Shown here: piece after piece, positions 1 to 64,000 of the stretch
Layout: the number at the start of each line of letters is the position of its first letter
Position numbering within the stretch: the stretch's first letter is position 1
NCBI GenBank assembly: GCA_045127685.1
Contig: JBGVQP010000043.1
Location: forward strand, 242-64,241
DNA from: Candidatus Cryptobacteroides sp.
GTDB lineage: Bacteria > Bacteroidota > Bacteroidia > Bacteroidales > UBA932
Direction: 5' to 3'
Length of the DNA stretch: 64,000 nucleotides
The notes under the pieces: model-generated
Seen by the model: only the letters and a program-made list of their open reading frames with translations
Databases searched by the model: none
What the model was told of the DNA's origin: nothing
Made by a program: the position numbers and the translations under genes

Positions 1-404
1 GGGTTCTGTCCCTTCTTTACAGGCTCAGCTTCAGCCTTGATTTCTGCAGGAAGCATGATCTGAACTTCGTGTGAGAAACCGAGTGACAGGATGAGCAACT
101 GGCCCTGCACGTCAACACGATAACCTACACCGACAAGCTCCTGACGGATAGTATAACCCGTAGAAACACCAGTAACCATGTTGTTGATCAAAGCACGGTA
201 AAGACCGTGAAGTGAACGGTGACGTGGCTGGTCAGTCGGACGGGTCAATTTGATTACATTTCCCTCTACAGTGACAGTGATGTCAGCGTCAACCTTCTGG
301 CTGAGCTCTCCGAGAGGTCCTTTAACCTTTACAACGTTACCTGGAAGCAACTCTACAGTCACTCCGGCAGGAAGGTTTACAGGCAATTTACCAATTCTTG
401 ACAT
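1..404 (-). CDS. rplF: 50S ribosomal protein L6, N-terminal part only (3' end runs off the window)
   Basis: Reverse-strand ATG at 404..402. My translation, MSRIGKLPVNLPAGVTVELLPGNVVKVKGPLGELSQKV..., is a typical L6 N-terminus. It lies directly downstream of rpsH, as in spc operons. It is absent from the ORF track because it is open at the window edge. Confidence 0.85.
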   Translation of the reverse strand, partial: MSRIGKLPVNLPAGVTVELLPGNVVKVKGPLGELSQKVDADITVTVEGNVIKLTRPTDQPRHRSLHGLYRALINNMVTGVSTGYTIRQELVGVGYRVDVQGQLLILSLGFSHEVQIMLPAEIKAEAEPVKKGQN

Positions 405-422
405 TATTCGTTCTGTTTTAGA

Positions 423-818
423 TTAATATACATAACATATAACCTCACCACCAACATTCAGCTCACGAGCCTCTTTGTCTGTGATGACACCCTTTGATGT
501 AGAAAGGATTGCGATACCGAGTCCGTTAAGAACGCGTGGCATGTTCTCTACATCAGTATATCTACGGAGACCTGGCTTAGACACACGCTCAATCTTCTTG
601 ATTGCGGCAGTCTTGGTCTGCGGATGATACTTGAGAGCGATTTTGATTGTGTTGAAAGGAGCGCCTTCAACTACCTTGTAGCTGAGGATGTATCCCTTCT
701 CGCAAAGGATCTTTGTGAGAGCAACCTTCATCTTTGATGATGGAATCTCAACGACCTTCTTTCCTGCAGCGTACGCGTTACGTACTCTGGTGAGGAAGTC
801 TGCAATTGGATCAGTCAT
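423..818 (-). CDS. rpsH: 30S ribosomal protein S8
   Basis: ORF 423..866 trimmed to the ATG at 818 ([15 protein letters not shown]..., the canonical S8 start). The track start at 866 is TTG. Confidence 0.95.
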
Positions 819-925
819 TTCTTTAATTGTTTTTGTTGAAATCGGTGCATTGCACCCGATATCCAAATTGTTAATAAATAATAATGTATTGTTTCCGTCG
901 CACGACGGCTTTTTTCGGTTATATG

Positions 926-1195
926 TTACCAGCTTGCCTTCTTAACGCCTGGGATCAGACCGTTGCTTGCCATCTCACGGAACTGGATACGGCTGATGCC
1001 GAACATACGCATGTAACCCTTTGGACGTCCAGTGAGAGAACAGCGGTTGTGCATACGGCATGCAGCTGAGTTCTTAGGGAGCTTGTCGAGAGCAGCCCAG
1101 TCACCTGCTTCCTTGAGAGCCTGTCTCTTAGCGGCGTACTTTGCAACCAATTTCGCGCGTTTTACTTCGCGGGCTTTCATTGATTCTTTTGCCAT
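926..1195 (-). CDS. rpsN: 30S ribosomal protein S14
   Basis: 89 aa, [20 protein letters not shown]...[12 protein letters not shown]14 signature and operon position. Confidence 0.95.
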
Positions 1196-1210
1196 CTTGT
1201 TCTCGTTTAA

Positions 1211-1807
1211 TTAGTTGTTATTCTTTTTGAAAGGCAGACCGAATGCCTTGAGAAGCGCGTGAGCCTCTGCGTCGGTCTTAGCTGTAGTCACGAAAGTGAT
1301 CTCCATTCCGAGGATCTTGCTGATCTTGTCGATATCGATCTCAGGGAAGATGATCTGCTCCTTGATACCGAGAGTGTAGTTACCCTTTCCGTCCATCTTC
1401 TCAGAGATACCGTTGAAGTCTCTGATTCGTGGAAGAGAAACACGGATAAGTCTCTCAAGGAACTCATACATCTTCACGTCGCGAAGTGTAACCTTTGTTC
1501 CGATAGGCATACCTCTACGAAGTTTGAAGTTAGAGATATCCTTTCTTGAGTGAGTTACCACTGCCTTCTGGCCAGTGATGATAGAAAGCTCCTGTGCTGC
1601 TGTCTCTACAAGCTTCTTGTCGCCAGTTGCATCGCCTACACCCTCGTTGATAGTGATCTTGACGAGCTTAGGGCACTGCATCACTGTAGTATAACCGAAC
1701 TGCTTCATGAGCTCAGGAACGATCTGCTCCTTATATACGGTCTTAAGAGACGGTACGTATGTAGCAGGCACTGCCTGGGCTGCTGCTGTTGTATTCTTCT
1801 TTGCCAT
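1211..1807 (-). CDS. rplE: 50S ribosomal protein L5
   Basis: 198 aa with the L5 core (KITINEGVG...FRGMPIG-like region). The start overlaps the rplX stop (TAATG). Confidence 0.95.
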
Positions 1808-2124
1808 TACTTAATCTCCTCTCCAGATTTTTTAGCATAACGTACGAGCTTGCCATCTACCACCTTGCGGCCGATCTTTGTAGGAGCTCCTGTCTTAGGA
1901 TCCACAACCTGAAGGTTTGAGATGTGAACGCCTGCTTCCTGTTTAACAATACCACCCTGAGGATGCTTAGGGCTTGGTTTAGTATGCTTGCTTACGATGT
2001 TTACTCCCTCAACGATAGCACGATCCTTTGATGGGATAACCTCAAGCACCTTACCGGTCTTTCCTTTGTCATTACCGGCGTTTACATAGACTGTGTCGCC
2101 TTTCTTGATATGTAACTTCTTCAT
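1807..2124 (-). CDS. rplX: 50S ribosomal protein L24
   Basis: 105 aa, [29 protein letters not shown] (KOW motif). Operon position. Confidence 0.95.
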
Positions 2125-2136
2125 GATGTCTGAAAA

Positions 2137-2502
2137 TTAAAGGACCTCTGGTGCCAGTGAAACAATCTTCATGTAGTTCTCGCGAAGCTCTCTTGCAACA
2201 GGGCCGAAGATACGAGTACCTTTAACCTCACCTGCATTGTTGAGAAGTACGCAAGCATTGTCATCGAAGCGGATGTAAGATCCATCTGCGCGACGGATTT
2301 CCTTCTTAGTGCGGACTACGACAGCCTTTGATACTGAGCCCTTCTTAGCGTCACCGCCAGGGATTGCGCTCTTTACTGCAACGACGATCTTGTCGCCCAC
2401 TCTAGCATAACGGCGGCGGGTACCACCCAGAACACGGATACAAAGAACCTCCTTTGCACCGCTGTTGTCTGCCACCTGTAAACGTGATTCCTGCTGTATC
2501 AT
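2137..2502 (-). CDS. rplN: 50S ribosomal protein L14
   Basis: 121 aa, [27 protein letters not shown], the canonical L14. Confidence 0.97.
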
Positions 2503-2504
2503 TG

Positions 2505-2759
2505 TTACTTAACTTTTTCTACGATTTCTACTAATCTCCAGTTCTTTGTCTTGCTGAGCGGACGAGTCTCCATGATGCGTACTGTATCACCTACGCTGCA
2601 CTCGTTCTTCTCATCGTGAGCTACGAACTTTGTGGTCTTCTTTACGAACTTGCCGTACATAGGGTGTTTCTCTTTTCTTTCAACGGCAACTACGATAGAC
2701 TTGTCCATCTTGTTGCTGACCACAACACCTATTCTTTCTTTACGAAGATTTCTTTCCAT
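2505..2759 (-). CDS. rpsQ: 30S ribosomal protein S17
   Basis: 84 aa, [33 protein letters not shown], an S17 signature. Confidence 0.95.
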
Positions 2760-2772
2760 GAGAATTCAATTT

Positions 2773-2967
2773 TTAGTTCTGTGACTCTTTTTCAGCAAGG
2801 ATAGTCATCATACGGGCGATGTCCCTTCTTGCCTTTGCAACTTTTGAAGTGTCCTCTAATGGAGAGATAGTGTGATTGATCTTCATAGTGTCGAGATTTG
2901 CCTTCTCGAGCTCGATACGCTCACGGATGTCAGCGACCGACATTTCACGAATTTCTGATGCTTTCAT
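2773..2967 (-). CDS. rpmC: 50S ribosomal protein L29
   Basis: 64 aa, helical and charged (MKASEIREMSVADIRERIELEK). Lies between rplP and rpsQ. Confidence 0.9.
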   Translation of the reverse strand: MKASEIREMSVADIRERIELEKANLDTMKINHTISPLEDTSKVAKARRDIARMMTILAEKESQN

Positions 2968-2984
2968 TGTCTTTCTCCATTAAA

Positions 2985-3404
2985 TTATTCTACATAATCT
3001 CTACGTACCACGAACTTCGTAGTCACAGGAAGTTTCTGAGCTCCCAGACGAAGTGCCTCTCTTGCGATATCGAGTGCAACACCCTCCACCTCAATGAGGA
3101 TACGACCTGGAGTCACAGGGCATACGAATCCCTCCGGATTACCCTTACCTTTACCCATACGAACTTCGGCCGGCTTCTTAGTGTAAGGCTTGTCAGGGAA
3201 GATTCTGATCCAGATCTTACCCTCACGCTTCATGTAACGTGATACAGCCTGACGTGCAGCCTCGATCTGACGGCCTGTAAGCCAGCAGTTCTCAAGGGTC
3301 TTGATGCCGAAAGAGCCAAATGCAAGCTGGTTTCCTCTCTGTGAGAGACCTTTCATGCGGCCTTTCTGCTGCCTTCTGAATTTTGTTTTCTTTGGTTGTA
3401 ACAT
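2985..3404 (-). CDS. rplP: 50S ribosomal protein L16
   Basis: 139 aa, [19 protein letters not shown]..., the canonical L16 N-terminus. Confidence 0.97.
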
Positions 3405-3492
3405 TGCTTTATTACTTTATAAATTTTTCGTAATTCCGTTAACTTATTGAGTATCAGCTGGTTGGGCAGAGTGGTCCTCAATTAACGGGTTG

Positions 3493-3500
3493 CAAAGGTA
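3493..3500 (-). promoter_or_regulatory. Bacteroidetes -7 box TACCTTTG (TAnnTTTG) upstream of rplP
   Basis: The reverse complement of caaaggta at 3493..3500 matches the TAnnTTTG consensus of Bacteroidetes primary-sigma promoters. It lies about 88 nt upstream of the rplP ATG. Confidence 0.5.
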
Positions 3501-3713
3501 GTAAAAATTTTTGAATTGCAAACACTTTTTGCAAAAATTTCACACATTTTCGACCGTAGTTTTTGAATGCTAAATAGCGTGTTTTCATGCAGTTAAGAAA
3601 CCTGTTGAAAAATTCTTTCGTTCATTTTGGACATTTGCATTTCGGGAGTAAATGACGACCGGATTTCTGCTCTTCTTATGTCGTTGCGGGCCCCTGGAAC
3701 GGTTATCGTTTAC

Positions 3714-4152
3714 TGTCCATGAAAAGAGGCAATTTGATGGACAGAAACAGATATTCCGGCACCCCATCCACAGAAAGGACCGTTTTCATGGACGGAGGGC
3801 AGACTTTGAAGGTCCCGTCCACAAAAAGGGGCAGTTTCGTTGATGAACCGGCATTTTTGTGAGCGCCGTCCACAAAATTGCGGGTTTTCGTGGACAGGCA
3901 AGGCATTTTGCTGTCACCATCCACGAAAAGGGGTGGTTTCATGGACGGAGGGCAGATTTTGAAGGTCCCGTCCACAAAAAGGGGAAGTTTCGTGGATGAA
4001 CCGGCATTTTTGTGAGCGCCGTCCACGAAATCGCTGGTTTTCGTGGACAGGCAAGGCATTTTGCCGTCACCATCCACGAAAAGGGGTGGTTTCATGGACG
4101 GAGGGCAGATTTTGAAGGTCCCGTCCACAAAATCGCGGGTTTTCGTGGATGG
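3714..4152. repeat. Array of 9 palindromic hairpin (REP-like) repeats, 51-bp period, 153-bp super-period
   Basis: Units start at 3714, 3764, 3815, 3866, 3917, 3968, 4019, 4070 and 4121. Consensus CCGTCCAYRAAA-N6-9-TTTYRTGGAYGG, for example ccgtccacgaaatcgctggttttcgtggacagg at 4019..4051. The inter-hairpin spacers are also repeated every 153 bp. Confidence 0.95.
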
Positions 4153-4281
4153 GACAAAGATTATTGGACGGAAAGGGTTGTCAGACAGGATAAAGTTAGT
4201 ATATTTGAGCGTCTATGAACGGGTTCTGTTCGGCAGGTCGAGGGGCAGACGGGATTGCAGGGACGCCAAAACACGACATAT

Positions 4282-5220
4282 ATGAAGAAGGATTATTGCG
4301 CTCTGAGTTTTTCGGAGAAAGAGAGGGATTGCGAAAGAACGTTTGAGGAGAACGGGCCATACTGGCACCTTTACACAGACGGGACCCGGATGCAGGACAT
4401 ATTCTGCTGCGAGGAGGATTTCGCAACAGGAATGTGGACACTTGCAGGAGCGGCACACCAGCAGAAAGATGTGCGGATTCTGACTTTCCAAATAATGAAT
4501 AATCACCTGCATAAGATATTAGCAGGAAGCAAGGAAGGCGGAATAGAAATGTTCGCATCGTTCGAAGCAAGGCTCCGGCGTTCTCTCGCAAAAACAGGCC
4601 GGGCTATAGACTGGAGCCGTTTCAAGATGGAGATTCTACCCATAAACGACCTGAAAGCGCTCCGTAACGAAATCATATATGTAAATCGTAACGCTTTTGT
4701 AGCCAATGCCGCGTACACCCCGGAATCTTACCCATGGGGCGGCGGATGCGCATATTTCAACGCATGGACGGGCCACCTGCGCACATCACGATTAGGCGAC
4801 CTGAAAGTTGCGACACAAAGAGAACTTCTACACTTGAGAGATGTTGCACCATACGCCGAACTGCGCGAAATCGACATGATGCCTTTCATTCCGTCCTTCT
4901 GCGACATACGGCTCGGTGAAAACATGTTCCGAGACGCACGCAGTTACTTCAATTCACTCACACGCAATGCAGAAGCATTCAGCCAGATAGCATCCCGGCT
5001 AAAGGACACCGTTTTTCTGACCGACGAAGAACTGTTCGCCGTGATGAGCGTATATATCAATAAGGAATACTCCATCAAGAGTTCCGCCCAGTTGAACGGA
5101 GAACAGAAAATCTCCGTCGCCCGTCATCTGCACTTTGGCTATAACGCCTCCAACCAGCAACTCAGGCGACTTCTTCGCCTGGACCCCACAATTCTGGAAG
5201 AACTTTTCCCGCAAGGATAG
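4282..5220 (+). CDS. REP-associated tyrosine transposase (RAYT)-like protein, IS200/IS605 Y1 HUH superfamily
   Basis: ORF 4255..5220 (TTG) trimmed to the ATG at 4282. It has an HUH-type motif, IMNNHLHKIL, and a downstream Tyr motif, EIIYVNRNAFVANAAYTPESYPWGG, resembling the RAYT YxxxNP...YPWSS region. It is flanked by hairpin repeats. No terminal inverted repeats of a classical IS were seen. Confidence 0.65.
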   Translation: MKKDYCALSFSEKERDCERTFEENGPYWHLYTDGTRMQDIFCCEEDFATGMWTLAGAAHQQKDVRILTFQIMNNHLHKILAGSKEGGIEMFASFEARLRRSLAKTGRAIDWSRFKMEILPINDLKALRNEIIYVNRNAFVANAAYTPESYPWGGGCAYFNAWTGHLRTSRLGDLKVATQRELLHLRDVAPYAELREIDMMPFIPSFCDIRLGENMFRDARSYFNSLTRNAEAFSQIASRLKDTVFLTDEELFAVMSVYINKEYSIKSSAQLNGEQKISVARHLHFGYNASNQQLRRLLRLDPTILEELFPQG

Positions 5221-5243
5221 TCCGGCCATCTTTCACTAGCGTC

Positions 5244-5428
5244 CCGTCCACAAAAAGGGCATGTTTCGTGGACGGAGATCGGGGATCGCGTGCTTCATCC
5301 ACAAAAAGAGCTGTTTTCATGGATGACAGGTGCATTCTGATAAGTCTGTCCACAAAAAGACACGATTTCGTGGACAGAAACAGAGGTTTGGGCAACCCGT
5401 CCACAGAAACTGGGGTTTTTATGGATGG
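5244..5428. repeat. Array of 4 hairpin (REP-like) repeats of the same family
   Basis: Units at 5244..5275, 5296..5335, 5346..5387 and 5397..5428, for example ccgtccacaaaaagggcatgtttcgtggacgg. Spacing is about 51 bp. Confidence 0.9.
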
Positions 5429-5464
5429 CGGGCCTATTTGATGAACACCACGAAATCGAATACA

Positions 5465-5983
5465 TTAATTTCGTTTCGACTCATCAATAAGCATGAATAT
5501 TTCAGAAAAGCGCTGATGAAGTTTTGTCCACTTGTTGGCTGCCATTGTATATGACAACGTGGACTTGTTTGTGTAAACAACCACTGTCGGTGCCTGATCT
5601 GCAGTCATCGCCGATTTGACCGCCTGATACGGGAAAGGGCAATCACAACGATGTGCCCAAAGTTTTTTATCTTTTTCTTTATAAATCGAAGCGACATCAT
5701 CACAAAGGAATCGCTTTCCATTAGAGACAAGGGCTACAGAGTCAACACGGACTAATGTCGTTTCATATATGGTCATCTTGACAGAGGCGGTATCCTTTGT
5801 CGAAAGATGCGTGATGTCATAACTAAGTTCTGCCTTACTGTCGGCAGAAGAAAACTGAATCGGGCGGATAAAATACAGATATCCCTCCGAACTATGGCGC
5901 ATAACATACATATCTTCTGTTTTTTGCGCAAACACAGAAGTAACCGATAAGATACAGAATACACCTACAAGAATTCGTTTCAT
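5465..5983 (-). CDS. hypothetical secreted protein
   Basis: ORF 5465..6025 trimmed to the ATG at 5983. Signal peptide MKRILVGVFCILSVTSVFAQ. No family recognised. Confidence 0.6.
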   Translation of the reverse strand: MKRILVGVFCILSVTSVFAQKTEDMYVMRHSSEGYLYFIRPIQFSSADSKAELSYDITHLSTKDTASVKMTIYETTLVRVDSVALVSNGKRFLCDDVASIYKEKDKKLWAHRCDCPFPYQAVKSAMTADQAPTVVVYTNKSTLSYTMAANKWTKLHQRFSEIFMLIDESKRN

Positions 5984-6051
5984 GGGAATAAAAAAGAGGG
6001 TGACTAAAAAGCCAAAACAACTCATTAGTCACCCTCTGATATGTTTAGAAA

Positions 6052-6363
6052 TTAGTTGCCGTATACGGTATAAGTTGTTGTAGTATAGAGACCGAGGATG
6101 CTCCAAACCTTCTTGTCAACATGGCTGATCTTAGTAATACCAGCATTCTTAGCAGCTTTCTGAACACCTGCATCACCAAGTGCTACAGCGCCGAGGTAAT
6201 TAACGATTGTTGCCTCACCAACCTTAGAACCGAGTGAGTTTGATGTTACCTGACTTGGCTCTACGGTATCATTGTAGAGCATACCAGAACCGAGAACACC
6301 ACAGCTTGACACACCCATAGTGAGTGCAAGCGCACATGCTACAGAGAAAAATAATCTTTTCAT
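6052..6363 (-). CDS. small lipoprotein, TRL-like family
   Basis: ORF trimmed to the ATG at 6363. MKRLFFSVACALALTMGVSSC lipobox. The Gly/Thr-rich body ending in TTTYTVYGN resembles Bacteroides TRL-like proteins. Confidence 0.6.
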   Translation of the reverse strand: MKRLFFSVACALALTMGVSSCGVLGSGMLYNDTVEPSQVTSNSLGSKVGEATIVNYLGAVALGDAGVQKAAKNAGITKISHVDKKVWSILGLYTTTTYTVYGN

Positions 6364-6395
6364 AATATAAATAATTAAGTGGTTTATAATGAGAG

Positions 6396-6403
6396 CAAAT
6401 ATA
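6396..6403 (-). promoter_or_regulatory. -7 box TATATTTG for the TRL-like gene
   Basis: The reverse complement of caaatata matches TAnnTTTG, 32 nt upstream of the ATG at 6363. Confidence 0.45.
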
Positions 6404-6514
6404 CTACACTCTTTCATAAAAACAAAAGTTTTGTGTTTTTTTATTCTCTATACCAAAACTTCAAACACCCCGCCTATCAGACCGAAGTGGGACATATATA
6501 TTCCTTAGATTGTG

Positions 6515-6522
6515 TATCTTTG
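6515..6522 (+). promoter_or_regulatory. -7 box TATCTTTG for the EamA-family gene
   Basis: tatctttg at 6515..6522, 20 nt upstream of the ATG at 6543. This argues against the track's TTG start at 6510. Confidence 0.5.
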
Positions 6523-6542
6523 CGTCTCAAAACTCACAAACT

Positions 6543-7514
6543 ATGTGGCTTATATTCGCATTCGTATCCGCGACTTTTCTCGGATTTTATGATACTTCAA
6601 AGAAGGCTGCCCTAAGGGACAACGCCGTGCTGCCGGTGCTATTTCTCAACACTGTGTTCTCTACACTGATATTCTCTCCGTTCCTGATAGACCACCTGAC
6701 AGGCGGCGCATGGTTTGGCGGCACCTCACTAGATACAACACCATTTGACTGCAGTAAACAAATATCTGACATCCAGAAATTCACTGCAATCAATAACTTA
6801 AGCGCTGTACACCCAAATCTGTGCGCCCACCTGCTTATGATCCTGAAGGCCTTCATCGTACTATCCTCATGGATTTTCGGATATTTCGGTCTGAAGCATC
6901 TGCCGCTGACTCTGGTGGGGCCTATCAACGCGACCCGTCCCGTACTGATACTTGTAGGAGCGATGCTGATCTTCGGAGAAAGACTGAACGCGTGGCAATG
7001 GACCGGAGTCCTGCTGGCGATACTTTCGATATATATGATGAGCCGGGCGGGAAAGAAGGAGAATATAGACTTCAAAAGCAACAAGTGGGTATGGTGCGTT
7101 GCCGGTGCAACAATCATGGGTGCAGTAAGCGGACTCTATGACAAGTACATCATGAAGTCGTTAAGTCCGATGTTCGTACAAAGCTGGTTCAACTTCTATC
7201 AAATGGTCATCATGTGCATAATCTGTGGCGCACTGTGGTATCCGAAACGCCACCAGAGCACTCCTTTCAGGTGGAACTGGGCCATTCCGCTCATATCCAT
7301 ATTCATCTGCATCGGCGACTTTGCATACTTCAAATCGCTTAATGACCCCGAATCAATGATTTCTGTTGTTTCGCTCGTGCGACGCAGTTCCGTGATTGTG
7401 TCATTCGCCTGCGCAGCCTTCATCTTCAAGGAGCGCAACCTGAAGGCCAAAGCCATAGACCTCGCCCTCGTCCTTCTCGGAATGGCATTCATATGGATAG
7501 GAACGGTAAAATGA
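6543..7514 (+). CDS. EamA/DMT-superfamily membrane transporter
   Basis: About 10 predicted TM helices with a two-half repeat architecture. N-terminus MWLIFAFVSATFLGFYDTSKK is typical of EamA-like proteins. Confidence 0.7.
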   Translation: MWLIFAFVSATFLGFYDTSKKAALRDNAVLPVLFLNTVFSTLIFSPFLIDHLTGGAWFGGTSLDTTPFDCSKQISDIQKFTAINNLSAVHPNLCAHLLMILKAFIVLSSWIFGYFGLKHLPLTLVGPINATRPVLILVGAMLIFGERLNAWQWTGVLLAILSIYMMSRAGKKENIDFKSNKWVWCVAGATIMGAVSGLYDKYIMKSLSPMFVQSWFNFYQMVIMCIICGALWYPKRHQSTPFRWNWAIPLISIFICIGDFAYFKSLNDPESMISVVSLVRRSSVIVSFACAAFIFKERNLKAKAIDLALVLLGMAFIWIGTVK

Positions 7515-7515
7515 T

Positions 7516-7523
7516 TATATTTG
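7516..7523 (+). promoter_or_regulatory. -7 box TATATTTG for rsmA
   Basis: tatatttg at 7516..7523, 22 nt upstream of the rsmA ATG. Confidence 0.45.
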
Positions 7524-7545
7524 CGCCGTTCATATATAATATAGT

Positions 7546-8427
7546 ATGGAAGTAAGAGCAAAAAAGGCCCTGGGCCAGCACTTTTTGACGGACCTGTCAA
7601 TCGCACAGAGGATTGCAGATGCATTGCTGGTTCCCAGCCATGACGAAAAAGAAGGGCTTCACGGAGCAGCTGATCCGGTACCACAGGCATACATGGAGAC
7701 ATTGAAAAACCAGCCGAATCCCCTGCCGGCACTGGAAATCGGCCCAGGCATGGGCGTTCTGACACAGTATCTGCTGCAAAGACCGGAAGTGGATTTGAGA
7801 ATGGTGGAGATCGACACGGAATCTGTAAACTATCTTCTGGTGCATTTCCCTCAGGTGCAGGGAAAACTGATGGAGGCAGACTTCCTGAAGCTCAAGCTGG
7901 AGAGATTCTTCAGCGGACAGTTCGCTGTTGTAGGAAACTTCCCTTACAACATATCCTCGCAGATTTTCTTCAAGATACTTGACTATAAGGAACAGGTGCC
8001 GCAGGTGGTGTGCATGATCCAGAAGGAGGTAGCTGAGCGTATCGCTGAAAAGCCGGGCACAAAGACATACGGCATCCTGTCGGTGCTGCTGCAGGCGTGG
8101 TATGATATCGAATATCTTTTCACTGTCGGTGAAGGAGCATTCAACCCGCCGCCAAAAGTAAAGTCTGCTGTCATCAGACTTGTACGCAACTCCCGTACTG
8201 AACTGGGATGCGACGAGGCATTGTTCAAGACAGTCGTAAAGACCGGATTCAACCAGAGGCGAAAGACCCTGCGCAACTCTCTCAAGCCGCTTATCCGCGC
8301 AAAGGCAGACCGCGAGGGATGGTCGGAAGAGCAACTGGCGGAATTTGTAGCAGATCCGGTGTTCGAACTTCGCCCTGAGCGCCTCAGCGTGGAAGACTTC
8401 ATTGCATTGACATTAAAATTAGCATAA
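7546..8427 (+). CDS. rsmA: 16S rRNA (adenine1518/1519-N6)-dimethyltransferase
   Basis: KKALGQHFL motif, SAM-binding [22 protein letters not shown], and the [14 protein letters not shown] and [12 protein letters not shown] motifs of KsgA. Confidence 0.93.
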
Positions 8428-8429
8428 AT

Positions 8430-9074
8430 ATGAAAGTACTACTGGTCAACGGTGGCCCGCACAAGGAAGGCTGCACATACACTGCCCTGAAGGAGGTTGA
8501 AAAGGAACTGATTAACTCGGGAATCGAAACTGAAATCTTCTGGCTCGGCGCAAAACCGGTTTCCGGCTGCCTTGGATGCGCTCAGTGCATCAAAAGAGGA
8601 CCTGATGGGGAGCCCGCATCGCTCAGATGCTTCATGAACGACAGCGTTAACGAATTCCTTGACAAGGCTGAAAAGGCCGACGGATTCATCTTCGGAAGTC
8701 CTGTTCATTTCGCATCCATCTCCGGAGCCCTCAGCTCATTCATGGACCGTGTATTCTACGGCAAGGGAAAAATCTTCCGCTACAAGCCGGCAGCAGGCAT
8801 CGTCAGCGCCCGCCGCGCAGGAACAACCGCAGCACTTGACCAGATAAACAAGTATTTCAACTACTGCTCCATGCCGGTTGTTTCATCAAAATACTGGAAC
8901 ATGGTGCACGGAACCAATCCTGATCAGGTAAAGCAGGACGAAGAAGGCATGCAGATCATGCGTGAACTCGGCCGCAACATGGCATGGCTCCTCAAATGCA
9001 TTGAAGCCGGACGCGCAGCAGGCGTGCCTGACCCAATCAAGGAGAAGCCGGTGATGACAAACTTCATCAGATAG
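8430..9074 (+). CDS. flavodoxin-fold NAD(P)H-dependent FMN reductase / iron-sulfur flavoprotein-like
   Basis: MKVLLVNGGPHKEGCT flavodoxin-like start. The compact Cys cluster GCLGCAQC...C resembles the Isf-type Fe-S motif. Confidence 0.7.
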   Translation: MKVLLVNGGPHKEGCTYTALKEVEKELINSGIETEIFWLGAKPVSGCLGCAQCIKRGPDGEPASLRCFMNDSVNEFLDKAEKADGFIFGSPVHFASISGALSSFMDRVFYGKGKIFRYKPAAGIVSARRAGTTAALDQINKYFNYCSMPVVSSKYWNMVHGTNPDQVKQDEEGMQIMRELGRNMAWLLKCIEAGRAAGVPDPIKEKPVMTNFIR

Positions 9075-9093
9075 GCATTCTTTCAAAAACGAA

Positions 9094-9133
9094 CATCGTC
9101 CCGCAGAAATCAAGCGATTCTTGCGGGACGATG
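9094..9133. terminator. bidirectional stem-loop between convergent genes
   Basis: Perfect 12-bp stem catcgtcccgca / tgcgggacgatg with a 16-nt loop, between the flavoprotein gene (+) and pheS (-). Confidence 0.6.
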
Positions 9134-9151
9134 TCTTTATAACCTTATGTA

Positions 9152-10177
9152 TTAGAGAGATGTCTCGAACTCCTTGAGGAAGCGGAGGTCATTCTCGAAG
9201 TAATTACGAAGGTCACGTACCTGCCATTTGAGCATCGCGATACGCTCTACGCCCATTCCGAAAGCAAAACCGCTGTACTTCTTGCTGTCGATACCTGATG
9301 CCTCAAGGACATTAGGGTCAACCATACCGCAACCCATGATCTCAAGCCAGCCTGTGCCCTTGCAAATGTTACAACCCTTGCCGCCGCAGATGTTGCAGCT
9401 CACATCGATCTCTGCAGATGGTTCAGTGAACGGGAAGTATGACGGACGCATACGGATCTGACTCTGCGCGCCGAACATCTCGCGTGCGAAGAGCAGAATT
9501 GCCTGCTTCATGTCTGCAAATGTCACATTCTCATCTATATAGAGTCCCTCAACCTGGTGGAAGATACAGTGAGCGCGGGCAGAGATAGCCTCGTTACGGA
9601 ACACACGGCCAGGACATACGATTCGGATAGGGAGAGGCATCTTCTCCATTGCACGCACCTGTACGCTGGATGTGTGGGTCCTTAAAAGAACAGGATTGTC
9701 GCTGTCACTGATGAAGAATGTGTCCTGCATCTCGCGCGCAGGGTGCTCTGGCGGAAAGTTAAGCGCCTCGAATACATGCCAGTCATCCTCAACCTCCGGA
9801 CCCTCTGCAACATCATATCCGAACTTGCGGAAGATGTTCACAATCTCCTCACGGGCAATCGAAACCGGATGGCGCGAACCAAGGTTCACCGGGTCACCAG
9901 GCATTGTATAGTCAAACGAAGCCGCACCTGCAGCAGGCGACTCTGCGGCAGCCTCCTTCAAGGCCTCGATCTTTGCCGCAGCCGTGTTCTTCAACACATT
10001 AAGTTTCTGGCCGTACTCCCTCTTAAGTTCCGGAGCCACAGTCCTGAACTCCTCGAAAAGAGCCGTTACGGATCCCTTCTTTCCAAGAAGACGCACACGT
10101 GCCTCCTCAATTTCCTGCTCACTTTTGCAGCTGAGCGCTTCAATTTCAGCCATCAGGGCTTCAATCCTTTCCTTCAT
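9152..10177 (-). CDS. pheS: phenylalanine--tRNA ligase alpha subunit
   Basis: ORF trimmed to the ATG at 10177 (MKERIEALMAEIEAL). Class II motifs FRNEAISARAHCIFHQVEG and GFAFGMGVERIAML. Confidence 0.95.
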   Translation of the reverse strand: MKERIEALMAEIEALSCKSEQEIEEARVRLLGKKGSVTALFEEFRTVAPELKREYGQKLNVLKNTAAAKIEALKEAAAESPAAGAASFDYTMPGDPVNLGSRHPVSIAREEIVNIFRKFGYDVAEGPEVEDDWHVFEALNFPPEHPAREMQDTFFISDSDNPVLLRTHTSSVQVRAMEKMPLPIRIVCPGRVFRNEAISARAHCIFHQVEGLYIDENVTFADMKQAILLFAREMFGAQSQIRMRPSYFPFTEPSAEIDVSCNICGGKGCNICKGTGWLEIMGCGMVDPNVLEASGIDSKKYSGFAFGMGVERIAMLKWQVRDLRNYFENDLRFLKEFETSL

Positions 10178-10201
10178 ATCTTTATTTTTATATTGAGCCT
10201 G

Positions 10202-10209
10202 CAAAGTTA
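10202..10209 (-). promoter_or_regulatory. -7 box TAACTTTG for pheS
   Basis: Reverse complement of caaagtta. The ORF-track TTG start at 10204 is the TTG inside this box, so it is not a real start. Confidence 0.5.
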
Positions 10210-10239
10210 GCGAATTTTTGTTCGTATCAATGAAATTCT

Positions 10240-12981
10240 TTAGTTTCTCTTAACCAAACTCATCACCGTCCTGACAATATCCGCCACAACAAGCACTGGA
10301 GAAGTCAGAAGGATAATCCAGAGCCAGTCAGAAACGCTGAGTCTCGAGACGTTGAATGCAGGGCCGGCCAAAGAAACGATAAGAATCTGTCCGAGAACTA
10401 TGACAAGGGCTATCCATATGAATCCACGGCCGAACGACCCCTTTACAACGGATGGATTACGGAATCTGTCAATAATATCGAGAATGAGGCTGCGGTCTGT
10501 GTGGAAATATTTGGCGTTAAAGAGGTTCCAGAACTGCATCATCACAAAGAATGTGAAGAACAGACCCATATCCTCTCCGCTCATGTGTGATTTGGAGTGA
10601 GTCATGTCAAAGAATCCCGTAAAGAACAACTTTATAGAATCCCAGGACATAAGCTCGCTCATGGAACCGGCATCAGTATGCCATAGCAGCTGCCAGAAGC
10701 CAGCCAAAAGGAAGAAAAAGAGCAGTCCGACGCCCACTATCCGTTTCAGCATATGTCTGTTCACGATATGACTGTTCCATTTTCTTGGTCTCTCATTGAG
10801 AACTCCTTTGTCGGCTGGTAGCGAAGACAGAGCCATTGCAGCAAACGTATCCATAATGAGATTCACCCAGAGCATCTGCGTAACGGTAAGAGGAGAGTCC
10901 AGTCCGGTAAATGAACCTAGCAGGACAATCAGACATGCACACAGGTTGATGGTCATCTGAAATATTATGAAACGCTGGATGTTGAGGTAAAGCGAGCGAC
11001 CCCACATAATAGCCTTATTTATGCTCGAGAACGAGTTGTCGATAATTGTGATATCACTCGCCTCCTTGGCGCGGGATGTCCCGTCTCCCATTGAAAGACC
11101 GACATGTGCCTTGCTCAATGCCGGAGCATCGTTTGTTCCATCTCCAGTGACAGCAACAACCTCCTTGTTTGTCTGCAGAAGAGTCACCAGACGGGCCTTG
11201 TCGTCAGGGCGCGCACGGGATATGATCTTGAAGTCCGGGCTTGCCACAAGACGCAATGCCTGCGCATCACTCATTGCCGCGAACTCCGGTCCTGTGACTG
11301 TCTGGTCCGGTTCGTCCGGGCCAATGAGTCCGATCTGGCGTCCTATTTCATTTGCTGTACCTGGAGTGTCTCCGGTCACAATGATAACTCTTACCCCTGC
11401 TCGATTCATGCATGTTTCTATCGCCTCCTTAACGTCATCACGGATAGGGTCAGCAATGCCGACGATCCCCATGAACATCATCCGGGCTGACGGAGACTTG
11501 CGACACGCGAATCCAAGGGTCCTCATAGCCTTTGACTGATATGCCTTGAGAGTATCCAGAACATGCTCTCTGGAAACATTTCCCGCAATGCCGTCACACA
11601 TATCCATAAGTATCTCCGGAGCTCCTTTTATGAGTACTACTTCACCGGATTTCCCCTCAACAACAGTTTCCATGTATTTGGTTTCTGTCGAAAACGGAAT
11701 CTGTCGGACAACTACTGTTTCCTCTCTGTATTCTACAAAATCATATCCGGAAACACGCAGCCATTTCAGCAAAGCAGCTTCTGTCGGATTTCCTATAGAC
11801 TTCAATTTATCATCTTCAACAGTAATCTCGGCAGTGGAATTGACTGCCATATTGAGGCGTACAAGTTCCACATCGTCCTCCCCGCCAAAGAAATCTGTTT
11901 CCATTACGGTCATTTCGTTCTTGGTCAGCGTTCCTGTCTTGTCGGTACATACTACAGTAGCTGCACCCATAGTCTCGCACGCATGCAGCTTCCTCACAAG
12001 ATTGTTCTCCTTAAGCATTCTTCTCATGCTCAGAGCAAGGCTGACTGTCACACTCATCGGAAGACCTTCAGGCACGGCCACTACAATCAATGTCACGGCG
12101 ATCATGATGGATGCCAGAATGAACTCAGCAATCTCAACAAAACTTACTCCCCCATCGAAACCGCCGGTAGCGGCGAAATAAATAAGACGACCTATGACTA
12201 TCAGAGATGCTATGACAAAACTTGCCGTTGAAATCATTCGTCCCAGTTGTGCCAGTTGCCGGTTCAATGGTGTTTCCTCATCACTACCCTCGCGGGTTAT
12301 GGCAACCCCTTTACCTTCTTCAGTATCCATACCTATCGCCGAAACACAACAGATAGCATTTCCTTCTATGACAGTCGAGCCTCGAAGAAGAAAATCTGAC
12401 GGGTACGTCGCGTCCTTGTCAAAATCCTCCTTTACTGTAGTCTTTACGGCGTATAGCTCACCTGTGAAGTTGGACTCGTCGACCCTGAGAGAGGCAGATT
12501 GAAGAAGACAGGCATCTGCCGGCACCTCATCGCCACTCTCAAGTTTTATTATGTCTCCTACCACTATATCCTGCTTTGGAACGGTCAGTAGTCTTGGGTA
12601 TGAATTGACGCTCTTTCTGCGGTACACTTTTACGGGACGCGAATCCTTGACCTTATTAAGAATTTCAAACTCCTTTTCCGCCTTCAATTCAAAAATGAAT
12701 CCGACTCCTGTCGCCAGGAGAAGTGCAGCCAGAATACCTGACGGTTCTATGAAAATCGACCAGCCCTTGTCCATCCAGAAAGCCTCATATGTTGCCACAG
12801 CAATGGAGAAGACAAATACAACAAGAAGCACTATTATTATAGGGTCCCTGAATTTTTCAAAATATAATTTCCACAAAGACTCTTTCTCCGGAGGAAGGAT
12901 CACATTCTTACCAACTCCGTTTCTGACTGCATCTGAATCTGCCCAAAGGGATGATTTGAGAAATTGATTACGCTTAGACAT
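10240..12981 (-). CDS. calcium-translocating P-type ATPase (PMCA-like, P2 type)
   Basis: ORF trimmed to the ATG at 12981. Phosphorylation motif CTDKTGTLT, plus TGDGTNDAPAL, TGES-like SGDEVPAD and PEGLP, with 10 TM segments. Confidence 0.9.
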   Translation of the reverse strand: MSKRNQFLKSSLWADSDAVRNGVGKNVILPPEKESLWKLYFEKFRDPIIIVLLVVFVFSIAVATYEAFWMDKGWSIFIEPSGILAALLLATGVGFIFELKAEKEFEILNKVKDSRPVKVYRRKSVNSYPRLLTVPKQDIVVGDIIKLESGDEVPADACLLQSASLRVDESNFTGELYAVKTTVKEDFDKDATYPSDFLLRGSTVIEGNAICCVSAIGMDTEEGKGVAITREGSDEETPLNRQLAQLGRMISTASFVIASLIVIGRLIYFAATGGFDGGVSFVEIAEFILASIMIAVTLIVVAVPEGLPMSVTVSLALSMRRMLKENNLVRKLHACETMGAATVVCTDKTGTLTKNEMTVMETDFFGGEDDVELVRLNMAVNSTAEITVEDDKLKSIGNPTEAALLKWLRVSGYDFVEYREETVVVRQIPFSTETKYMETVVEGKSGEVVLIKGAPEILMDMCDGIAGNVSREHVLDTLKAYQSKAMRTLGFACRKSPSARMMFMGIVGIADPIRDDVKEAIETCMNRAGVRVIIVTGDTPGTANEIGRQIGLIGPDEPDQTVTGPEFAAMSDAQALRLVASPDFKIISRARPDDKARLVTLLQTNKEVVAVTGDGTNDAPALSKAHVGLSMGDGTSRAKEASDITIIDNSFSSINKAIMWGRSLYLNIQRFIIFQMTINLCACLIVLLGSFTGLDSPLTVTQMLWVNLIMDTFAAMALSSLPADKGVLNERPRKWNSHIVNRHMLKRIVGVGLLFFFLLAGFWQLLWHTDAGSMSELMSWDSIKLFFTGFFDMTHSKSHMSGEDMGLFFTFFVMMQFWNLFNAKYFHTDRSLILDIIDRFRNPSVVKGSFGRGFIWIALVIVLGQILIVSLAGPAFNVSRLSVSDWLWIILLTSPVLVVADIVRTVMSLVKRN

Positions 12982-13040
12982 AGCTTTCCACTTTAATGCT
13001 GTCTGCAAAAGTGTTCAAAAACCATGACAAAAAGATATAA

Positions 13041-13058
13041 AATCCAAACGTTTGGATT
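13041..13058 (-). terminator. short palindrome followed by a T-rich tract (possible terminator of the 13082..14518 gene)
   Basis: aatccaaacgtttggatt palindrome. On the minus strand it is followed by ttttatatcttttt. Confidence 0.35.
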
Positions 13059-13081
13059 CGTGACGAAAAACTACGAAGCGT

Positions 13082-14518
13082 TCAGACAGACAATCTGTTC
13101 CAAAAGTCACTTTCCGTCAAACAGACAACCCTTCCGTTTTCTTCTATATAAATGAGGGAGACATCAACGGACAGCTGGTACGACCTCGTATCATTATTAA
13201 AGCTGACACAATACTTATCCTTGTCCAGAAGATGAATTACTGATGAAAAACCTCCGGAAATATAGTTCTTCAGAGCGCTACGCTGCTTTATTATTGTGTA
13301 GATATAATTCAGGAAGCCTTCCTTCTCAGGATCTTTCGTGGATACCTGAGCATAAATCTTCATTATGTCAGCTATCAGGCGGGTTGCCCGAGTGCCGGTG
13401 GCTGCGAGCCTGTTCATGAATGCAAGATAATTCCAGGCCGTTTCACCAAACACCTCCTTGCTGGCATCCAGGTATTTCAAGGCTTCATCAAAGCACTCCT
13501 GTGAAACCCCGCTCACGCCATAACGCAACAATAGAAGATATAGAGTCTTAGCCTGTGGCGCAGACTCGAAACATAACTTCTGGTTTCCCGCATCCGTAAG
13601 ATAAAAGCCGAACTGCCCATCTATGAAAATCCTGCTGGCAACGGATGATGCAGACATCAGATGGTCATACAGCAGACGGTAATATCCATCATAAGAGAGT
13701 CTTTCCCCCGGAGCATCCAGCAGGTTCACAAAATGGGCGACCCGGTCCTTGAGTCCAGAACTTACATCCATGCAGATAAAGTCCATGCTTCTGGTCAAAG
13801 CCCCTTCGTCATTAAGCACCTCTCCTTCCTGAAGTTTAAGCATAAGAAAGGCATCAAAACCGACACTCCCTGGTGAAAGGCGATATGTGGAACAGAATGC
13901 TCCGAACAAAGACATGGAATCAACGGAGTCCAGATCCGCAACAGAGGACCGACTACCCGTCGGAAGAATATAATCCATCGATTTGCATAGAAGGCCCACA
14001 TCGATAACCTTCTTTACGCGTGGCAGATAGAACAATTGCAGCCCCACATCATTCAGAGCTTTGGCAAGGAGAAGATTATTGAAGTCATCGTCCAGAATCT
14101 TCCTGCTGCTGTCACACCTTCTCTTTTCAAGATAGATTATCTGACTTGAAGAGCAATCTGTTTCAACCCCGGAGACAGACAGAATTCTTGTCCATTGTCT
14201 TGAGTTCTCTGAAAGAGCCATTCTTATTGCCGACAACAGAATCCTCTCTCTGACATCCACATCCACATCTGCCTCTATAATGCTCTCGAACATCTGGATG
14301 ACTCCTTCCTTGACATGATCCTCCAGACCATCCAGAACAGCGATACACTCCTGGAATGACATATAATGAATCATTTCCAGCTCATCATCCTTCATTCCAA
14401 GTTTCTTTTGAAAATCGTTGAGAAGAGACACCTCGCCTGCATGAATCTGCCTGTCGGCCTTGGCCAGGTCAACCGCAAGATGCATGATTGCACGTTTCTG
14501 AATGGGTGTGAAAGTCAT
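13082..14518 (-). CDS. hypothetical protein with TerB-like N-terminal domain and uncharacterised C-terminal region
   Basis: 478 aa. The N-terminal ~110 aa has two amphipathic helices with the acidic patterns LAVDLAKADRQIHAGEVSLLNDF and MFESIIEADVDVDVRERILLSAI, reminiscent of the TerB/DjlA-N fold. The remainder is unrecognised. The start is 2 nt after the nitroreductase stop. Confidence 0.55.
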   Translation of the reverse strand: MTFTPIQKRAIMHLAVDLAKADRQIHAGEVSLLNDFQKKLGMKDDELEMIHYMSFQECIAVLDGLEDHVKEGVIQMFESIIEADVDVDVRERILLSAIRMALSENSRQWTRILSVSGVETDCSSSQIIYLEKRRCDSSRKILDDDFNNLLLAKALNDVGLQLFYLPRVKKVIDVGLLCKSMDYILPTGSRSSVADLDSVDSMSLFGAFCSTYRLSPGSVGFDAFLMLKLQEGEVLNDEGALTRSMDFICMDVSSGLKDRVAHFVNLLDAPGERLSYDGYYRLLYDHLMSASSVASRIFIDGQFGFYLTDAGNQKLCFESAPQAKTLYLLLLRYGVSGVSQECFDEALKYLDASKEVFGETAWNYLAFMNRLAATGTRATRLIADIMKIYAQVSTKDPEKEGFLNYIYTIIKQRSALKNYISGGFSSVIHLLDKDKYCVSFNNDTRSYQLSVDVSLIYIEENGRVVCLTESDFWNRLSV

Positions 14519-14520
14519 AT

Positions 14521-14997
14521 CTATTCCTCAGGATATCCTATTGCTACAGCGCAATACGGTTTCAGACCGTCCTTGATGCCAAGAAGTTCAGTTACATAGT
14601 CATTTGATTTCGGGCCATCAGGCTGATCCTTGAAAACCAGGCGCTCATTGATGTGTATCCAGCAGCTGACCAGGTCCATCGCCGTCACGGCCAACTGGAT
14701 GAATGTTGCAGAAATAGCGCAATTATCAACCCAAAGGTCGGTCTTCGAAGGGTCTCCCATCACGAGAATCGCCGCCTGGGCATTCTTGAGCGGTGACGCG
14801 CCGTAGTCACGCATCTGCGACAGAGCATCGAGGGTATCACGGTCCTCAATAATCATGAAGGCCGAACTCTTGCTGTTACGTGAGGACGGAGCCGTCTGGG
14901 CTACCTTTACGATTGCATCGAGAACCGCCTTCTCGACAGGTCTGTCCGAATATTTCCTAAAAGTCTTCCGCTTTTCTATTACCTGTAAAAAATCCAT
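14521..14997 (-). CDS. nitroreductase family protein
   Basis: 158 aa, IEKRKTFRKYSDRPVEKAVLDAIVKVAQTAPSSRNSKS, a typical nitroreductase N-terminal FMN-binding signature. Confidence 0.85.
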   Translation of the reverse strand: MDFLQVIEKRKTFRKYSDRPVEKAVLDAIVKVAQTAPSSRNSKSSAFMIIEDRDTLDALSQMRDYGASPLKNAQAAILVMGDPSKTDLWVDNCAISATFIQLAVTAMDLVSCWIHINERLVFKDQPDGPKSNDYVTELLGIKDGLKPYCAVAIGYPEE

Positions 14998-15084
14998 AGT
15001 ATCTTGTTTTTAGATTCTTTCGCATCCGCTTCAGCGACTTTGTCGATTGGACCACGCTTCGCTCGCAATGACGTGATGAGTTTA

Positions 15085-15474
15085 CTACTTTCCTGCTGCT
15101 TTTCGTTTTGCACGAGCCTTCTGAGCCTTGCCTGCGCCGGATTTAAGATACGCAGCCCACTGGGTCTGAGTAAAGATCTTTTTGTATGAGGCATCGATAG
15201 TATCCATCCATTTGTCCTGAACAGCAATGTAAAGAGATGTATTTGAAACCTTGGATGCCCTGAGCTTGTCAATCTCATCGGTCAGCTGCTGATAATCATG
15301 CTTGAGGGTAGAGTCCACATAGAACACCTGCCAGTCTTCAAGTTCCAGCACCCTTTGGAGTCTGTCGGCTTCCTCTTCGGCGATTTCCCATGGTTCCTTC
15401 GGCTTTTCCGGCTCCTGTGCGATGATCGCCGGAGCTGCTGCCAATAAGATAAGCAACGTATGTATCAATTTCAT
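15085..15474 (-). CDS. hypothetical secreted protein (charged, helical)
   Basis: Signal peptide MKLIHTLLILLAAAPAIIAQ with a Lys-rich C-terminus. No family recognised. Confidence 0.6.
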   Translation of the reverse strand: MKLIHTLLILLAAAPAIIAQEPEKPKEPWEIAEEEADRLQRVLELEDWQVFYVDSTLKHDYQQLTDEIDKLRASKVSNTSLYIAVQDKWMDTIDASYKKIFTQTQWAAYLKSGAGKAQKARAKRKAAGK

Positions 15475-15491
15475 AACTGCGTTATTTTTAC

Positions 15492-15499
15492 TAACTTTG
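15492..15499 (+). promoter_or_regulatory. -7 box TAACTTTG for the C69 peptidase gene
   Basis: taactttg lies 50 nt upstream of the ATG at 15550. Confidence 0.45.
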
Positions 15500-15549
15500 C
15501 ACTTCGCTCAAAAACGAACAAATTTAGATAAATATAACAAAAGAACAAA

Positions 15550-17316
15550 ATGAGAAGACTTGTAAAAGCCATCTTACTGCTTTCAGGAGCATTTCTTGCG
15601 GCCGGAACCATCGAAAGCCAGGCCTGCACAAACGTAATCGTTACCCGTGGGGCCAGCACCGACGGTTCAAACATGATTTCATACGCAGCGGACTCTCATC
15701 AGCTGTACGGAGAACTTTACTTCGCGCCTGCCGGCACATGGAACGCCACCGACATGCGCAAGGTTTATGAATGGGACACAGGAAAATATCTCGGAGAAAT
15801 CCCGCAAGCCCTTCGCACATACCAGAGAGTCGGCAACATGAACGAATATCAGCTCATCATTGCCGAGACCACATACGGCGGACGCTCCGAGCTTGAAGAT
15901 CCGAAAGGTATAATGGACTACGGCTCACTCATATACATAGCCCTTGAAAGATCCAGGACAGCCCGCGAGGCAATCGATGTCATCGTTGACCTTGCCAACA
16001 CCTACGGATACTATTCTAGCGGAGAATCATTCTCGATTGCCGACAAGAATGAGGCTTGGGTCATGGATCTCATCGGAAAGGGACCGGACAACAAGGGCAT
16101 CGTGTGGGTGGCACGCAGGATTCCTGACGGATACATCTGCTCACACGCAAACCAGGCACGCATCAGCACTTTCCCTCAGAATGACCCGGAAAACTGTATT
16201 TTCGCTCCGGACGTAATTTCTTTTGCACGTGAAAAAGGCTATTTCACCGGTGAAGACAAGGATTTCAGCTTCTGCGACGCCTACGCTCCGCTTGATTTCA
16301 GCGGAATGAGAGCCTGTGAGGCACGTGCATGGTCTGCATTCAACATCCTGTGCGACGGCAAATTCACATTCATTGACGAGAACGGCAAGGAAGTGACCAG
16401 AGACGCTTATGACTATATCGACTATGCGATGGGCTACGACAAGACCAAGAGATTTCCGCTTTTCGTAAAGCCTTCACGCAAGATCAGTGTAAAGGACGTT
16501 GCAGACGTAATGCGCGACCACTACGAAGGGACCCCCATGGACATGACCACAGACATCGGAGCAGGCGGAAATGCTCTTCCATACCGTTGGAGACCTATGG
16601 GCTTTGAGTGGGAAGGCAAGGAATACATCAACGAGAGAGCCATCGCGACCCAGCAGACAGGATTCTGGTTCGTAGGACAGGTCCGCAGCGATCTTCCGGA
16701 TGAAATCGGAGCAGTGAACTGGTTCGGATGCGACGATGCAGCCACTTCATATCTGACACCTATATATGTAAGCACTTACTCCGTTCCCGAGTGCTTCCGG
16801 GTTGGAAACGGAAATATGATAACATACTCTCCGACTTCTGCTTTCTGGATGACAAACCGCGTCGCGAATGCATGCTACAAGGCATACAACATCATGTTCC
16901 CTACAGTAGACGCAGAAATAGACGCATGGGAAGAGGCAATGATGGAAGCGGTGAAGCAGGCAGACCAACAGGCGCTGAAAATTTATGAAGCTGCAGCCAA
17001 GATGCCTCGCAGAAACATCCGCCGCAACGACAAGGTACGCAAGGTTGTTGACCAGTTCGCCCCTGTCAGGGAATACCTTACTGCTTTCTCTGTCGATAAT
17101 GCACAGAAGATTTTTGACAAGTGGGTGTCCCTGGAGCAACTGCTTCTTGTCAAATTCATTGATGGAAACGTCAAGGCCCAGAACGAGGACGGCAGCTTCG
17201 TTACTAACGAGCACACAGACTGCATTCCTGCAAAGATCACCCAGCCGGGATATACCGGCAAGTGGAAGGAATGCACAGCCAAAGACCACGGAAAGACTGT
17301 CCTGGTACATCAGTAA
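15550..17316 (+). CDS. C69-family dipeptidase (secreted)
   Basis: Signal peptide followed by the mature N-terminal nucleophile motif QACTNVIVTRGASTDGS, characteristic of peptidase family C69. 588 aa. Confidence 0.85.
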   Translation: MRRLVKAILLLSGAFLAAGTIESQACTNVIVTRGASTDGSNMISYAADSHQLYGELYFAPAGTWNATDMRKVYEWDTGKYLGEIPQALRTYQRVGNMNEYQLIIAETTYGGRSELEDPKGIMDYGSLIYIALERSRTAREAIDVIVDLANTYGYYSSGESFSIADKNEAWVMDLIGKGPDNKGIVWVARRIPDGYICSHANQARISTFPQNDPENCIFAPDVISFAREKGYFTGEDKDFSFCDAYAPLDFSGMRACEARAWSAFNILCDGKFTFIDENGKEVTRDAYDYIDYAMGYDKTKRFPLFVKPSRKISVKDVADVMRDHYEGTPMDMTTDIGAGGNALPYRWRPMGFEWEGKEYINERAIATQQTGFWFVGQVRSDLPDEIGAVNWFGCDDAATSYLTPIYVSTYSVPECFRVGNGNMITYSPTSAFWMTNRVANACYKAYNIMFPTVDAEIDAWEEAMMEAVKQADQQALKIYEAAAKMPRRNIRRNDKVRKVVDQFAPVREYLTAFSVDNAQKIFDKWVSLEQLLLVKFIDGNVKAQNEDGSFVTNEHTDCIPAKITQPGYTGKWKECTAKDHGKTVLVHQ

Positions 17317-17352
17317 AAAGACGCACCAGGACAATTCCGTCATTCAAGGACA

Positions 17353-19497
17353 TCAGTCCGCTTCTGTTATGAATATCTGTCCGTCGCGGATGTCGATAAG
17401 AATATCGCTTTCTCGGCGGACTTTTCCATCCAGAATATTCTTGGCAAGAAGGTTTATCAGTTCCTTCTGCATCAGACGCCTGATCGGACGTGCACCATAA
17501 GCAGGCTCATAACCCTTGGAGCTCATATAGTCCTCAAAAGCATTGCTGAACGATACAGAAACCCCATTTTCCGAGAGTTTTTCCCGAAGATCGTTCATCT
17601 GCATTCGGAGAATATCCCTAATATCGGTCTGCGAAAGCGGCTCAAACATGATAACCTCATCTATTCGGTTGAGGAATTCCGGACGCACGGTGCGCTTAAG
17701 CACTTCCAGAACTTCATTTCTGCAGTCTCTCAGCATCTTCTGGCGATCATCACCTTCAAGCGGAAGATGTTCCATAAAGGTCTGGATAATATCCGCACCG
17801 ACATTTGAAGTCATGATCAGGATTGTATTCTTAAAGTCCACGGTGCGTCCTTTATTATCTGTCAGACGTCCGTCATCAAGTACCTGCAGAAGGATGTTGA
17901 ACACATCGGGATGCGCTTTTTCTATCTCATCCAGCAGCACGACAGAATACGGTTTGCGCCGCACGGCCTCTGTAAGCTGTCCGCCCTCATCATAACCCAC
18001 ATATCCCGGAGGCGCTCCCACAAGACGGCTCACAGAATGACGCTCCTGATATTCGCTCATATCTATACGCGTCATCATATTCTCGTCATTAAAGAGGAAT
18101 TCTGCCAGCGCTTTCGCAAGTTCCGTCTTACCCACACCCGTCGTTCCCATGAAAAGGAACGAGCCGATCGGCCTTTTTTCGTTCTGAAGGCCAGCACGTG
18201 AGCGACGTACCGCATCTGCAACTGCCTCAATGGCCGTATTCTGACCAACAACCCTCTTATGAAGAGCATCCTCCATCCTCAGAAGTTTTTCTCTTTCGCT
18301 CTCCAGCATCCTCTTCACAGGGATTCCGGTCCATTTGGCCACGACCTCGGCAATATCTTCCGGCGTCACAGCCTCTGTGATGATCGGGTCCTTTATCGCA
18401 GCCTGACGGGCTGTCAGTTCTTCTATCTTCTTCTGAGCCTCGGCCATTTTTCCGTAGCGTATTTCAGCCACCTTGCCGTAATCACCTGTTCTCTCCGCAT
18501 TGTGCGCCTCTATCTTATAATCCTCTATCTTCTGACGGGTGGCCTGAAGTTCTGAGAGAATTCCCTTTTCCTCATCCCAACGTTTTCTAAGGACATCTCT
18601 TTCTGCTGTAAGTTCCTTTAGTTCTGCCTTTATCCTGTCTGTTTTAAGCGAGGCCCCTTCCCGTCTGACAGCCTCCTTCTCGATTTCCAACTGACGGATG
18701 CGACTGTCCAGTTCCGCAATCGGCTCCGGAACGGAATTCATCTCGAGGCGGAGTTTCGATGCCGCTTCGTCCACAAGGTCAATCGCCTTGTCGGGAAGGA
18801 AACGGTTTGTTATGTATCTGTGGGACAGCTCCACTGCTGCAATGAGCGCATCGTCTTCAATGCGTACCTTATGATGATTCTCATAACGTTCCTTCAATCC
18901 TCGCATTATAGAAATGGACGCAGCCGGAGATGGCTCGTCCACCATCACCATCTGGAAACGCCTTTCAAGAGCCTTGTCCGCTTCAAAATACTTCTGATAT
19001 TCGTCCAAAGTCGTCGAGCCTATCGTACGGAGTTCACCGCGTGCAAGAGCGGGCTTGAGGATATTGGATGCGTCCATTGCACCGGACGAGCGTCCCGCCC
19101 CGACAAGGGTGTGGATTTCATCTATGAACAGTATCACCTCCCCGTCACTGTCTATCACTTCCTTGACCACTCCTTTCAGACGCTCTTCAAATTCTCCCTG
19201 ATACTTGGCTCCCGCAATCAGAGCACCCAGGTCAAGAGAATATATCTTGCGGCTCTTGAGGTTTTCAGGAACATCGCCATCAACTATCTTCTGTGCGATA
19301 CCTTCTGAAATGGCGGTCTTTCCCACACCGGGTTCTCCCACCAGAATAGGATTGTTCTTTGTCCTCCTGCTGAGGATCTGCAATACTCTTCTAATCTCTT
19401 CATCCCGACCGATAACCGGGTCGAGTTTGCCTTGTGATGCCCTCTCGTTTAAGTTAAGGGCAAACCTGCTTAAGTTTTCAAATCTGTTCTCTGCCAT
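17353..19497 (-). CDS. clpB: ClpB-like AAA+ disaggregase lacking the N-terminal domain
   Basis: 714 aa. Begins at the linker before NBD1 (LNERASQGKLDPVIGRDEEIRRVLQILSRRTKNNPILVGEPGVGKTAI). Contains the coiled-coil middle domain, NBD2 (FMGTTGVGKTELAKAL) and the C-terminal GARPIRR. An in-frame TAA lies 5 codons upstream of the ATG. Confidence 0.9.
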   Translation of the reverse strand: MAENRFENLSRFALNLNERASQGKLDPVIGRDEEIRRVLQILSRRTKNNPILVGEPGVGKTAISEGIAQKIVDGDVPENLKSRKIYSLDLGALIAGAKYQGEFEERLKGVVKEVIDSDGEVILFIDEIHTLVGAGRSSGAMDASNILKPALARGELRTIGSTTLDEYQKYFEADKALERRFQMVMVDEPSPAASISIMRGLKERYENHHKVRIEDDALIAAVELSHRYITNRFLPDKAIDLVDEAASKLRLEMNSVPEPIAELDSRIRQLEIEKEAVRREGASLKTDRIKAELKELTAERDVLRKRWDEEKGILSELQATRQKIEDYKIEAHNAERTGDYGKVAEIRYGKMAEAQKKIEELTARQAAIKDPIITEAVTPEDIAEVVAKWTGIPVKRMLESEREKLLRMEDALHKRVVGQNTAIEAVADAVRRSRAGLQNEKRPIGSFLFMGTTGVGKTELAKALAEFLFNDENMMTRIDMSEYQERHSVSRLVGAPPGYVGYDEGGQLTEAVRRKPYSVVLLDEIEKAHPDVFNILLQVLDDGRLTDNKGRTVDFKNTILIMTSNVGADIIQTFMEHLPLEGDDRQKMLRDCRNEVLEVLKRTVRPEFLNRIDEVIMFEPLSQTDIRDILRMQMNDLREKLSENGVSVSFSNAFEDYMSSKGYEPAYGARPIRRLMQKELINLLAKNILDGKVRRESDILIDIRDGQIFITEAD

Positions 19498-19533
19498 AAT
19501 CTTCTTGTTTTAGTGACGGCAGTATGCAATAAT

Positions 19534-19560
19534 AGCCGTCAGCTCATTGAACTGACGGCT
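19534..19560 (-). terminator. stem-loop downstream of secG
   Basis: Perfect 9-bp stem agccgtcag / ctgacggct with a 9-nt loop, between secG and the clpB-like gene. The U-tract is weak. Confidence 0.5.
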
Positions 19561-19624
19561 AAGAGTCAAATTGTATTCCAAACGCCTTATGCTGACAAAA
19601 TGTCAGTCGGCCTGTTTCTCACAA

Positions 19625-19960
19625 TTATTTAAGCGAGTCTACTGCTTCAACAGCAGGAGCATCGGCCTCTGTCATCTCGATAACAGCCTCTGTCTCAACT
19701 CCTTCTGCATAATCCTTGTCCTCTGCCTTGTTGCCTACTGCAAAAGTAGTGACTACTGAAACGGCAAAGATGAAAGCAACGAGTCCCCAAGTGATCTTCT
19801 CAAGGATGTCCGCTGTCTGACGTACGCCGAATGTCTGGTTACCTGCCACGAAATTGCTTGCAAGTCCGCCACCTTTGCCGTTCTGAAGGAGAACGATAAG
19901 AGTGATGAAAATGCTGGCAATCAGCACCAGGATTGTCAAAACTGTAAAAAGTGCGCTCAT
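19625..19960 (-). CDS. secG: preprotein translocase subunit SecG
   Basis: 111 aa. Two TM helices and the LLQNGKGGGL motif typical of SecG. Confidence 0.9.
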   Translation of the reverse strand: MSALFTVLTILVLIASIFITLIVLLQNGKGGGLASNFVAGNQTFGVRQTADILEKITWGLVAFIFAVSVVTTFAVGNKAEDKDYAEGVETEAVIEMTEADAPAVEAVDSLK

Positions 19961-19966
19961 ATTATT

Positions 19967-20557
19967 CTAATTTAATTCGTCCAATTTTTGAATAAGGGCT
20001 GCAAAGTAAGCATTTTTTTCTGGATATGCCAAAATTAGTTTGGAATATATGTCCTTCGCCTGCTCGTAATACCCTTGTTCCGCATATATCTGTGCCAATG
20101 TTTCGGTAAAAAGGTCGAAAACCGGCTCTTTCGGCTCACTGACAACCTCGGGCCGCGAATTCCGCGCCTTAGCCGCATATCGTGAAAATACATTATCTTC
20201 ATCATTGCGGACCTGATCGTACTCTTCCTGGGAGAAATAGTCGCCGACGCCTGCATATACCTTCCTCACCGCAACTTCCTGGCGTTTCTGCTGCTGATGG
20301 TAATCCCTTACGAGATCATCGACATCCGCATCCGCCCAGTCCTTATCCACAGCCAGCCTCACTATGTCCGCGAGGGCCCTTCTTGAAGGAATGTGCATTG
20401 CCGCATCCGCAAACTGACGGTCAGACGAAGCGTCCCTGTCCAGTTTGCTCATCCTGGCACACAACTCAAGCCTCGCCCCGCTGTACCATGGATACAGATT
20501 GACAACCCCCACCAGTTCTTCAAGAGTCAGTTTCCTTATATCTATATGTCCGTCCAT
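19967..20557 (-). CDS. hypothetical protein with C-terminal TPR-like motif
   Basis: 196 aa. C-terminal YAEQGYYEQAKDIYSKLILAYPEKNAYF is TPR-like. Tightly packed between the lptE-like gene and secG. Confidence 0.6.
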   Translation of the reverse strand: MDGHIDIRKLTLEELVGVVNLYPWYSGARLELCARMSKLDRDASSDRQFADAAMHIPSRRALADIVRLAVDKDWADADVDDLVRDYHQQQKRQEVAVRKVYAGVGDYFSQEEYDQVRNDEDNVFSRYAAKARNSRPEVVSEPKEPVFDLFTETLAQIYAEQGYYEQAKDIYSKLILAYPEKNAYFAALIQKLDELN

Positions 20558-20559
20558 AA

Positions 20560-21075
20560 TTACCAGTTAGCTACTGTTGCGTTGAATATGTCCTCGCAAA
20601 GTTTTTCTATGATCTCCTCGCAGAGGGTCGACTCCACAGCATCAAGCTGCTGCATTGCGTCGAAATCCGCGTATGCAGAAAACGACTTGTTCTCAAAACT
20701 GTTTTCAGGATATTTCCTGTCAATGAAAGCAATCTTCACATTGACCGTCAGGCGGTTCTGCGCCGCCTGCTCATTTGCCGTAATCGCTGTCGCCTTCACA
20801 TCATAACCGGTTACCTCTCCTATGATCTCCAGATCACCGTCCATATCCACCTGCTCGAGCTTGGTCATCTTGGTAAATTTATCCTTCAAAGCCTCTGTAA
20901 TCGAGTTGCTGAGATTCGGATTCACTTTCAGTGCCTTATACTCGAAGTAGTTGATTGTTATGGTCTTCACATCCGGCTGGATAGACGTTCCTGTGAAAGA
21001 ATAGATTCCACACGACTGCACGACAAATGCCGTTACAGCCAATAACAAAACCGTCAATATGCTGTTTGTCTTCAT
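20560..21075 (-). CDS. LptE-like outer-membrane lipoprotein
   Basis: Lipobox VVQSC. Size and position (sigma-54 activator, lipoprotein, secG) match the conserved Bacteroidetes LptE-family cluster. Confidence 0.6.
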   Translation of the reverse strand: MKTNSILTVLLLAVTAFVVQSCGIYSFTGTSIQPDVKTITINYFEYKALKVNPNLSNSITEALKDKFTKMTKLEQVDMDGDLEIIGEVTGYDVKATAITANEQAAQNRLTVNVKIAFIDRKYPENSFENKSFSAYADFDAMQQLDAVESTLCEEIIEKLCEDIFNATVANW

Positions 21076-21080
21076 TCGAA

Positions 21081-22265
21081 CTATTTCTTGAGTTTTCTAT
21101 ATAATGTCCTTTCGGAAATTCCAAGTTCCTTTGCCGCCCCCTTGCGATTTCCTCCGTGCTTTTTCAAAACCTTTTCTATCAGTTCGGCACTAAGCGACTT
21201 TAACGACAGCGGAGCAGACTGTTCCTCCGGTTCAAAATCAAGTTCCTGTTCTTCCGGAGCCTCCCTTTGTGCCTGAAATTCAGTATCATGGTTTCCGATC
21301 TGAGGCAGTTCCTGCGGAGCCATAGAGCCGATAATCTTCTTCAAGTAATCAACCTCCTGCCTCAACTGCAACAACATCCTGACAATGGTGGTCTTCTCCG
21401 ACTCATCCATCTTTTCCTGGACCTGAACTGTGGCCGGAAGAAGATCGGGTTCTTCTCGCGGTATGTACTTCAAAAGGGTTTCCACATTCACAAGACACTT
21501 GTCACCTCCGGCAGACAATGCCATGGATTCAAGCACGGAAACCTTCTCTGCCACATTCTTGAGTTGACGGATGTTACCCGGCCAGCGATATTTTCTGAGC
21601 ATTATGGATGCATCTTCCGACAGTGACACCTTTGCTGTTCCGTATCTGGCCGAAAAATCCGATGCGAACTTGCGGAAAAGGATGTTGATGTCACCAGGAC
21701 GCTCTCTCAATGCCGGCATCTTGATTGTCACCGTCTCAAGACGATAATATAGGTCCTCACGGAACTTACCTTTGGCCACGGCATGCAGCAGATTGACATT
21801 TGTCGCAGCAATCACACGCACGTCGGTCTTGAGCACCTTTGACGAACCTACCCTGATAAACTCACCGTCTTGCAATACCCTGAGCAGCTTTGCCTGCGAA
21901 GCAAGCGGAAGTTCAGCAATCTCATCAAGAAACAACGTTCCTCCATCAGCCTCCTCAAAATAACCCTTGCGCATCTCGGTAGCTCCGGTAAATGCCCCCT
22001 TCTCATGGCCGAAAAGTTCAGAATCCACAGTTCCCTCAGGAATCGCTCCGCAATTGATTGCAAAATACTTGGCCCGCTTTCTGGGACTGTTCTGATGTAT
22101 GATCTTAGGGATGTTCTCCTTTCCGACACCGCTTTCTCCGATTACGAGCACAGTCATGTCAGTAGGAGCAACCTTGACAGCATTCACCAGGGCCTCATTC
22201 AAGGCCGGATCATTGCCGATAATGTCGTACTTATTCTTTAAACTCTGTAATTCCTGATTCGTCAT
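21081..22265 (-). CDS. sigma-54-dependent transcriptional activator (AAA+ plus Fis-type HTH, no sensory domain)
   Basis: ORF trimmed to the ATG at 22265. Walker A GESGVGKE, the GAFTGA loop (HEKGAFTGA), an ESELFGHEKG-like region, and the C-terminal HTH AAKELGISERTLYRKLKK. Confidence 0.9.
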   Translation of the reverse strand: MTNQELQSLKNKYDIIGNDPALNEALVNAVKVAPTDMTVLVIGESGVGKENIPKIIHQNSPRKRAKYFAINCGAIPEGTVDSELFGHEKGAFTGATEMRKGYFEEADGGTLFLDEIAELPLASQAKLLRVLQDGEFIRVGSSKVLKTDVRVIAATNVNLLHAVAKGKFREDLYYRLETVTIKMPALRERPGDINILFRKFASDFSARYGTAKVSLSEDASIMLRKYRWPGNIRQLKNVAEKVSVLESMALSAGGDKCLVNVETLLKYIPREEPDLLPATVQVQEKMDESEKTTIVRMLLQLRQEVDYLKKIIGSMAPQELPQIGNHDTEFQAQREAPEEQELDFEPEEQSAPLSLKSLSAELIEKVLKKHGGNRKGAAKELGISERTLYRKLKK

Positions 22266-22334
22266 AACGGGTGCAAAGTTACTAAAAGGTAGCGAAATTC
22301 GCACTTGCTTATATAAAAAATATAAAATTTATGC

Positions 22335-22342
22335 TATCTTTG
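22335..22342 (+). promoter_or_regulatory. -7 box TATCTTTG for the 22417 lipoprotein gene
   Basis: tatctttg lies 74 nt upstream of the ATG at 22417. Confidence 0.45.
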
Positions 22343-22416
22343 CGCGGAATACGCATTTTTGTGAACTTGACCGAATTTCAGAATAGATATCATAAACCAA
22401 TTAACACACATTCACA

Positions 22417-24042
22417 ATGAAGAAATCAATCAAATTAATGGCTGCTGCTATCCTCGGTTTCGCTGCAATCGCTTGTAGCTCACCAGAGAAGATGGCTGAG
22501 CAGGCAGAAAACGTACTTGTAAAGTGCGAACCTGCTGTTCTTGAGGTAGTTGCTGGAGAGATCAACGCATCTGTTTCAGTAACATACCCTGCAGATTACT
22601 TCCATCCAAAGGCTATCCTCGAGGTTACTCCAGTAATCGTATTTGACGGTGGCGAGGTAAAGATGGAGCCTTTCATGTTCCAGGGCGAGAAGGTAGAGGA
22701 CAACTACCAGGTAGTTCCTGCTGCAGGTTCTACAGTTACAAAGGATGTAAAGTTCGCTTACGCTCCAGGTATGGAGAACTGCTATCTTGAGCTTCGCGGT
22801 GTTGTAAGCCACAAGAAGGACAAGATCGACCTCCCTACAAAGAAGGTTGCTGACGGAGCAAACACTACTTACATGCTTATCTGCAAGAAGGCTAACCTCC
22901 CTCTCAAGGCTGACAACTATCAGGAGATCATCAAGCAGACTGAAGAAGGTCAGGTTCTTTACCAGATCAACAGCTCTGTTGTAAGAAACAGTCAGACAAA
23001 GTCTCAGTCAATCAAGGATTTCCTTGCTGCCGTAGAGGCTGTAAAGGCTCACGAGCGCAAGACTCTCGTAAGCACTGACGTTGTAGCTTACGCTTCTCCA
23101 GACGGAAAGGAAGACCAGAACAACAAGCTCTCTGACAACCGTTCAAAGTCAGCTGAGAAGGCATTCAACAAGGTTACCAAGAAGAACCCATTCGGCGTTC
23201 CAGTTAATGTAACAAGTGTTGGTGAGGACTGGGAAGGATTCCAGGAACTCGTTGCTGCTTCTGACCTCGAGGACAAGGATCTCATCATCCGCGTTCTTTC
23301 TATGTACAGCGACCCTGCAGTTCGCGAGCAGGAGATCAAGAACATGTCTGCAGTCTACAAGACTCTCGCAAAGAACGTTCTTCCTGAACTCCGTCGCGCA
23401 CGCTTCATCGCTAACGTAGAGTTCACAAACTACTCTAACGACGAGCTCCTCAAGCTTATCGAGGAGAACATCGACGTTCTCGACGAGACAGCTCTTCTCC
23501 GTGCTGCTACACTCGTTAAGGACAACGCACAGAAGATTGCTCTCTACACCAAGGCTGTCGAGAAGTTTAACAGCGCTAACGGTCAGTACAACCTCGCTGT
23601 AACTTACATCAAGATGGACAAGCTTGCTGAGGCTAAGGCTGCTCTCGCTAAGTGCGCTGTTGATGCTGACGTTAACAACGCAAATGGCGTTATCGCTCTG
23701 CTCGAAGGCAAGACTGCAGAGGCTGAGAAGCTCTTCAAGGCTGCCGGTAACAACGCAAACCTTGCTATCGTTGACGTTCTTAACGGAAACTACAAGGCTG
23801 CTGCTCAGAAGGTTGCTGGTGCAACAGACTTCAACTCCGCACTCATCGCCCTGCTCAACGGCAACACTGCACCTGCTGCTGCCCTCAAGTGCGAGTGCCC
23901 ATGCGCTGCTTATCTCCGCGCAATCGCTGCTGCACGTAACGGCGACGCTGCTGGTGTGAAGAAGAACCTTGAGACAGCAAAGAAGTGCGAGAAGCTCGCT
24001 GCTCGCGCCGCTAAGGATATCGAGTTCGCTCAGTACAGATAA
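22417..24042 (+). CDS. lipoprotein with OmpA-like peptidoglycan-binding-type motif and Ala-rich TPR-like C-terminus
   Basis: Lipobox AAIAC. The segment AYASPDGKEDQNNKLSDNRSKSAEKAF resembles the OmpA-C motif. Codon usage is strongly biased like the ribosomal genes, which suggests high expression. Confidence 0.6.
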   Translation: MKKSIKLMAAAILGFAAIACSSPEKMAEQAENVLVKCEPAVLEVVAGEINASVSVTYPADYFHPKAILEVTPVIVFDGGEVKMEPFMFQGEKVEDNYQVVPAAGSTVTKDVKFAYAPGMENCYLELRGVVSHKKDKIDLPTKKVADGANTTYMLICKKANLPLKADNYQEIIKQTEEGQVLYQINSSVVRNSQTKSQSIKDFLAAVEAVKAHERKTLVSTDVVAYASPDGKEDQNNKLSDNRSKSAEKAFNKVTKKNPFGVPVNVTSVGEDWEGFQELVAASDLEDKDLIIRVLSMYSDPAVREQEIKNMSAVYKTLAKNVLPELRRARFIANVEFTNYSNDELLKLIEENIDVLDETALLRAATLVKDNAQKIALYTKAVEKFNSANGQYNLAVTYIKMDKLAEAKAALAKCAVDADVNNANGVIALLEGKTAEAEKLFKAAGNNANLAIVDVLNGNYKAAAQKVAGATDFNSALIALLNGNTAPAAALKCECPCAAYLRAIAAARNGDAAGVKKNLETAKKCEKLAARAAKDIEFAQYR

Positions 24043-24063
24043 TCAGAATTTATCAGATAACTG

Positions 24064-24095
24064 CAACGGCTGGCCTGAAAAGGTCAGCCGTTTTT
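24064..24095 (+). terminator. rho-independent terminator
   Basis: Stem caacggctggcc / ggtcagccgtt(t), loop tgaaaa, followed by TTTTT. Lies 21 nt after the stop at 24042. Confidence 0.75.
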
Positions 24096-24108
24096 CATGG
24101 GTTCTCAA

Positions 24109-24927
24109 CTACCGTCTTCGCCTTAATACCCCAGGCGTTATGCCCTTCACCTTCTTGAATGCTCTCGTGAAATACTGCACGGTCTTGAACCCGCATTGGG
24201 ACGCAATTGCCGGAATAGGCGTTTCAGTATGCGCCAGAAGCACAGAGGCCTTCTCTACCCTGATGCGCGTCAAATGGTCAGAAAAACCTTCACCATAATG
24301 CGTCTTGAAGAATACGCTGAAATAAGTCCTGCTCATTCCTGCATATCGGGATATTTCCTCAAGCGATACCTTATTATAATAATTACACTCCAAAAAGCGA
24401 TCTATTCTGGCCTTTCTTTCGGCAATATCCTGCTCGGCAAACTCCTGTATGCTTTTTATGAGCACGAAGTCGTCAGGGGTGGACATCTGCGCCAGAACCG
24501 CAAACATAATGACTGGCTGTTCCTGTCTTGGACAAGAAAGCATCTGATCAAGCAATCTGGAAAATCTGATCCATTTCGGCCCTTCCACCGCAAGAGGATT
24601 TCTGATTTCCTTTATCTTCAGCACCATCTCTCCTGACGCGGGAAATGTTGAGACAAGTGCATCCAACCAAGCATTATCAAAGCGCAAGACTGTCGCCTTT
24701 AAATTTATATTATATTCATCTCCAAGATGCTCCGCATCAAAGCTATAAGAGACCCTTGGAGGCAAGACTACGATATCTCCCTCGTTAAGACATCTGAGAG
24801 TTCCGTCGAGAAGATACATCCCGATTCCCTTCTTGATATAAACGATAGTCCAACTCCTGTTAGTCTTCTGATTGTCAGATAGTTTTATCAAACCATCTTC
24901 GTTAGATAATACGTAACCTGTTTCCAT
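24109..24927 (-). CDS. AraC-family transcriptional regulator
   Basis: ORF trimmed to the ATG at 24927. Cupin-like N-terminal half. C-terminal HTH_AraC (SLEEISRYAGMSRTYFSVFFKTHYG...IASQCGFKTVQYFTRAFKK). Confidence 0.85.
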   Translation of the reverse strand: METGYVLSNEDGLIKLSDNQKTNRSWTIVYIKKGIGMYLLDGTLRCLNEGDIVVLPPRVSYSFDAEHLGDEYNINLKATVLRFDNAWLDALVSTFPASGEMVLKIKEIRNPLAVEGPKWIRFSRLLDQMLSCPRQEQPVIMFAVLAQMSTPDDFVLIKSIQEFAEQDIAERKARIDRFLECNYYNKVSLEEISRYAGMSRTYFSVFFKTHYGEGFSDHLTRIRVEKASVLLAHTETPIPAIASQCGFKTVQYFTRAFKKVKGITPGVLRRRR

Positions 24928-24984
24928 ACAGCAGAATTTCAACAGGACAAATATAGTATAATTTTATAAAAATATAATATAATT

Positions 24985-25019
24985 TATGGGATTTCTGAAA
25001 CGGCTCCAGAAATCCCATA
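24985..25019 (-). terminator. stem-loop downstream of the antiporter operon
   Basis: Perfect 13-bp stem tatgggatttctg / cagaaatcccata with a 9-nt loop. The flanks are A/T-rich but there is no clean U-tract. Confidence 0.45.
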
Positions 25020-25047
25020 AAAAATCATGCATATTTATACTTTATTT

Positions 25048-25248
25048 CTATTGGTCCTTAAGAGATTTTATCGCGCCTGCAAGCTTCATAAGGGCCCATA
25101 CGATCATTAGAACATAAGCTCCAAGTATTAATTTCTCGTTTCCCCCGGCGAGACCTTTGCCTATGTGTATAATCATAAAGACTACAAGTGCGACAGTAAG
25201 CAAAGCGATGACTGCCGCATAGAAGATTTTAAAGATTCTGGTTTTCAT
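25048..25248 (-). CDS. small two-TM membrane protein (hypothetical)
   Basis: ORF trimmed to the ATG at 25248 (MKTRIFKIFYAAVIALL...). Starts 1 nt after the antiporter stop, so it is probably co-translated. Confidence 0.5.
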   Translation of the reverse strand: MKTRIFKIFYAAVIALLTVALVVFMIIHIGKGLAGGNEKLILGAYVLMIVWALMKLAGAIKSLKDQ

Positions 25249-25249
25249 A

Positions 25250-26209
25250 TCAGGCAATTTGATTGTTTATCAGATACCAGGTATAAGCGACAAAACCAAG
25301 AAACAGCAAAGCGCCTTCCCATCTTTGGATTTTGCAGTCCTTTCCAAAAAGATACAGAACAGTGACAGAGGCTATCATAACCAGAAAATCAACCATTGTG
25401 ATACCTGTAGAAGTAAGAGGCATAGCCTGGGAGCTGAGTCCTATGATCAGCGCAATGTTGAATATTGAAGAGCCCACGACATTTCCCAATGCCATGCTTG
25501 TATTCTTCTTCAAGGCAGCCGCAATTGATGCAGCAAGCTCAGGAAGTGATGTACCGCAGGCAATCAATGTCAAGGAAACAAAGGCATCGCTTACGCCAAA
25601 AGACTTTGCAATGGATACGGCACTATCGACAAAGAAGTCGCAGCTCACAATCAGCAGCGCAAGTCCGCCGACGACCTTGGTTACAGCGAGCCACATCGGT
25701 CCTAGCGGTGCAGATTCCTCAATCTGGGACTCCTGCACCTGAGTTCCGGATTTCTTGTCTCTGTAAAATGACAGCCACATGAATGCCGCAAAGGTCAACA
25801 GCAGAACAAGTCCGTCAACTCTTCCGACACAAAGGCTTGTTCCGTTGAAGAAATTGAATGCAAGCAGCATCAGCAACACAGAAATGCCAATGCAGAACGG
25901 TATCTCGAATTTGAGGTTCTGTCTGCCGAATGTAACTGGAAAGAACATCGCTGTGATGCCGAGAATACCCAATACATTGAATATATTTGAGCCGACTACA
26001 TTTCCGATGGCGACGTCTGCGTTCCCGTTAAGCGCGCCTATGAAACTTACGGTCAGTTCCGGCGTAGATGTGCCGACGCCGATTACCGCTGCTCCGATCA
26101 CAAAATCGGACACCTTGAATTTTCTTGCGATTGACACAGATCCGGCAACGAGAAAATCCGCACCGAACACTATGCCCACCAAGGAAATGATTAAAATCAC
26201 GTATTCCAT
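25250..26209 (-). CDS. calcium/sodium antiporter (CaCA family, YrbG-like)
   Basis: ORF trimmed to the ATG at 26209 because the upstream extension runs through the tRNA terminator hairpin. Two alpha-repeats, GNVVGSNIFNVLGILG and GNVVGSSIFNIALIIG. Confidence 0.85.
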   Translation of the reverse strand: MEYVILIISLVGIVFGADFLVAGSVSIARKFKVSDFVIGAAVIGVGTSTPELTVSFIGALNGNADVAIGNVVGSNIFNVLGILGITAMFFPVTFGRQNLKFEIPFCIGISVLLMLLAFNFFNGTSLCVGRVDGLVLLLTFAAFMWLSFYRDKKSGTQVQESQIEESAPLGPMWLAVTKVVGGLALLIVSCDFFVDSAVSIAKSFGVSDAFVSLTLIACGTSLPELAASIAAALKKNTSMALGNVVGSSIFNIALIIGLSSQAMPLTSTGITMVDFLVMIASVTVLYLFGKDCKIQRWEGALLFLGFVAYTWYLINNQIA

Positions 26210-26238
26210 ATGATAATTTGTAAGTTTAGCAACAACAG

Positions 26239-26267
26239 AAAAGGCACCCATATCGTGGGTGCCTTTT
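26239..26267 (-). terminator. terminator of tRNA-Ser
   Basis: Stem aaaaggcaccca / tgggtgcctttt with loop tatcg. T-tracts on both strands. Confidence 0.7.
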
Positions 26268-26281
26268 CTGCTTTTTTTCTG

Positions 26282-26368
26282 CGGTGAGAGCGGGATTCGA
26301 ACCCGCGGTACGGTTACCCGTACGTCAGTTTAGCAAACTGGTGGTTTCAGCCACTCACCCATCTCACC
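26282..26368 (-). tRNA. tRNA-Ser (anticodon GCT)
   Basis: The reverse strand reads GGTGAGATGGGTGAGTGGCTGAAACCACCAGTTTGCTAAACTG...GCGGGTTCGAATCCCGCTCTCACCG. It shows a 7-bp acceptor stem, an anticodon loop TTGCTAA, a long variable arm and a GGTTCGAATCC T-loop. No CCA is encoded. Confidence 0.9.
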
Positions 26369-26395
26369 AAACTACCCTGTTTTCTAACGGGATTG

Positions 26396-26403
26396 CAAAG
26401 ATA
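26396..26403 (-). promoter_or_regulatory. -7 box TATCTTTG for tRNA-Ser
   Basis: Reverse complement of caaagata, about 27 nt upstream of the mature tRNA 5' end. Confidence 0.5.
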
Positions 26404-26485
26404 TAAATTATTTTACGGAATCTCAAAATAAAACTGCAAAATGCTATCAAGAGTATGCAATCCGAAGACTAAACAGGTCAGAAAA

Positions 26486-26516
26486 AAGGAGATGTGCCAC
26501 TATCAGCCATCTCCTT
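26486..26516 (-). terminator. rho-independent terminator of the nfeD-floA operon
   Basis: Stem aaggagatg / catctcctt. On the minus strand it is followed by TTTTTT. Confidence 0.7.
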
Positions 26517-26542
26517 GCAACTTGAACCAGTTATTCTATAAT

Positions 26543-27499
26543 CTACTGTTTTGCAATATTTTCGCGCATTTCGGTGTCCGCCTGGATGTTTTTCATCTTA
26601 TAGTAGTCCATGATACCGAGATTGCCGCTGCGGAATGCCTCTGCCATTGCAAGAGGAACTTCCGCTTCTGCTTCGATAACACGTGCCCTTGCCTCCTGCG
26701 CCTTTGCCCTCATTTCCTGCTCAAGTGCAACTGCCATGGCACGACGCTCTTCTGCGCGGGCCTGAGCAATGTTCTTGTCAGCCTCGGCCTGGTCCATCTG
26801 GAGGACAGCTCCGATGTTCTTTCCTATATCAATGTCAGCGATATCGATAGAGAGAATCTCAAAGGCAGTGCCTGCATCAAGACCCTTTTCCAAAACCACC
26901 TTGGAAATGCTGTCCGGGTTCTCAAGAACGGATTTATGGCTTTCAGCAGAACCGATAGATGATACGATACCCTCACCTACTCGCGCAAGAACAGTTTCCT
27001 CTCCTGCACCTCCGACCAGCTGCTTGATGCTTGCACGCACTGTCACTCGAGCCTTTGCTATAAGCTGGATACCATCCTTTGCCACGGCAGTTACTGGCGG
27101 AGTGTTGATAACCTTCGGATTTACAGACATCTGTACCGCCTCAAACACATCTCTTCCGGCAAGATCAATCGCAGCCGCCATCTTGAAATCAAGGGAAATA
27201 TTCGCCTTGTCTGCTGAAATAAGCGCATTCACCACCTTCGGAACGTTTCCTTTTGCAAGGTAATGTGCCTCCAGTTCATTCGCATACAGCTTAAGACCCG
27301 CCTTTGTGCCGGTAACCATCGCCATCACGATAATGTTGGGAGATACTCCCCTCCAACGCATCAGCACGAGCTGTATGAGAGAAATGCGTACTCCAGAAAT
27401 CAAAGCCTGGAACCATAGGGTTACAGGAAAAAACCAAAGGAAGATGATCAGACCTACTATCGCAGCGCCTGACCAGATAATAATTGAAAGTTCCTCCAT
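26543..27499 (-). CDS. floA: flotillin-like protein FloA (SPFH domain, UPF0365)
   Basis: Near-colinear similarity to remembered B. subtilis FloA/YqfA: [84 protein letters not shown]. Confidence 0.93.
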
Positions 27500-27501
27500 A
27501 A

Positions 27502-27960
27502 CTATATCTGTTTTACATATATTTTACCGTCTTCGATCAAGACCACCTCTACCTCTGCACCGGAATCAATCATCCCCTCGAACGCTCTCGCCTCAACCTT
27601 TCCCGCATCAAAACGTGCAGTACCGGATGGAGCCAGTCTTGTCATCGCCTTTCCCTTGTCGCCGACACAAACCAACGCAGCATCATCAGCAACCGCTTTG
27701 GATTCGATATTTGTGTGAAGAGAGAGCTTCTTCCAGGTATTGGCCCTGAATGCGACGATGGTCATTGTAACAAGAATTGCGAGATTTATAGCAGTCACAA
27801 CAATTCCAGCGACTGTTCCATACTCCGAAAAAGCGAGATAACTTGAGCCGCTGATGGACAAGATTCCCAAAATGCCGGCCACTCCGATTCCCGGAACAAG
27901 AAAAATCTCGGTAAGAATAAGGATCAACCCGATTATCATAAGTGTAATGATCAGTCCCAT
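27502..27960 (-). CDS. NfeD-family membrane protein
   Basis: 152 aa. Three TM helices plus a C-terminal OB-like soluble domain. The canonical partner immediately upstream of floA. Confidence 0.8.
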
Positions 27961-27963
27961 ATA

Positions 27964-29847
27964 CTATTGATTAATAATTTCTTCTATTTCCGCAGGTCCA
28001 TACCCCATCGCAGAGACAAATTCAACAAATTCACGTGCCGGTTCCTCTCCCTCAAAAGGTCCGACTATCAACACATCATCTCCCTTGGCTATATCCCTGT
28101 CTCCCGCCTGTTGCTTCAGACTCATAAGAACAACCTGATCCATATCATCACCCGCCTTCACAACCACACGGAACAGTTTCGGTTTTTTCGCCTTGAGTTC
28201 GTTTTCCATATTCCTCACAACCGCAACTTTCTTCTCTACGCCGTCCACCATGGCAACGATGTAGGCACCTCGGAATCCCAATCGCTTGACCGTATTGAGG
28301 TGCGGCAACACATCCTTATATTCGTGGAACAGACCAGCCCTATAGACAAACCTTCCGCCAGGGGTAACCGTTTCAAATACCGGACTGAGGCCTTTGAGGC
28401 TTTTCAGGGTGGTCGGACGATCAGCCGACATAAGCTGGATCTGATACACTATACCAGACATCGTGACAGTATCTCTCAACACTTGGGCTTCCTCAAGCAC
28501 CTTGAACGAATAATCGAACTCCGGCTGGGGAACCTCTATCTTCAAAGACAGACTTTCTCCGAGAACATTCCTGGAAAAAACATAGCCTGTAGGTTCTCCG
28601 ATCACCTCACGCTCCGCCTCAACAAGAAGCTTGTCCGGATCTATTACCACACCGCTGAACAAGAAGTCCATTTCAATTTCCTGCAGCTGCCTGACAGCCT
28701 CATCAAGACGCGACTGGAGTTCAGGAAGTCGCGACTCTCCAGCAAGAATCTGGTCCGTGAGCTTTTCCTTCTGCTCCACACTCTCCACCTGGGCATATTC
28801 TTCTCTGAGATGAGCTATGGACTCCTCACAAGAAGACAGCGTATCACGCAAAGCCCTGACATGGGCCATTTTATCCATATATCTGCGCGTATCCACATTC
28901 TCAGGAATATCTGACTTCACGTCCTCCGCACCACCTACGCTCTCCATACCTGAAGCCAGATCAAGACGGGACAGCCTCATCAGATCCTCAGGGGCCGTCA
29001 TTGCGCTTCTCACAGGAACGCTCTCCTGCTCTATGACATATACATTCACGCTATCGCTGCTGCAATCCCTGTCTGATGCAAACGTCAGATACTTCCCGTC
29101 AGCACTTTCTACCAGCAGAAAATCATTGGACGGGGACGAATAAGGAAAACCCATATTGACCGGTGCCGACCAGTCCCCGGACTCTTCATCCCACCTTGAA
29201 ACATAAATATCAAAACCTCCCACCCCGTACAGTCCTTTGGACGCGAAATATAAGGTCTTTGCATCTTCAGACACCATAGGACATATTTCATCCGACGCAG
29301 ATGTCATATCTTCATTAAGAAGAGACGGGACAGTCCACAGGGAGTCCTTCAGAGAAGTAGTGTAAATGTTTCTGATTCCGTTCTGGTCAGGAGCAGAGAA
29401 ATAGATTGTATGTGATTCCGACGGCACATACATGGCCTTGGAATATGGTCCGACCAAGGTATCCAGCTGGTTTGGAAGCGGCCGCCAACTGCTGTCCCTG
29501 AGCGGATAATAAAGGAAGAAGTCGTCCAAAGAGAACGTGTGACGGGCCACGACCTTCGGAACATACACATAGTCCGACATGCTCTTTCCGTTCTCCGAAA
29601 GCAGAATGCGGTCGCTTACATCGAGGCTGAAAAGAGAGTCTTCCGCAGTTGCTGTCGTGTCCTGCAATGCTGTCAGAGCCGCGTTATAAGCCACCAATGA
29701 TTCCTCAAAACGATAGGCCATCCTCAACGAATCTCCCCTGACGACAAGACTGTCGGCCACGCCCCTCTGCGCGGCAACATTCTCTGTCCCAGCGAAAAAC
29801 GCCGACAAAAAGGTAAGAAACTGTAGAAAAACGACCCTCACGTTCAT
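27964..29847 (-). CDS. secreted protein with TolB-like PD40 repeats and C-terminal SPOR-like domain
   Basis: Signal peptide. Repeated YFSAPD.../LYFASKG...GGFDIYVS/YLTFASDRD motifs (PD40-like). A coiled-coil region. C-terminal VYQIQLMS...YRAGLF...GFRGAYIV is SPOR-like. The stop is 3 nt before the nfeD start. Confidence 0.65.
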   Translation of the reverse strand: MNVRVVFLQFLTFLSAFFAGTENVAAQRGVADSLVVRGDSLRMAYRFEESLVAYNAALTALQDTTATAEDSLFSLDVSDRILLSENGKSMSDYVYVPKVVARHTFSLDDFFLYYPLRDSSWRPLPNQLDTLVGPYSKAMYVPSESHTIYFSAPDQNGIRNIYTTSLKDSLWTVPSLLNEDMTSASDEICPMVSEDAKTLYFASKGLYGVGGFDIYVSRWDEESGDWSAPVNMGFPYSSPSNDFLLVESADGKYLTFASDRDCSSDSVNVYVIEQESVPVRSAMTAPEDLMRLSRLDLASGMESVGGAEDVKSDIPENVDTRRYMDKMAHVRALRDTLSSCEESIAHLREEYAQVESVEQKEKLTDQILAGESRLPELQSRLDEAVRQLQEIEMDFLFSGVVIDPDKLLVEAEREVIGEPTGYVFSRNVLGESLSLKIEVPQPEFDYSFKVLEEAQVLRDTVTMSGIVYQIQLMSADRPTTLKSLKGLSPVFETVTPGGRFVYRAGLFHEYKDVLPHLNTVKRLGFRGAYIVAMVDGVEKKVAVVRNMENELKAKKPKLFRVVVKAGDDMDQVVLMSLKQQAGDRDIAKGDDVLIVGPFEGEEPAREFVEFVSAMGYGPAEIEEIINQ

Positions 29848-29918
29848 TATCTGCTCACTTTTTCAGCCTACAAAAATAAGAATTATTTACAGAATCTTCA
29901 TTTATTAGAAAAAAATCG

Positions 29919-29926
29919 TAAATTTG
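29919..29926 (+). promoter_or_regulatory. -7 box TAAATTTG for secDF
   Basis: taaatttg lies 84 nt upstream of the ATG at 30011. Confidence 0.45.
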
Positions 29927-30010
29927 TGCCCTATTTTGCGTTTGCTGTGACCAGGTATCTTTCCTGACGCAGTTAAATATGAAAATCAAATCATTAAAAC
30001 AATAATTATT

Positions 30011-33010
30011 ATGCAAAGTAAAGGTGCTATTAGATTTGTGGTAATCCTGCTCCTTCTTGCTTCTTTCTGGCAGCTCTCTTTCACTGTGGTTACACAGTAT
30101 CAGGAGAAGAAGGCTGAGAAGATCGGACAGGAGAAGGCAGAGGCCGCAATGCAGACAGCCGCTTATCAGAATCTTTCTGAGGCAGAAGCTCAGACTTACC
30201 TTGAGAACATCAAGGCTGACGCTACCAGAGCGTACATTGACTCTATCTCAGCAGAGAAGATTTATTTCGGCTACACATTCAAGGATGTAAGATCAAAGGC
30301 CATCAACCTCGGTCTTGACCTTAAGGGTGGTATGAACGTTACCCTCCAGGTACAGCTTCAGGATCTCGTGAAGGTTCTTGGCGGAGAGAACGCAGACACA
30401 GAAGAGTTCAAGGCAGCTCTCGCTCTCGCAGAGCAGAGAAGCAAGGACTCACGTCTGGATTTCGTTGCTCTTTTCGCAGAGGCCTGGAAGGAGACTTCAA
30501 ACGGTGCTCCGCTCTCAAAGGCTTTCGGAACATACGATCTCAAGGACAGAATCACCCCTGAGACAAGCGATGATGCTGTCATCGAGGTTATCAGAGCAGA
30601 GGCAGAGAGCGCAGTTGCAAACTCTTTCAATGTCCTCAGAAGCCGTATCGACCGTTTCGGTGTGACTCAGCCTAACATCCAGAAACTTGCCAACGGACGC
30701 ATCCTCATCGAGCTTCCGGGCGTCAAGGAGCCACAGCGTGTGAAAGACCTCCTTCAGGGAACAGCGGCTCTCGAGTTCTGGGCAACATACAACAGCGAGG
30801 ATATCGTAGAGTACATCCTCGAGGCTGACAAGAAGCTTGCTGAGATGAATGAAGCTGTCGCACAGCCAACGGCAGCAGAGACTGACTCTCTTCTCGCATC
30901 ACTCAACTCTGATGCAAAGGCAGAGGCAGAGCATCCGCTCCTTTCAAAGCTCATGCTTTCAGAGGCAAGAGGAAACGCTTGCGTAGGTTGGGCACTCCGT
31001 TCAGATATGGACAAGATCAACGCTATGCTGAACAAGCCAGAGGTAAAGAACCTCTTCCCTATGGACCTGCAGTTGATGTGGACTGTCAAGGAGTCTCAGA
31101 TGATCCCTGGCGACACTCACTTCGAGCTCGTTGCAATCAAGGGTGAGACAGCTCCGCTTGACGGAGACGCAGTAAGCGATGCACGCGTAAACTTCGGCAA
31201 TGCCGGCGGTAACCCGGAGGTATCTATGACCATGAATGCTGAAGGTGCAAGAACATGGGCAAGACTTACCAAGGACAACATCGGAAAGCAGGTTGCAATC
31301 GTACTCGACGGAATGGTTTATTCATATCCTACAGTTCAGAGCGCAATCGAAGGCGGTAGCTCACAGATTACAGGTAACTTCACACTTGAAGAGGCAGAAG
31401 ACCTCGCGAACGTACTCAAGTCAGGTAAGCTTCCTGCTCCTGCAAAGATCATCGACGAGCACGTTGTTGGACCATCACTCGGTGCTGAGTCTATCAACGC
31501 AGGTCTCATCTCATTCGTGATCGCATTCGTACTCGTACTTATATATATGGTACTCTTCTATCAGGGTGCAGGTCTCGCAGCAAATGTTGCACTTCTGTGC
31601 AACGTTGTGCTTCTGTTCGGAACCCTCGTTTCATTCGGAGCGGTCCTCACACTCCCTGGTATCGCAGGTCTCGTCCTGACCCTCGGTATGGCAGTTGACG
31701 CCAACGTGATCATCTACGAGCGTGTAAAGGAAGAACTCCGTGCAGGCAAGGGTCTGAGCAAGGCAATCGCTGACGGTTACTCTAACGCATACTCTGCAAT
31801 CATCGACGGTCAGATCACTACCCTCCTTACCGGTATCGTGCTCTTCCTCTTCGGTTCAGGTCCTGTACAGGGATTCGCGACTACCCTTATCATCGGTATC
31901 GTGACATCTGTATTCACATCGATCTTCGTTACAAGACTCCTTTTTGATGACAGAGTTTCAAAGGGCAAGAACGTTACATTCGACAACAAGTTTACAAGAA
32001 ACTTCCTCCAGAATACACATGTTGACTTCCTCGGCAAGAAGAAGATCGCATACATCGTTTCAGGACTCCTTATCGTCGCTTCATTCGTATCAATCTTCAC
32101 AAAGGGATTCACATACGGTGTTGACTTCACAGGTGGTCGTACTTATGTTGTAAGATTTGACGCTCCTGTAACAGCAGAGGATGTACGTACCGCGGTTAAC
32201 GACGCATTCGCAGTTGCAGTTGCTAACGACACAACCGTTACCACAAACGCATCTGCCGAGGTCAAGCAGTTCGGTAGCGACAACCAGATGAAGATCACTA
32301 CAACTTACAAGGTTGACCAGGAGTCTACAGATGTTGATGAGGAAGTTACTGTTATCCTCTATGATGCTCTCAAGGGCATGTTTGCAGAGGAGAACTACAC
32401 ATTCGATGACTTCAAGAATACTCAGGAGAATCCATTCGGAATCATCAGCTCCGACAAAGTGGGTCCTACCATCGCCAACGACATCACAAGATCTGCATTC
32501 ATCGCAGTCATCCTTGCCCTGATCGTTATATTCGGTTACATCGCATTCCGTTTCCGCGGATGGACTTGGGGACTCGGTGGCGTAGTCGGTCTTGCACACA
32601 CAGCGATCATCGTGATCGGATTCTTCTCGATCTTCTCAGGCATCCTTCCATTCAGCCTTGATATCGACCAGACATTCATCGCGGCCATCCTTACTATCAT
32701 CGGTTACGCAATCAACGATACAGTGGTTATCTTCGACCGTATCCGTGAGTACAAGGAACTGCACCCTAAGGCTGACTTCAAGAAGAACGTGAACGAGGCT
32801 CTCAACAGCACTCTCTCACGTACAATGAACACTTCACTCACTACACTCATCACCATGCTTGCAATCGCAATCTTCGGTGGCGAGGTGATCAGAGGTCTTG
32901 CAGTAGCATTGATCGTCGGTATCATCGTCGGTACCTACGCTTCAATCTTCATTGCAACCCCTATCATGTTCGATGTGACCAAGAAGACAGCAAAGAAGGA
33001 AGAGAAATAA
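30011..33010 (+). CDS. secDF: protein translocase subunit SecDF (fused)
   Basis: 999 aa. SecD periplasmic domain (LGLDLKGGMNVTLQV) followed by two 6-TM bundles. The SecF half has GVDFTGGRTY. Confidence 0.93.
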   Translation: MQSKGAIRFVVILLLLASFWQLSFTVVTQYQEKKAEKIGQEKAEAAMQTAAYQNLSEAEAQTYLENIKADATRAYIDSISAEKIYFGYTFKDVRSKAINLGLDLKGGMNVTLQVQLQDLVKVLGGENADTEEFKAALALAEQRSKDSRLDFVALFAEAWKETSNGAPLSKAFGTYDLKDRITPETSDDAVIEVIRAEAESAVANSFNVLRSRIDRFGVTQPNIQKLANGRILIELPGVKEPQRVKDLLQGTAALEFWATYNSEDIVEYILEADKKLAEMNEAVAQPTAAETDSLLASLNSDAKAEAEHPLLSKLMLSEARGNACVGWALRSDMDKINAMLNKPEVKNLFPMDLQLMWTVKESQMIPGDTHFELVAIKGETAPLDGDAVSDARVNFGNAGGNPEVSMTMNAEGARTWARLTKDNIGKQVAIVLDGMVYSYPTVQSAIEGGSSQITGNFTLEEAEDLANVLKSGKLPAPAKIIDEHVVGPSLGAESINAGLISFVIAFVLVLIYMVLFYQGAGLAANVALLCNVVLLFGTLVSFGAVLTLPGIAGLVLTLGMAVDANVIIYERVKEELRAGKGLSKAIADGYSNAYSAIIDGQITTLLTGIVLFLFGSGPVQGFATTLIIGIVTSVFTSIFVTRLLFDDRVSKGKNVTFDNKFTRNFLQNTHVDFLGKKKIAYIVSGLLIVASFVSIFTKGFTYGVDFTGGRTYVVRFDAPVTAEDVRTAVNDAFAVAVANDTTVTTNASAEVKQFGSDNQMKITTTYKVDQESTDVDEEVTVILYDALKGMFAEENYTFDDFKNTQENPFGIISSDKVGPTIANDITRSAFIAVILALIVIFGYIAFRFRGWTWGLGGVVGLAHTAIIVIGFFSIFSGILPFSLDIDQTFIAAILTIIGYAINDTVVIFDRIREYKELHPKADFKKNVNEALNSTLSRTMNTSLTTLITMLAIAIFGGEVIRGLAVALIVGIIVGTYASIFIATPIMFDVTKKTAKKEEK

Positions 33011-33027
33011 TCTCTGACATATTAAGT

Positions 33028-33066
33028 AAAACGGCGTTCTGATTGTTCAGAGCGCCGTTTTTGTTT
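33028..33066 (+). terminator. rho-independent terminator of secDF
   Basis: 15-bp stem aaaacggcgttctga / tcagagcgccgtttt (one G-U pair), loop ttgt, then a T-rich tail. Confidence 0.8.
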
Positions 33067-33105
33067 CGGTTCAAATCACATTGTTGCCTGCCTCTGCAAA
33101 ATCGA

Positions 33106-33957
33106 TTACAAGTCGGGGTAACAGATTTCCAGAACCTTGTCTGCGTACCGTTCTCCTAAAAGAAGCTGTCCGTCCCTGCTGAAATGCGGATCATCATTAG
33201 CTGGACTGACGCAGGTGCAGCCTTCGGATGAGACATAATCGGAGTTCGGGACCTTGAAATATATCTGCTGGAGCATCTTGTTGAATGCTGTAGAATATAC
33301 CCTCCACTGTGGAAGTTCACCTGCGATGAAAACAGCCTCAACGGCTCCTGTACCTGTACGCAATGCCGCAGCGACCTTGGACAATTGCGAAAGATAAACA
33401 TCTATGTCGCTCTGTTTATATGAATCATGACATCCCTGATGCCATAAAATAGCCTTAAGCTTACCTCCCAGTGCCAATGCCTGATTGGTTCGTTGGATGG
33501 CGGCATTCAGATAACCTGTCTGCGCATCGGGCAACCACTCTGAAATAGCAGTCTCAGCTCGTGCATTCACCACCAGCAGAATCTTTCTTCCGGTAACTTT
33601 CGCCACCTTCTTTGAGAAACTGAATCCCGGACCGATCTGCTGCAGGGAAACATCCTTTCCTACCGTAGAATACTGATTGAGCGGGTTAGTTGCCGGCACA
33701 GCCTTTCCTTGCTTATCCAGCAGGAAAACCTTGTCACTGAAAACCTCCTTGTCTCCATCTATCATAGGTCCGCGCCCTGCCATGTTGGACTGACCGATAA
33801 GAAGAAATATGTCATAACCTTCGTCATCTGGTCCTGAAGGTTGTGAAGGGACATTCGGCTGATCTGTTGAAGAATTGTCACCGGAAGCGGCCTGATCCAT
33901 CTGGGAACAGGAAAGCAATACCGCAAACAGTGAAATCAAAAGAAATATTCTGCGCAT
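33106..33957 (-). CDS. SGNH-type carbohydrate acetylesterase (sialate O-acetylesterase/CE6-like, DUF303)
   Basis: ORF trimmed to the ATG at 33957. Lipoprotein-like signal LLSC and the catalytic block FLLIGQSNMAGRG. Confidence 0.75.
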   Translation of the reverse strand: MRRIFLLISLFAVLLSCSQMDQAASGDNSSTDQPNVPSQPSGPDDEGYDIFLLIGQSNMAGRGPMIDGDKEVFSDKVFLLDKQGKAVPATNPLNQYSTVGKDVSLQQIGPGFSFSKKVAKVTGRKILLVVNARAETAISEWLPDAQTGYLNAAIQRTNQALALGGKLKAILWHQGCHDSYKQSDIDVYLSQLSKVAAALRTGTGAVEAVFIAGELPQWRVYSTAFNKMLQQIYFKVPNSDYVSSEGCTCVSPANDDPHFSRDGQLLLGERYADKVLEICYPDL

Positions 33958-34044
33958 AACTATAGGGTTTGAAGACAAACATACAAAAAAATTGGTCCGG
34001 ATATTGAAATCTTCACAAAAACAACATCAAACCAAATTGAAGAT

Positions 34045-34206
34045 ATGGACAGATATGTATGCATTCTCTGCGGATACGTTTACGATCCGGCAGAAGGGGA
34101 TCCGGAAGGCGGCATCCCGGCAGGAACACCATTTGAAGAACTCCCTGAAGACTGGGTATGTCCAGCCTGTGGAGTAGGAAAGGAATACTTTGAAAAGGAA
34201 CACTGA
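34045..34206 (+). CDS. rubredoxin
   Basis: Not in the ORF track (53 aa). My translation is [53 protein letters not shown], with both CxxCG knuckles and the conserved DP/W/F residues. Confidence 0.9.
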
Positions 34207-34369
34207 CTCATGAAAACATAAAAAAGAGAAAAACATAAAATAAAGAAATTAATTTTCGGTCTGAGCCGGCAAACCATTGCATTTGCTCTTGACAATTGGG
34301 AACTTTACAGGAGGAGGACAGCGGACGGCAGCCATGAATATTTTCATTAACCTTTTAAATGTAATATTT

Positions 34370-35176
34370 ATGGCTAAAATTCAAGTAAAAGAGTCTGAGA
34401 TAACAGTCCTCAGCATCAATGAAAATGATTACATTTCATTGACAGACATCGCAAAACACAAGAGCGATGATCCATTTATCGTCATTAACAACTGGATGCG
34501 TAATCGCAACACTATCGAATACCTTGGAATGTGGGAGACTATTTTCAATCCAGATTTTAAACCTATCGAATTCGATAGGTTTAAAAGGGACGCAGGTCTC
34601 AATGCATTCACCTTGTCTCCACAGAAATGGGTAACCGCCACAGGTGCAATCGGCATTATAACACGTTCAGGACGCTATGGAGGCACATTCGCACATAAGG
34701 ATATAGCCTTCAAGTTCGCAAGTTGGATTTCAGTGGAGTTTGAATTATATATGGTAAAGGAATTCCAGCGCCTAAAGGAACAGGAACAATCGCAAATCGG
34801 ATGGACCGCCAAACGCGAACTTGCTAAAATCAACTACCACATCCACACCAGTGCAGTCTGCCGACACCTCATTCCTCAAAAAGTCACTGCCGAGCAGACC
34901 CACCTCATATATGCGTCCGAGGCCGACGTACTCAATGTCGCCCTGTTCGGAATGACTGCAAAACAATGGCGTGACAGCAACCCGGACCTCGATGGGAATA
35001 TCCGGGACCATGCATCCATCAACCAGCTCATCTGCCTGTCCAATTTGGAAAGCATGAACTCTGTGCTGATTGAAAGCGGACTTGCCCAACATGACCGCCT
35101 CATTAAGTTGAACGAAATGGCCATACACCAAATGGAGATTCTATCGAGCAACGGGAAAAGGGAACTTTTGAAATAG
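34370..35176 (+). CDS. KilA-N domain-containing DNA-binding protein
   Basis: ORF trimmed to the ATG at 34370. MAKIQVKESEITVLSINENDYISLTDIAKHK...GRYGGTFAHKDIAFKFASWIS matches the common Bacteroides KilA-N family. Confidence 0.75.
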   Translation: MAKIQVKESEITVLSINENDYISLTDIAKHKSDDPFIVINNWMRNRNTIEYLGMWETIFNPDFKPIEFDRFKRDAGLNAFTLSPQKWVTATGAIGIITRSGRYGGTFAHKDIAFKFASWISVEFELYMVKEFQRLKEQEQSQIGWTAKRELAKINYHIHTSAVCRHLIPQKVTAEQTHLIYASEADVLNVALFGMTAKQWRDSNPDLDGNIRDHASINQLICLSNLESMNSVLIESGLAQHDRLIKLNEMAIHQMEILSSNGKRELLK

Positions 35177-35270
35177 AGCGACATCTAGATGACCACGAAA
35201 AGGAAATCGACTTCTTTGTCCGCACTTCCCTACCGCCGGTAGAAGGTGTCTCCGTACATATTGCCTCCTT

Positions 35271-35404
35271 CCGTCCATGAAAAGGGACGATTTCGTGGAC
35301 GGAGGGCGGTTTTCAGGATTCCGTCCACAGAAACAGGGATTTTCATGGATGGAGGCACAATTTCATGCTGTCCGTCCATGAAAATGCGGGTTTTCGTGGA
35401 CAGG
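35271..35404. repeat. Array of 3 hairpin repeats of the same family as 3714..4152
   Basis: Units at 35271..35302, 35321..35352 and 35372..35404, for example ccgtccatgaaaagggacgatttcgtggacgg. Spacing is 50-51 bp, and the spacer agggcggttttcaggatt is related to agggcagattttgaaggtc in the first array. Confidence 0.9.
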
Positions 35405-35542
35405 TCGGGAGTCAGTGCTTCGGTCTTCTGTAATTTTGGGCGTTTTCGTAGCCTATGGCATGTTGATAACTTTTTCGTATTGATTACCAAAGGGTTGGGC
35501 AAAACGGTGGATTATTATTTTGATAGGTATACAAAGAATATT

Positions 35543-35550
35543 TATCTTTG
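35543..35550 (+). promoter_or_regulatory. -7 box TATCTTTG for dnaE
   Basis: tatctttg lies 99 nt upstream of the dnaE ATG and downstream of the hairpin array. Confidence 0.45.
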
Positions 35551-35649
35551 TCATCCCTCTGAAACGTCCGGCCGCACTGCGGCAAAAGGACCGTTCAAAG
35601 GTAAACAGAGAACATCGGCAAACCGTACCCCTAATACCCGCAAAGCACT

Positions 35650-38600
35650 ATGTCATTCGTCCATCTTCATGTCCACACACAGTATTCCATCCTTGACGGT
35701 CAGGCATCAATCGCAAGCCTTTTCGAGCGTGCGAAAGAGCTTGAAATGCCTGCACTTGCCATCACCGACCATGGCAACATGTATGGTGTCAAGGAGTTTA
35801 TGAAGGTGGCCAAGAAGTACCCTGATATCAAGCCTATCATCGGTTGTGAGGTGTATGTGACAAGGCATTATGACCATAAGTTGAAGGACAAGGACCATAG
35901 GTCTTACTTCCACCTTATCCTGCTGGCAAAGGACTATACCGGATACAAGAACCTGATGAAGATTGTTTCTACGGGTCATATCGAGGGCAAGTACTATGAC
36001 AAGCCGAGGGTAAGCCATGAGATCATTGAGCAGCATGCGGAAGGACTCGTATGCTGCTCTGCATGTATCGCAGGGGAAATTCCGAGAGCTATCATCGCTG
36101 GTGATATGGAGGCTGCGGAAAAGGCCATCCAGTGGCACAAGAGGGTGTTCGGAGAGGATTTCTATCTGGAAGTGCAGCAGCACAAGACAGAGATTCCGGG
36201 CCAGTCACAGGAGGTTTACGAGAGACAGCTCATCTCCAACGAAGGAATATTCGAACTGGCAGAAAAGACCGGAACAAAGGTTGTGGCTACCAATGACGTG
36301 CATTTCACGCGCAAGGAGGACGGTCCGGCTCATGACCGCCTGATCTGCCTCACCACCAACGCCAACCTTGACGACCCTAACCGTCTGCGATATACCCAGC
36401 AGGAGTACCTCAAGAGCGAGGACGAAATGCTGGATATGTTCTACAAGCATCCTGAAACCATCAGCAACACGCTTGAGGTCGCAGAAAAAATCACATCATT
36501 CAAGATTGACAAGGACCCGATCCTTCCGAAGTTCGACCTTCCGGAAGAGTTCCTTGCAGACATTGACACACATCTTGAAAAATACAGGCACATCATCGAC
36601 GAAGGCCGCTGCGACAAGAGCGGAAACGAGCGAGGAGAGGAATTCTGCAAGTCTGTTGCATTCCTCTGCCATCTGACATTCAAGGGAGCTGATGAAAGAT
36701 ATGGCAACTCGCTATATGAACCATATAACGGTGGAGACTCCCCTGCTGAACGTATCGAGTTCGAGCTCAAGACTATCTGCAAGATGGGATTCCCCGACTA
36801 CTTCCTTATCGTGCAGGACTTCATCGCAGCAGCACGCAGTGAAGGCATTTCTGTTGGTCCCGGCCGTGGATCAGCAGCAGGATCGGCTGTTGCCTACTGC
36901 TTGAAGATTACCAACATAGACCCTATCAAATATGACCTGCTCTTTGAGCGATTCCTCAACCCTGACCGTATCAACATGCCCGATGTCGATATCGACTTTG
37001 ACGACGACGGCCGTTACCGAGTGTTCCAGTACATCGAGGAGAAATACGGCAAGGAGCAGATTTCCCATGTGATCACATACGGAACCATGGCTGCAAAATC
37101 TGCAATCAAGGACGTTGCACGCGTGAGCAACCTGCCTATTCCGGAGTCCAACAGGCTTACCAAGATGATTCCGGACAAGCCGATCATCCAGATGGAGGAC
37201 GCAGAAGATCCGTTCAATGAGGGAGATACACTTGAGGAAGGACAAAAACTCATCACGAAGGTAGTAGAAGAGGATGACCCTGAAAATCCTGGACAGAAAA
37301 TCAAGGTTGAGAAGAAGTTCAAGAAATATAAGAAGGAAGTTTCATATAAACCCAAGCTCAAGAACTGCTACAAACTCATTCCTGAGCTTAAGGAAGAGCT
37401 TGCAAACGGCACGGAACTGAACAAGGAAGTGCTGAACTATGCCGGCAAACTGGAAGGCTGTGTACGTCAGACAGGAGTTCATGCATGCGCAATGATCATC
37501 GGACGCAGCAACCTTACAGAATATATTCCGATCTGTGTCGCTAACGATAAGCTCACGGGCGAAGAAGTATGGGTATCGCAGTATGACGGACATTATATCG
37601 AAGAGGTAGGCATGCTCAAGATGGACTTCCTCGGTCTGCGTACCCTGTCCATCATCAAGGAATGCCAGGCTAACATCAAGAAGCGTTTCGGCATCGAATT
37701 CGACATAGAGAAGATTCCTATCGACGACCCTGAGACATACGCTCTCTACAGCCGTGGAGATACAACCAGCGTGTTCCAGTTCGAATCCGGAGGTATGAAG
37801 GAGTATCTTATAAAACTCCAGCCTACCCGTTTTGAGGACCTCATCGCCATGAACGCCCTTTATCGTCCGGGCCCTATGGACTACATTCCTGACTTTGTTG
37901 ACCGTAAGCAGGGTCGTAAGCCTATTGAATACGACCTTCCGGCAATGGAAGAAATATTGAAGGATACATACGGCATCACAGTATATCAGGAGCAGGTGAT
38001 GCTTTTGTCAAGAAAACTTGCAGACTTTACAAGAGGTGAGGCTGATACCCTGCGTAAAGCGATGGGAAAGAAGATGCTCGATCTTCTAAACTCATTGAAA
38101 GACAAGTTTATAGCAGGTGGAACAAAGAACGGACATCCTCAGGAAATCCTTGAGAGAATCTGGAAGGACTGGGTCAAGTTCGCATCATACGCCTTCAACA
38201 AGTCCCATGCTACATGTTATGCATGGGTAAGTTACCAGACAGGTTATCTCAAAGCCCACTACCCGGCAGAGTTCCAGGCAGCCAACCTGACCAAGAATCT
38301 CTCCAACATGGATGAGATCAAGAAGATCATGGATGACTGCAAGAAGAACGGCATCAAGGTCCTCAACCCTGATATAAACGAGTCAGAATCGAAGTTTACC
38401 GTCAACAAAAACGGAGAAATACGCTTCGGACTCGGCGGTATCAAGGGATTCGGAGAAAATATCGTCAAGGCTATACTTGCAGACAGGGAAGAAAACGGGC
38501 CGTATGCAGACATCTATGACTTCGTCGAGAGAATGTCCGGAACAGTCAACAGAAAGGCATTCGAGTCACTTCTGCATTCGGGTGCATTCGATAGTTTCGG

Positions 38601-39471
38601 CATCCAGAGGAAGCAGTTCATGACACCTTGCAAAGGCGGCGATACATTTATTGATGCCATCCTTAAATATGGTGAACTCTATAAGAAGGACACGATGGAC
38701 AGCGCCGTTTCCCTTTTCGGAGAAGCAGAGGAACTTAAGCCGGAAAGACCGGAAATTCCGCCGATGATCGGTGAGGAAGACCTTCTGGCAAAACTCCATC
38801 TTGAAAAGGAACTGGTCGGAATGTATCTTTCGTCGCACCCCCTGGACCAGTATAGGTTTGAAATGGATAATTTCGCTTCACACCAATTAACTGAAATCGA
38901 TGGGCTAGTTGCAGAGTGCCAGGAAGCCAAAAGCAAGAAGAAGGTTTCTGTCGCAGGATTTGTGATATCCAGTCAGACAATGTTGGGCAAGAGTGGAAAA
39001 CCTTGGTCTAAAACCGTCATAGAAGACTTCAGCGGCAGTTATGAACTTGCGTTCTTCGGCAAGGACCACGAAGCATATATGAATTATATGCAGCTGAACA
39101 ACGCCTTGTACATTGAAGCAGAAATCGATGAAAAATACTATATAAAGCCGGAAGAAAGAGCAAAAGGAAAGACATCTGACTATGCTTTCAAGGTGAAGAA
39201 GATCATGCTGCTTGGCAACGTGACGGAAACATATCTGAAGGGATTCTCAATCAGCATCACCACAACGATGCTCTCCCCTGATTTCAGGAAGAAACTGGTG
39301 GAACTACTGAAGGAACATAAGGGAAAGATTCCTTTGACGATGTACCTTTATGACCCTGAAAAGGGCTGGAACATAGAATTCCTGGCAAGAAAATTCACGG
39401 TGGCTGTAACAGACCAACTTATAAGCGACCTGCACAAGATGGGAATAATGTATAATGTCATTAAAAAGTAA
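35650..39471 (+). CDS. dnaE: DNA polymerase III alpha subunit
   Basis: 1273 aa. PHP domain start FVHLHVHTQYSILDG. Palm and fingers motifs (MPDVDIDF, GLLKMDFLGL, FQFES, RPGPM). C-terminal OB fold. Confidence 0.97.
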   Translation: MSFVHLHVHTQYSILDGQASIASLFERAKELEMPALAITDHGNMYGVKEFMKVAKKYPDIKPIIGCEVYVTRHYDHKLKDKDHRSYFHLILLAKDYTGYKNLMKIVSTGHIEGKYYDKPRVSHEIIEQHAEGLVCCSACIAGEIPRAIIAGDMEAAEKAIQWHKRVFGEDFYLEVQQHKTEIPGQSQEVYERQLISNEGIFELAEKTGTKVVATNDVHFTRKEDGPAHDRLICLTTNANLDDPNRLRYTQQEYLKSEDEMLDMFYKHPETISNTLEVAEKITSFKIDKDPILPKFDLPEEFLADIDTHLEKYRHIIDEGRCDKSGNERGEEFCKSVAFLCHLTFKGADERYGNSLYEPYNGGDSPAERIEFELKTICKMGFPDYFLIVQDFIAAARSEGISVGPGRGSAAGSAVAYCLKITNIDPIKYDLLFERFLNPDRINMPDVDIDFDDDGRYRVFQYIEEKYGKEQISHVITYGTMAAKSAIKDVARVSNLPIPESNRLTKMIPDKPIIQMEDAEDPFNEGDTLEEGQKLITKVVEEDDPENPGQKIKVEKKFKKYKKEVSYKPKLKNCYKLIPELKEELANGTELNKEVLNYAGKLEGCVRQTGVHACAMIIGRSNLTEYIPICVANDKLTGEEVWVSQYDGHYIEEVGMLKMDFLGLRTLSIIKECQANIKKRFGIEFDIEKIPIDDPETYALYSRGDTTSVFQFESGGMKEYLIKLQPTRFEDLIAMNALYRPGPMDYIPDFVDRKQGRKPIEYDLPAMEEILKDTYGITVYQEQVMLLSRKLADFTRGEADTLRKAMGKKMLDLLNSLKDKFIAGGTKNGHPQEILERIWKDWVKFASYAFNKSHATCYAWVSYQTGYLKAHYPAEFQAANLTKNLSNMDEIKKIMDDCKKNGIKVLNPDINESESKFTVNKNGEIRFGLGGIKGFGENIVKAILADREENGPYADIYDFVERMSGTVNRKAFESLLHSGAFDSFGIQRKQFMTPCKGGDTFIDAILKYGELYKKDTMDSAVSLFGEAEELKPERPEIPPMIGEEDLLAKLHLEKELVGMYLSSHPLDQYRFEMDNFASHQLTEIDGLVAECQEAKSKKKVSVAGFVISSQTMLGKSGKPWSKTVIEDFSGSYELAFFGKDHEAYMNYMQLNNALYIEAEIDEKYYIKPEERAKGKTSDYAFKVKKIMLLGNVTETYLKGFSISITTTMLSPDFRKKLVELLKEHKGKIPLTMYLYDPEKGWNIEFLARKFTVAVTDQLISDLHKMGIMYNVIKK

Positions 39472-39478
39472 AAACACT

Positions 39479-40483
39479 ATGGCAGAAGAGACTTTTTCAG
39501 ACCTCGGAAGAGTAGAGGCAATAGCAAAACTCTACGAAAACACACCTTACAAGCCTTTTGAGGGAAGCCGTTTTGAAACGGAAGGTAAATCGGTTGTAAG
39601 CACCAGGTCACGTACATTCATAGAAGGCATAGACTTCGATCTTACATATTTTCCCCTAAAACATCTCGGATACAAGTGTGTAACGGCTGTAACCGGTGAA
39701 GTGTATGCGGATTTTGCACACCCCCGCACCATGGACATCCGCCTGGGCATATCCGCCAAACTTGACTTTGCACAGATAAAGGAGGTATGGGAAGGCACAG
39801 TAGCAGCCGCGAGAGAACACGGATACAAGAAAGTAAATCTTGACCTTATTCCTTCGCCAAACGGTCTTACCGTAAGTGTATCTGCTGCCGGAGAAACATC
39901 ACTTCTGACATCAAAGCGCCGTCCTGCTGCGAAAAGCATGGACCTTATCTGCATCTCAGACAATATAGGAGCCGCATATCTGGGTTTTCAGGTATTGGAA
40001 CGAGAGAGAAGAGCCTTCGAGAAGAGCGGCGACGCAAAAGCACAGCCTAAACTTGAAGATTACAAAGGCCAGATCGGAGCTTATCTGAAGCCGCAGATCA
40101 ACCCTGGCATCATCACACAGATGGAAGATGCAGAAATCATCCCGTCATACGGATATCTGGTTACACGCGGACTGGCAGATGCCATCAAACGCCTTGTGCG
40201 TGACAGCGGACTTGGAGCAAAAATTTACGTGGATCGACTGCCATTTGCAGGCAAGACCTTCGATTTGGGCAAAGAACTCGATATAGACCCACTTTCTGCG
40301 GCCCTGAACGGCGGAGAGGACTATCGCCTGCTCTTTACCATTCCGATTGGAAAACACGACAAATTCCGCCACGATTTCCAGACATTCGACATCATCGGCC
40401 ATCTGGCCAAACCGGAAGTCGGAGCAGCGCTCGTCACCCCTGATGGAGTTGAACTACCGATGAAGGCGCAAGGTTGGAAATAG
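39479..40483 (+). CDS. thiamine-monophosphate kinase-like / AIR-synthase-related protein
   Basis: ORF trimmed to the ATG at 39479. FIEGIDFDLTYFPLKHLGYKCVTAVTGEVYA resembles the ThiL/PurM-fold N-domain motif, and GGEDYRLLFTI is the typical C-domain motif. Confidence 0.6.
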   Translation: MAEETFSDLGRVEAIAKLYENTPYKPFEGSRFETEGKSVVSTRSRTFIEGIDFDLTYFPLKHLGYKCVTAVTGEVYADFAHPRTMDIRLGISAKLDFAQIKEVWEGTVAAAREHGYKKVNLDLIPSPNGLTVSVSAAGETSLLTSKRRPAAKSMDLICISDNIGAAYLGFQVLERERRAFEKSGDAKAQPKLEDYKGQIGAYLKPQINPGIITQMEDAEIIPSYGYLVTRGLADAIKRLVRDSGLGAKIYVDRLPFAGKTFDLGKELDIDPLSAALNGGEDYRLLFTIPIGKHDKFRHDFQTFDIIGHLAKPEVGAALVTPDGVELPMKAQGWK

Positions 40484-40503
40484 CAGTTCCATCAAAAAAT
40501 ATA

Positions 40504-40706
40504 GGGAGTGATATACAAGTTTACACCAAATGACCGCTTGGTACTAAATTAGCCAAAAGTCGGATAAGCGGTCATCAAAAATGGCATATTTGTAATAATT
40601 TCAGTACACCTTGTCCGAGTTTTGGGCAAAAGTAGCACAAGCGGTAACAATAAGTTTGCGGTATGTGTCCTTTTGTCCCTTTAGTGTAAACACATATATC
40701 GCTTCC
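40504..40706. other. ~200-bp structured element bounded by imperfect 23-nt inverted repeats (MITE-like or small RNA candidate)
   Basis: gggagtgatatacaagtttacac (40504..40526) pairs with gtgtaaacacatatatcgcttcc (40684..40706), 18/23 complementary. Internal hairpins are aatgaccgctt/aagcggtcat (40529..40575) and gggcaaaag/cttttgtccc (40623..40679). Confidence 0.4.
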
Positions 40707-40819
40707 AAAATATATTGAACAGCGAATTAGAGGTAAAGTCTGGTAAGGATTATACGAAGCGTAGTGCTTTGAATAACTTCATGGAGCGTTTGATATGAGT
40801 CGGGCGATTCAATAATACA

Positions 40820-43147
40820 TTACAGTATTCGTATTTCATCCAGCACCACGCCCTCGTCAAGGGCATTTACGGTCAGAATGTGGGTTTTGGAGGATGAGAG
40901 CGGCAGACTTACACGGCGGATGGCCTGGTTGCAGAGAACATTAAGCTTCCACTCCTCGCTGGCTCCGGCGGTCGCATAATCAATAAGAACCGGTTCGCCG
41001 CCGTCGAGTGAGACCTCGACACGAAGAGAATTTCCAATGACCGGATGTACGGGAAGAAAACGCAGATCAACCTCGACACGACGAGGCGAGGCGCTGTCAG
41101 CCTTATCTGAAAGTCTGTCCGAAGTTCCGGCCTTGCAGCCGTCAGAATACTTGAATCTATAGGTAACAGCGTTCCCTGCCGGAATCATCGCTGATTTCTC
41201 CGAATATCCGAGGCCGTCATATATCATAGCCTTTCCGTAGCAATCACCGCCTTTTAAAACAGCGATATAGTCAATATCCTCGACCATAGGTTTGTCTGCA
41301 ACGGTCCGTTTCACCGGCTCGAACACCTTGCGTCGGCGTGGCTGATAATCCATCATGCCGTTCCATTTGCCGTTATTGCGGATGCCCTTGTTATATATGG
41401 CAGTAAGTGCCTTGATGCTGTCGAGAGCGGCATCCGACTCCTCCCATGAAGCAAGCCCATGACGCGCCTTCTGGGCTGTAAGCAACTTGAGATTCATCTG
41501 ATATGCACCCTGAACCGGATATTTGACCAGATGGTAGAAGGCATCATCAAGAGCAGCTCCCGGCTTATAAGCCTCGCACCAGTCAGAAAGCGACTTATAT
41601 TCAGCCAGACGCTTATCTATACAGGAAAGGCTCCAAGGCAGATCCTTCACGACCCAGTGGATGCGGTTCTTTTCATAATCACGTGTGTTGCCCATGTGCT
41701 CGGGCTTGCGGATGAACGCCAGACGGTAGTGTTCATGCAGGACAGAAGCGATGTCCAAAGCCTTCTCCTGGCCGAAATTTCTTGCAGCGAAGTCTTCAAT
41801 ATGAGCCCTGACGCCCTGCTTCCTGACCTTGGATATGTCCCATGCCATATCCATGAAGAGCTCTATCTGATACTCTGCAGGCTTAAGGTCTCCGACATTC
41901 AGTATCCACATCTTGCGGATATTCTTTTCATAAGCAAGGGACATCTGCTGATAAAGCAGGTACGGGCTTGCTGTACCGAGCCACAGATAGTCATGAGGTC
42001 GACCCCAATACGACACGTGGTAGTATATGCCATTGCCGCCTTTGCGTGAAGCCTCTGCCTCCGTCGGAAAATGACGGATATATCCGTAATTGTCGTCGCA
42101 CCACATGAGTGTCACATCCTCAGGAACCTCAAGACCGGTGTTATATACATCCAATACCTCCTTGTAAGGAATAAAGACCTGGGGCACCTGGAGCAGATCA
42201 CGATGGCTTGCAATCATCTCCCTCTGGGTCCTGAGTACGTCCGCAAGCACTGCCTTCTGCTGCTCAGGCGTATCCGCTCCATTCATTTTACCATCATGCA
42301 GACCTCTCATTCCAAGTGTATATATCACAGGCTGCTCAGCGGTTTCCTTAACTCTCTGCTCCCAGAAACGGCGGACCTCCTGCTGATTGGTCAGCCAGTT
42401 GTACTCACCGCTTGCTCGGCGTGGCCACTCGATAGGAGTACTGCACAGAAGCGGCTCACAATGGGACGTTCCCACATATATTCCATACTTCTGAGCCACT
42501 TCCCTGTTGCCGGGAGTCATAAAGAACGGATAAGTCACCTCGTGCATCGCAGGCCAGAAAGCATTCGCACGAAGCCTCAACAGAAGTTCAAAGATCTTTT
42601 CATGAGTCTTCGGTCCTATCTGCCCCTTGACATCGGTCGGCTCATAATTCTTGCCGCTCCAAGGCATCATGCCCCAGTCCTCATCATTGATGAATATGCC
42701 ACGGTATTCCACAGAAGGGCTCTGCTCCGTGCGGAACCCTGACGGAAGGCGGAAAGATTCAAGTTTGGAAGGAGTGACATCCGCCCACCATTCCCAAGGT
42801 GACACGCCCATAAGACGTGACACCTCAAGAATGCCGTAAGCAGTGCCATGAGGGTCCGAACCCTCGATTATAAGTTTTCCGGAAGAGACCTTGATTGAGA
42901 AGCCCTCACGAGGTCCCTGTCCGACAGTCCTTATCACAATATCCGCCTGGGTGGCATCGCATATCTGCACAGGAGCATCAAGGACATTCATAAAGTCCTT
43001 TTTGAGAATATCCAATGCCGTTCCGACCACCAGAGGAGTCTCCTGAACTGAAACTCTGACGGTCTGACCTTTGGAGATCTTCCACGGTGCGGCGTATGCC
43101 GAAGTTGCCAACAGAACAGCAAGTATTGCGATAAGATGTTTTTTCAT
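40820..43147 (-). CDS. glycoside hydrolase family 115 (alpha-glucuronidase)-like
   Basis: 775 aa with a signal peptide. Conserved GH115-type block YRGIFINDEDWGMMPW and the downstream FWPAMH / GTSHCEP regions. Confidence 0.75.
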   Translation of the reverse strand: MKKHLIAILAVLLATSAYAAPWKISKGQTVRVSVQETPLVVGTALDILKKDFMNVLDAPVQICDATQADIVIRTVGQGPREGFSIKVSSGKLIIEGSDPHGTAYGILEVSRLMGVSPWEWWADVTPSKLESFRLPSGFRTEQSPSVEYRGIFINDEDWGMMPWSGKNYEPTDVKGQIGPKTHEKIFELLLRLRANAFWPAMHEVTYPFFMTPGNREVAQKYGIYVGTSHCEPLLCSTPIEWPRRASGEYNWLTNQQEVRRFWEQRVKETAEQPVIYTLGMRGLHDGKMNGADTPEQQKAVLADVLRTQREMIASHRDLLQVPQVFIPYKEVLDVYNTGLEVPEDVTLMWCDDNYGYIRHFPTEAEASRKGGNGIYYHVSYWGRPHDYLWLGTASPYLLYQQMSLAYEKNIRKMWILNVGDLKPAEYQIELFMDMAWDISKVRKQGVRAHIEDFAARNFGQEKALDIASVLHEHYRLAFIRKPEHMGNTRDYEKNRIHWVVKDLPWSLSCIDKRLAEYKSLSDWCEAYKPGAALDDAFYHLVKYPVQGAYQMNLKLLTAQKARHGLASWEESDAALDSIKALTAIYNKGIRNNGKWNGMMDYQPRRRKVFEPVKRTVADKPMVEDIDYIAVLKGGDCYGKAMIYDGLGYSEKSAMIPAGNAVTYRFKYSDGCKAGTSDRLSDKADSASPRRVEVDLRFLPVHPVIGNSLRVEVSLDGGEPVLIDYATAGASEEWKLNVLCNQAIRRVSLPLSSSKTHILTVNALDEGVVLDEIRIL

Positions 43148-43157
43148 TTAAATCAGT

Positions 43158-44540
43158 TTAGTTTGCAGCCTGACGTACGCAGCGGAGGATATAGAAATTT
43201 GAGTTGTATTTAAACGTTCTGCTAATTGATACGGAGCTTGTGGATACCGACAGTTCTCCCGAAGATCTTACAACCTTCATTAACCATACTTGATCTGCCT
43301 GACGCAACTCATTAGAAAGAACATATACTGTAGGATAAGTACGTGTAGCTCCCCATATATCTCCATTGCTCCTCTCACCTGTTCTCATGTGCCAATAAAT
43401 ATAGTCATCTCCCGGATTATTTGACGCCGTCTTGTCAAGTGTAAATGCTCCATTTTCAGGATCAACAAGATAATCCAATTGTGCTTTGGTCGGAAGTGAC
43501 CATCCTTCAGGACAAGGGTTCTTGAACTGATCGTTTTCACGACAATAAGTATTATATGTAAGTTGTTGATGTTCAGTATTTGTAAACGGATCCAAAACAA
43601 GCTCACCTGCCACATCAATTCCGCCTACAAGCGGGAAATAATATCCGCCAGGTGCCGATGCATCTATCACCGAGCCGCGTGGAGGAAGAGGTTTATATTC
43701 TGAATCAGGAATCAATGTTGTCTGGTCAGGATATCTTGTAATATATCCCATCTCTATTCTTGACGAACGAACCAGTGTGAATGGTTGTGTCGTTCTTGTA
43801 TGATATACATTTGTTGACAGATAAATAGTTACAGTCAAACCTTTTGAAAAGGTTACAGGAAGAACTGGAATAAAGTAATCCTGATTTGAAGTAAGAGTAC
43901 CGTTTACTGTTACTGATGTCGAGCCTTTTCCTGGAGTTACGGTAATATCCGCAGGATTTGCACAGTCCACGATAACCTCTCCTGCAAGGTATTCTCCACC
44001 TGCCGCTTCAAAGACCACCTTTGTAACATTGCTTCTGTTTACTCTGAATCTGATAAGGGCACCAATGTTCTTAAATGTGAAATCTGAAGAATTGGTTGCA
44101 GCCACAGAAGCATTGTAAGGGAATGTTCCATAATTCGGAGTAACCACCGACGGAGTTGTGAATGTAACCTTGCTACCATTCCACACAGCATTTGCATCCG
44201 ATGGATAATGTGCATAATAGGTATTTCCTGCAGGAAGTTCCAAAGACGCCTCTACAGGAGAAAGTGTAGTTGTAAGTCCCTCTGAGGCCGCCTTAAATAG
44301 ATACGACTGTGATCCGTCAGAAATGGTTACAGGATCTTCTGCAACCCATGATACAGACCAGTCCTTTGTATTCAAAACTGTCTTTGTTTCTTCAGTCGCC
44401 TCTTCCGCAGGTTCTTGAACTTCAAATCCTGCTGTAAAATAAGAGAACGTCTCTCCGGTCACCACCGGTGTAGTTTCCTTTTCGTTCATACATGAAACTA
44501 CCATCAGCAACGCTGACATTGAAATTATAATCTTTTTCAT
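43158..44540 (-). CDS. PUL surface lipoprotein: shared N-terminal module plus FISUMP-like C-terminal module
   Basis: ORF trimmed to the ATG at 44540. Lipobox VVSC followed by acidic MNEKE. The N-module is homologous to 44735..47413. The C-module (CPEGWSLPTKAQLDYL ... LRCVRQ) is homologous to 52314..53510 and resembles the Fibrobacter succinogenes major paralogous domain. Confidence 0.7.
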   Translation of the reverse strand: MKKIIISMSALLMVVSCMNEKETTPVVTGETFSYFTAGFEVQEPAEEATEETKTVLNTKDWSVSWVAEDPVTISDGSQSYLFKAASEGLTTTLSPVEASLELPAGNTYYAHYPSDANAVWNGSKVTFTTPSVVTPNYGTFPYNASVAATNSSDFTFKNIGALIRFRVNRSNVTKVVFEAAGGEYLAGEVIVDCANPADITVTPGKGSTSVTVNGTLTSNQDYFIPVLPVTFSKGLTVTIYLSTNVYHTRTTQPFTLVRSSRIEMGYITRYPDQTTLIPDSEYKPLPPRGSVIDASAPGGYYFPLVGGIDVAGELVLDPFTNTEHQQLTYNTYCRENDQFKNPCPEGWSLPTKAQLDYLVDPENGAFTLDKTASNNPGDDYIYWHMRTGERSNGDIWGATRTYPTVYVLSNELRQADQVWLMKVVRSSGELSVSTSSVSISRTFKYNSNFYILRCVRQAAN

Positions 44541-44734
44541 AGCTTTTCGTTTTACCAAGAGAATGTACTTTTCTGTCCGAATCCTTCGTGTTGATAGATG
44601 ATTTCATCCATTTCACCACTGTCTCCGCTTGTGCAGAGTAAACCTTCCTGCTCAATGCAGAATAGGTGCAGCTCTGGAGACTCATAGTCTCGTTTTTCAA
44701 ATTTTGTCATAATGTCATTATTTTATGGTTTGTA

Positions 44735-47413
44735 TTATTCCCACTCAAACTGGATTTTGTTGCCGAATCCTTCATGACTTAAGGTCAGGTCAAGCTCTTT
44801 TTCGTCTACCGTAATCTTACCTGACTGTTCATCATAAAATACCTTGACCGGGTCGGTAGCGACTTTAGACCATGATATTGCTGTAACAAATCTGGTTTTC
44901 TGTGCTGTCTTGGATATTTTAATCAGTGCCATTTCTTCTTCAGCATCTCCCTGATGTCTGGCTTCAATAGTCTGCGAATATTTTCCCATAGACGTTCCGG
45001 AAGAAAGACTCTCTATACGGATATTGTGTATATCGGTACGGTCCGTATATACATTGCCTAAGCATGTTCCTGTCTGAGATTCCGGATAAATCTGCACTTT
45101 GATATCCATGGACTTGGTGCACTCTATATCATCTACAATCACGACTACATCCTTTGTCTTGAACCAAATGAATTTTCTGATATATGTCTTAACGGCAGCA
45201 GCATCCTGATATGAAGCTGACATATCTGAAACAATGGTTTCAACGCCTTCTTCCGCCGAAATGGAAGTGATGGAAGGATATCTTGCCGGTGTCAAAGGCC
45301 AAGGAGAAAAATATCCTGACTTATCTCCCCACAGTCCGTTTCCGCCAATCAGAGCAACGTTATGATATTTACTCTGACGCTTTACATATCCTGTATTCCT
45401 GACGATGTACTCTCCATCATCATAGATTACAAAATGGCCGGCATCAGGATGAACGTGGCCGAGATCGCCTTGAGAGTATCCGGAAGATGGACCGGCAGAC
45501 TTGCCCAAAGGAGCACCACACCTGTATATTACAACTGTTTCTGCGCCATTCCAACCTGTTCTGGATGCATAAAAACCGGTTTCCTCAAAATGATGACTTT
45601 CAGGCATATCGGACGGTATTGATGCATTCACAGAAGGATCATACCACAGCACATCAAGCCATGATGATGACACATCATATTTCACAGCTTCCTCAGCCCA
45701 CGCCTGTGATGTACCGTCATTGTTCATCGCCGCGAGCTTATGGAAAATATGCACTGGTCCATACCAGCACACCCGCTTTGCATCACCCCAGTCTACAAGG
45801 CTTTCCGTTTTTGATGCAAAATACAAAGGCAAGATGAAATGCCTTCCGAACTTGGCGGTATTCTGCCAGAATGATGTGTTATTGGCGTAGAAATCAGAAC
45901 CAAGAGACTTCGCCAGATCAAAATCGATCATAAGAAACTCCATTCCATACTGCCAATATCCGGGTCCTTCCTGACTTACACCATCCTTGATAAGAAGCCT
46001 CGAAACCTTACCGAGAGTTGTAAGTGCGAACTCCTTCCATAAAGATGTTTCCTCATAATCCTTATGCAGGGCCATGGCAGAAGTCAGAATTCCGCAGATA
46101 TTGATCCAGCAGTGATTTGTCAGAAGATTAAGACTTTCATTTGTATATGCATTGTACAGTCTGCTTGCACGTGCATAAACCGTCTCCCTTACTTTCTGCA
46201 ACTGACTCCTTGTCAGGTATCCCTGTCCATAATCGTACAGCATGGCAAGTCCAAGAAGCTGGTGACCATATGCAAGACCGAATTCCTGACCGTCGGAAGT
46301 ATTGTCTGTACCCCATGTAGGATAAGAAGCACTCTTTTCTGCCCATGCATATGCCTTGTCAAAGTACTTCTGGTCCTCAGACATATAACCGGCAAATGCC
46401 AGAGACTGTATAGTGTTACCGACTTCTCTCTGCCAGAGTTGCTCTCCTTCATCATCCTTAAACTCTGCCGGTGTACGTCTCATATAATTGTCCGCCTTTA
46501 CCTTCACTCTCTGCCACACTTCAGCATGCGTCGTCTCCAACTTTGCCTTTAATTCCTCTCCTTGCTGGTAATCAAAGAACAGGACAGGATGACCGTCAGG
46601 AACAAACGGAATGTATTCATTTATCACTCCCATTTCTATATGGGAAGAACGTGACAGTTCGAATGGTTCGCTTTCCTTTACATAAGTATTGCCTGTCTTA
46701 TCATACGACGTGGTCCTGAGTCCTTTTTTGAACTCATTCGGCAGAAGTGCCACATAGTATTTTACATCGGGAACAAAACTTCCTTCGACAGTGACGGACT
46801 TGACTCCATTCACGACCTCTGCCGTCGGAGGATAAGCCTTGCAATCCACCCTTATCTTGCCGGCAATATCTTCATTGCTGCAGCCTTCAAAGACAATCCT
46901 TGATACATTATCCGAGCTTACCGAAAACTCAACGAGAGCACAGATATTACGGAATGTCATATCGGAACTCGTTGTATAGGCAACCGAAGGATTATAAGCA
47001 AATGTTCCTGCAACCGTATTCTGCAAAGAAGGCAATGTAAATGTTACGGATGTACCACTCCATTTTGCAGACTCATCATATGGACAAAGGGCATAATATG
47101 TATTGCCCTTCTTCAGAGTAAGCCCCTCATTGACTGGAGAGAGTTCTGCCGTGTTGTTAGATGTCCCGATCAGAGACGCCACAAAACGATGAGCGGCAAC
47201 GCCATTGTATACCATTACTCCGTCACCTTCCACCCATCCCACAGTCATGTCATCATTGAGAACGGTCTTGGTCTCCGAGACCTTTTCTGCGAAAGACGCA
47301 GTAAATTTCTCAAATTCAGGGTTTGTTGTCGAAGTCCCCGGTTCTTTTTCATTGCTGCATGCATATAGCAATACAGCAGCTAAGAATATCTTCATACGTT
47401 TCATTATTCCCAT
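44735..47413 (-). CDS. lipoprotein: N-terminal binding-like module fused to heparinase II/III-like polysaccharide lyase
   Basis: 892 aa (alternative start 47404, TAATG overlap with susD). Lipobox LLYAC plus SNEKE. C-terminal about 600 aa: an alpha/alpha-toroid-like region (HPVLFFDYQQGEELKAKL) and the heparinase II/III motif GHVHPDAGHFVIYDDGEYIV. Confidence 0.7.
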   Translation of the reverse strand: MGIMKRMKIFLAAVLLYACSNEKEPGTSTTNPEFEKFTASFAEKVSETKTVLNDDMTVGWVEGDGVMVYNGVAAHRFVASLIGTSNNTAELSPVNEGLTLKKGNTYYALCPYDESAKWSGTSVTFTLPSLQNTVAGTFAYNPSVAYTTSSDMTFRNICALVEFSVSSDNVSRIVFEGCSNEDIAGKIRVDCKAYPPTAEVVNGVKSVTVEGSFVPDVKYYVALLPNEFKKGLRTTSYDKTGNTYVKESEPFELSRSSHIEMGVINEYIPFVPDGHPVLFFDYQQGEELKAKLETTHAEVWQRVKVKADNYMRRTPAEFKDDEGEQLWQREVGNTIQSLAFAGYMSEDQKYFDKAYAWAEKSASYPTWGTDNTSDGQEFGLAYGHQLLGLAMLYDYGQGYLTRSQLQKVRETVYARASRLYNAYTNESLNLLTNHCWINICGILTSAMALHKDYEETSLWKEFALTTLGKVSRLLIKDGVSQEGPGYWQYGMEFLMIDFDLAKSLGSDFYANNTSFWQNTAKFGRHFILPLYFASKTESLVDWGDAKRVCWYGPVHIFHKLAAMNNDGTSQAWAEEAVKYDVSSSWLDVLWYDPSVNASIPSDMPESHHFEETGFYASRTGWNGAETVVIYRCGAPLGKSAGPSSGYSQGDLGHVHPDAGHFVIYDDGEYIVRNTGYVKRQSKYHNVALIGGNGLWGDKSGYFSPWPLTPARYPSITSISAEEGVETIVSDMSASYQDAAAVKTYIRKFIWFKTKDVVVIVDDIECTKSMDIKVQIYPESQTGTCLGNVYTDRTDIHNIRIESLSSGTSMGKYSQTIEARHQGDAEEEMALIKISKTAQKTRFVTAISWSKVATDPVKVFYDEQSGKITVDEKELDLTLSHEGFGNKIQFEWE

Positions 47414-49071
47414 CCCGGATTATTTTCAGTTATAGCCTTGTTTACCGACATTTCCAATTCAGGAATAGGCAACAGAAGATGACGTTCAGCAACATTCTTA
47501 TATGAACGTGCCACCATCTGAGGACCAGTAGGATTCGTACTTGTATACGGGAAGCCACTACCGTTCTGAGTAAATATCGGATTATACACTTCGTTGCCGT
47601 TCACTGTAACTTTGACCGGCAGCTCTTCAAGCCATTTACCAATGTTTTCCATTGTTTTCAGGAAATCTCCCCAACGGATAAGATCCAATTTTCTATGAGA
47701 CTCCATTGCAAGTTCTCTGGCTCTTTCATCCTTGATATATTTGAGGAAATCAACCTGTGACATTGCTGTCTTATCGACATCTGCCGCAGGTGTCATCGGG
47801 TCAAGACCGAATGCACGACGACGCACCTGATTGACAGCCTCAAGAGACTCTGCTGTCGAACCTTCGTTGACATGATTGTCAGCTTCAGCAAACATCAGGA
47901 GAACGTCAGAGTATCTGAGCAGAGGATAATTTGTCGAATTACCCCAGGAATATACAGGAAGGTTTATCTCATACTCCCTCCTGAACTTACCTGGATAACG
48001 GAAACGGAACTCGTCTTTATACCTGAGTTTGCTGATTCTGTCAACATTCTCGTACATATAAGGCATTATTGTCCAGTCTCTTCTAAGATCTCCTTCTTCA
48101 TAAAGCTCATAAAGCTGCGGCGTACAATAGAAGTATCCTCTTCCTCTAGCAATTGATTCCTTGGTGAGGTCATCAACCATATAGTCTTTCGAGAATTGAG
48201 GAGTATAATATGATGCAAACCCTGCCGTCTCCCTCATTTCATCGGAATATACATTTCCATGACATTCCACCTCAAAAATCGACTCTTTCAACTCATACCT
48301 GTCCTGCATCAGATTGATGAATACATCCTTATAGCTTGGATTCAAAGCACAGAATTGTTCATCAATCAGACTTTTGGCCCATTTTCGTGCATCACCATAA
48401 TACTCATCTATCCCAAGACGTCCGGCAGCATTCAGATAAACTCTTGCAAGGATTCCCTTGACTGCCTGCTTGCTTACCCTTCCGGAAAATCCAAGTGCAG
48501 AAAGATCCTCAACCATCTCAAAAGCCGTCTCCATATCCGTAAAGACAGATCCATATATTTCTGCAGATGGTGACTTCGGAGTATAAGCCTTGTCCGCTGA
48601 TGGAGTAGATGATAGTTTTAGAGGAACATCTCCCCAATAGGCTGTTAGAAGAAAATGATAGTATCCTCTCAAGAACAAAGCCTCGCCCTTGATCTGCTTT
48701 ATCACTTCTGCATCACAATCTGCATTATCGGCATTCTCAAGCAATACATTAGCGTTATCAATACCCTTGTATAGTTCCTGCCAGGTCACTTTTACTGTAT
48801 TGTCTGCCTTGTCATGATTGTAATAGTATGGTATCATCTGAGGAGCAGATTCTTTTGAAAAGACTTCATCCGTAGCCTGAGACAGATATACGCTGATGTA
48901 ATCGCTGTACACGTCCCTCAACGGGTCATATACTGTCGCCAATGCCATCTCAAGCTCATCCTGGTTGCTGTACCATGTGGATGGAGAAGTAAAATCCTGA
49001 GGTTCCTTGTCAAGACATGCTGACGTCATCATGGCAACCATCGCCAATATGATATATTTCTTCATTTTCAT
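47404..49071 (-). CDS. susD: SusD/RagB-family nutrient-binding outer-membrane lipoprotein
   Basis: 555 aa. Lipobox MTSAC plus LDKEP. TPR-like SusD core (ALFLRGYYHFLLTAYWGDVPL) and a conserved C-terminal ...ENNPGW. Directly downstream of susC. Confidence 0.9.
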   Translation of the reverse strand: MKMKKYIILAMVAMMTSACLDKEPQDFTSPSTWYSNQDELEMALATVYDPLRDVYSDYISVYLSQATDEVFSKESAPQMIPYYYNHDKADNTVKVTWQELYKGIDNANVLLENADNADCDAEVIKQIKGEALFLRGYYHFLLTAYWGDVPLKLSSTPSADKAYTPKSPSAEIYGSVFTDMETAFEMVEDLSALGFSGRVSKQAVKGILARVYLNAAGRLGIDEYYGDARKWAKSLIDEQFCALNPSYKDVFINLMQDRYELKESIFEVECHGNVYSDEMRETAGFASYYTPQFSKDYMVDDLTKESIARGRGYFYCTPQLYELYEEGDLRRDWTIMPYMYENVDRISKLRYKDEFRFRYPGKFRREYEINLPVYSWGNSTNYPLLRYSDVLLMFAEADNHVNEGSTAESLEAVNQVRRRAFGLDPMTPAADVDKTAMSQVDFLKYIKDERARELAMESHRKLDLIRWGDFLKTMENIGKWLEELPVKVTVNGNEVYNPIFTQNGSGFPYTSTNPTGPQMVARSYKNVAERHLLLPIPELEMSVNKAITENNPGWE

Positions 49072-49079
49072 GGATTTTA

Positions 49080-52000
49080 TCAGAATGAAAGATTAAGACC
49101 AAAAGTGAATGTCCTGCTTCGTGGATAGGACAGATAGTCAAATCCCGGAGTAAGCGGAGTATTATAGATGGATACTTCCGGATCATATCCTGAGTATCTT
49201 GTAAGAGTAAGCAGGTTCTGTGCAGACACATATACCCTGAAGCCGGAAATGACCTTGTTCTTCAGATACTTCTGCGGAATGGAATATCCGAGCTGGACAG
49301 TCTTGAGTCTTAGGTAAGAGGCGTCCTCCAATGTTCTGTCTGAATAATAATTTATTTTACCTCCGCCAGGAACATAATTGACTGCATCCGTATTTTCAGG
49401 AGACCATCTGTCCGCATAGGAAGCAAACTGATTCAATCCGAATCTGTATGTTCCTTCAAAGAGAATCCTGTTGGCATTCAATACCTTGTTGCCATAGCTG
49501 AACTGAAGGAATACATTCAGGTCAAAGCCTTTATATGTGAAAGTATTTGAAAAACCACCGATAAAGAGAGGATTAGGATCTCCCAATACAACCCTGTCGG
49601 CATCACCGATATGTCCGTCCCCGGCATCAGGAATACCATCTCCATCGGTATCTACAGTAGGCTGGTCCTTGAACTTCACATATCCCGGCTTGATCTGGTT
49701 ACGGGCCATGCCGTTGTCAGGAACATTATCCTTCAGCACATAATTACGTGATTCGTGAGGAATTGAAGGATCAGAATCATTCTGCCATGTAAAGTCCGCA
49801 ATCTGATAGAGTCCGTCTGACTGCATTCCCACGAACATGGTGACCGGACAACCGACCCTAGTCTCATAAAGAGGAACGCTTTCCCAATCACTACCCCATC
49901 TCATCTGCGTATATCTATACTTTTCACCATCAGTCAGGGCGGTTACACGCGACCTGTTGAAAGAGATGTTCAAGTTTGATGTCCATGTAAAATTCTTCTT
50001 CAAGATATTCACCGTGTTCAGAGTGAACTCAAATCCCTGATTAACTACCGCTCCGATATTCATCATGGCATTCTGATAACCTGATGACAACGGAAGGTTT
50101 GCCTTCAGAAGCAGATCTGTCGTGTTTTTGTGATAATAATCGGCAATAACTGTAATCCTGTCGTCAAACAATGACAGATCGAGACCTACATCTGCCGCAG
50201 CCGTACTTTCCCAACGTAGATTATAGTTTCCGAGTGTGGCCAGATTGGCTCCCTGAGTCAGATCGTTATTCCATCCGTATCCGTTCTGATTGGAAACAGT
50301 AAGAGACGACATATAATCAAAAGCACCTACTCTGTTGTTACCTGTAAGTCCATAACTTGCACGTACCTTTGCATCTGAAATAACGCTGTTATCTTTGAGA
50401 AAATCCTCCTGTGAAAGTCTCCAGGAGACGGCCCCCGAAGGGAAGAAACCCCATCTGTTTTCCTTAGGGAATTTCGATGAACCGTCAGCACGCATAGAGA
50501 AGGTAAGATAATATTTCCTGTCATAATTATAGTTGACTCTGAACAGGGCGGAATGAAGGGCACTGCTGTTCTTTGATGATTTCAATGGTTGTGCAGCTCC
50601 CTCATCCAGACCGCTTATTCCAAGACTTTCACGAGGAACATCCCATGCAGTGCCACGAAATTGCGACCAGTTGTAATTTTGCATTGTATAACCTACCATT
50701 GCATTCAGATTGTGCTTCCTCTTGAATGTACGGTTATAAGTAAGAGTATTCTCGTTAAGCAATGACGAACGTGTCGTATATTCGGCAAATCCATTCACAC
50801 CCTTGATTATGCCCGTAACTTTCAACGAATAAGGATGCTTACTGTTGAAGAAGTCTTCTGTCACTGCAAGATTGAGGTTTGCTCCACCGGAAATCCTGAG
50901 CTTGAAATACTTTGCAAAAATCAGTTCCGCAAAGACGTTGGCATTGAAATTATGCTGCTTGTAGGTCTTCTCCTCGTTGTCGAGATACAGACGCGGGTTA
51001 TATCTGTTGCCGTAAGTGGACAGTTCCACGATTTCGGCATCTTCATCCGAATAAAGAAGATTATCAATAGAACTGCTTCCCGAAACCGGCCTGTAACCCC
51101 ACATATTGTACATCTGCGTCAAAGATGCCTCAGCATTGCTTTCAGGCATACGCACGGACGAACCATACTGGTTTGTATGGGCATAAGTAGCATTTATTCC
51201 GAAACGAAGATTCTTGCTTGCATTAACATCCAGCTTAAGCCTTCCGGATATTCGGTCGTATCCACCTCCAACAATGATACCTTCCTGATTAAGGTAATTG
51301 ATGGAAGTTGCATACTGGATGGACTTGGAACCACCTGTAACCGAAACAGTATGATCATTTATCGGTGCTAGCTGAAGACAACGTGCCTGCCAGTCTATAT
51401 ACTGGACATTCCTGTAATAATCCAACGACTTGGTATTGAAACCGTTGGAATTGGGCTTGAAATACATTTCAGGGCCCCTGACAGGATCCAGTTCCACCTG
51501 AAGCCTGACAAATTCATACGGATCCATAAGTTCCATCTTGTTGGTAGAGAACTGGAAGCCGGTCTTACCATCATACGTGACTTTCGTTTTTCCCTGCTTT
51601 CCGCTTTTTGTTGTCACGAGAATGACTCCATTTGCACCTCGGGCTCCATAGATTGCCGTAGAAGACGCATCCTTGAGCACATCAATGGATTCTATATCCG
51701 AAGGATTCAGCGACGATGCATCGAAACTGTCCATTGGAAAACCATCGATTACATAAAGCGGAGAGTTATCCTGAGTCAATGAGTTCTGACCTCGTATGAC
51801 AATATTTATTGCCGAGCCTGGCTCTCCTTCTGTGGATGTGACCTGCACACCGGCAACTCGTCCTGCAAGAGCCTCTTCGAACGATCGTACAGGTGCCTTG
51901 ATCATTTCCTCTGTCTTCACTGATGCAACTGAACCTGTAAGGTCAACTCTACGTACATAACCATAACCTATCACGACCGCATCCTCAAGCTGCTCCATGT

Positions 52001-52283
52001 CCTCATACATGGTCACATCTATCCGAGTCTGATTTCCCACCTTCTCCTGATATTCCTTATATCCTAGAATTGAATAAATAAGAATATCACCATTCTTTAC
52101 CTTGATGCGATAGTCTCCAGCGCTGTTTGTCAGGGCATTGACTGTCTTATCCTGGGTCATCACCACGGCACCTGGCAAAGCCCTGCCTTCATCATCCGTA
52201 ACCCTTCCTCTAATTTCAATCGTCTGGGCTGATGCAATACTGCACATAAGTGTCAAGATTGCCAATATATATAGTCTTTTCAT
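49080..52283 (-). CDS. susC: SusC/RagA-family TonB-dependent outer-membrane transporter
   Basis: 1067 aa. Signal peptide, CarboxypepD_reg-like start (IRGRVTDDEGRALPGAVV), the plug motif (IDVLKDASSTAIYGARGANGVILVTTK) and a C-terminal aromatic residue (LNLSF). Confidence 0.95.
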   Translation of the reverse strand: MKRLYILAILTLMCSIASAQTIEIRGRVTDDEGRALPGAVVMTQDKTVNALTNSAGDYRIKVKNGDILIYSILGYKEYQEKVGNQTRIDVTMYEDMEQLEDAVVIGYGYVRRVDLTGSVASVKTEEMIKAPVRSFEEALAGRVAGVQVTSTEGEPGSAINIVIRGQNSLTQDNSPLYVIDGFPMDSFDASSLNPSDIESIDVLKDASSTAIYGARGANGVILVTTKSGKQGKTKVTYDGKTGFQFSTNKMELMDPYEFVRLQVELDPVRGPEMYFKPNSNGFNTKSLDYYRNVQYIDWQARCLQLAPINDHTVSVTGGSKSIQYATSINYLNQEGIIVGGGYDRISGRLKLDVNASKNLRFGINATYAHTNQYGSSVRMPESNAEASLTQMYNMWGYRPVSGSSSIDNLLYSDEDAEIVELSTYGNRYNPRLYLDNEEKTYKQHNFNANVFAELIFAKYFKLRISGGANLNLAVTEDFFNSKHPYSLKVTGIIKGVNGFAEYTTRSSLLNENTLTYNRTFKRKHNLNAMVGYTMQNYNWSQFRGTAWDVPRESLGISGLDEGAAQPLKSSKNSSALHSALFRVNYNYDRKYYLTFSMRADGSSKFPKENRWGFFPSGAVSWRLSQEDFLKDNSVISDAKVRASYGLTGNNRVGAFDYMSSLTVSNQNGYGWNNDLTQGANLATLGNYNLRWESTAAADVGLDLSLFDDRITVIADYYHKNTTDLLLKANLPLSSGYQNAMMNIGAVVNQGFEFTLNTVNILKKNFTWTSNLNISFNRSRVTALTDGEKYRYTQMRWGSDWESVPLYETRVGCPVTMFVGMQSDGLYQIADFTWQNDSDPSIPHESRNYVLKDNVPDNGMARNQIKPGYVKFKDQPTVDTDGDGIPDAGDGHIGDADRVVLGDPNPLFIGGFSNTFTYKGFDLNVFLQFSYGNKVLNANRILFEGTYRFGLNQFASYADRWSPENTDAVNYVPGGGKINYYSDRTLEDASYLRLKTVQLGYSIPQKYLKNKVISGFRVYVSAQNLLTLTRYSGYDPEVSIYNTPLTPGFDYLSYPRSRTFTFGLNLSF

Positions 52284-52313
52284 ATCTGATACGGTATTAG
52301 ATCATTCTGCTAT

Positions 52314-53510
52314 TTACTGAGCATCTCGTACGCAACGCAGACTTGAACGGAAGTTTCCGGTACTGAATGCCGCACTGCGAGCCTGACTTGCAACCTTTAC
52401 ACTCGGACTTGAACTTCTGTTCACCTGCATCCTCCATACCTGACTGTCTGCAGATAATCTGGATTCAGACGAAAGCACACGTATTTCAACTGCACTATAT
52501 GTGGCACCAAAAATGTCACCATCGCTTCTCTCTCCTCCTCTCATATTCCAATAGAAATAGTCATATCCAGGATTCCTTTCCGCTGCGGCATCCACTTTCC
52601 AGTTTTCCTCAGTAATCATTTTACGCAATTGTGCCTCAGTCGGGAGTGCCCAGCCTTCAGGACAAACATTCACAGGTGCTGTTTCATTTGCAGATGGCTT
52701 TGCTATCATCTTGCGTGTCGGATCGCAGTAGTCGTTCCAGCATTTTGTAGGATCGACGGCTATTTCAACACCTGCTACATCTATTCCACATACCAGCGGA
52801 TAATAATATCCTCCAGGTGCAGTCCTGTCTCCGATTCCTCCTCTTGGCACAACGAGCCCTGCCTGAGTCACCAACACCTCTACCGCCTGGTTTTCTCTCC
52901 CGGTGATGTAAACTCTCCATACTGCCTCAAGATTATAGAAATTGACATTCGGGGCTGCTGTGAAATTCAAGGTATTGTTGACTATGTGCGGAGTGAAAAC
53001 CCTGTCTCCGCTGACATACTCGATATTCGGGTCCGAAGATGTAGGATTAGCTATCTCGCCGGTATAAGAGGCTGTTCCGTCTGCATTTACAGTATATCCT
53101 TTCTTTCCTCCTACAAGATCAGTTCCCAATTCCACATCGAAGAAATCGGAAATCTGTGTCAGACGAAAATATTTCATCTCACCAGAATAAGTCACCTTGA
53201 TCCAATCCTGGCGGATTGTTTTTCCGGTGTTTTCATCAATAGAGACAGTAAACTGACCAGCATTGTAGTCCGGCTCCAGCACAAAGCCCTGGGTGCCGTC
53301 CATAAGTTCAACAGTCCAGACAGTTCCTGCCCCACCGACAGTAACTGTGTAGGTCCGTGAAATAGCCGCATGAGTACTGTTCGGCCAATCATTAGTTGTC
53401 GAAATGACCTCAAAGGTCCTTATTTCCCCGATGACAGCGTCATCCTCATCATTACATCCGCATATAGCAAATGGGATGAAAACAACGAACAAGAATAAGT
53501 ATTTTCTCAT
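52314..53510 (-). CDS. PUL surface lipoprotein: BACON-like repeats plus FISUMP-like C-terminal module
   Basis: ORF trimmed to the ATG at 53510. Lipobox FAICGC followed by the strongly acidic NDEDD. The C-module (APGGYYYPLVCGIDVAG...CPEGWALPTEAQLRKM...LRCVRD) is paralogous to 43158..44540. Confidence 0.7.
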   Translation of the reverse strand: MRKYLFLFVVFIPFAICGCNDEDDAVIGEIRTFEVISTTNDWPNSTHAAISRTYTVTVGGAGTVWTVELMDGTQGFVLEPDYNAGQFTVSIDENTGKTIRQDWIKVTYSGEMKYFRLTQISDFFDVELGTDLVGGKKGYTVNADGTASYTGEIANPTSSDPNIEYVSGDRVFTPHIVNNTLNFTAAPNVNFYNLEAVWRVYITGRENQAVEVLVTQAGLVVPRGGIGDRTAPGGYYYPLVCGIDVAGVEIAVDPTKCWNDYCDPTRKMIAKPSANETAPVNVCPEGWALPTEAQLRKMITEENWKVDAAAERNPGYDYFYWNMRGGERSDGDIFGATYSAVEIRVLSSESRLSADSQVWRMQVNRSSSPSVKVASQARSAAFSTGNFRSSLRCVRDAQ

Positions 53511-53521
53511 AGTATCCAATA

Positions 53522-54940
53522 TTACCAGTTGTCTGTTCTGAACGGTGAAGCCGGAATCCCTGCCGTACTGAATACGGATGCCTCACACCAGTTTCTGAAT
53601 CCATATCTGACCGCTACAGGATTCTTTACCTGAGGGCATTTTACCACGATACAGTCGCGTTTTGTAGTTTCCGCCGTTGCTGGATAGAAAACCTTATCTT
53701 CTCCAGCCACCTCAAATCCCTCAAGTATCTCATTTCTAGGTCCGACACCACGTCCTCCAACCTTGAAATAAACATACGACATTCCATTCTTGAACTCTAC
53801 GCTCTTATATATCGGAGCCTCCAGATGAAGTCCCTGTATTCCGTACGTCTTCGTCAAGGCAAGATAGGCAAACCTCTCTCCCACCTCCTTCTTTTTTGGA
53901 GGGTGAATACAGCCCGGATGTCCAATATCCATTGTTGTCACCATTCCGCTGTTCTTTATATCCAAAAGTGATAACATCTGCTGTTCACGCAGCAATGCAT
54001 ATTCAATTCCTTCAGGATTCCTGTTGTTAAAAGGAGCGAGTTGGGCATAATAGAAAGGCATCTCAGGATTCTGGAACAGTTCTCTCATCATCTCGACATA
54101 AGCAGCCTGAAGCTTTCCGTATGGCCTCTTCTTGCCAACATCCTCACATCCTTGATACCACAAAAGTCCCTTTATCGTAAAAGGAATAATAGGAGCAATC
54201 ATGCCGTTGAACAAAAGCACAGGATGTTTGGACGGAATTTCCGGCATTTCACCTTTCTCAATGAAAGACAAGTCCACCTCGGGGAACTTCTTGGAAAGAG
54301 TTTCTTTATTCATCCATGCGAAAATCGGACTGCCGCCAAAATAAGGCATTACAAGACCAACCGGCACCTCCAAGACCTCATTTATAAGCTTCGCAAAATA
54401 ATATGCTGCCGCGCTGCACGTATTTACATTGGCCGGAGTATGTTCAAGCCACTGGACCTCACAATCCTCCAATTCTGTAAATGGTGTCGCACGCGGAATG
54501 GTACACATTCTTATCGGAACAGAAGGTTTTGCCCTTATGATATCTGCAGTTGAGCCTTCCACTGGCTGGTTATTATAACCGCTCATCTGCATTCCCATGT
54601 TAGACTGACCTGAGCAGAGCCATACTTCACCAATAAGGATATTTCTTACTGTTGTCTTCTCGCCATCATCAAATACAATGTCATATGGTGTCAAAGATGC
54701 CTGCGGAGTAGCCACCTTAACAAACCATTTTCCGTCAGCTCCAGTCTTTACCGTTGTCTTGACCTTGGTCCAACCAGGCATTATCACAACCTTCGAGTCT
54801 GGCTTGGCAGTTCCCCAAATTGCAACTTCTGTCTGCTGCTGAAGTACCATGTTGTCTGAAATGATACCTGCCGGCTTAACCTTTGCCGACAGTGCAATAC
54901 TCATGAAAAGAGTACAGATGATTGTAAGAAATCTTCTCAT
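53522..54940 (-). CDS. sialate O-acetylesterase-like SGNH carbohydrate esterase
   Basis: 472 aa with a signal peptide. N-terminal beta-sandwich then the catalytic block GEVWLCSGQSNMGMQM, typical of Bacteroides SASA/DUF303 esterases. Confidence 0.8.
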   Translation of the reverse strand: MRRFLTIICTLFMSIALSAKVKPAGIISDNMVLQQQTEVAIWGTAKPDSKVVIMPGWTKVKTTVKTGADGKWFVKVATPQASLTPYDIVFDDGEKTTVRNILIGEVWLCSGQSNMGMQMSGYNNQPVEGSTADIIRAKPSVPIRMCTIPRATPFTELEDCEVQWLEHTPANVNTCSAAAYYFAKLINEVLEVPVGLVMPYFGGSPIFAWMNKETLSKKFPEVDLSFIEKGEMPEIPSKHPVLLFNGMIAPIIPFTIKGLLWYQGCEDVGKKRPYGKLQAAYVEMMRELFQNPEMPFYYAQLAPFNNRNPEGIEYALLREQQMLSLLDIKNSGMVTTMDIGHPGCIHPPKKKEVGERFAYLALTKTYGIQGLHLEAPIYKSVEFKNGMSYVYFKVGGRGVGPRNEILEGFEVAGEDKVFYPATAETTKRDCIVVKCPQVKNPVAVRYGFRNWCEASVFSTAGIPASPFRTDNW

Positions 54941-56169
54941 CTTGCCTGGTATTTTATATACTTTTTCAACTTAACCATCGCCATTCCCGCCTCAATCAGC
55001 AAGCCGGTGCCATGGATCTCACCGTCTACCTTGCGACGGTTACGATAGAAGTCCTTGTCTGAACCGATGCCGGTGCCGACGCAGACGTTCTTGAGTTCGT
55101 GTTTTTCGGATATTTGACCTGTGGTGAGCGCACCCCAGCCGTTGAGTGCGGATTGTGAGTATGAGGCATCTAACCATCCGTTCACTATCGCGTGAGCCAG
55201 GCAGTAAACAAATATCGCCGTACAGGAACTTTCCTTGTATGTCTGAGAATCGTCCAGGAGCTGGTGCCACATACCGTCGGAATCCTGATAACGGCAGATG
55301 CCTGATACATGATTGCGGAAAATCGGAAGTACTCTGTCCATCAAGGCTTTGTTATCCTTGATATAGTCCATCAGGGTAACCATGGCGAACATCATCCATC
55401 CGTTGCAACGGCCCCAGTGGGCTCCGACAACCGCACCTTTCTGCTGGTCCCAACCATGCCAATAAAGACCGTTATCCTTGTTGAGAAGATAACTATTAAA
55501 TAGTTCGACCTGCCTTACAGCATCTTCAATCATCTTCTTATCCTTCTTCCATGCTCCGTATTTTGACATGAAGGACAACCCCATATAAAGATCATCAGCC
55601 CAAAGCGTATGCTGGTTGGGCCAGGTTCTCACAAGGGTACCATCGGCAAGACGTGCCTGTCCGTTTCTTATGTGACCGGCGGCCTTGTCAATATATGGCA
55701 TATAGGATTTCTTCAGGTGGGGATATTTCTCGACAAGTCTTATCAAAGCCGCACACTCGGTACCGACATGGTCAAGTTCGCGGAATTTCCTGAGAAAATG
55801 GAACGGTCTATGGTCTTCCGCTGGGCCTTCTGCAAAGAACGGATATGATGCAAGGCAATAATCCGCCTGCTTACGTGCATATTCCGCATATCTGTCATCT
55901 GCTGTAAATTCGGAAAGATGCATCATCGCAGAGTTGAGGATGCCGGTACTGTAGTGCCAGTCCATGAACTTGCATCCGATCCTCACTTCCGCCCCCTCTT
56001 TTATGCTTTCCAGAGAAGTGTAGACCTCCTTTGTGGCACGGTCGACATACTCGATACGGTAGCTCTCAAGGACATTGTCCGCAATGTTCCGCACTAGCAG
56101 GCTGTCGTTGCCTGCAACCAGTGAAAAATAGGAAAATGACACAAGAATCAGTATGAAACATCTTTTCAT
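54937..56169 (-). CDS. GH88/GH105-family unsaturated uronyl hydrolase
   Basis: ORF trimmed to the ATG at 56169 (MKRCFILILVSFSYFSLVAG signal). (alpha/alpha)6 motifs LWADDLYMG, YWHGWD, HWGRCNGWMMFA and DSDGMWHQLLDD. 4-nt overlap with the next gene. Confidence 0.75.
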   Translation of the reverse strand: MKRCFILILVSFSYFSLVAGNDSLLVRNIADNVLESYRIEYVDRATKEVYTSLESIKEGAEVRIGCKFMDWHYSTGILNSAMMHLSEFTADDRYAEYARKQADYCLASYPFFAEGPAEDHRPFHFLRKFRELDHVGTECAALIRLVEKYPHLKKSYMPYIDKAAGHIRNGQARLADGTLVRTWPNQHTLWADDLYMGLSFMSKYGAWKKDKKMIEDAVRQVELFNSYLLNKDNGLYWHGWDQQKGAVVGAHWGRCNGWMMFAMVTLMDYIKDNKALMDRVLPIFRNHVSGICRYQDSDGMWHQLLDDSQTYKESSCTAIFVYCLAHAIVNGWLDASYSQSALNGWGALTTGQISEKHELKNVCVGTGIGSDKDFYRNRRKVDGEIHGTGLLIEAGMAMVKLKKYIKYQAR

Positions 56170-56331
56170 CGGACCATTTTTTATAATCACAAAGAAAACA
56201 CATATATATTGTATGGATTTATGCGAAATATTCATACATTTAAGAAATATATTCAAACAAGAAACGACACCGAAGGGTGCATTATTTGATAAATTATTAT
56301 GAATAAATTTGAAAAGTCTAAATATAGAACC

Positions 56332-59300
56332 ATGAGAAAGACGGTTTTCAGCCTTTGTTTTACACTTTTGACGACATTGTCCTTTGCGTTCGAGAAAGAC
56401 TTCGGCCACCTGAGCATTTCCGACGGTCTATCCCAGATGTCAGTGGTCTCGATCGCGCAGGACACTGACGGATACATGTGGTTCGGCACCCGCGACGGTC
56501 TGAACAGATACGACGGGAAGGAGTTCAAGATATTCAGAAATGACATCGAGGACACACTCTCCATAAGCGATAACTATATCAAGGTTCTGATAAAGGATCC
56601 CAAAGGTGGCTTATGGATTGGTACAGCAGGGGGACTGAACTACTATGACAGCATAAGCGAAAGTTTTACTAGATTTTTTATAAACCCCGGACAACGCACG
56701 GGAAACATCAACGAAATAAACAGTCTCTGCCTCTTGGAAGAAAATCTCTTGATAGGCACCTACCAAGGTCTATACATTCTTAAGGATAATGTAATAGAGA
56801 AATTTCCGGATTTTGACAACAGGGTGTATTCTACGATTGAAAAGGATGGAGAAGTATATATAGGCCATACAGCAGGTCTTTCTGTCTTGACAAAGGAGAT
56901 GAATATAAAGACTTTGATTGATGGAGAAAGTGTTAACCATATATACATTTCAAAGGCTGGCAATCTCTATGTGACATATGCCGATTACGGAGATTTCGCG
57001 AAGGTTGACATGCATACCGGAAAGACACAAAGATTTCACCTTTTCGGACAGCAGGGCAGGTCTGGACAACCTCTTATCAGATGCATTACAGAAAGCACTG
57101 ACGGCAGATCGCTTATATTCGGAACATACGATGGACTGCGCATCTATGAACTCGACTCAGGTAAAATCACTTCCATAAACCAAGGTAACGAGTTCGGTCA
57201 TGGTCTGTCGCATTATGCAGTTGAAAGCATATATTCAGACCGGGCTGGAACTCTTTGGGTTGGAACCTACGGCGGAGGCATCAATCATGCACACGATGTG
57301 TCGCCTCTTTTCCGCCATTATGCGGCTAATACCGATGAAATACAGTCTGGAGTACTCAGCAGCATCACAACCTCTCCCGACGGAAAGACACTGTGGATAG
57401 GTACAGACGCCGCCGGTGTAGTTGGATTCGACGTTGAAAAGGAAACCTTCCATACATACCCGAAATATTCGGATGACATGTACAAAGACAACAATGTCAA
57501 ATCGCTTCTATATGACGAAGGTATGCTCTATGCCGGTTTCTATACGGGAAAGTTAGGCGTCTTCGACACAAAAAGCGGAGCGTGGAGCAAAATCATTAAA
57601 GACGACAACAATTCGGCGATATATTCCATTATAAAGAACAATGGACAAATCATATTGGGCCGTTATTCTCAGTACGGGCTCAAGAAAATCAAGGGAGACA
57701 GGATTGTAAATATGGGACTGTCAACCGAAGATGGCAACATAGTGAATGTAAGTCAGATAACTACTCTCTGTTATGACAGGGACACTCTGTGGATTGGTAC
57801 CAGAAGCAAGGGTCTGTACAGGTATGTCCCAAACGGCAGACTTGACCATTTCAGCATAGACGGTTCTCTGAGTATTTCAGGCAACAGAATATCTACCGTT
57901 GTGAGGGACAGCCGGGGCAGAATATTCGTCGGTACGTCTGACGGAGGGTTGAACATATGGAAGAACGGATGTTTTACATGTATATCACATAAGGACGGGC
58001 TCGCTGACAACAGTATCTGCTCAGTGCAGGAGGATTATCAGAAAAGAATCTGGGTCATAACCCGTTCTGGAATATCTCTTCTCGGGGAAGATAATAGGGC
58101 TGTGCGTACATTCAACCATTCAGATGGTATACTCACTCATGAATTTTCTCCAAATTCCTGTACTATCACTCCTGAGGGCCATATCTGGATAGGCGGCGAT
58201 AATGCACTGCTGAAATTCATGCCAGAAAACATGAATATCAACAGTTATATTCCTCCTGTTGTCATCAACTCGGTTACAGTGAATGGAAAACACGTATCAA
58301 ACGGCAAGACGCCAGGACTTGTTCTAAATCATAGGGAGAACAGTCTTACTTTCCGATTCAGCTCCCTCAATTACATGTATCCTGAAAAGAACCGCTACTC
58401 ATATTTCCTTTCAGGTGCAGACAACCAGTGGCAGGAAGCTGGTGCCATAAATATGGTGAACTATACAAATCTTTCCCCAGGAACATATGAATTCATGGTC
58501 AAGGGCTCCAACAACGACGGAGTCTGGAACCCGGAACCTGCTGTATTCAGGTTTGAAATCCTTAAACCTGTCTGGACGAGATGGTGGGCTCTGTGCATAT
58601 ATCTTCTGGCTATCTGCATTATTGCATTTATCATTTTCAAGAGTGTATCCGACAAAAGGAAGATGCACCGCTCAATGATGGAAAAACAAAGGAATGAGGA
58701 ACAGTATAAGGCAAGGATAAGACTGTTCACTAATTTCGCACATGAACTGAGGACACCTCTGACACTGATAATATCCCCTCTTGAGGAAATTCTTTCTATA
58801 GACAATCCTCAACCTGTCACGCACAGCACGCTGCATCTGATCCACGACAATGCAAAAAGTTCTGCATATGGTCAACCAATTAATGGATCTTCGCAGCAAG
58901 GAAGAGGATAAGATGAAAGTTCGGGTGGCTGAAGGAGATATAGCCGGGTTTGCAAAAGAAATATTCATCGCGTTCAACCATCAGGCACAGCAGCGAGGCA
59001 TTTCTTATGAATTCGTATGCCGCGAAAAGCCTTCCGGGGTATGGTTTGACAGAAATCTGTTTGAGAAGGTGCTGATGAACCTGCTGTCAAACGCATTCAA
59101 GTTCACTCCTGATGGAGGAAAAATATCGCTTGATATATCGGAGAAAGACGATACTGTGACATTGAAAGTAAGCGACTCAGGTATCGGTATATCCGAATGT
59201 GATCTGGAAAACATATTTAATCCGTTCTATCGCACGGATGACGCCCATGACGGCTTTGAAGGATCTGGAGTGGGACTTTCACTTGTCAAAAGCATAATTG

Positions 59301-60277
59301 AGCTCCACCACGGAGATATCTATGCAGAATCGGCCAAAGGTCGTGGAACTACTTTCTACATTGTTCTACATAAAGGAAATGACAGATTCGGAGAAAGTGA
59401 GATTATACAAGGATATCAGGATAGTGAGACAATCGACAGATATGTGACTGGGGAAGAGATAAAGTATGTTCCAGCTGCTGCCAAGAGTTCCACTACGATT
59501 CTTGTTGTAGAAGATAACAAGGAACTTCGTAAATATATAGTCTCAGGATTGTCGAGATTTTATAATGTAGTAGAGGCTTCCAACGGATCAGAAGGCAGAC
59601 TCCAGGCTCTGGCCAATGCTCCATCTCTTATCATAAGCGACGTCATGATGCCTGTGATGGATGGTCTTAAGATGTGCGAAGAACTGAAGAATGACTCCAG
59701 AACCTCGCATATTCCTATAATACTTCTGACGGCCAGGCAGATGGTGATACAAATGAAGGAAGGACTTGAACTTGGTGCTGACGACTATATAACAAAGCCT
59801 TTCAACATGCAGTCTTTGATCTTGAAAGTCGGTAATATTATATCTTCACGAGAGAAACTCAAAGTTCTTTACGGTCAGACTGTTGCCGTAGAAAATCTCG
59901 GTCTTGAGATAAATGCCGCCATCTCGGACGAAAAGTTCCTCCAGCAGCTCAATGCGCACATAGACCAGTACATTTCGGATTCAGACCTCAATGCAGACGC
60001 CCTTTGCCACATTGTCGGGATGTCCAGAGCTACATTATACAGAAAGGTCGTGGCTGCTACGGGCTTGTCTCCTGCACGATATATACAGACAGTTCGCCTG
60101 AATATGGCTGCAAAAATGCTTGAAAATTCCGACATGAGCGTAACAGACATTGCCATCGCGACAGGCTTTTCAAGTATTGTGCATTTCTCTTCTTCGTTCA
60201 AGAAGAAGTACGGAGTATCGCCTACCCAATATGTTCATGAAAAATCTCAAGAGCAGAAAAATGAACATATTTATTAA
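56332..60277 (+). pseudogene. hybrid two-component system (HTCS) sensor/regulator, split by a frameshift at an A5 run (58854..58858)
   Basis: ORF A (to 58911) has periplasmic beta-propeller/Y_Y_Y repeats, a TM segment and the H-box FAHELRTPL. ORF B (58850..60277) continues in another frame with VLHMVNQLMDLRSKE, then HATPase (SDSGIGI, GSGVGLS), REC (ILVVEDN...DVMMPVMDG) and HTH_AraC. Removing one A restores ...IHDNAKVLHMVNQL... Confidence 0.8.
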
Positions 60278-60332
60278 ATCAATGAAATAATAAAGGAAAA
60301 CATAAGCATACATGAAATATATCTTTGCGGAT

Positions 60333-62633
60333 ATGAAGAAGATCGCATTAATATTGACCCTTTTGATTGGAACAACAGCATTCGGCAATGAGACCCCCGG
60401 ATTTGAATTCTGTATAAATGGGAAAATCTATACATCACAGGATCCTGTTTGGTCACATGCAGGAAGTTCCGAAAAAACGCTTTCCAACGGAGGCATAAGG
60501 ACAACGTTCCATATCAAGGGCACCAAGGCTCTCCGCGGCCTTGAAATATTCTGGGATAAGGAGACATTCGGTGATGATAAATTTGTCCGTGAGCGTCTCA
60601 GGATGCGTTCTTCAGAAGGACGTAAGTTCCGTCTTACCAACCTCAACGGAAAGAACCATTTCGTATTTCCGAAATATTCATTCAAATCTTCTTCCGCTCC
60701 TTCCGCTACTGAAATCCGCATAGGAACCTATGGCAAGGAAGTGCTTGAAGACCTCCATACAGGAGCTACCTACGATACCAGATCTTCACGCAACCTTGCT
60801 TCGTGCCATATGTTTCATCCGGAATACATCTCTCACAAAGCCGGATGTGAAGTCAAAGGCCCTTTCATGCTTGTGGAGTCTTCTGACCTCAAGATTCTCA
60901 CCTCATACGAACACGCATCTCAAGACAAGGTTTCTAAAAAGATGAACGATAACAATTTGTCAGAGAATATTGATGCAATGCAGGGTGTAGAAGGCAATCT
61001 GGAAAAAATCACCGACGACGATCTGTGGTTCATTTCTTCCAACATGGACTATACCGACGGCAATATTGTAATTTACAATAAGATTCGTCGCGGAGGATAT
61101 ATTGACGGAGAACTTATTCCTTCTGATTCATTCTATGAAACCGTATGGTCTACAATAAGTATTCTCCAAAATGATGAACCTTATGAAGAGGCTATACATG
61201 AATATCTTCTCAAAAGAATAACCGAAAACATACATTCACGTAAGCCTGATTTCTATTACAACACCTGGGGAATGCAGCGGGAAATGAATCCGCACATGAG
61301 GGAAACATTCACTGAAGAGAGAATAATGAAGGAGATTGAGATTGCAGGGAAAATGGGAATGGATATCTTCATTATGGATGACGGCTGGCAGCAGGCTTTC
61401 GGAGACTGGACAGCAAACAGAGAAAGGCTTCCGAACGGTATTAAACCGCTTGTGGACAAAATCAAGGGCTGCGGTATGATCCCCGGAATATGGCTTTCTC
61501 TTTTGGGAACAGACCCATCGGCTGATACTGCAAAGGAACATCCCGAATGGATTATTCTGGACAAGGATGGTGTCCCGGTAAGGGCCCAATGGAATCTTCC
61601 CGCTTTCGACCTTGTAGGGGGCTATTATGATGTGATTTTAGAAAGTCTTAAACGTCTGACAGATCAGGGAATACGTTTCTTCAAATGGGACGCGATAAAC
61701 ACCTTGAACAGTTATCAGCCCGGACTCGGTCATGGCTCGGAAGATGCATCAAGGAAGGAGCGCATCGACAGATACAATTATCTGCTTCCGTTCCGTGTCA
61801 CCTCGCTCATGAGGGAACTTCGTGAATATTGTCCGGATGTAGTGGTAGAAATAGACCTCACCGAGCCAGAAAGGGCACTTATAGGCCTTATGCCGCTTCA
61901 GGAAGGCAAGTTCTTCTGGATGAACAACGGAGCCTCGAATTACGGGGATTACAGCACCTACAGGGCAAAGAGCATGAGGAACAGCATCAATGCCACCTAC
62001 CGTATCCTTCCGTGCGAACTGCTTACCTATGCCTGCTATCCTTTCAACAGGTCGCCTTATTTTGCACAGAGGTATAATGTGAACACGATACTCCAATGTG
62101 GTCATGGCATATGGGGAGACCTTTCGGCCACTTCAAAGACAGAAAGAAAGTATATCGCATCACAGACTGCCAAGGCGAAGAGAGTGCTTGAGCACGTGGC
62201 AGGACAACAGTTGCAGGTTAAAGGCAAGATAGGTTCTGTTCCTGAAATATATATTCAGAGCGACTATGATGGAGGTTGGTCACTGATGACTGCTTTCAGC
62301 GGCGGCCCGGCAAGGCATACTGAAACAATAAAAGTGAATCCGGACAAGGTGTTAGGAGTCCTTAACCATGCATATTCCGTTGAAAAAGACGGCATAAATG
62401 TGAATATGGAATTCCCATGTGCAGATGAAAGCCGTGAGGTATTCGTACTCGGAAACGAAGGCTGCGGAGTACGAATCCTCTCATCCACGGGGTGGCTCGA
62501 CAAGATTTCATTGTCAGGAAAGACACTCAGCGTCCGTGCCGGCAGCGACACTGAAATCCTGCTGGACATCCAGGGTAAAAAGAAAGAGTCTCACCGCATT
62601 CCTGCCGGCAAGACTCTGAAAATTTCATATTAA
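60333..62633 (+). CDS. GH36-like alpha-galactosidase-family glycoside hydrolase
   Basis: ORF trimmed to the ATG at 60333 (MKKIALILTLLIGTTAFG signal). Clan-D motifs IFIMDDGWQQAFGDW and FFKWDAIN (KWD nucleophile region). Confidence 0.65.
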   Translation: MKKIALILTLLIGTTAFGNETPGFEFCINGKIYTSQDPVWSHAGSSEKTLSNGGIRTTFHIKGTKALRGLEIFWDKETFGDDKFVRERLRMRSSEGRKFRLTNLNGKNHFVFPKYSFKSSSAPSATEIRIGTYGKEVLEDLHTGATYDTRSSRNLASCHMFHPEYISHKAGCEVKGPFMLVESSDLKILTSYEHASQDKVSKKMNDNNLSENIDAMQGVEGNLEKITDDDLWFISSNMDYTDGNIVIYNKIRRGGYIDGELIPSDSFYETVWSTISILQNDEPYEEAIHEYLLKRITENIHSRKPDFYYNTWGMQREMNPHMRETFTEERIMKEIEIAGKMGMDIFIMDDGWQQAFGDWTANRERLPNGIKPLVDKIKGCGMIPGIWLSLLGTDPSADTAKEHPEWIILDKDGVPVRAQWNLPAFDLVGGYYDVILESLKRLTDQGIRFFKWDAINTLNSYQPGLGHGSEDASRKERIDRYNYLLPFRVTSLMRELREYCPDVVVEIDLTEPERALIGLMPLQEGKFFWMNNGASNYGDYSTYRAKSMRNSINATYRILPCELLTYACYPFNRSPYFAQRYNVNTILQCGHGIWGDLSATSKTERKYIASQTAKAKRVLEHVAGQQLQVKGKIGSVPEIYIQSDYDGGWSLMTAFSGGPARHTETIKVNPDKVLGVLNHAYSVEKDGINVNMEFPCADESREVFVLGNEGCGVRILSSTGWLDKISLSGKTLSVRAGSDTEILLDIQGKKKESHRIPAGKTLKISY

Positions 62634-63958
62634 AAGTCTCTTGACCTTCTCCTGTCGATCAGCATGTAGGCCGTTACGGAAACACCGACAATCAGACAGG
62701 CGAGGGAGAACCACAGGCCGTAACCGTTGCAGAAAATTATCGGTGCGAAGGTTATGAGGGCTATTTCTATCGGGGCTATAAGGATATATGCTATCGCATA
62801 ATGGTCCATGCATTTGCTTCGGGACTCAGGATCCGCAATCCTGAGCAGGGCCATTCCCATAGCCATGGTGCCTGTAAACCATCCCCATGAGAACATAGCC
62901 TTCTCGAACCAGTATTCCTTGAATATATGCTTTGCAGCAAGGAAGATATACAGTGCCGTAAACAGGAGTCCTGACACAAGCAATATCGTCAACGGAACGA
63001 TATACTGGCCGACAATTGAAAGTTTTATCGATGCTATTCCGAAAGCCACAAGATAGTCAGTGAACATGCCGCTGAGACTTGACATCGTCTGTGGACATAT
63101 ATAATCCTTGATGTTAGTGTATCTCCATAATGCCTTGATTATCATTCCGGCAATATAGGCACAGCTGAATACAGGCAGTTCGAGTCCCGGTGCCAGTCTG
63201 GCTCCGCCCCTGCTCAACAGATATCCGAAAAGCACTATAAGTGCCACCAACGACAGATGGAATGTAAGCGTAGATACAGATATGCCTGAAAAAACTTCTT
63301 CTCCTATGCTTCTGCGGTTATCCTTTGCCACAAGTCCCGTACGCAGTTCTTCCGGAAGTGTCTCCGCCTGTGTCAGGCATGAAGAATGACCACGTCTGGT
63401 ACCTATCCTGAGGAATATAAGACCGAGAATGATAGAACATATTATGCCGACGGTAGCAGCTGTCATGGCTAATGTCAGTACCTCATCCTGACCTAAACCG
63501 GAAAACGCATTTCCAAGGGCGGCAGCACTACCATGACCACCACAATATCCTGCCGGCATACTGATACCAAAAGAGTCATTAAGCGGCCATATCCGCCCCA
63601 GAACAAGTATTCCTATCAGTCCTCCGAAAGCCCACTGAAGAAGCATTCCTCCTTGAGAAAATCCCCACATCCTCTTGACTTTTCCAAACTCCCTCGAAGT
63701 TGAAGTAGAAGTAAAGGGAATAGATGCAAAGACAAAGGCTATAAGAATACCTGCATATGTGCCAAGATTACCAGATAAAGGTAGCCATCCGAGTACTTCC
63801 GGACCGAGGACAAGTCCTATTACTCCTGCAAGCACAGAAGGAGGTATAAGAAACTTCTGGACAATATTGAACTTGACCCTGATATATTTTCCCACCAGGA
63901 TAAGTGCGGAAATAATACCAAGGTCAATTATCATTGTCCATGGGGTAAATGTACCCAT
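62630..63958 (-). CDS. gltS: sodium/glutamate symporter (GltS/ESS family)
   Basis: 442 aa with about 12 TM segments. N-terminal IIDLGIISALILVGKYIRVKF..QKFLIPPSVLAG is typical of GltS. The stop overlaps the GH36-like stop in TTAA. Confidence 0.7.
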   Translation of the reverse strand: MGTFTPWTMIIDLGIISALILVGKYIRVKFNIVQKFLIPPSVLAGVIGLVLGPEVLGWLPLSGNLGTYAGILIAFVFASIPFTSTSTSREFGKVKRMWGFSQGGMLLQWAFGGLIGILVLGRIWPLNDSFGISMPAGYCGGHGSAAALGNAFSGLGQDEVLTLAMTAATVGIICSIILGLIFLRIGTRRGHSSCLTQAETLPEELRTGLVAKDNRRSIGEEVFSGISVSTLTFHLSLVALIVLFGYLLSRGGARLAPGLELPVFSCAYIAGMIIKALWRYTNIKDYICPQTMSSLSGMFTDYLVAFGIASIKLSIVGQYIVPLTILLVSGLLFTALYIFLAAKHIFKEYWFEKAMFSWGWFTGTMAMGMALLRIADPESRSKCMDHYAIAYILIAPIEIALITFAPIIFCNGYGLWFSLACLIVGVSVTAYMLIDRRRSRDF

Positions 63959-63960
63959 GT

Positions 63961-64000
63961 TTATTTAAGTTTCTTGAGGATGTTGCTGAGGTTAACCTCC
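63961..64000 (-). CDS. 3' end of an unidentified CDS (runs off the window)
   Basis: The reverse strand reads ...EVNLSNILKKLK then TAA at 63963..63961, 2 nt upstream of the gltS start. Too short to identify. Confidence 0.35.
   Translation of the reverse strand, partial: EVNLSNILKKLK

Follow-up and report, generated by a model that had tools for sequence, protein, structure and literature searches.

A gene for a predicted RAYT-like enzyme lies between palindrome arrays of 51-bp period in a Bacteroidales genome

What is a gene for a possible hairpin-processing transposase doing between two strictly phased arrays of palindromes in a Bacteroidales genome? The question was raised by a window of 64,000 nucleotides, i.e. 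the whole stretch of DNA analysed here (Candidatus Cryptobacteroides sp., assembly GCA_045127685.1, contig JBGVQP010000043.1, positions 242 to 64,241, forward strand), in which a preliminary description made from the sequence alone had reported a REP-associated tyrosine transposase (RAYT)-like gene between 9 upstream and 4 downstream hairpins spaced every 51 bp, and had interpreted the ensemble as a domesticated transposase/repeat system of an undescribed REP family. RAYT/REP systems have been studied almost only in Proteobacteria, and their mechanism of spread as well as their benefit to the host remain open.

On re-examination, what had been observed proved real. The CDS at 4282-5220 (+) encodes 312 aa and starts MKKDY, as its homologues do, the TTG at 4255 being only an upstream extension. 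The upstream array (3712-4153, +) comprises 9 head-to-tail units of 51 bp, each consisting of a 28-nt palindrome (GTCCAYRAAA-N8-TTTYRTGGAC, extended to about 13-bp arms by YCC...GGR) plus a 23-bp spacer, with palindromes starting at 3715, 3766, 3817, 3868, 3919, 3970, 4021, 4072 and 4123. The downstream array (5243-5429, +) comprises 4 units starting at 5246, 5297, 5348 and 5399, again each exactly 51 bp apart. A third array (35270-35404, +) of 3 units, starting at 35273, 35323 and 35374 (spacings of 50 and 51 bp), has no such gene beside it and lies in the intergenic region between a KilA-N-domain gene (34277-35176) and dnaE (35650-39471), which brings the total to the 16 copies initially counted. 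Dinucleotide-preserving shuffles gave 0.00-0.03 expected matches against 14-32 observed. Tandem repeat analysis (TRF) reported the 51-bp period as well as a 153-bp (3-unit) superperiod at 3784-4132 (+), with 2.3 copies at 96% identity, i.e. a recent block expansion. The phasing does not extend across the gene, since the distances from the last upstream to the first downstream palindrome are 1123, 1184 and 1045 bp in the loci compared.

As for orientation, the loops had been described as G-rich on the + strand in nearly all copies, with both arrays facing the same way, and indeed the loop G-minus-C count is positive in 15 of 16 copies and zero in one. Besides, related spacers occur in the same orientation on both sides of the gene (unit 3715, AGAAACAGATATTCCGGCACCCC, against unit 5348, AGAAACAGAGGTTTGGGCAACCC), so the two arrays are head-to-tail rather than inverted. 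The claim that spacers are conserved requires one qualification, as they are conserved only within an array or genome, in the form of three alternating types that are recent duplicates, whereas between genomes the spacers and loops differ freely while the arms and the period are kept.

Regarding the protein, absence of a significant PF01797 (Y1_Tnp) hit had been named in advance as grounds for rejecting the assignment, and this condition is formally fulfilled, since the window protein has no Pfam hit even at E <= 1. The NCBIfam model NF047646 (REP_Tyr_transpos, equivalog) gives the only weak hit, at 17.2 bits against a cut-off of 80 (E 0.0035, residues 38-152). The assignment therefore rests on structure, on invariant motifs and on weak Y1_Tnp hits in 24 of 63 relatives (best E 3e-6). 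The AlphaFold2 model is confident (pLDDT 95.3, pTM 0.90), and a Foldseek search with the full-length model retrieved as best PDB match 4er8, the E. coli RAYT bound to its REP hairpin (E 7.7e-4, probability 1.0, 143 columns), followed by the ISDra2 and IS608 TnpA structures, the top 12 being all Y1 enzymes (4er8, 2xm3, 2xo6, 2xqc, 2xma and 2a6o, each with probability 1.0). Sequence searches of the PDB gave only a marginal alignment to the ISDra2 HUH strand, the profile aligning MsnHlHl to MPDHVHL. The predicted N-terminal Y1 HUH domain covers residues 1-165 (4282-4776, +). The HUH motif lies within NNHLH at residues 73-77 (H75-L76-H77, 4504-4512, +, with H75 at 4504-4506 and H77 at 4510-4512), inside an invariant MxNHxH, and IIYVNRNAF contains Y133 (4678-4680), so that the catalytic-Tyr motif Y133-V-N-R136-N137 (4678-4692, +) sits on helix 124-141 and corresponds to the YIxxNP motif of class-2 Y1 enzymes (PMC6006769). 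H75, H77, Y133, R136 and N137 are invariant in 63 diverse relatives only 28-56% identical to the window protein.

The C-terminal extension, announced at about 140 aa, amounts to 147 aa (residues 166-312, 4777-5217, +), is mostly helical and is conserved across the family. The first idea considered was a DnaA-like C-terminus binding the TCCACA core of the arms, by analogy with the Y1 enzymes carrying Bac_DnaA_C domains, but it is not supported: none of Bac_DnaA_C, HTH_23 or HTH_28 appears among the Pfam hits of 63 members at E <= 0.1, and a separate high-confidence model of residues 166-312 has no significant neighbour among solved structures and no DnaA domain IV match by Foldseek. Only the last ~40 residues look faintly like a three-helix HTH, with non-significant matches (best E 1.6, probabilities 0.2-0.6) to the DeoR DNA-binding domain on its operator, Hin and sigma region 4.

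The family to which this protein belongs is large, with 843 clusters at 50% identity and 734 database proteins reached by the family profile at E <= 1e-10, about 310 aa throughout, and it is essentially unannotated, named members being "hypothetical protein" from Bacteroidales MAGs, of gut and rumen origin. In all 14 relatives' loci with enough flanking DNA (nine distinct proteins), the gene is adjacent to palindromes of the form X6-AAAA-loop-TTTT-X6'. Numbering the relatives' loci with the prefix L, palindromes flank the gene on both sides in L002-L007, L062, L085, L133 and L135, as in the window, while L001, L060, L130-L132, L134 and L136 show them on one side only, and L128 and L129 were too short to judge. 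The outer arm differs between protein lineages, namely GTCCAY in the window, L003-L007, L060, L062 and L085, GGCCAG in L001, RTCCGT in L133 and GTCCGK in L132, GGGTGC in L130 and L131, GGCCCGC in L002, GTCCTTG in L135, TGGGAAC in L136 and TTGCAG in L134, that is about ten classes tracking protein lineages. The period is 50-52 bp in all of them except L130, where an N gap interrupts the array. L001 and L003 lie at the same chromosomal site, after a comF-like gene, and their proteins are 75% identical, yet all three upstream units have switched both arms from GTCCAY to GGCCAG. As for array length, the window has 9+4 units against 4+3 in relatives with an 89%-identical protein at the same site, the gain including the 153-bp block.

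Whether the palindromes also occur away from the gene, and whether the gene is present in many identical copies with defined ends, had both been put forward beforehand as possible refutations. On the first point, the palindromes are dispersed: besides the gene-less array 30 kb away in the window, the window's palindrome type occurs in metagenomes mostly as intergenic arrays of 1-7 units with no family gene nearby, 151 of about 170 spacings being exactly 51 bp. Among 18 metagenome arrays with at least 1.1 kb on both sides, 16 lack the gene, and 66 of 73 arrays are not inside a long ORF. On the second point, one copy of the gene is present in the 64-kb window, and the synteny rplP, gene, EamA, ksgA is conserved between the window and the four places shown for one relative, P0003 (L004-L007, from four samples; further places were collapsed as similar), so this is not a multi-context IS. 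Such synteny supports single-copy status but, no complete genome having been examined, the number of copies per genome and their vertical inheritance are left undecided by these data.

The interpretation as a RAYT-like gene with its own dispersed repeats is thus supported, and literature searches by motif sequence and by topic found no description of this family or its arrays. In the explanation held here as more likely than not, though with moderate confidence only, the locus is a REPtron-like system, whose gene encodes a catalytically intact, very divergent class-2 Y1 HUH enzyme (RAYT/TnpA-REP type) carrying an extra helical domain. The enzyme would recognise the 28-nt palindromes as hairpins in transiently single-stranded DNA, reading mainly the GC-rich outer 6 bp at the foot of the stem, and would then cut and rejoin DNA next to them through Y133, so that units or blocks of units would be copied, lost or replaced in steps of about 51 nt and new arrays seeded in other intergenic regions. 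The analysis itself establishes the fold and the invariant catalytic residues, the adjacency of gene and arrays, the change of arm sequence with protein lineage, the dispersed gene-less arrays and the rapid, block-wise turnover of arrays between close relatives, whereas action on ssDNA, the cleavage chemistry, mobilisation of the repeats by the enzyme and its driving of array turnover are inferred, as is the idea that the near-constant period reflects a geometric requirement, e.g. an oligomer engaging neighbouring palindromes at a fixed register. Characterised RAYTs bind ssDNA REP hairpins and cleave beside them (PMC8266576); here neither binding nor cleavage was assayed, and only folding energies were computed, the palindromes folding as ssDNA hairpins on either strand at -7.5 to -11.5 kcal/mol (z -2.7 to -5.2). 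Other data fit this view less well. There is no GTAG or GT[AG]G guide tetranucleotide, whose role is described in PMC8266576, at the foot of the hairpin in the window, where units read YCC-GTCCAYRAAA...TTTYRTGGAC-GGR, nor in the other arm classes, so the known rule for choosing the cleavage site cannot be transferred. Furthermore, the two arms behave largely as independent half-sites, 38% of distinct units being non-Watson-Crick at stem position 6 and 48% at position 7, with modest covariation at position 6 (odds ratio 2.9) and none at position 7, which is less than expected if a perfect hairpin were required. Copy-and-paste of units alone does not explain why the period stays at 50-52 bp in lineages whose arms, loops and spacers have all changed, and no empty-site or insertion polymorphism of a gene-less array was documented.

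A rival considered unlikely overall is a duplex-binding nucleoprotein array, in which the protein, as a dimer using its C-terminal domain, would bind the palindromes as double-stranded inverted half-sites (centres about 22 bp apart) recurring every ~51 bp, about five helical turns, so that bound dimers line up and cooperate, possibly after cruciform extrusion. The arrays would then serve as operators, insulators or chromosome-architecture elements, and HUH nicking would be secondary, as with Rep proteins that bind duplex iterons and nick nearby. In favour of this view are the period held while spacers and loops diverge freely, even between arm classes, the nearly independent variation of the arms, the faint HTH-like matches, and the position of the upstream array just upstream of TATATTTG (4200-4207, +), which lies between the last upstream palindrome and the ATG and matches the Bacteroides -7 promoter consensus TAnnTTTG; the upstream array would thus sit upstream of the gene's promoter, which is an inference from sequence only. 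In the comparison of L001 with L003, both domains differ (70% and 80% identity), so neither can be excluded as the reader of the arms. Conversely, every characterised Y1 HUH enzyme acts on ssDNA hairpins and the closest structure is a RAYT-hairpin complex, a purely DNA-binding role would not keep the HUH and Tyr residues invariant, 51 bp is 4.9 turns of relaxed B-DNA and not an integer, and binding alone does not explain concerted switches of arm class or block-wise expansions.

Alternatively, the arrays could work at the RNA level, or as generic host REP-like elements such as mRNA 3'-end stabilisers, attenuators or recombination hot spots, expanding by replication slippage or unequal crossing-over, with the enzyme only a passenger or an occasional user. 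Arrays are indeed intergenic, mostly between co-directional genes, the 153-bp block duplication could equally arise by unequal recombination, array sizes fall off roughly geometrically, and REPs in E. coli have reported 3'-UTR roles (10.64898/2026.03.23.713779). This reading appears improbable, however, as the arm sequence changes with the protein lineage across about ten classes with the gene embedded in its own class, arm class switched in concert at an orthologous site, no U/T tract follows the stems on either strand (the flanks are RRR/YYY), so these are not canonical intrinsic terminators, the arrays have no Rfam match (only a tRNA was found in the window), and slippage does not explain a period conserved across unrelated unit sequences.

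An ordinary IS200/IS605-type insertion sequence, a CRISPR-like array or a protein-coding 17-residue repeat (51 = 17 codons) is very improbable, despite the Y1 fold, the regular repeat-spacer layout and a 141-aa ORF running through the upstream array (3703-4128, minus strand). Against an IS, the same single locus and synteny appear in all places shown for P0003, arrays replace distinct left and right ends, there is no tnpB, and the Tyr motif is YxNRN instead of the class-1 YxxxQ. The CRISPR-like regularity is only superficial, since repeats within an array differ in arms and loops, spacers within an array are related to each other, the neighbours are rplP, EamA, KilA-N and dnaE with no adjacent cas genes, and a scan of viral contigs with the palindrome gave no hits. 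Searches with PADLOC, PHROGs and BFVD found nothing either, so there is no sign of a defence-system or phage origin. Against coding, the arrays are palindromic and intergenic, occur in either orientation and with 1-9 units, and spacings of 50 or 52 bp would break any reading frame.

Among known systems, the closest are the REPtrons, i.e. RAYT (TnpA-REP) genes flanked by REP/BIME or REPIN repeats and encoding class-2 Y1 HUH enzymes of subclasses 2.2, 2.4 and 2.5 (Quentin et al., 2018; PMC6006769). Common to both are the Y1 HUH fold, closest to 4er8, the class-2 motifs (NHxH, and a Tyr followed at +4 by Asn, several relatives having RNP), a gene embedded between cognate palindromes that are also dispersed in intergenic regions, a repeat sequence changing with the protein, and, in the loci compared, a gene at one conserved locus rather than in many IS-like copies. 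What differs is the absence of the GTAG guide, the near-perfect 28-nt palindromes with a constant inner AAAA/TTTT and a lineage-specific outer 6 bp, their head-to-tail arrangement in arrays of 1-9 units at a fixed 50-52 bp period and not as inverted pairs (REPINs) or alternating BIMEs, a protein of about 310 aa with a conserved 147-aa C-terminal domain against about 150-190 aa for known RAYTs, scores below the Pfam and NCBIfam thresholds, and uncultured Bacteroidales as hosts. Subclass 2.6 (RAYT group 5) also has Bacteroidetes hosts, a NH[LIV]H motif and "atypical secondary structures" flanking the gene, which lack GTAG and have copies elsewhere in the genome; its proteins are nevertheless about 130 aa shorter (about 179 aa), match the Y1 profiles used in that study and have YIH[QN]NP, and no phased tandem arrays are described in the parts of PMC6006769 consulted, the branching of the present family relative to subclass 2.6 having been left outside the analysis. 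Subclass 2.1.2 (TIRYTs) shares a class-2 Y1 core followed by a long, conserved, helical C-terminal extension that may bind DNA, but those enzymes have no REPs nearby, or have long terminal inverted repeats with GGGG[AT][CG]A[CG], and their C-termini match Bac_DnaA_C, HTH_23 or HTH_28 (PMC6006769). The class-1 IS200/IS605 TnpA (IS608, ISDra2), which share the HUH/Tyr fold, recognise ssDNA hairpins and cleave at fixed distances from them, which provides a precedent for a ruler-like geometry, although the present gene is not multi-copy in the loci compared and its hairpins form arrays.

Only as a tentative possibility, the 50-52 bp period may be a built-in ruler: an oligomer of this Y1 enzyme, using its family-specific C-terminal domain, would engage two neighbouring palindromes at a fixed register and cut and paste DNA in quanta of one unit, the system then building, homogenising and re-seeding phased tandem arrays by itself, with an arm specificity that would be re-programmable, as the roughly ten co-diverged classes suggest. 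That would be a mode of repeat propagation distinct from REPIN/BIME mobilisation, and would offer a natural series of matched enzyme-hairpin pairs for working out a Y1 recognition code. Beyond this possibility, the enzyme-repeat partnership is unusually easy to read in this family, with the gene embedded in its own repeats, quantised arrays and recognition arms diversified alongside the protein, which gives matched pairs for testing how a Y1 enzyme reads a hairpin without a GTAG guide, as well as a clear structural puzzle in the ~51-bp register and the new C-terminal domain, both of which remain unexplained. It also gives a practical explanation for assembly breaks and rearrangement points in Bacteroidales MAGs, since many contigs end at these arrays and the ribosomal-protein operon is interrupted at this locus.

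Of note, orienting all metagenome units with an iterative weight matrix collapsed to a symmetric consensus and was abandoned. In a strand-specific hairpin test, comparing G.T against A.C at non-Watson-Crick positions, the counts are strongly over-dispersed within arrays (117 against 61 expected), but units in one array share descent and the sign does not track loop G-richness (16 against 12), so this comparison does not settle the strand either way. In the window, the minus strand has more G.T pairs (27 against 11).

The preliminary description of the region proved accurate. The CDS at 4282-5220 (+) encodes 312 aa beginning with MKKDY, the same start as in its ~310-aa homologues, and lies between copies of a 28-nt palindrome, GTCCAYRAAA-N8-TTTYRTGGAC, which start at 3715, 3766, 3817, 3868, 3919, 3970, 4021, 4072 and 4123 upstream and at 5246, 5297, 5348 and 5399 downstream, every copy being exactly 51 bp after the previous one, while flanking YCC/GGR often extends the palindrome to 13-bp arms. 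The occurrence of the motif away from the gene had been proposed beforehand as a criterion, and three further copies were indeed found at 35273, 35323 and 35374, between a KilA-N-domain gene and dnaE. Shuffled sequence gives only 0.00-0.03 expected matches. In addition, TRF finds the 51-bp period together with a 153-bp three-unit superperiod at 96% identity. All 16 copies face the same way, the loop G-minus-C count on the + strand being positive in 15 and zero in one, and related spacers occur in the same orientation on both sides of the gene. As ssDNA, the hairpins fold on either strand at -7.5 to -11.5 kcal/mol, but they are followed by purines rather than T runs on both strands and are thus not canonical intrinsic terminators. 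A 141-aa ORF at 3703-4128 (minus strand) runs through the upstream array, only because the period of 51 bp corresponds to 17 codons and the units lack stop codons in that frame; gene callers may annotate such ORFs as spurious proteins, and small ORFs of this kind are called next to the gene in L132 and L133, two loci of relatives (the prefix L denotes throughout the loci compared with the window).

Regarding the protein, a Pfam match had been set in advance as a test of the transposase assignment, and the search gave nothing, even at E <= 1, while the RAYT model of NCBIfam (NF047646) is the top hit but scores 17 bits against a cut-off of 80. The family is nevertheless large and coherent, with 715 database proteins at E <= 1e-3 and 843 clusters at 50% identity (154 at E <= 1e-30), the full-length members being about 300-330 aa. 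In an alignment of 63 members that are 28-56% identical to the window protein, M72, H75 and H77 (MxNHxH) as well as Y133, R136 and N137 (YxNRN) are invariant, and 24 of the 63 hit Pfam Y1_Tnp weakly. An AlphaFold model built on this alignment is confident (pLDDT 95.3, pTM 0.90) and its best PDB match is 4er8, the E. coli REP-associated tyrosine transposase bound to a REP hairpin, followed by the ISDra2 and IS608 TnpA structures. The motifs are of the class-2 (TnpA-REP) type as defined by Quentin et al. (PMC6006769), namely NHxH and an Asn at Tyr+4, with Pro at +5 in some members. In the model, residues 166-312 form a conserved, mostly helical domain that packs on the core; modelled alone (pLDDT 92.6), this domain has no significant PDB neighbour and only its last ~40 residues resemble small three-helix HTH domains, at probabilities of 0.2-0.6. 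The initial idea of a DnaA domain IV-like C-terminus reading the TCCACA core was therefore not supported.

The partnership of gene and array is a property of the family. Relatives with 89% protein identity (L004-L007) sit at the same place (rplP, gene, EamA, further genes, ksgA) with 4 upstream and 3 downstream units. More distant members, each in a different genomic context, are again flanked by palindromes of the form X6-AAAA-loop-TTTT-X6' at a 50-52 bp period, but the outer arm changes with the protein. The arm is GTCCAY in L003, L060, L062 and L085 (~65-70% protein identity to the window), GGCCAG in L001 (70%), RTCCGT in L133 (59%), GTCCGK in L132 (51%), GGGTGC in L130 and L131 (~40%), TGGGAAC in L136 (39%), GGCCCGC-type in L002 (38%), GTCCTTG with a period of 52 in L135 (~34%) and TTGCAG with a spacing of 50 in L134 (~30%). 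In L130, a run of about 100 N (a scaffold gap, at 2700-2800) lies inside the downstream array and, as a large share of family members are known only from contigs of 1-3 kb that end near the gene, the arrays evidently break short-read assemblies. While L001 and L003 are at the same chromosomal site and their proteins are 75% identical, all three upstream units have both arms switched, which independent point mutations are very unlikely to produce and which points to active replacement or homogenisation of units. Inside an otherwise GTCCAT-type array of seven units in locus L091, one unit (2218-2245) has a hybrid palindrome with a left arm GGCCAG and a right arm CATGGAC, which may be an intermediate between two arm classes. 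Besides, arrays change quickly between close relatives, as the window gained internal units, including the 153-bp block, and its downstream units are not recognisably orthologous to those of L004.

Beyond the gene locus, a metagenome scan for the palindrome of the window returned at least 120 loci. Only about five of the 120 retrieved carry the gene and, among arrays with at least 1.1 kb on both sides, 16 of 18 lack it. The arrays have 1-9 units, 66 of 73 are not inside a long ORF, and 151 of about 170 neighbour spacings are exactly 51 bp, with 10 more at 50 or 52 bp. From these loci, it could be estimated, as a rough figure only, that there are roughly tens of arrays per gene copy. No copies were found in viral contigs. 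Loops and spacers differ almost completely between arrays from different sources, while the arms and the register are kept.

The reading of the locus as a transposase associated with its own repeats, put forward in the preliminary description, is supported, and the best-supported interpretation is a REPtron-like system, that is a catalytically intact Y1 enzyme acting on its cognate palindromes. By homology, these would be bound as ssDNA hairpins and cut beside the stem through the Tyr, as shown for the E. coli, Stenotrophomonas and Marinomonas RAYTs (PMC8266576), and such activity would account for the block-wise gain, loss and replacement of units and for the seeding of arrays that lack the gene. 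While the invariant residues, the modelled fold, the adjacency of gene and arrays, the change of arm with the protein, the dispersed arrays and their rapid turnover come directly from the analysis, the action on ssDNA, the cleavage and the role of the enzyme in this turnover are inferred, binding and cleavage not having been assayed here. Three features are not explained by what is known of RAYTs, namely the absence of a GTAG-type guide, the head-to-tail arrangement of the units and a 50-52 bp register that survives complete divergence of arms, loops and spacers; this register is therefore inferred to be imposed by geometry, either by an oligomer bridging neighbouring hairpins or by helical phasing on duplex DNA. 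The computational analysis did not discriminate ssDNA from duplex action, as the strand test comparing G.T with A.C is confounded by the shared descent of units. In addition, the arms behave largely as independent half-sites, 38% and 48% of distinct units being non-Watson-Crick at stem positions 6 and 7, respectively, which keeps a duplex-binding model alive.

In function and organisation, this system is closest to REPtrons, but it lacks three defining or customary features of that family, namely a match above the curated HMM thresholds, the GTAG foot and the inverted REPIN/BIME organisation, and it adds a new domain. It is neither the Bacteroidetes subclass 2.6 as described (~179 aa) nor the HTH-bearing subclass 2.1.2, which has no REPs and a Pfam-detectable HTH. 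Named database members are all "hypothetical protein [Bacteroidales bacterium]", one JGI entry being called RayT, and no description was found in the literature searched, subscription journals excepted. What is known already is the REPtron kind of system, of which the present locus is a variation, of real interest to those working on HUH enzymes and bacterial repeats.

Regarding the genomic surroundings, the ribosomal-protein cluster rpsH-rpsN-rplE-rplX-rplN-rpsQ-rpmC-rplP (423-3404, minus strand; gene names were assigned from the ORF translations and Pfam labels) ends at rplP (2985-3404), and the gene normally upstream of it, rpsC, with the rest of the S10 operon, is missing; in its place come about 310 bp of non-coding DNA (3405-3714) and then the hairpin array. 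As the same break occurs in the relatives L004-L006, this highly conserved operon is split exactly at this locus in the lineage. On the other side, two small genes lie on the minus strand between the downstream array and the EamA gene (5465-6417), one at 5465-6025 with a signal-peptide-like N-terminus and no Pfam hit and the other at 6052-6417, which is TRL-like (PF13146); both are absent from the syntenic loci L004-L007, so that there is an insertion/deletion difference directly next to the array. Genes of the phage-repressor or antirepressor type occur near arrays in two loci, i.e. Virulence_RhuM, twice, in L003 (1014-2804) and the KilA-N gene in the window (34277-35176), which is directly followed by the array lacking the family gene. 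In the metagenome contig L136 (1-2778), the family gene lies next to a Cas12a (Cpf1) gene and an HTH_3/Peptidase_M78 gene, which is probably coincidental. Downstream of the L001 gene (6980-7620 and 9594-9691), there are different short tandem repeats, with periods of 18, 19 and 22, and GC-rich small hairpins (ATGCCCGG...CCGGGCAT) around a small ORF (~7130-7440), whose function was not examined, constituting a second and unrelated repeat family in that genome. Finally, a single tRNA gene at 26282-26368 (minus strand) is the only Rfam match in the window.
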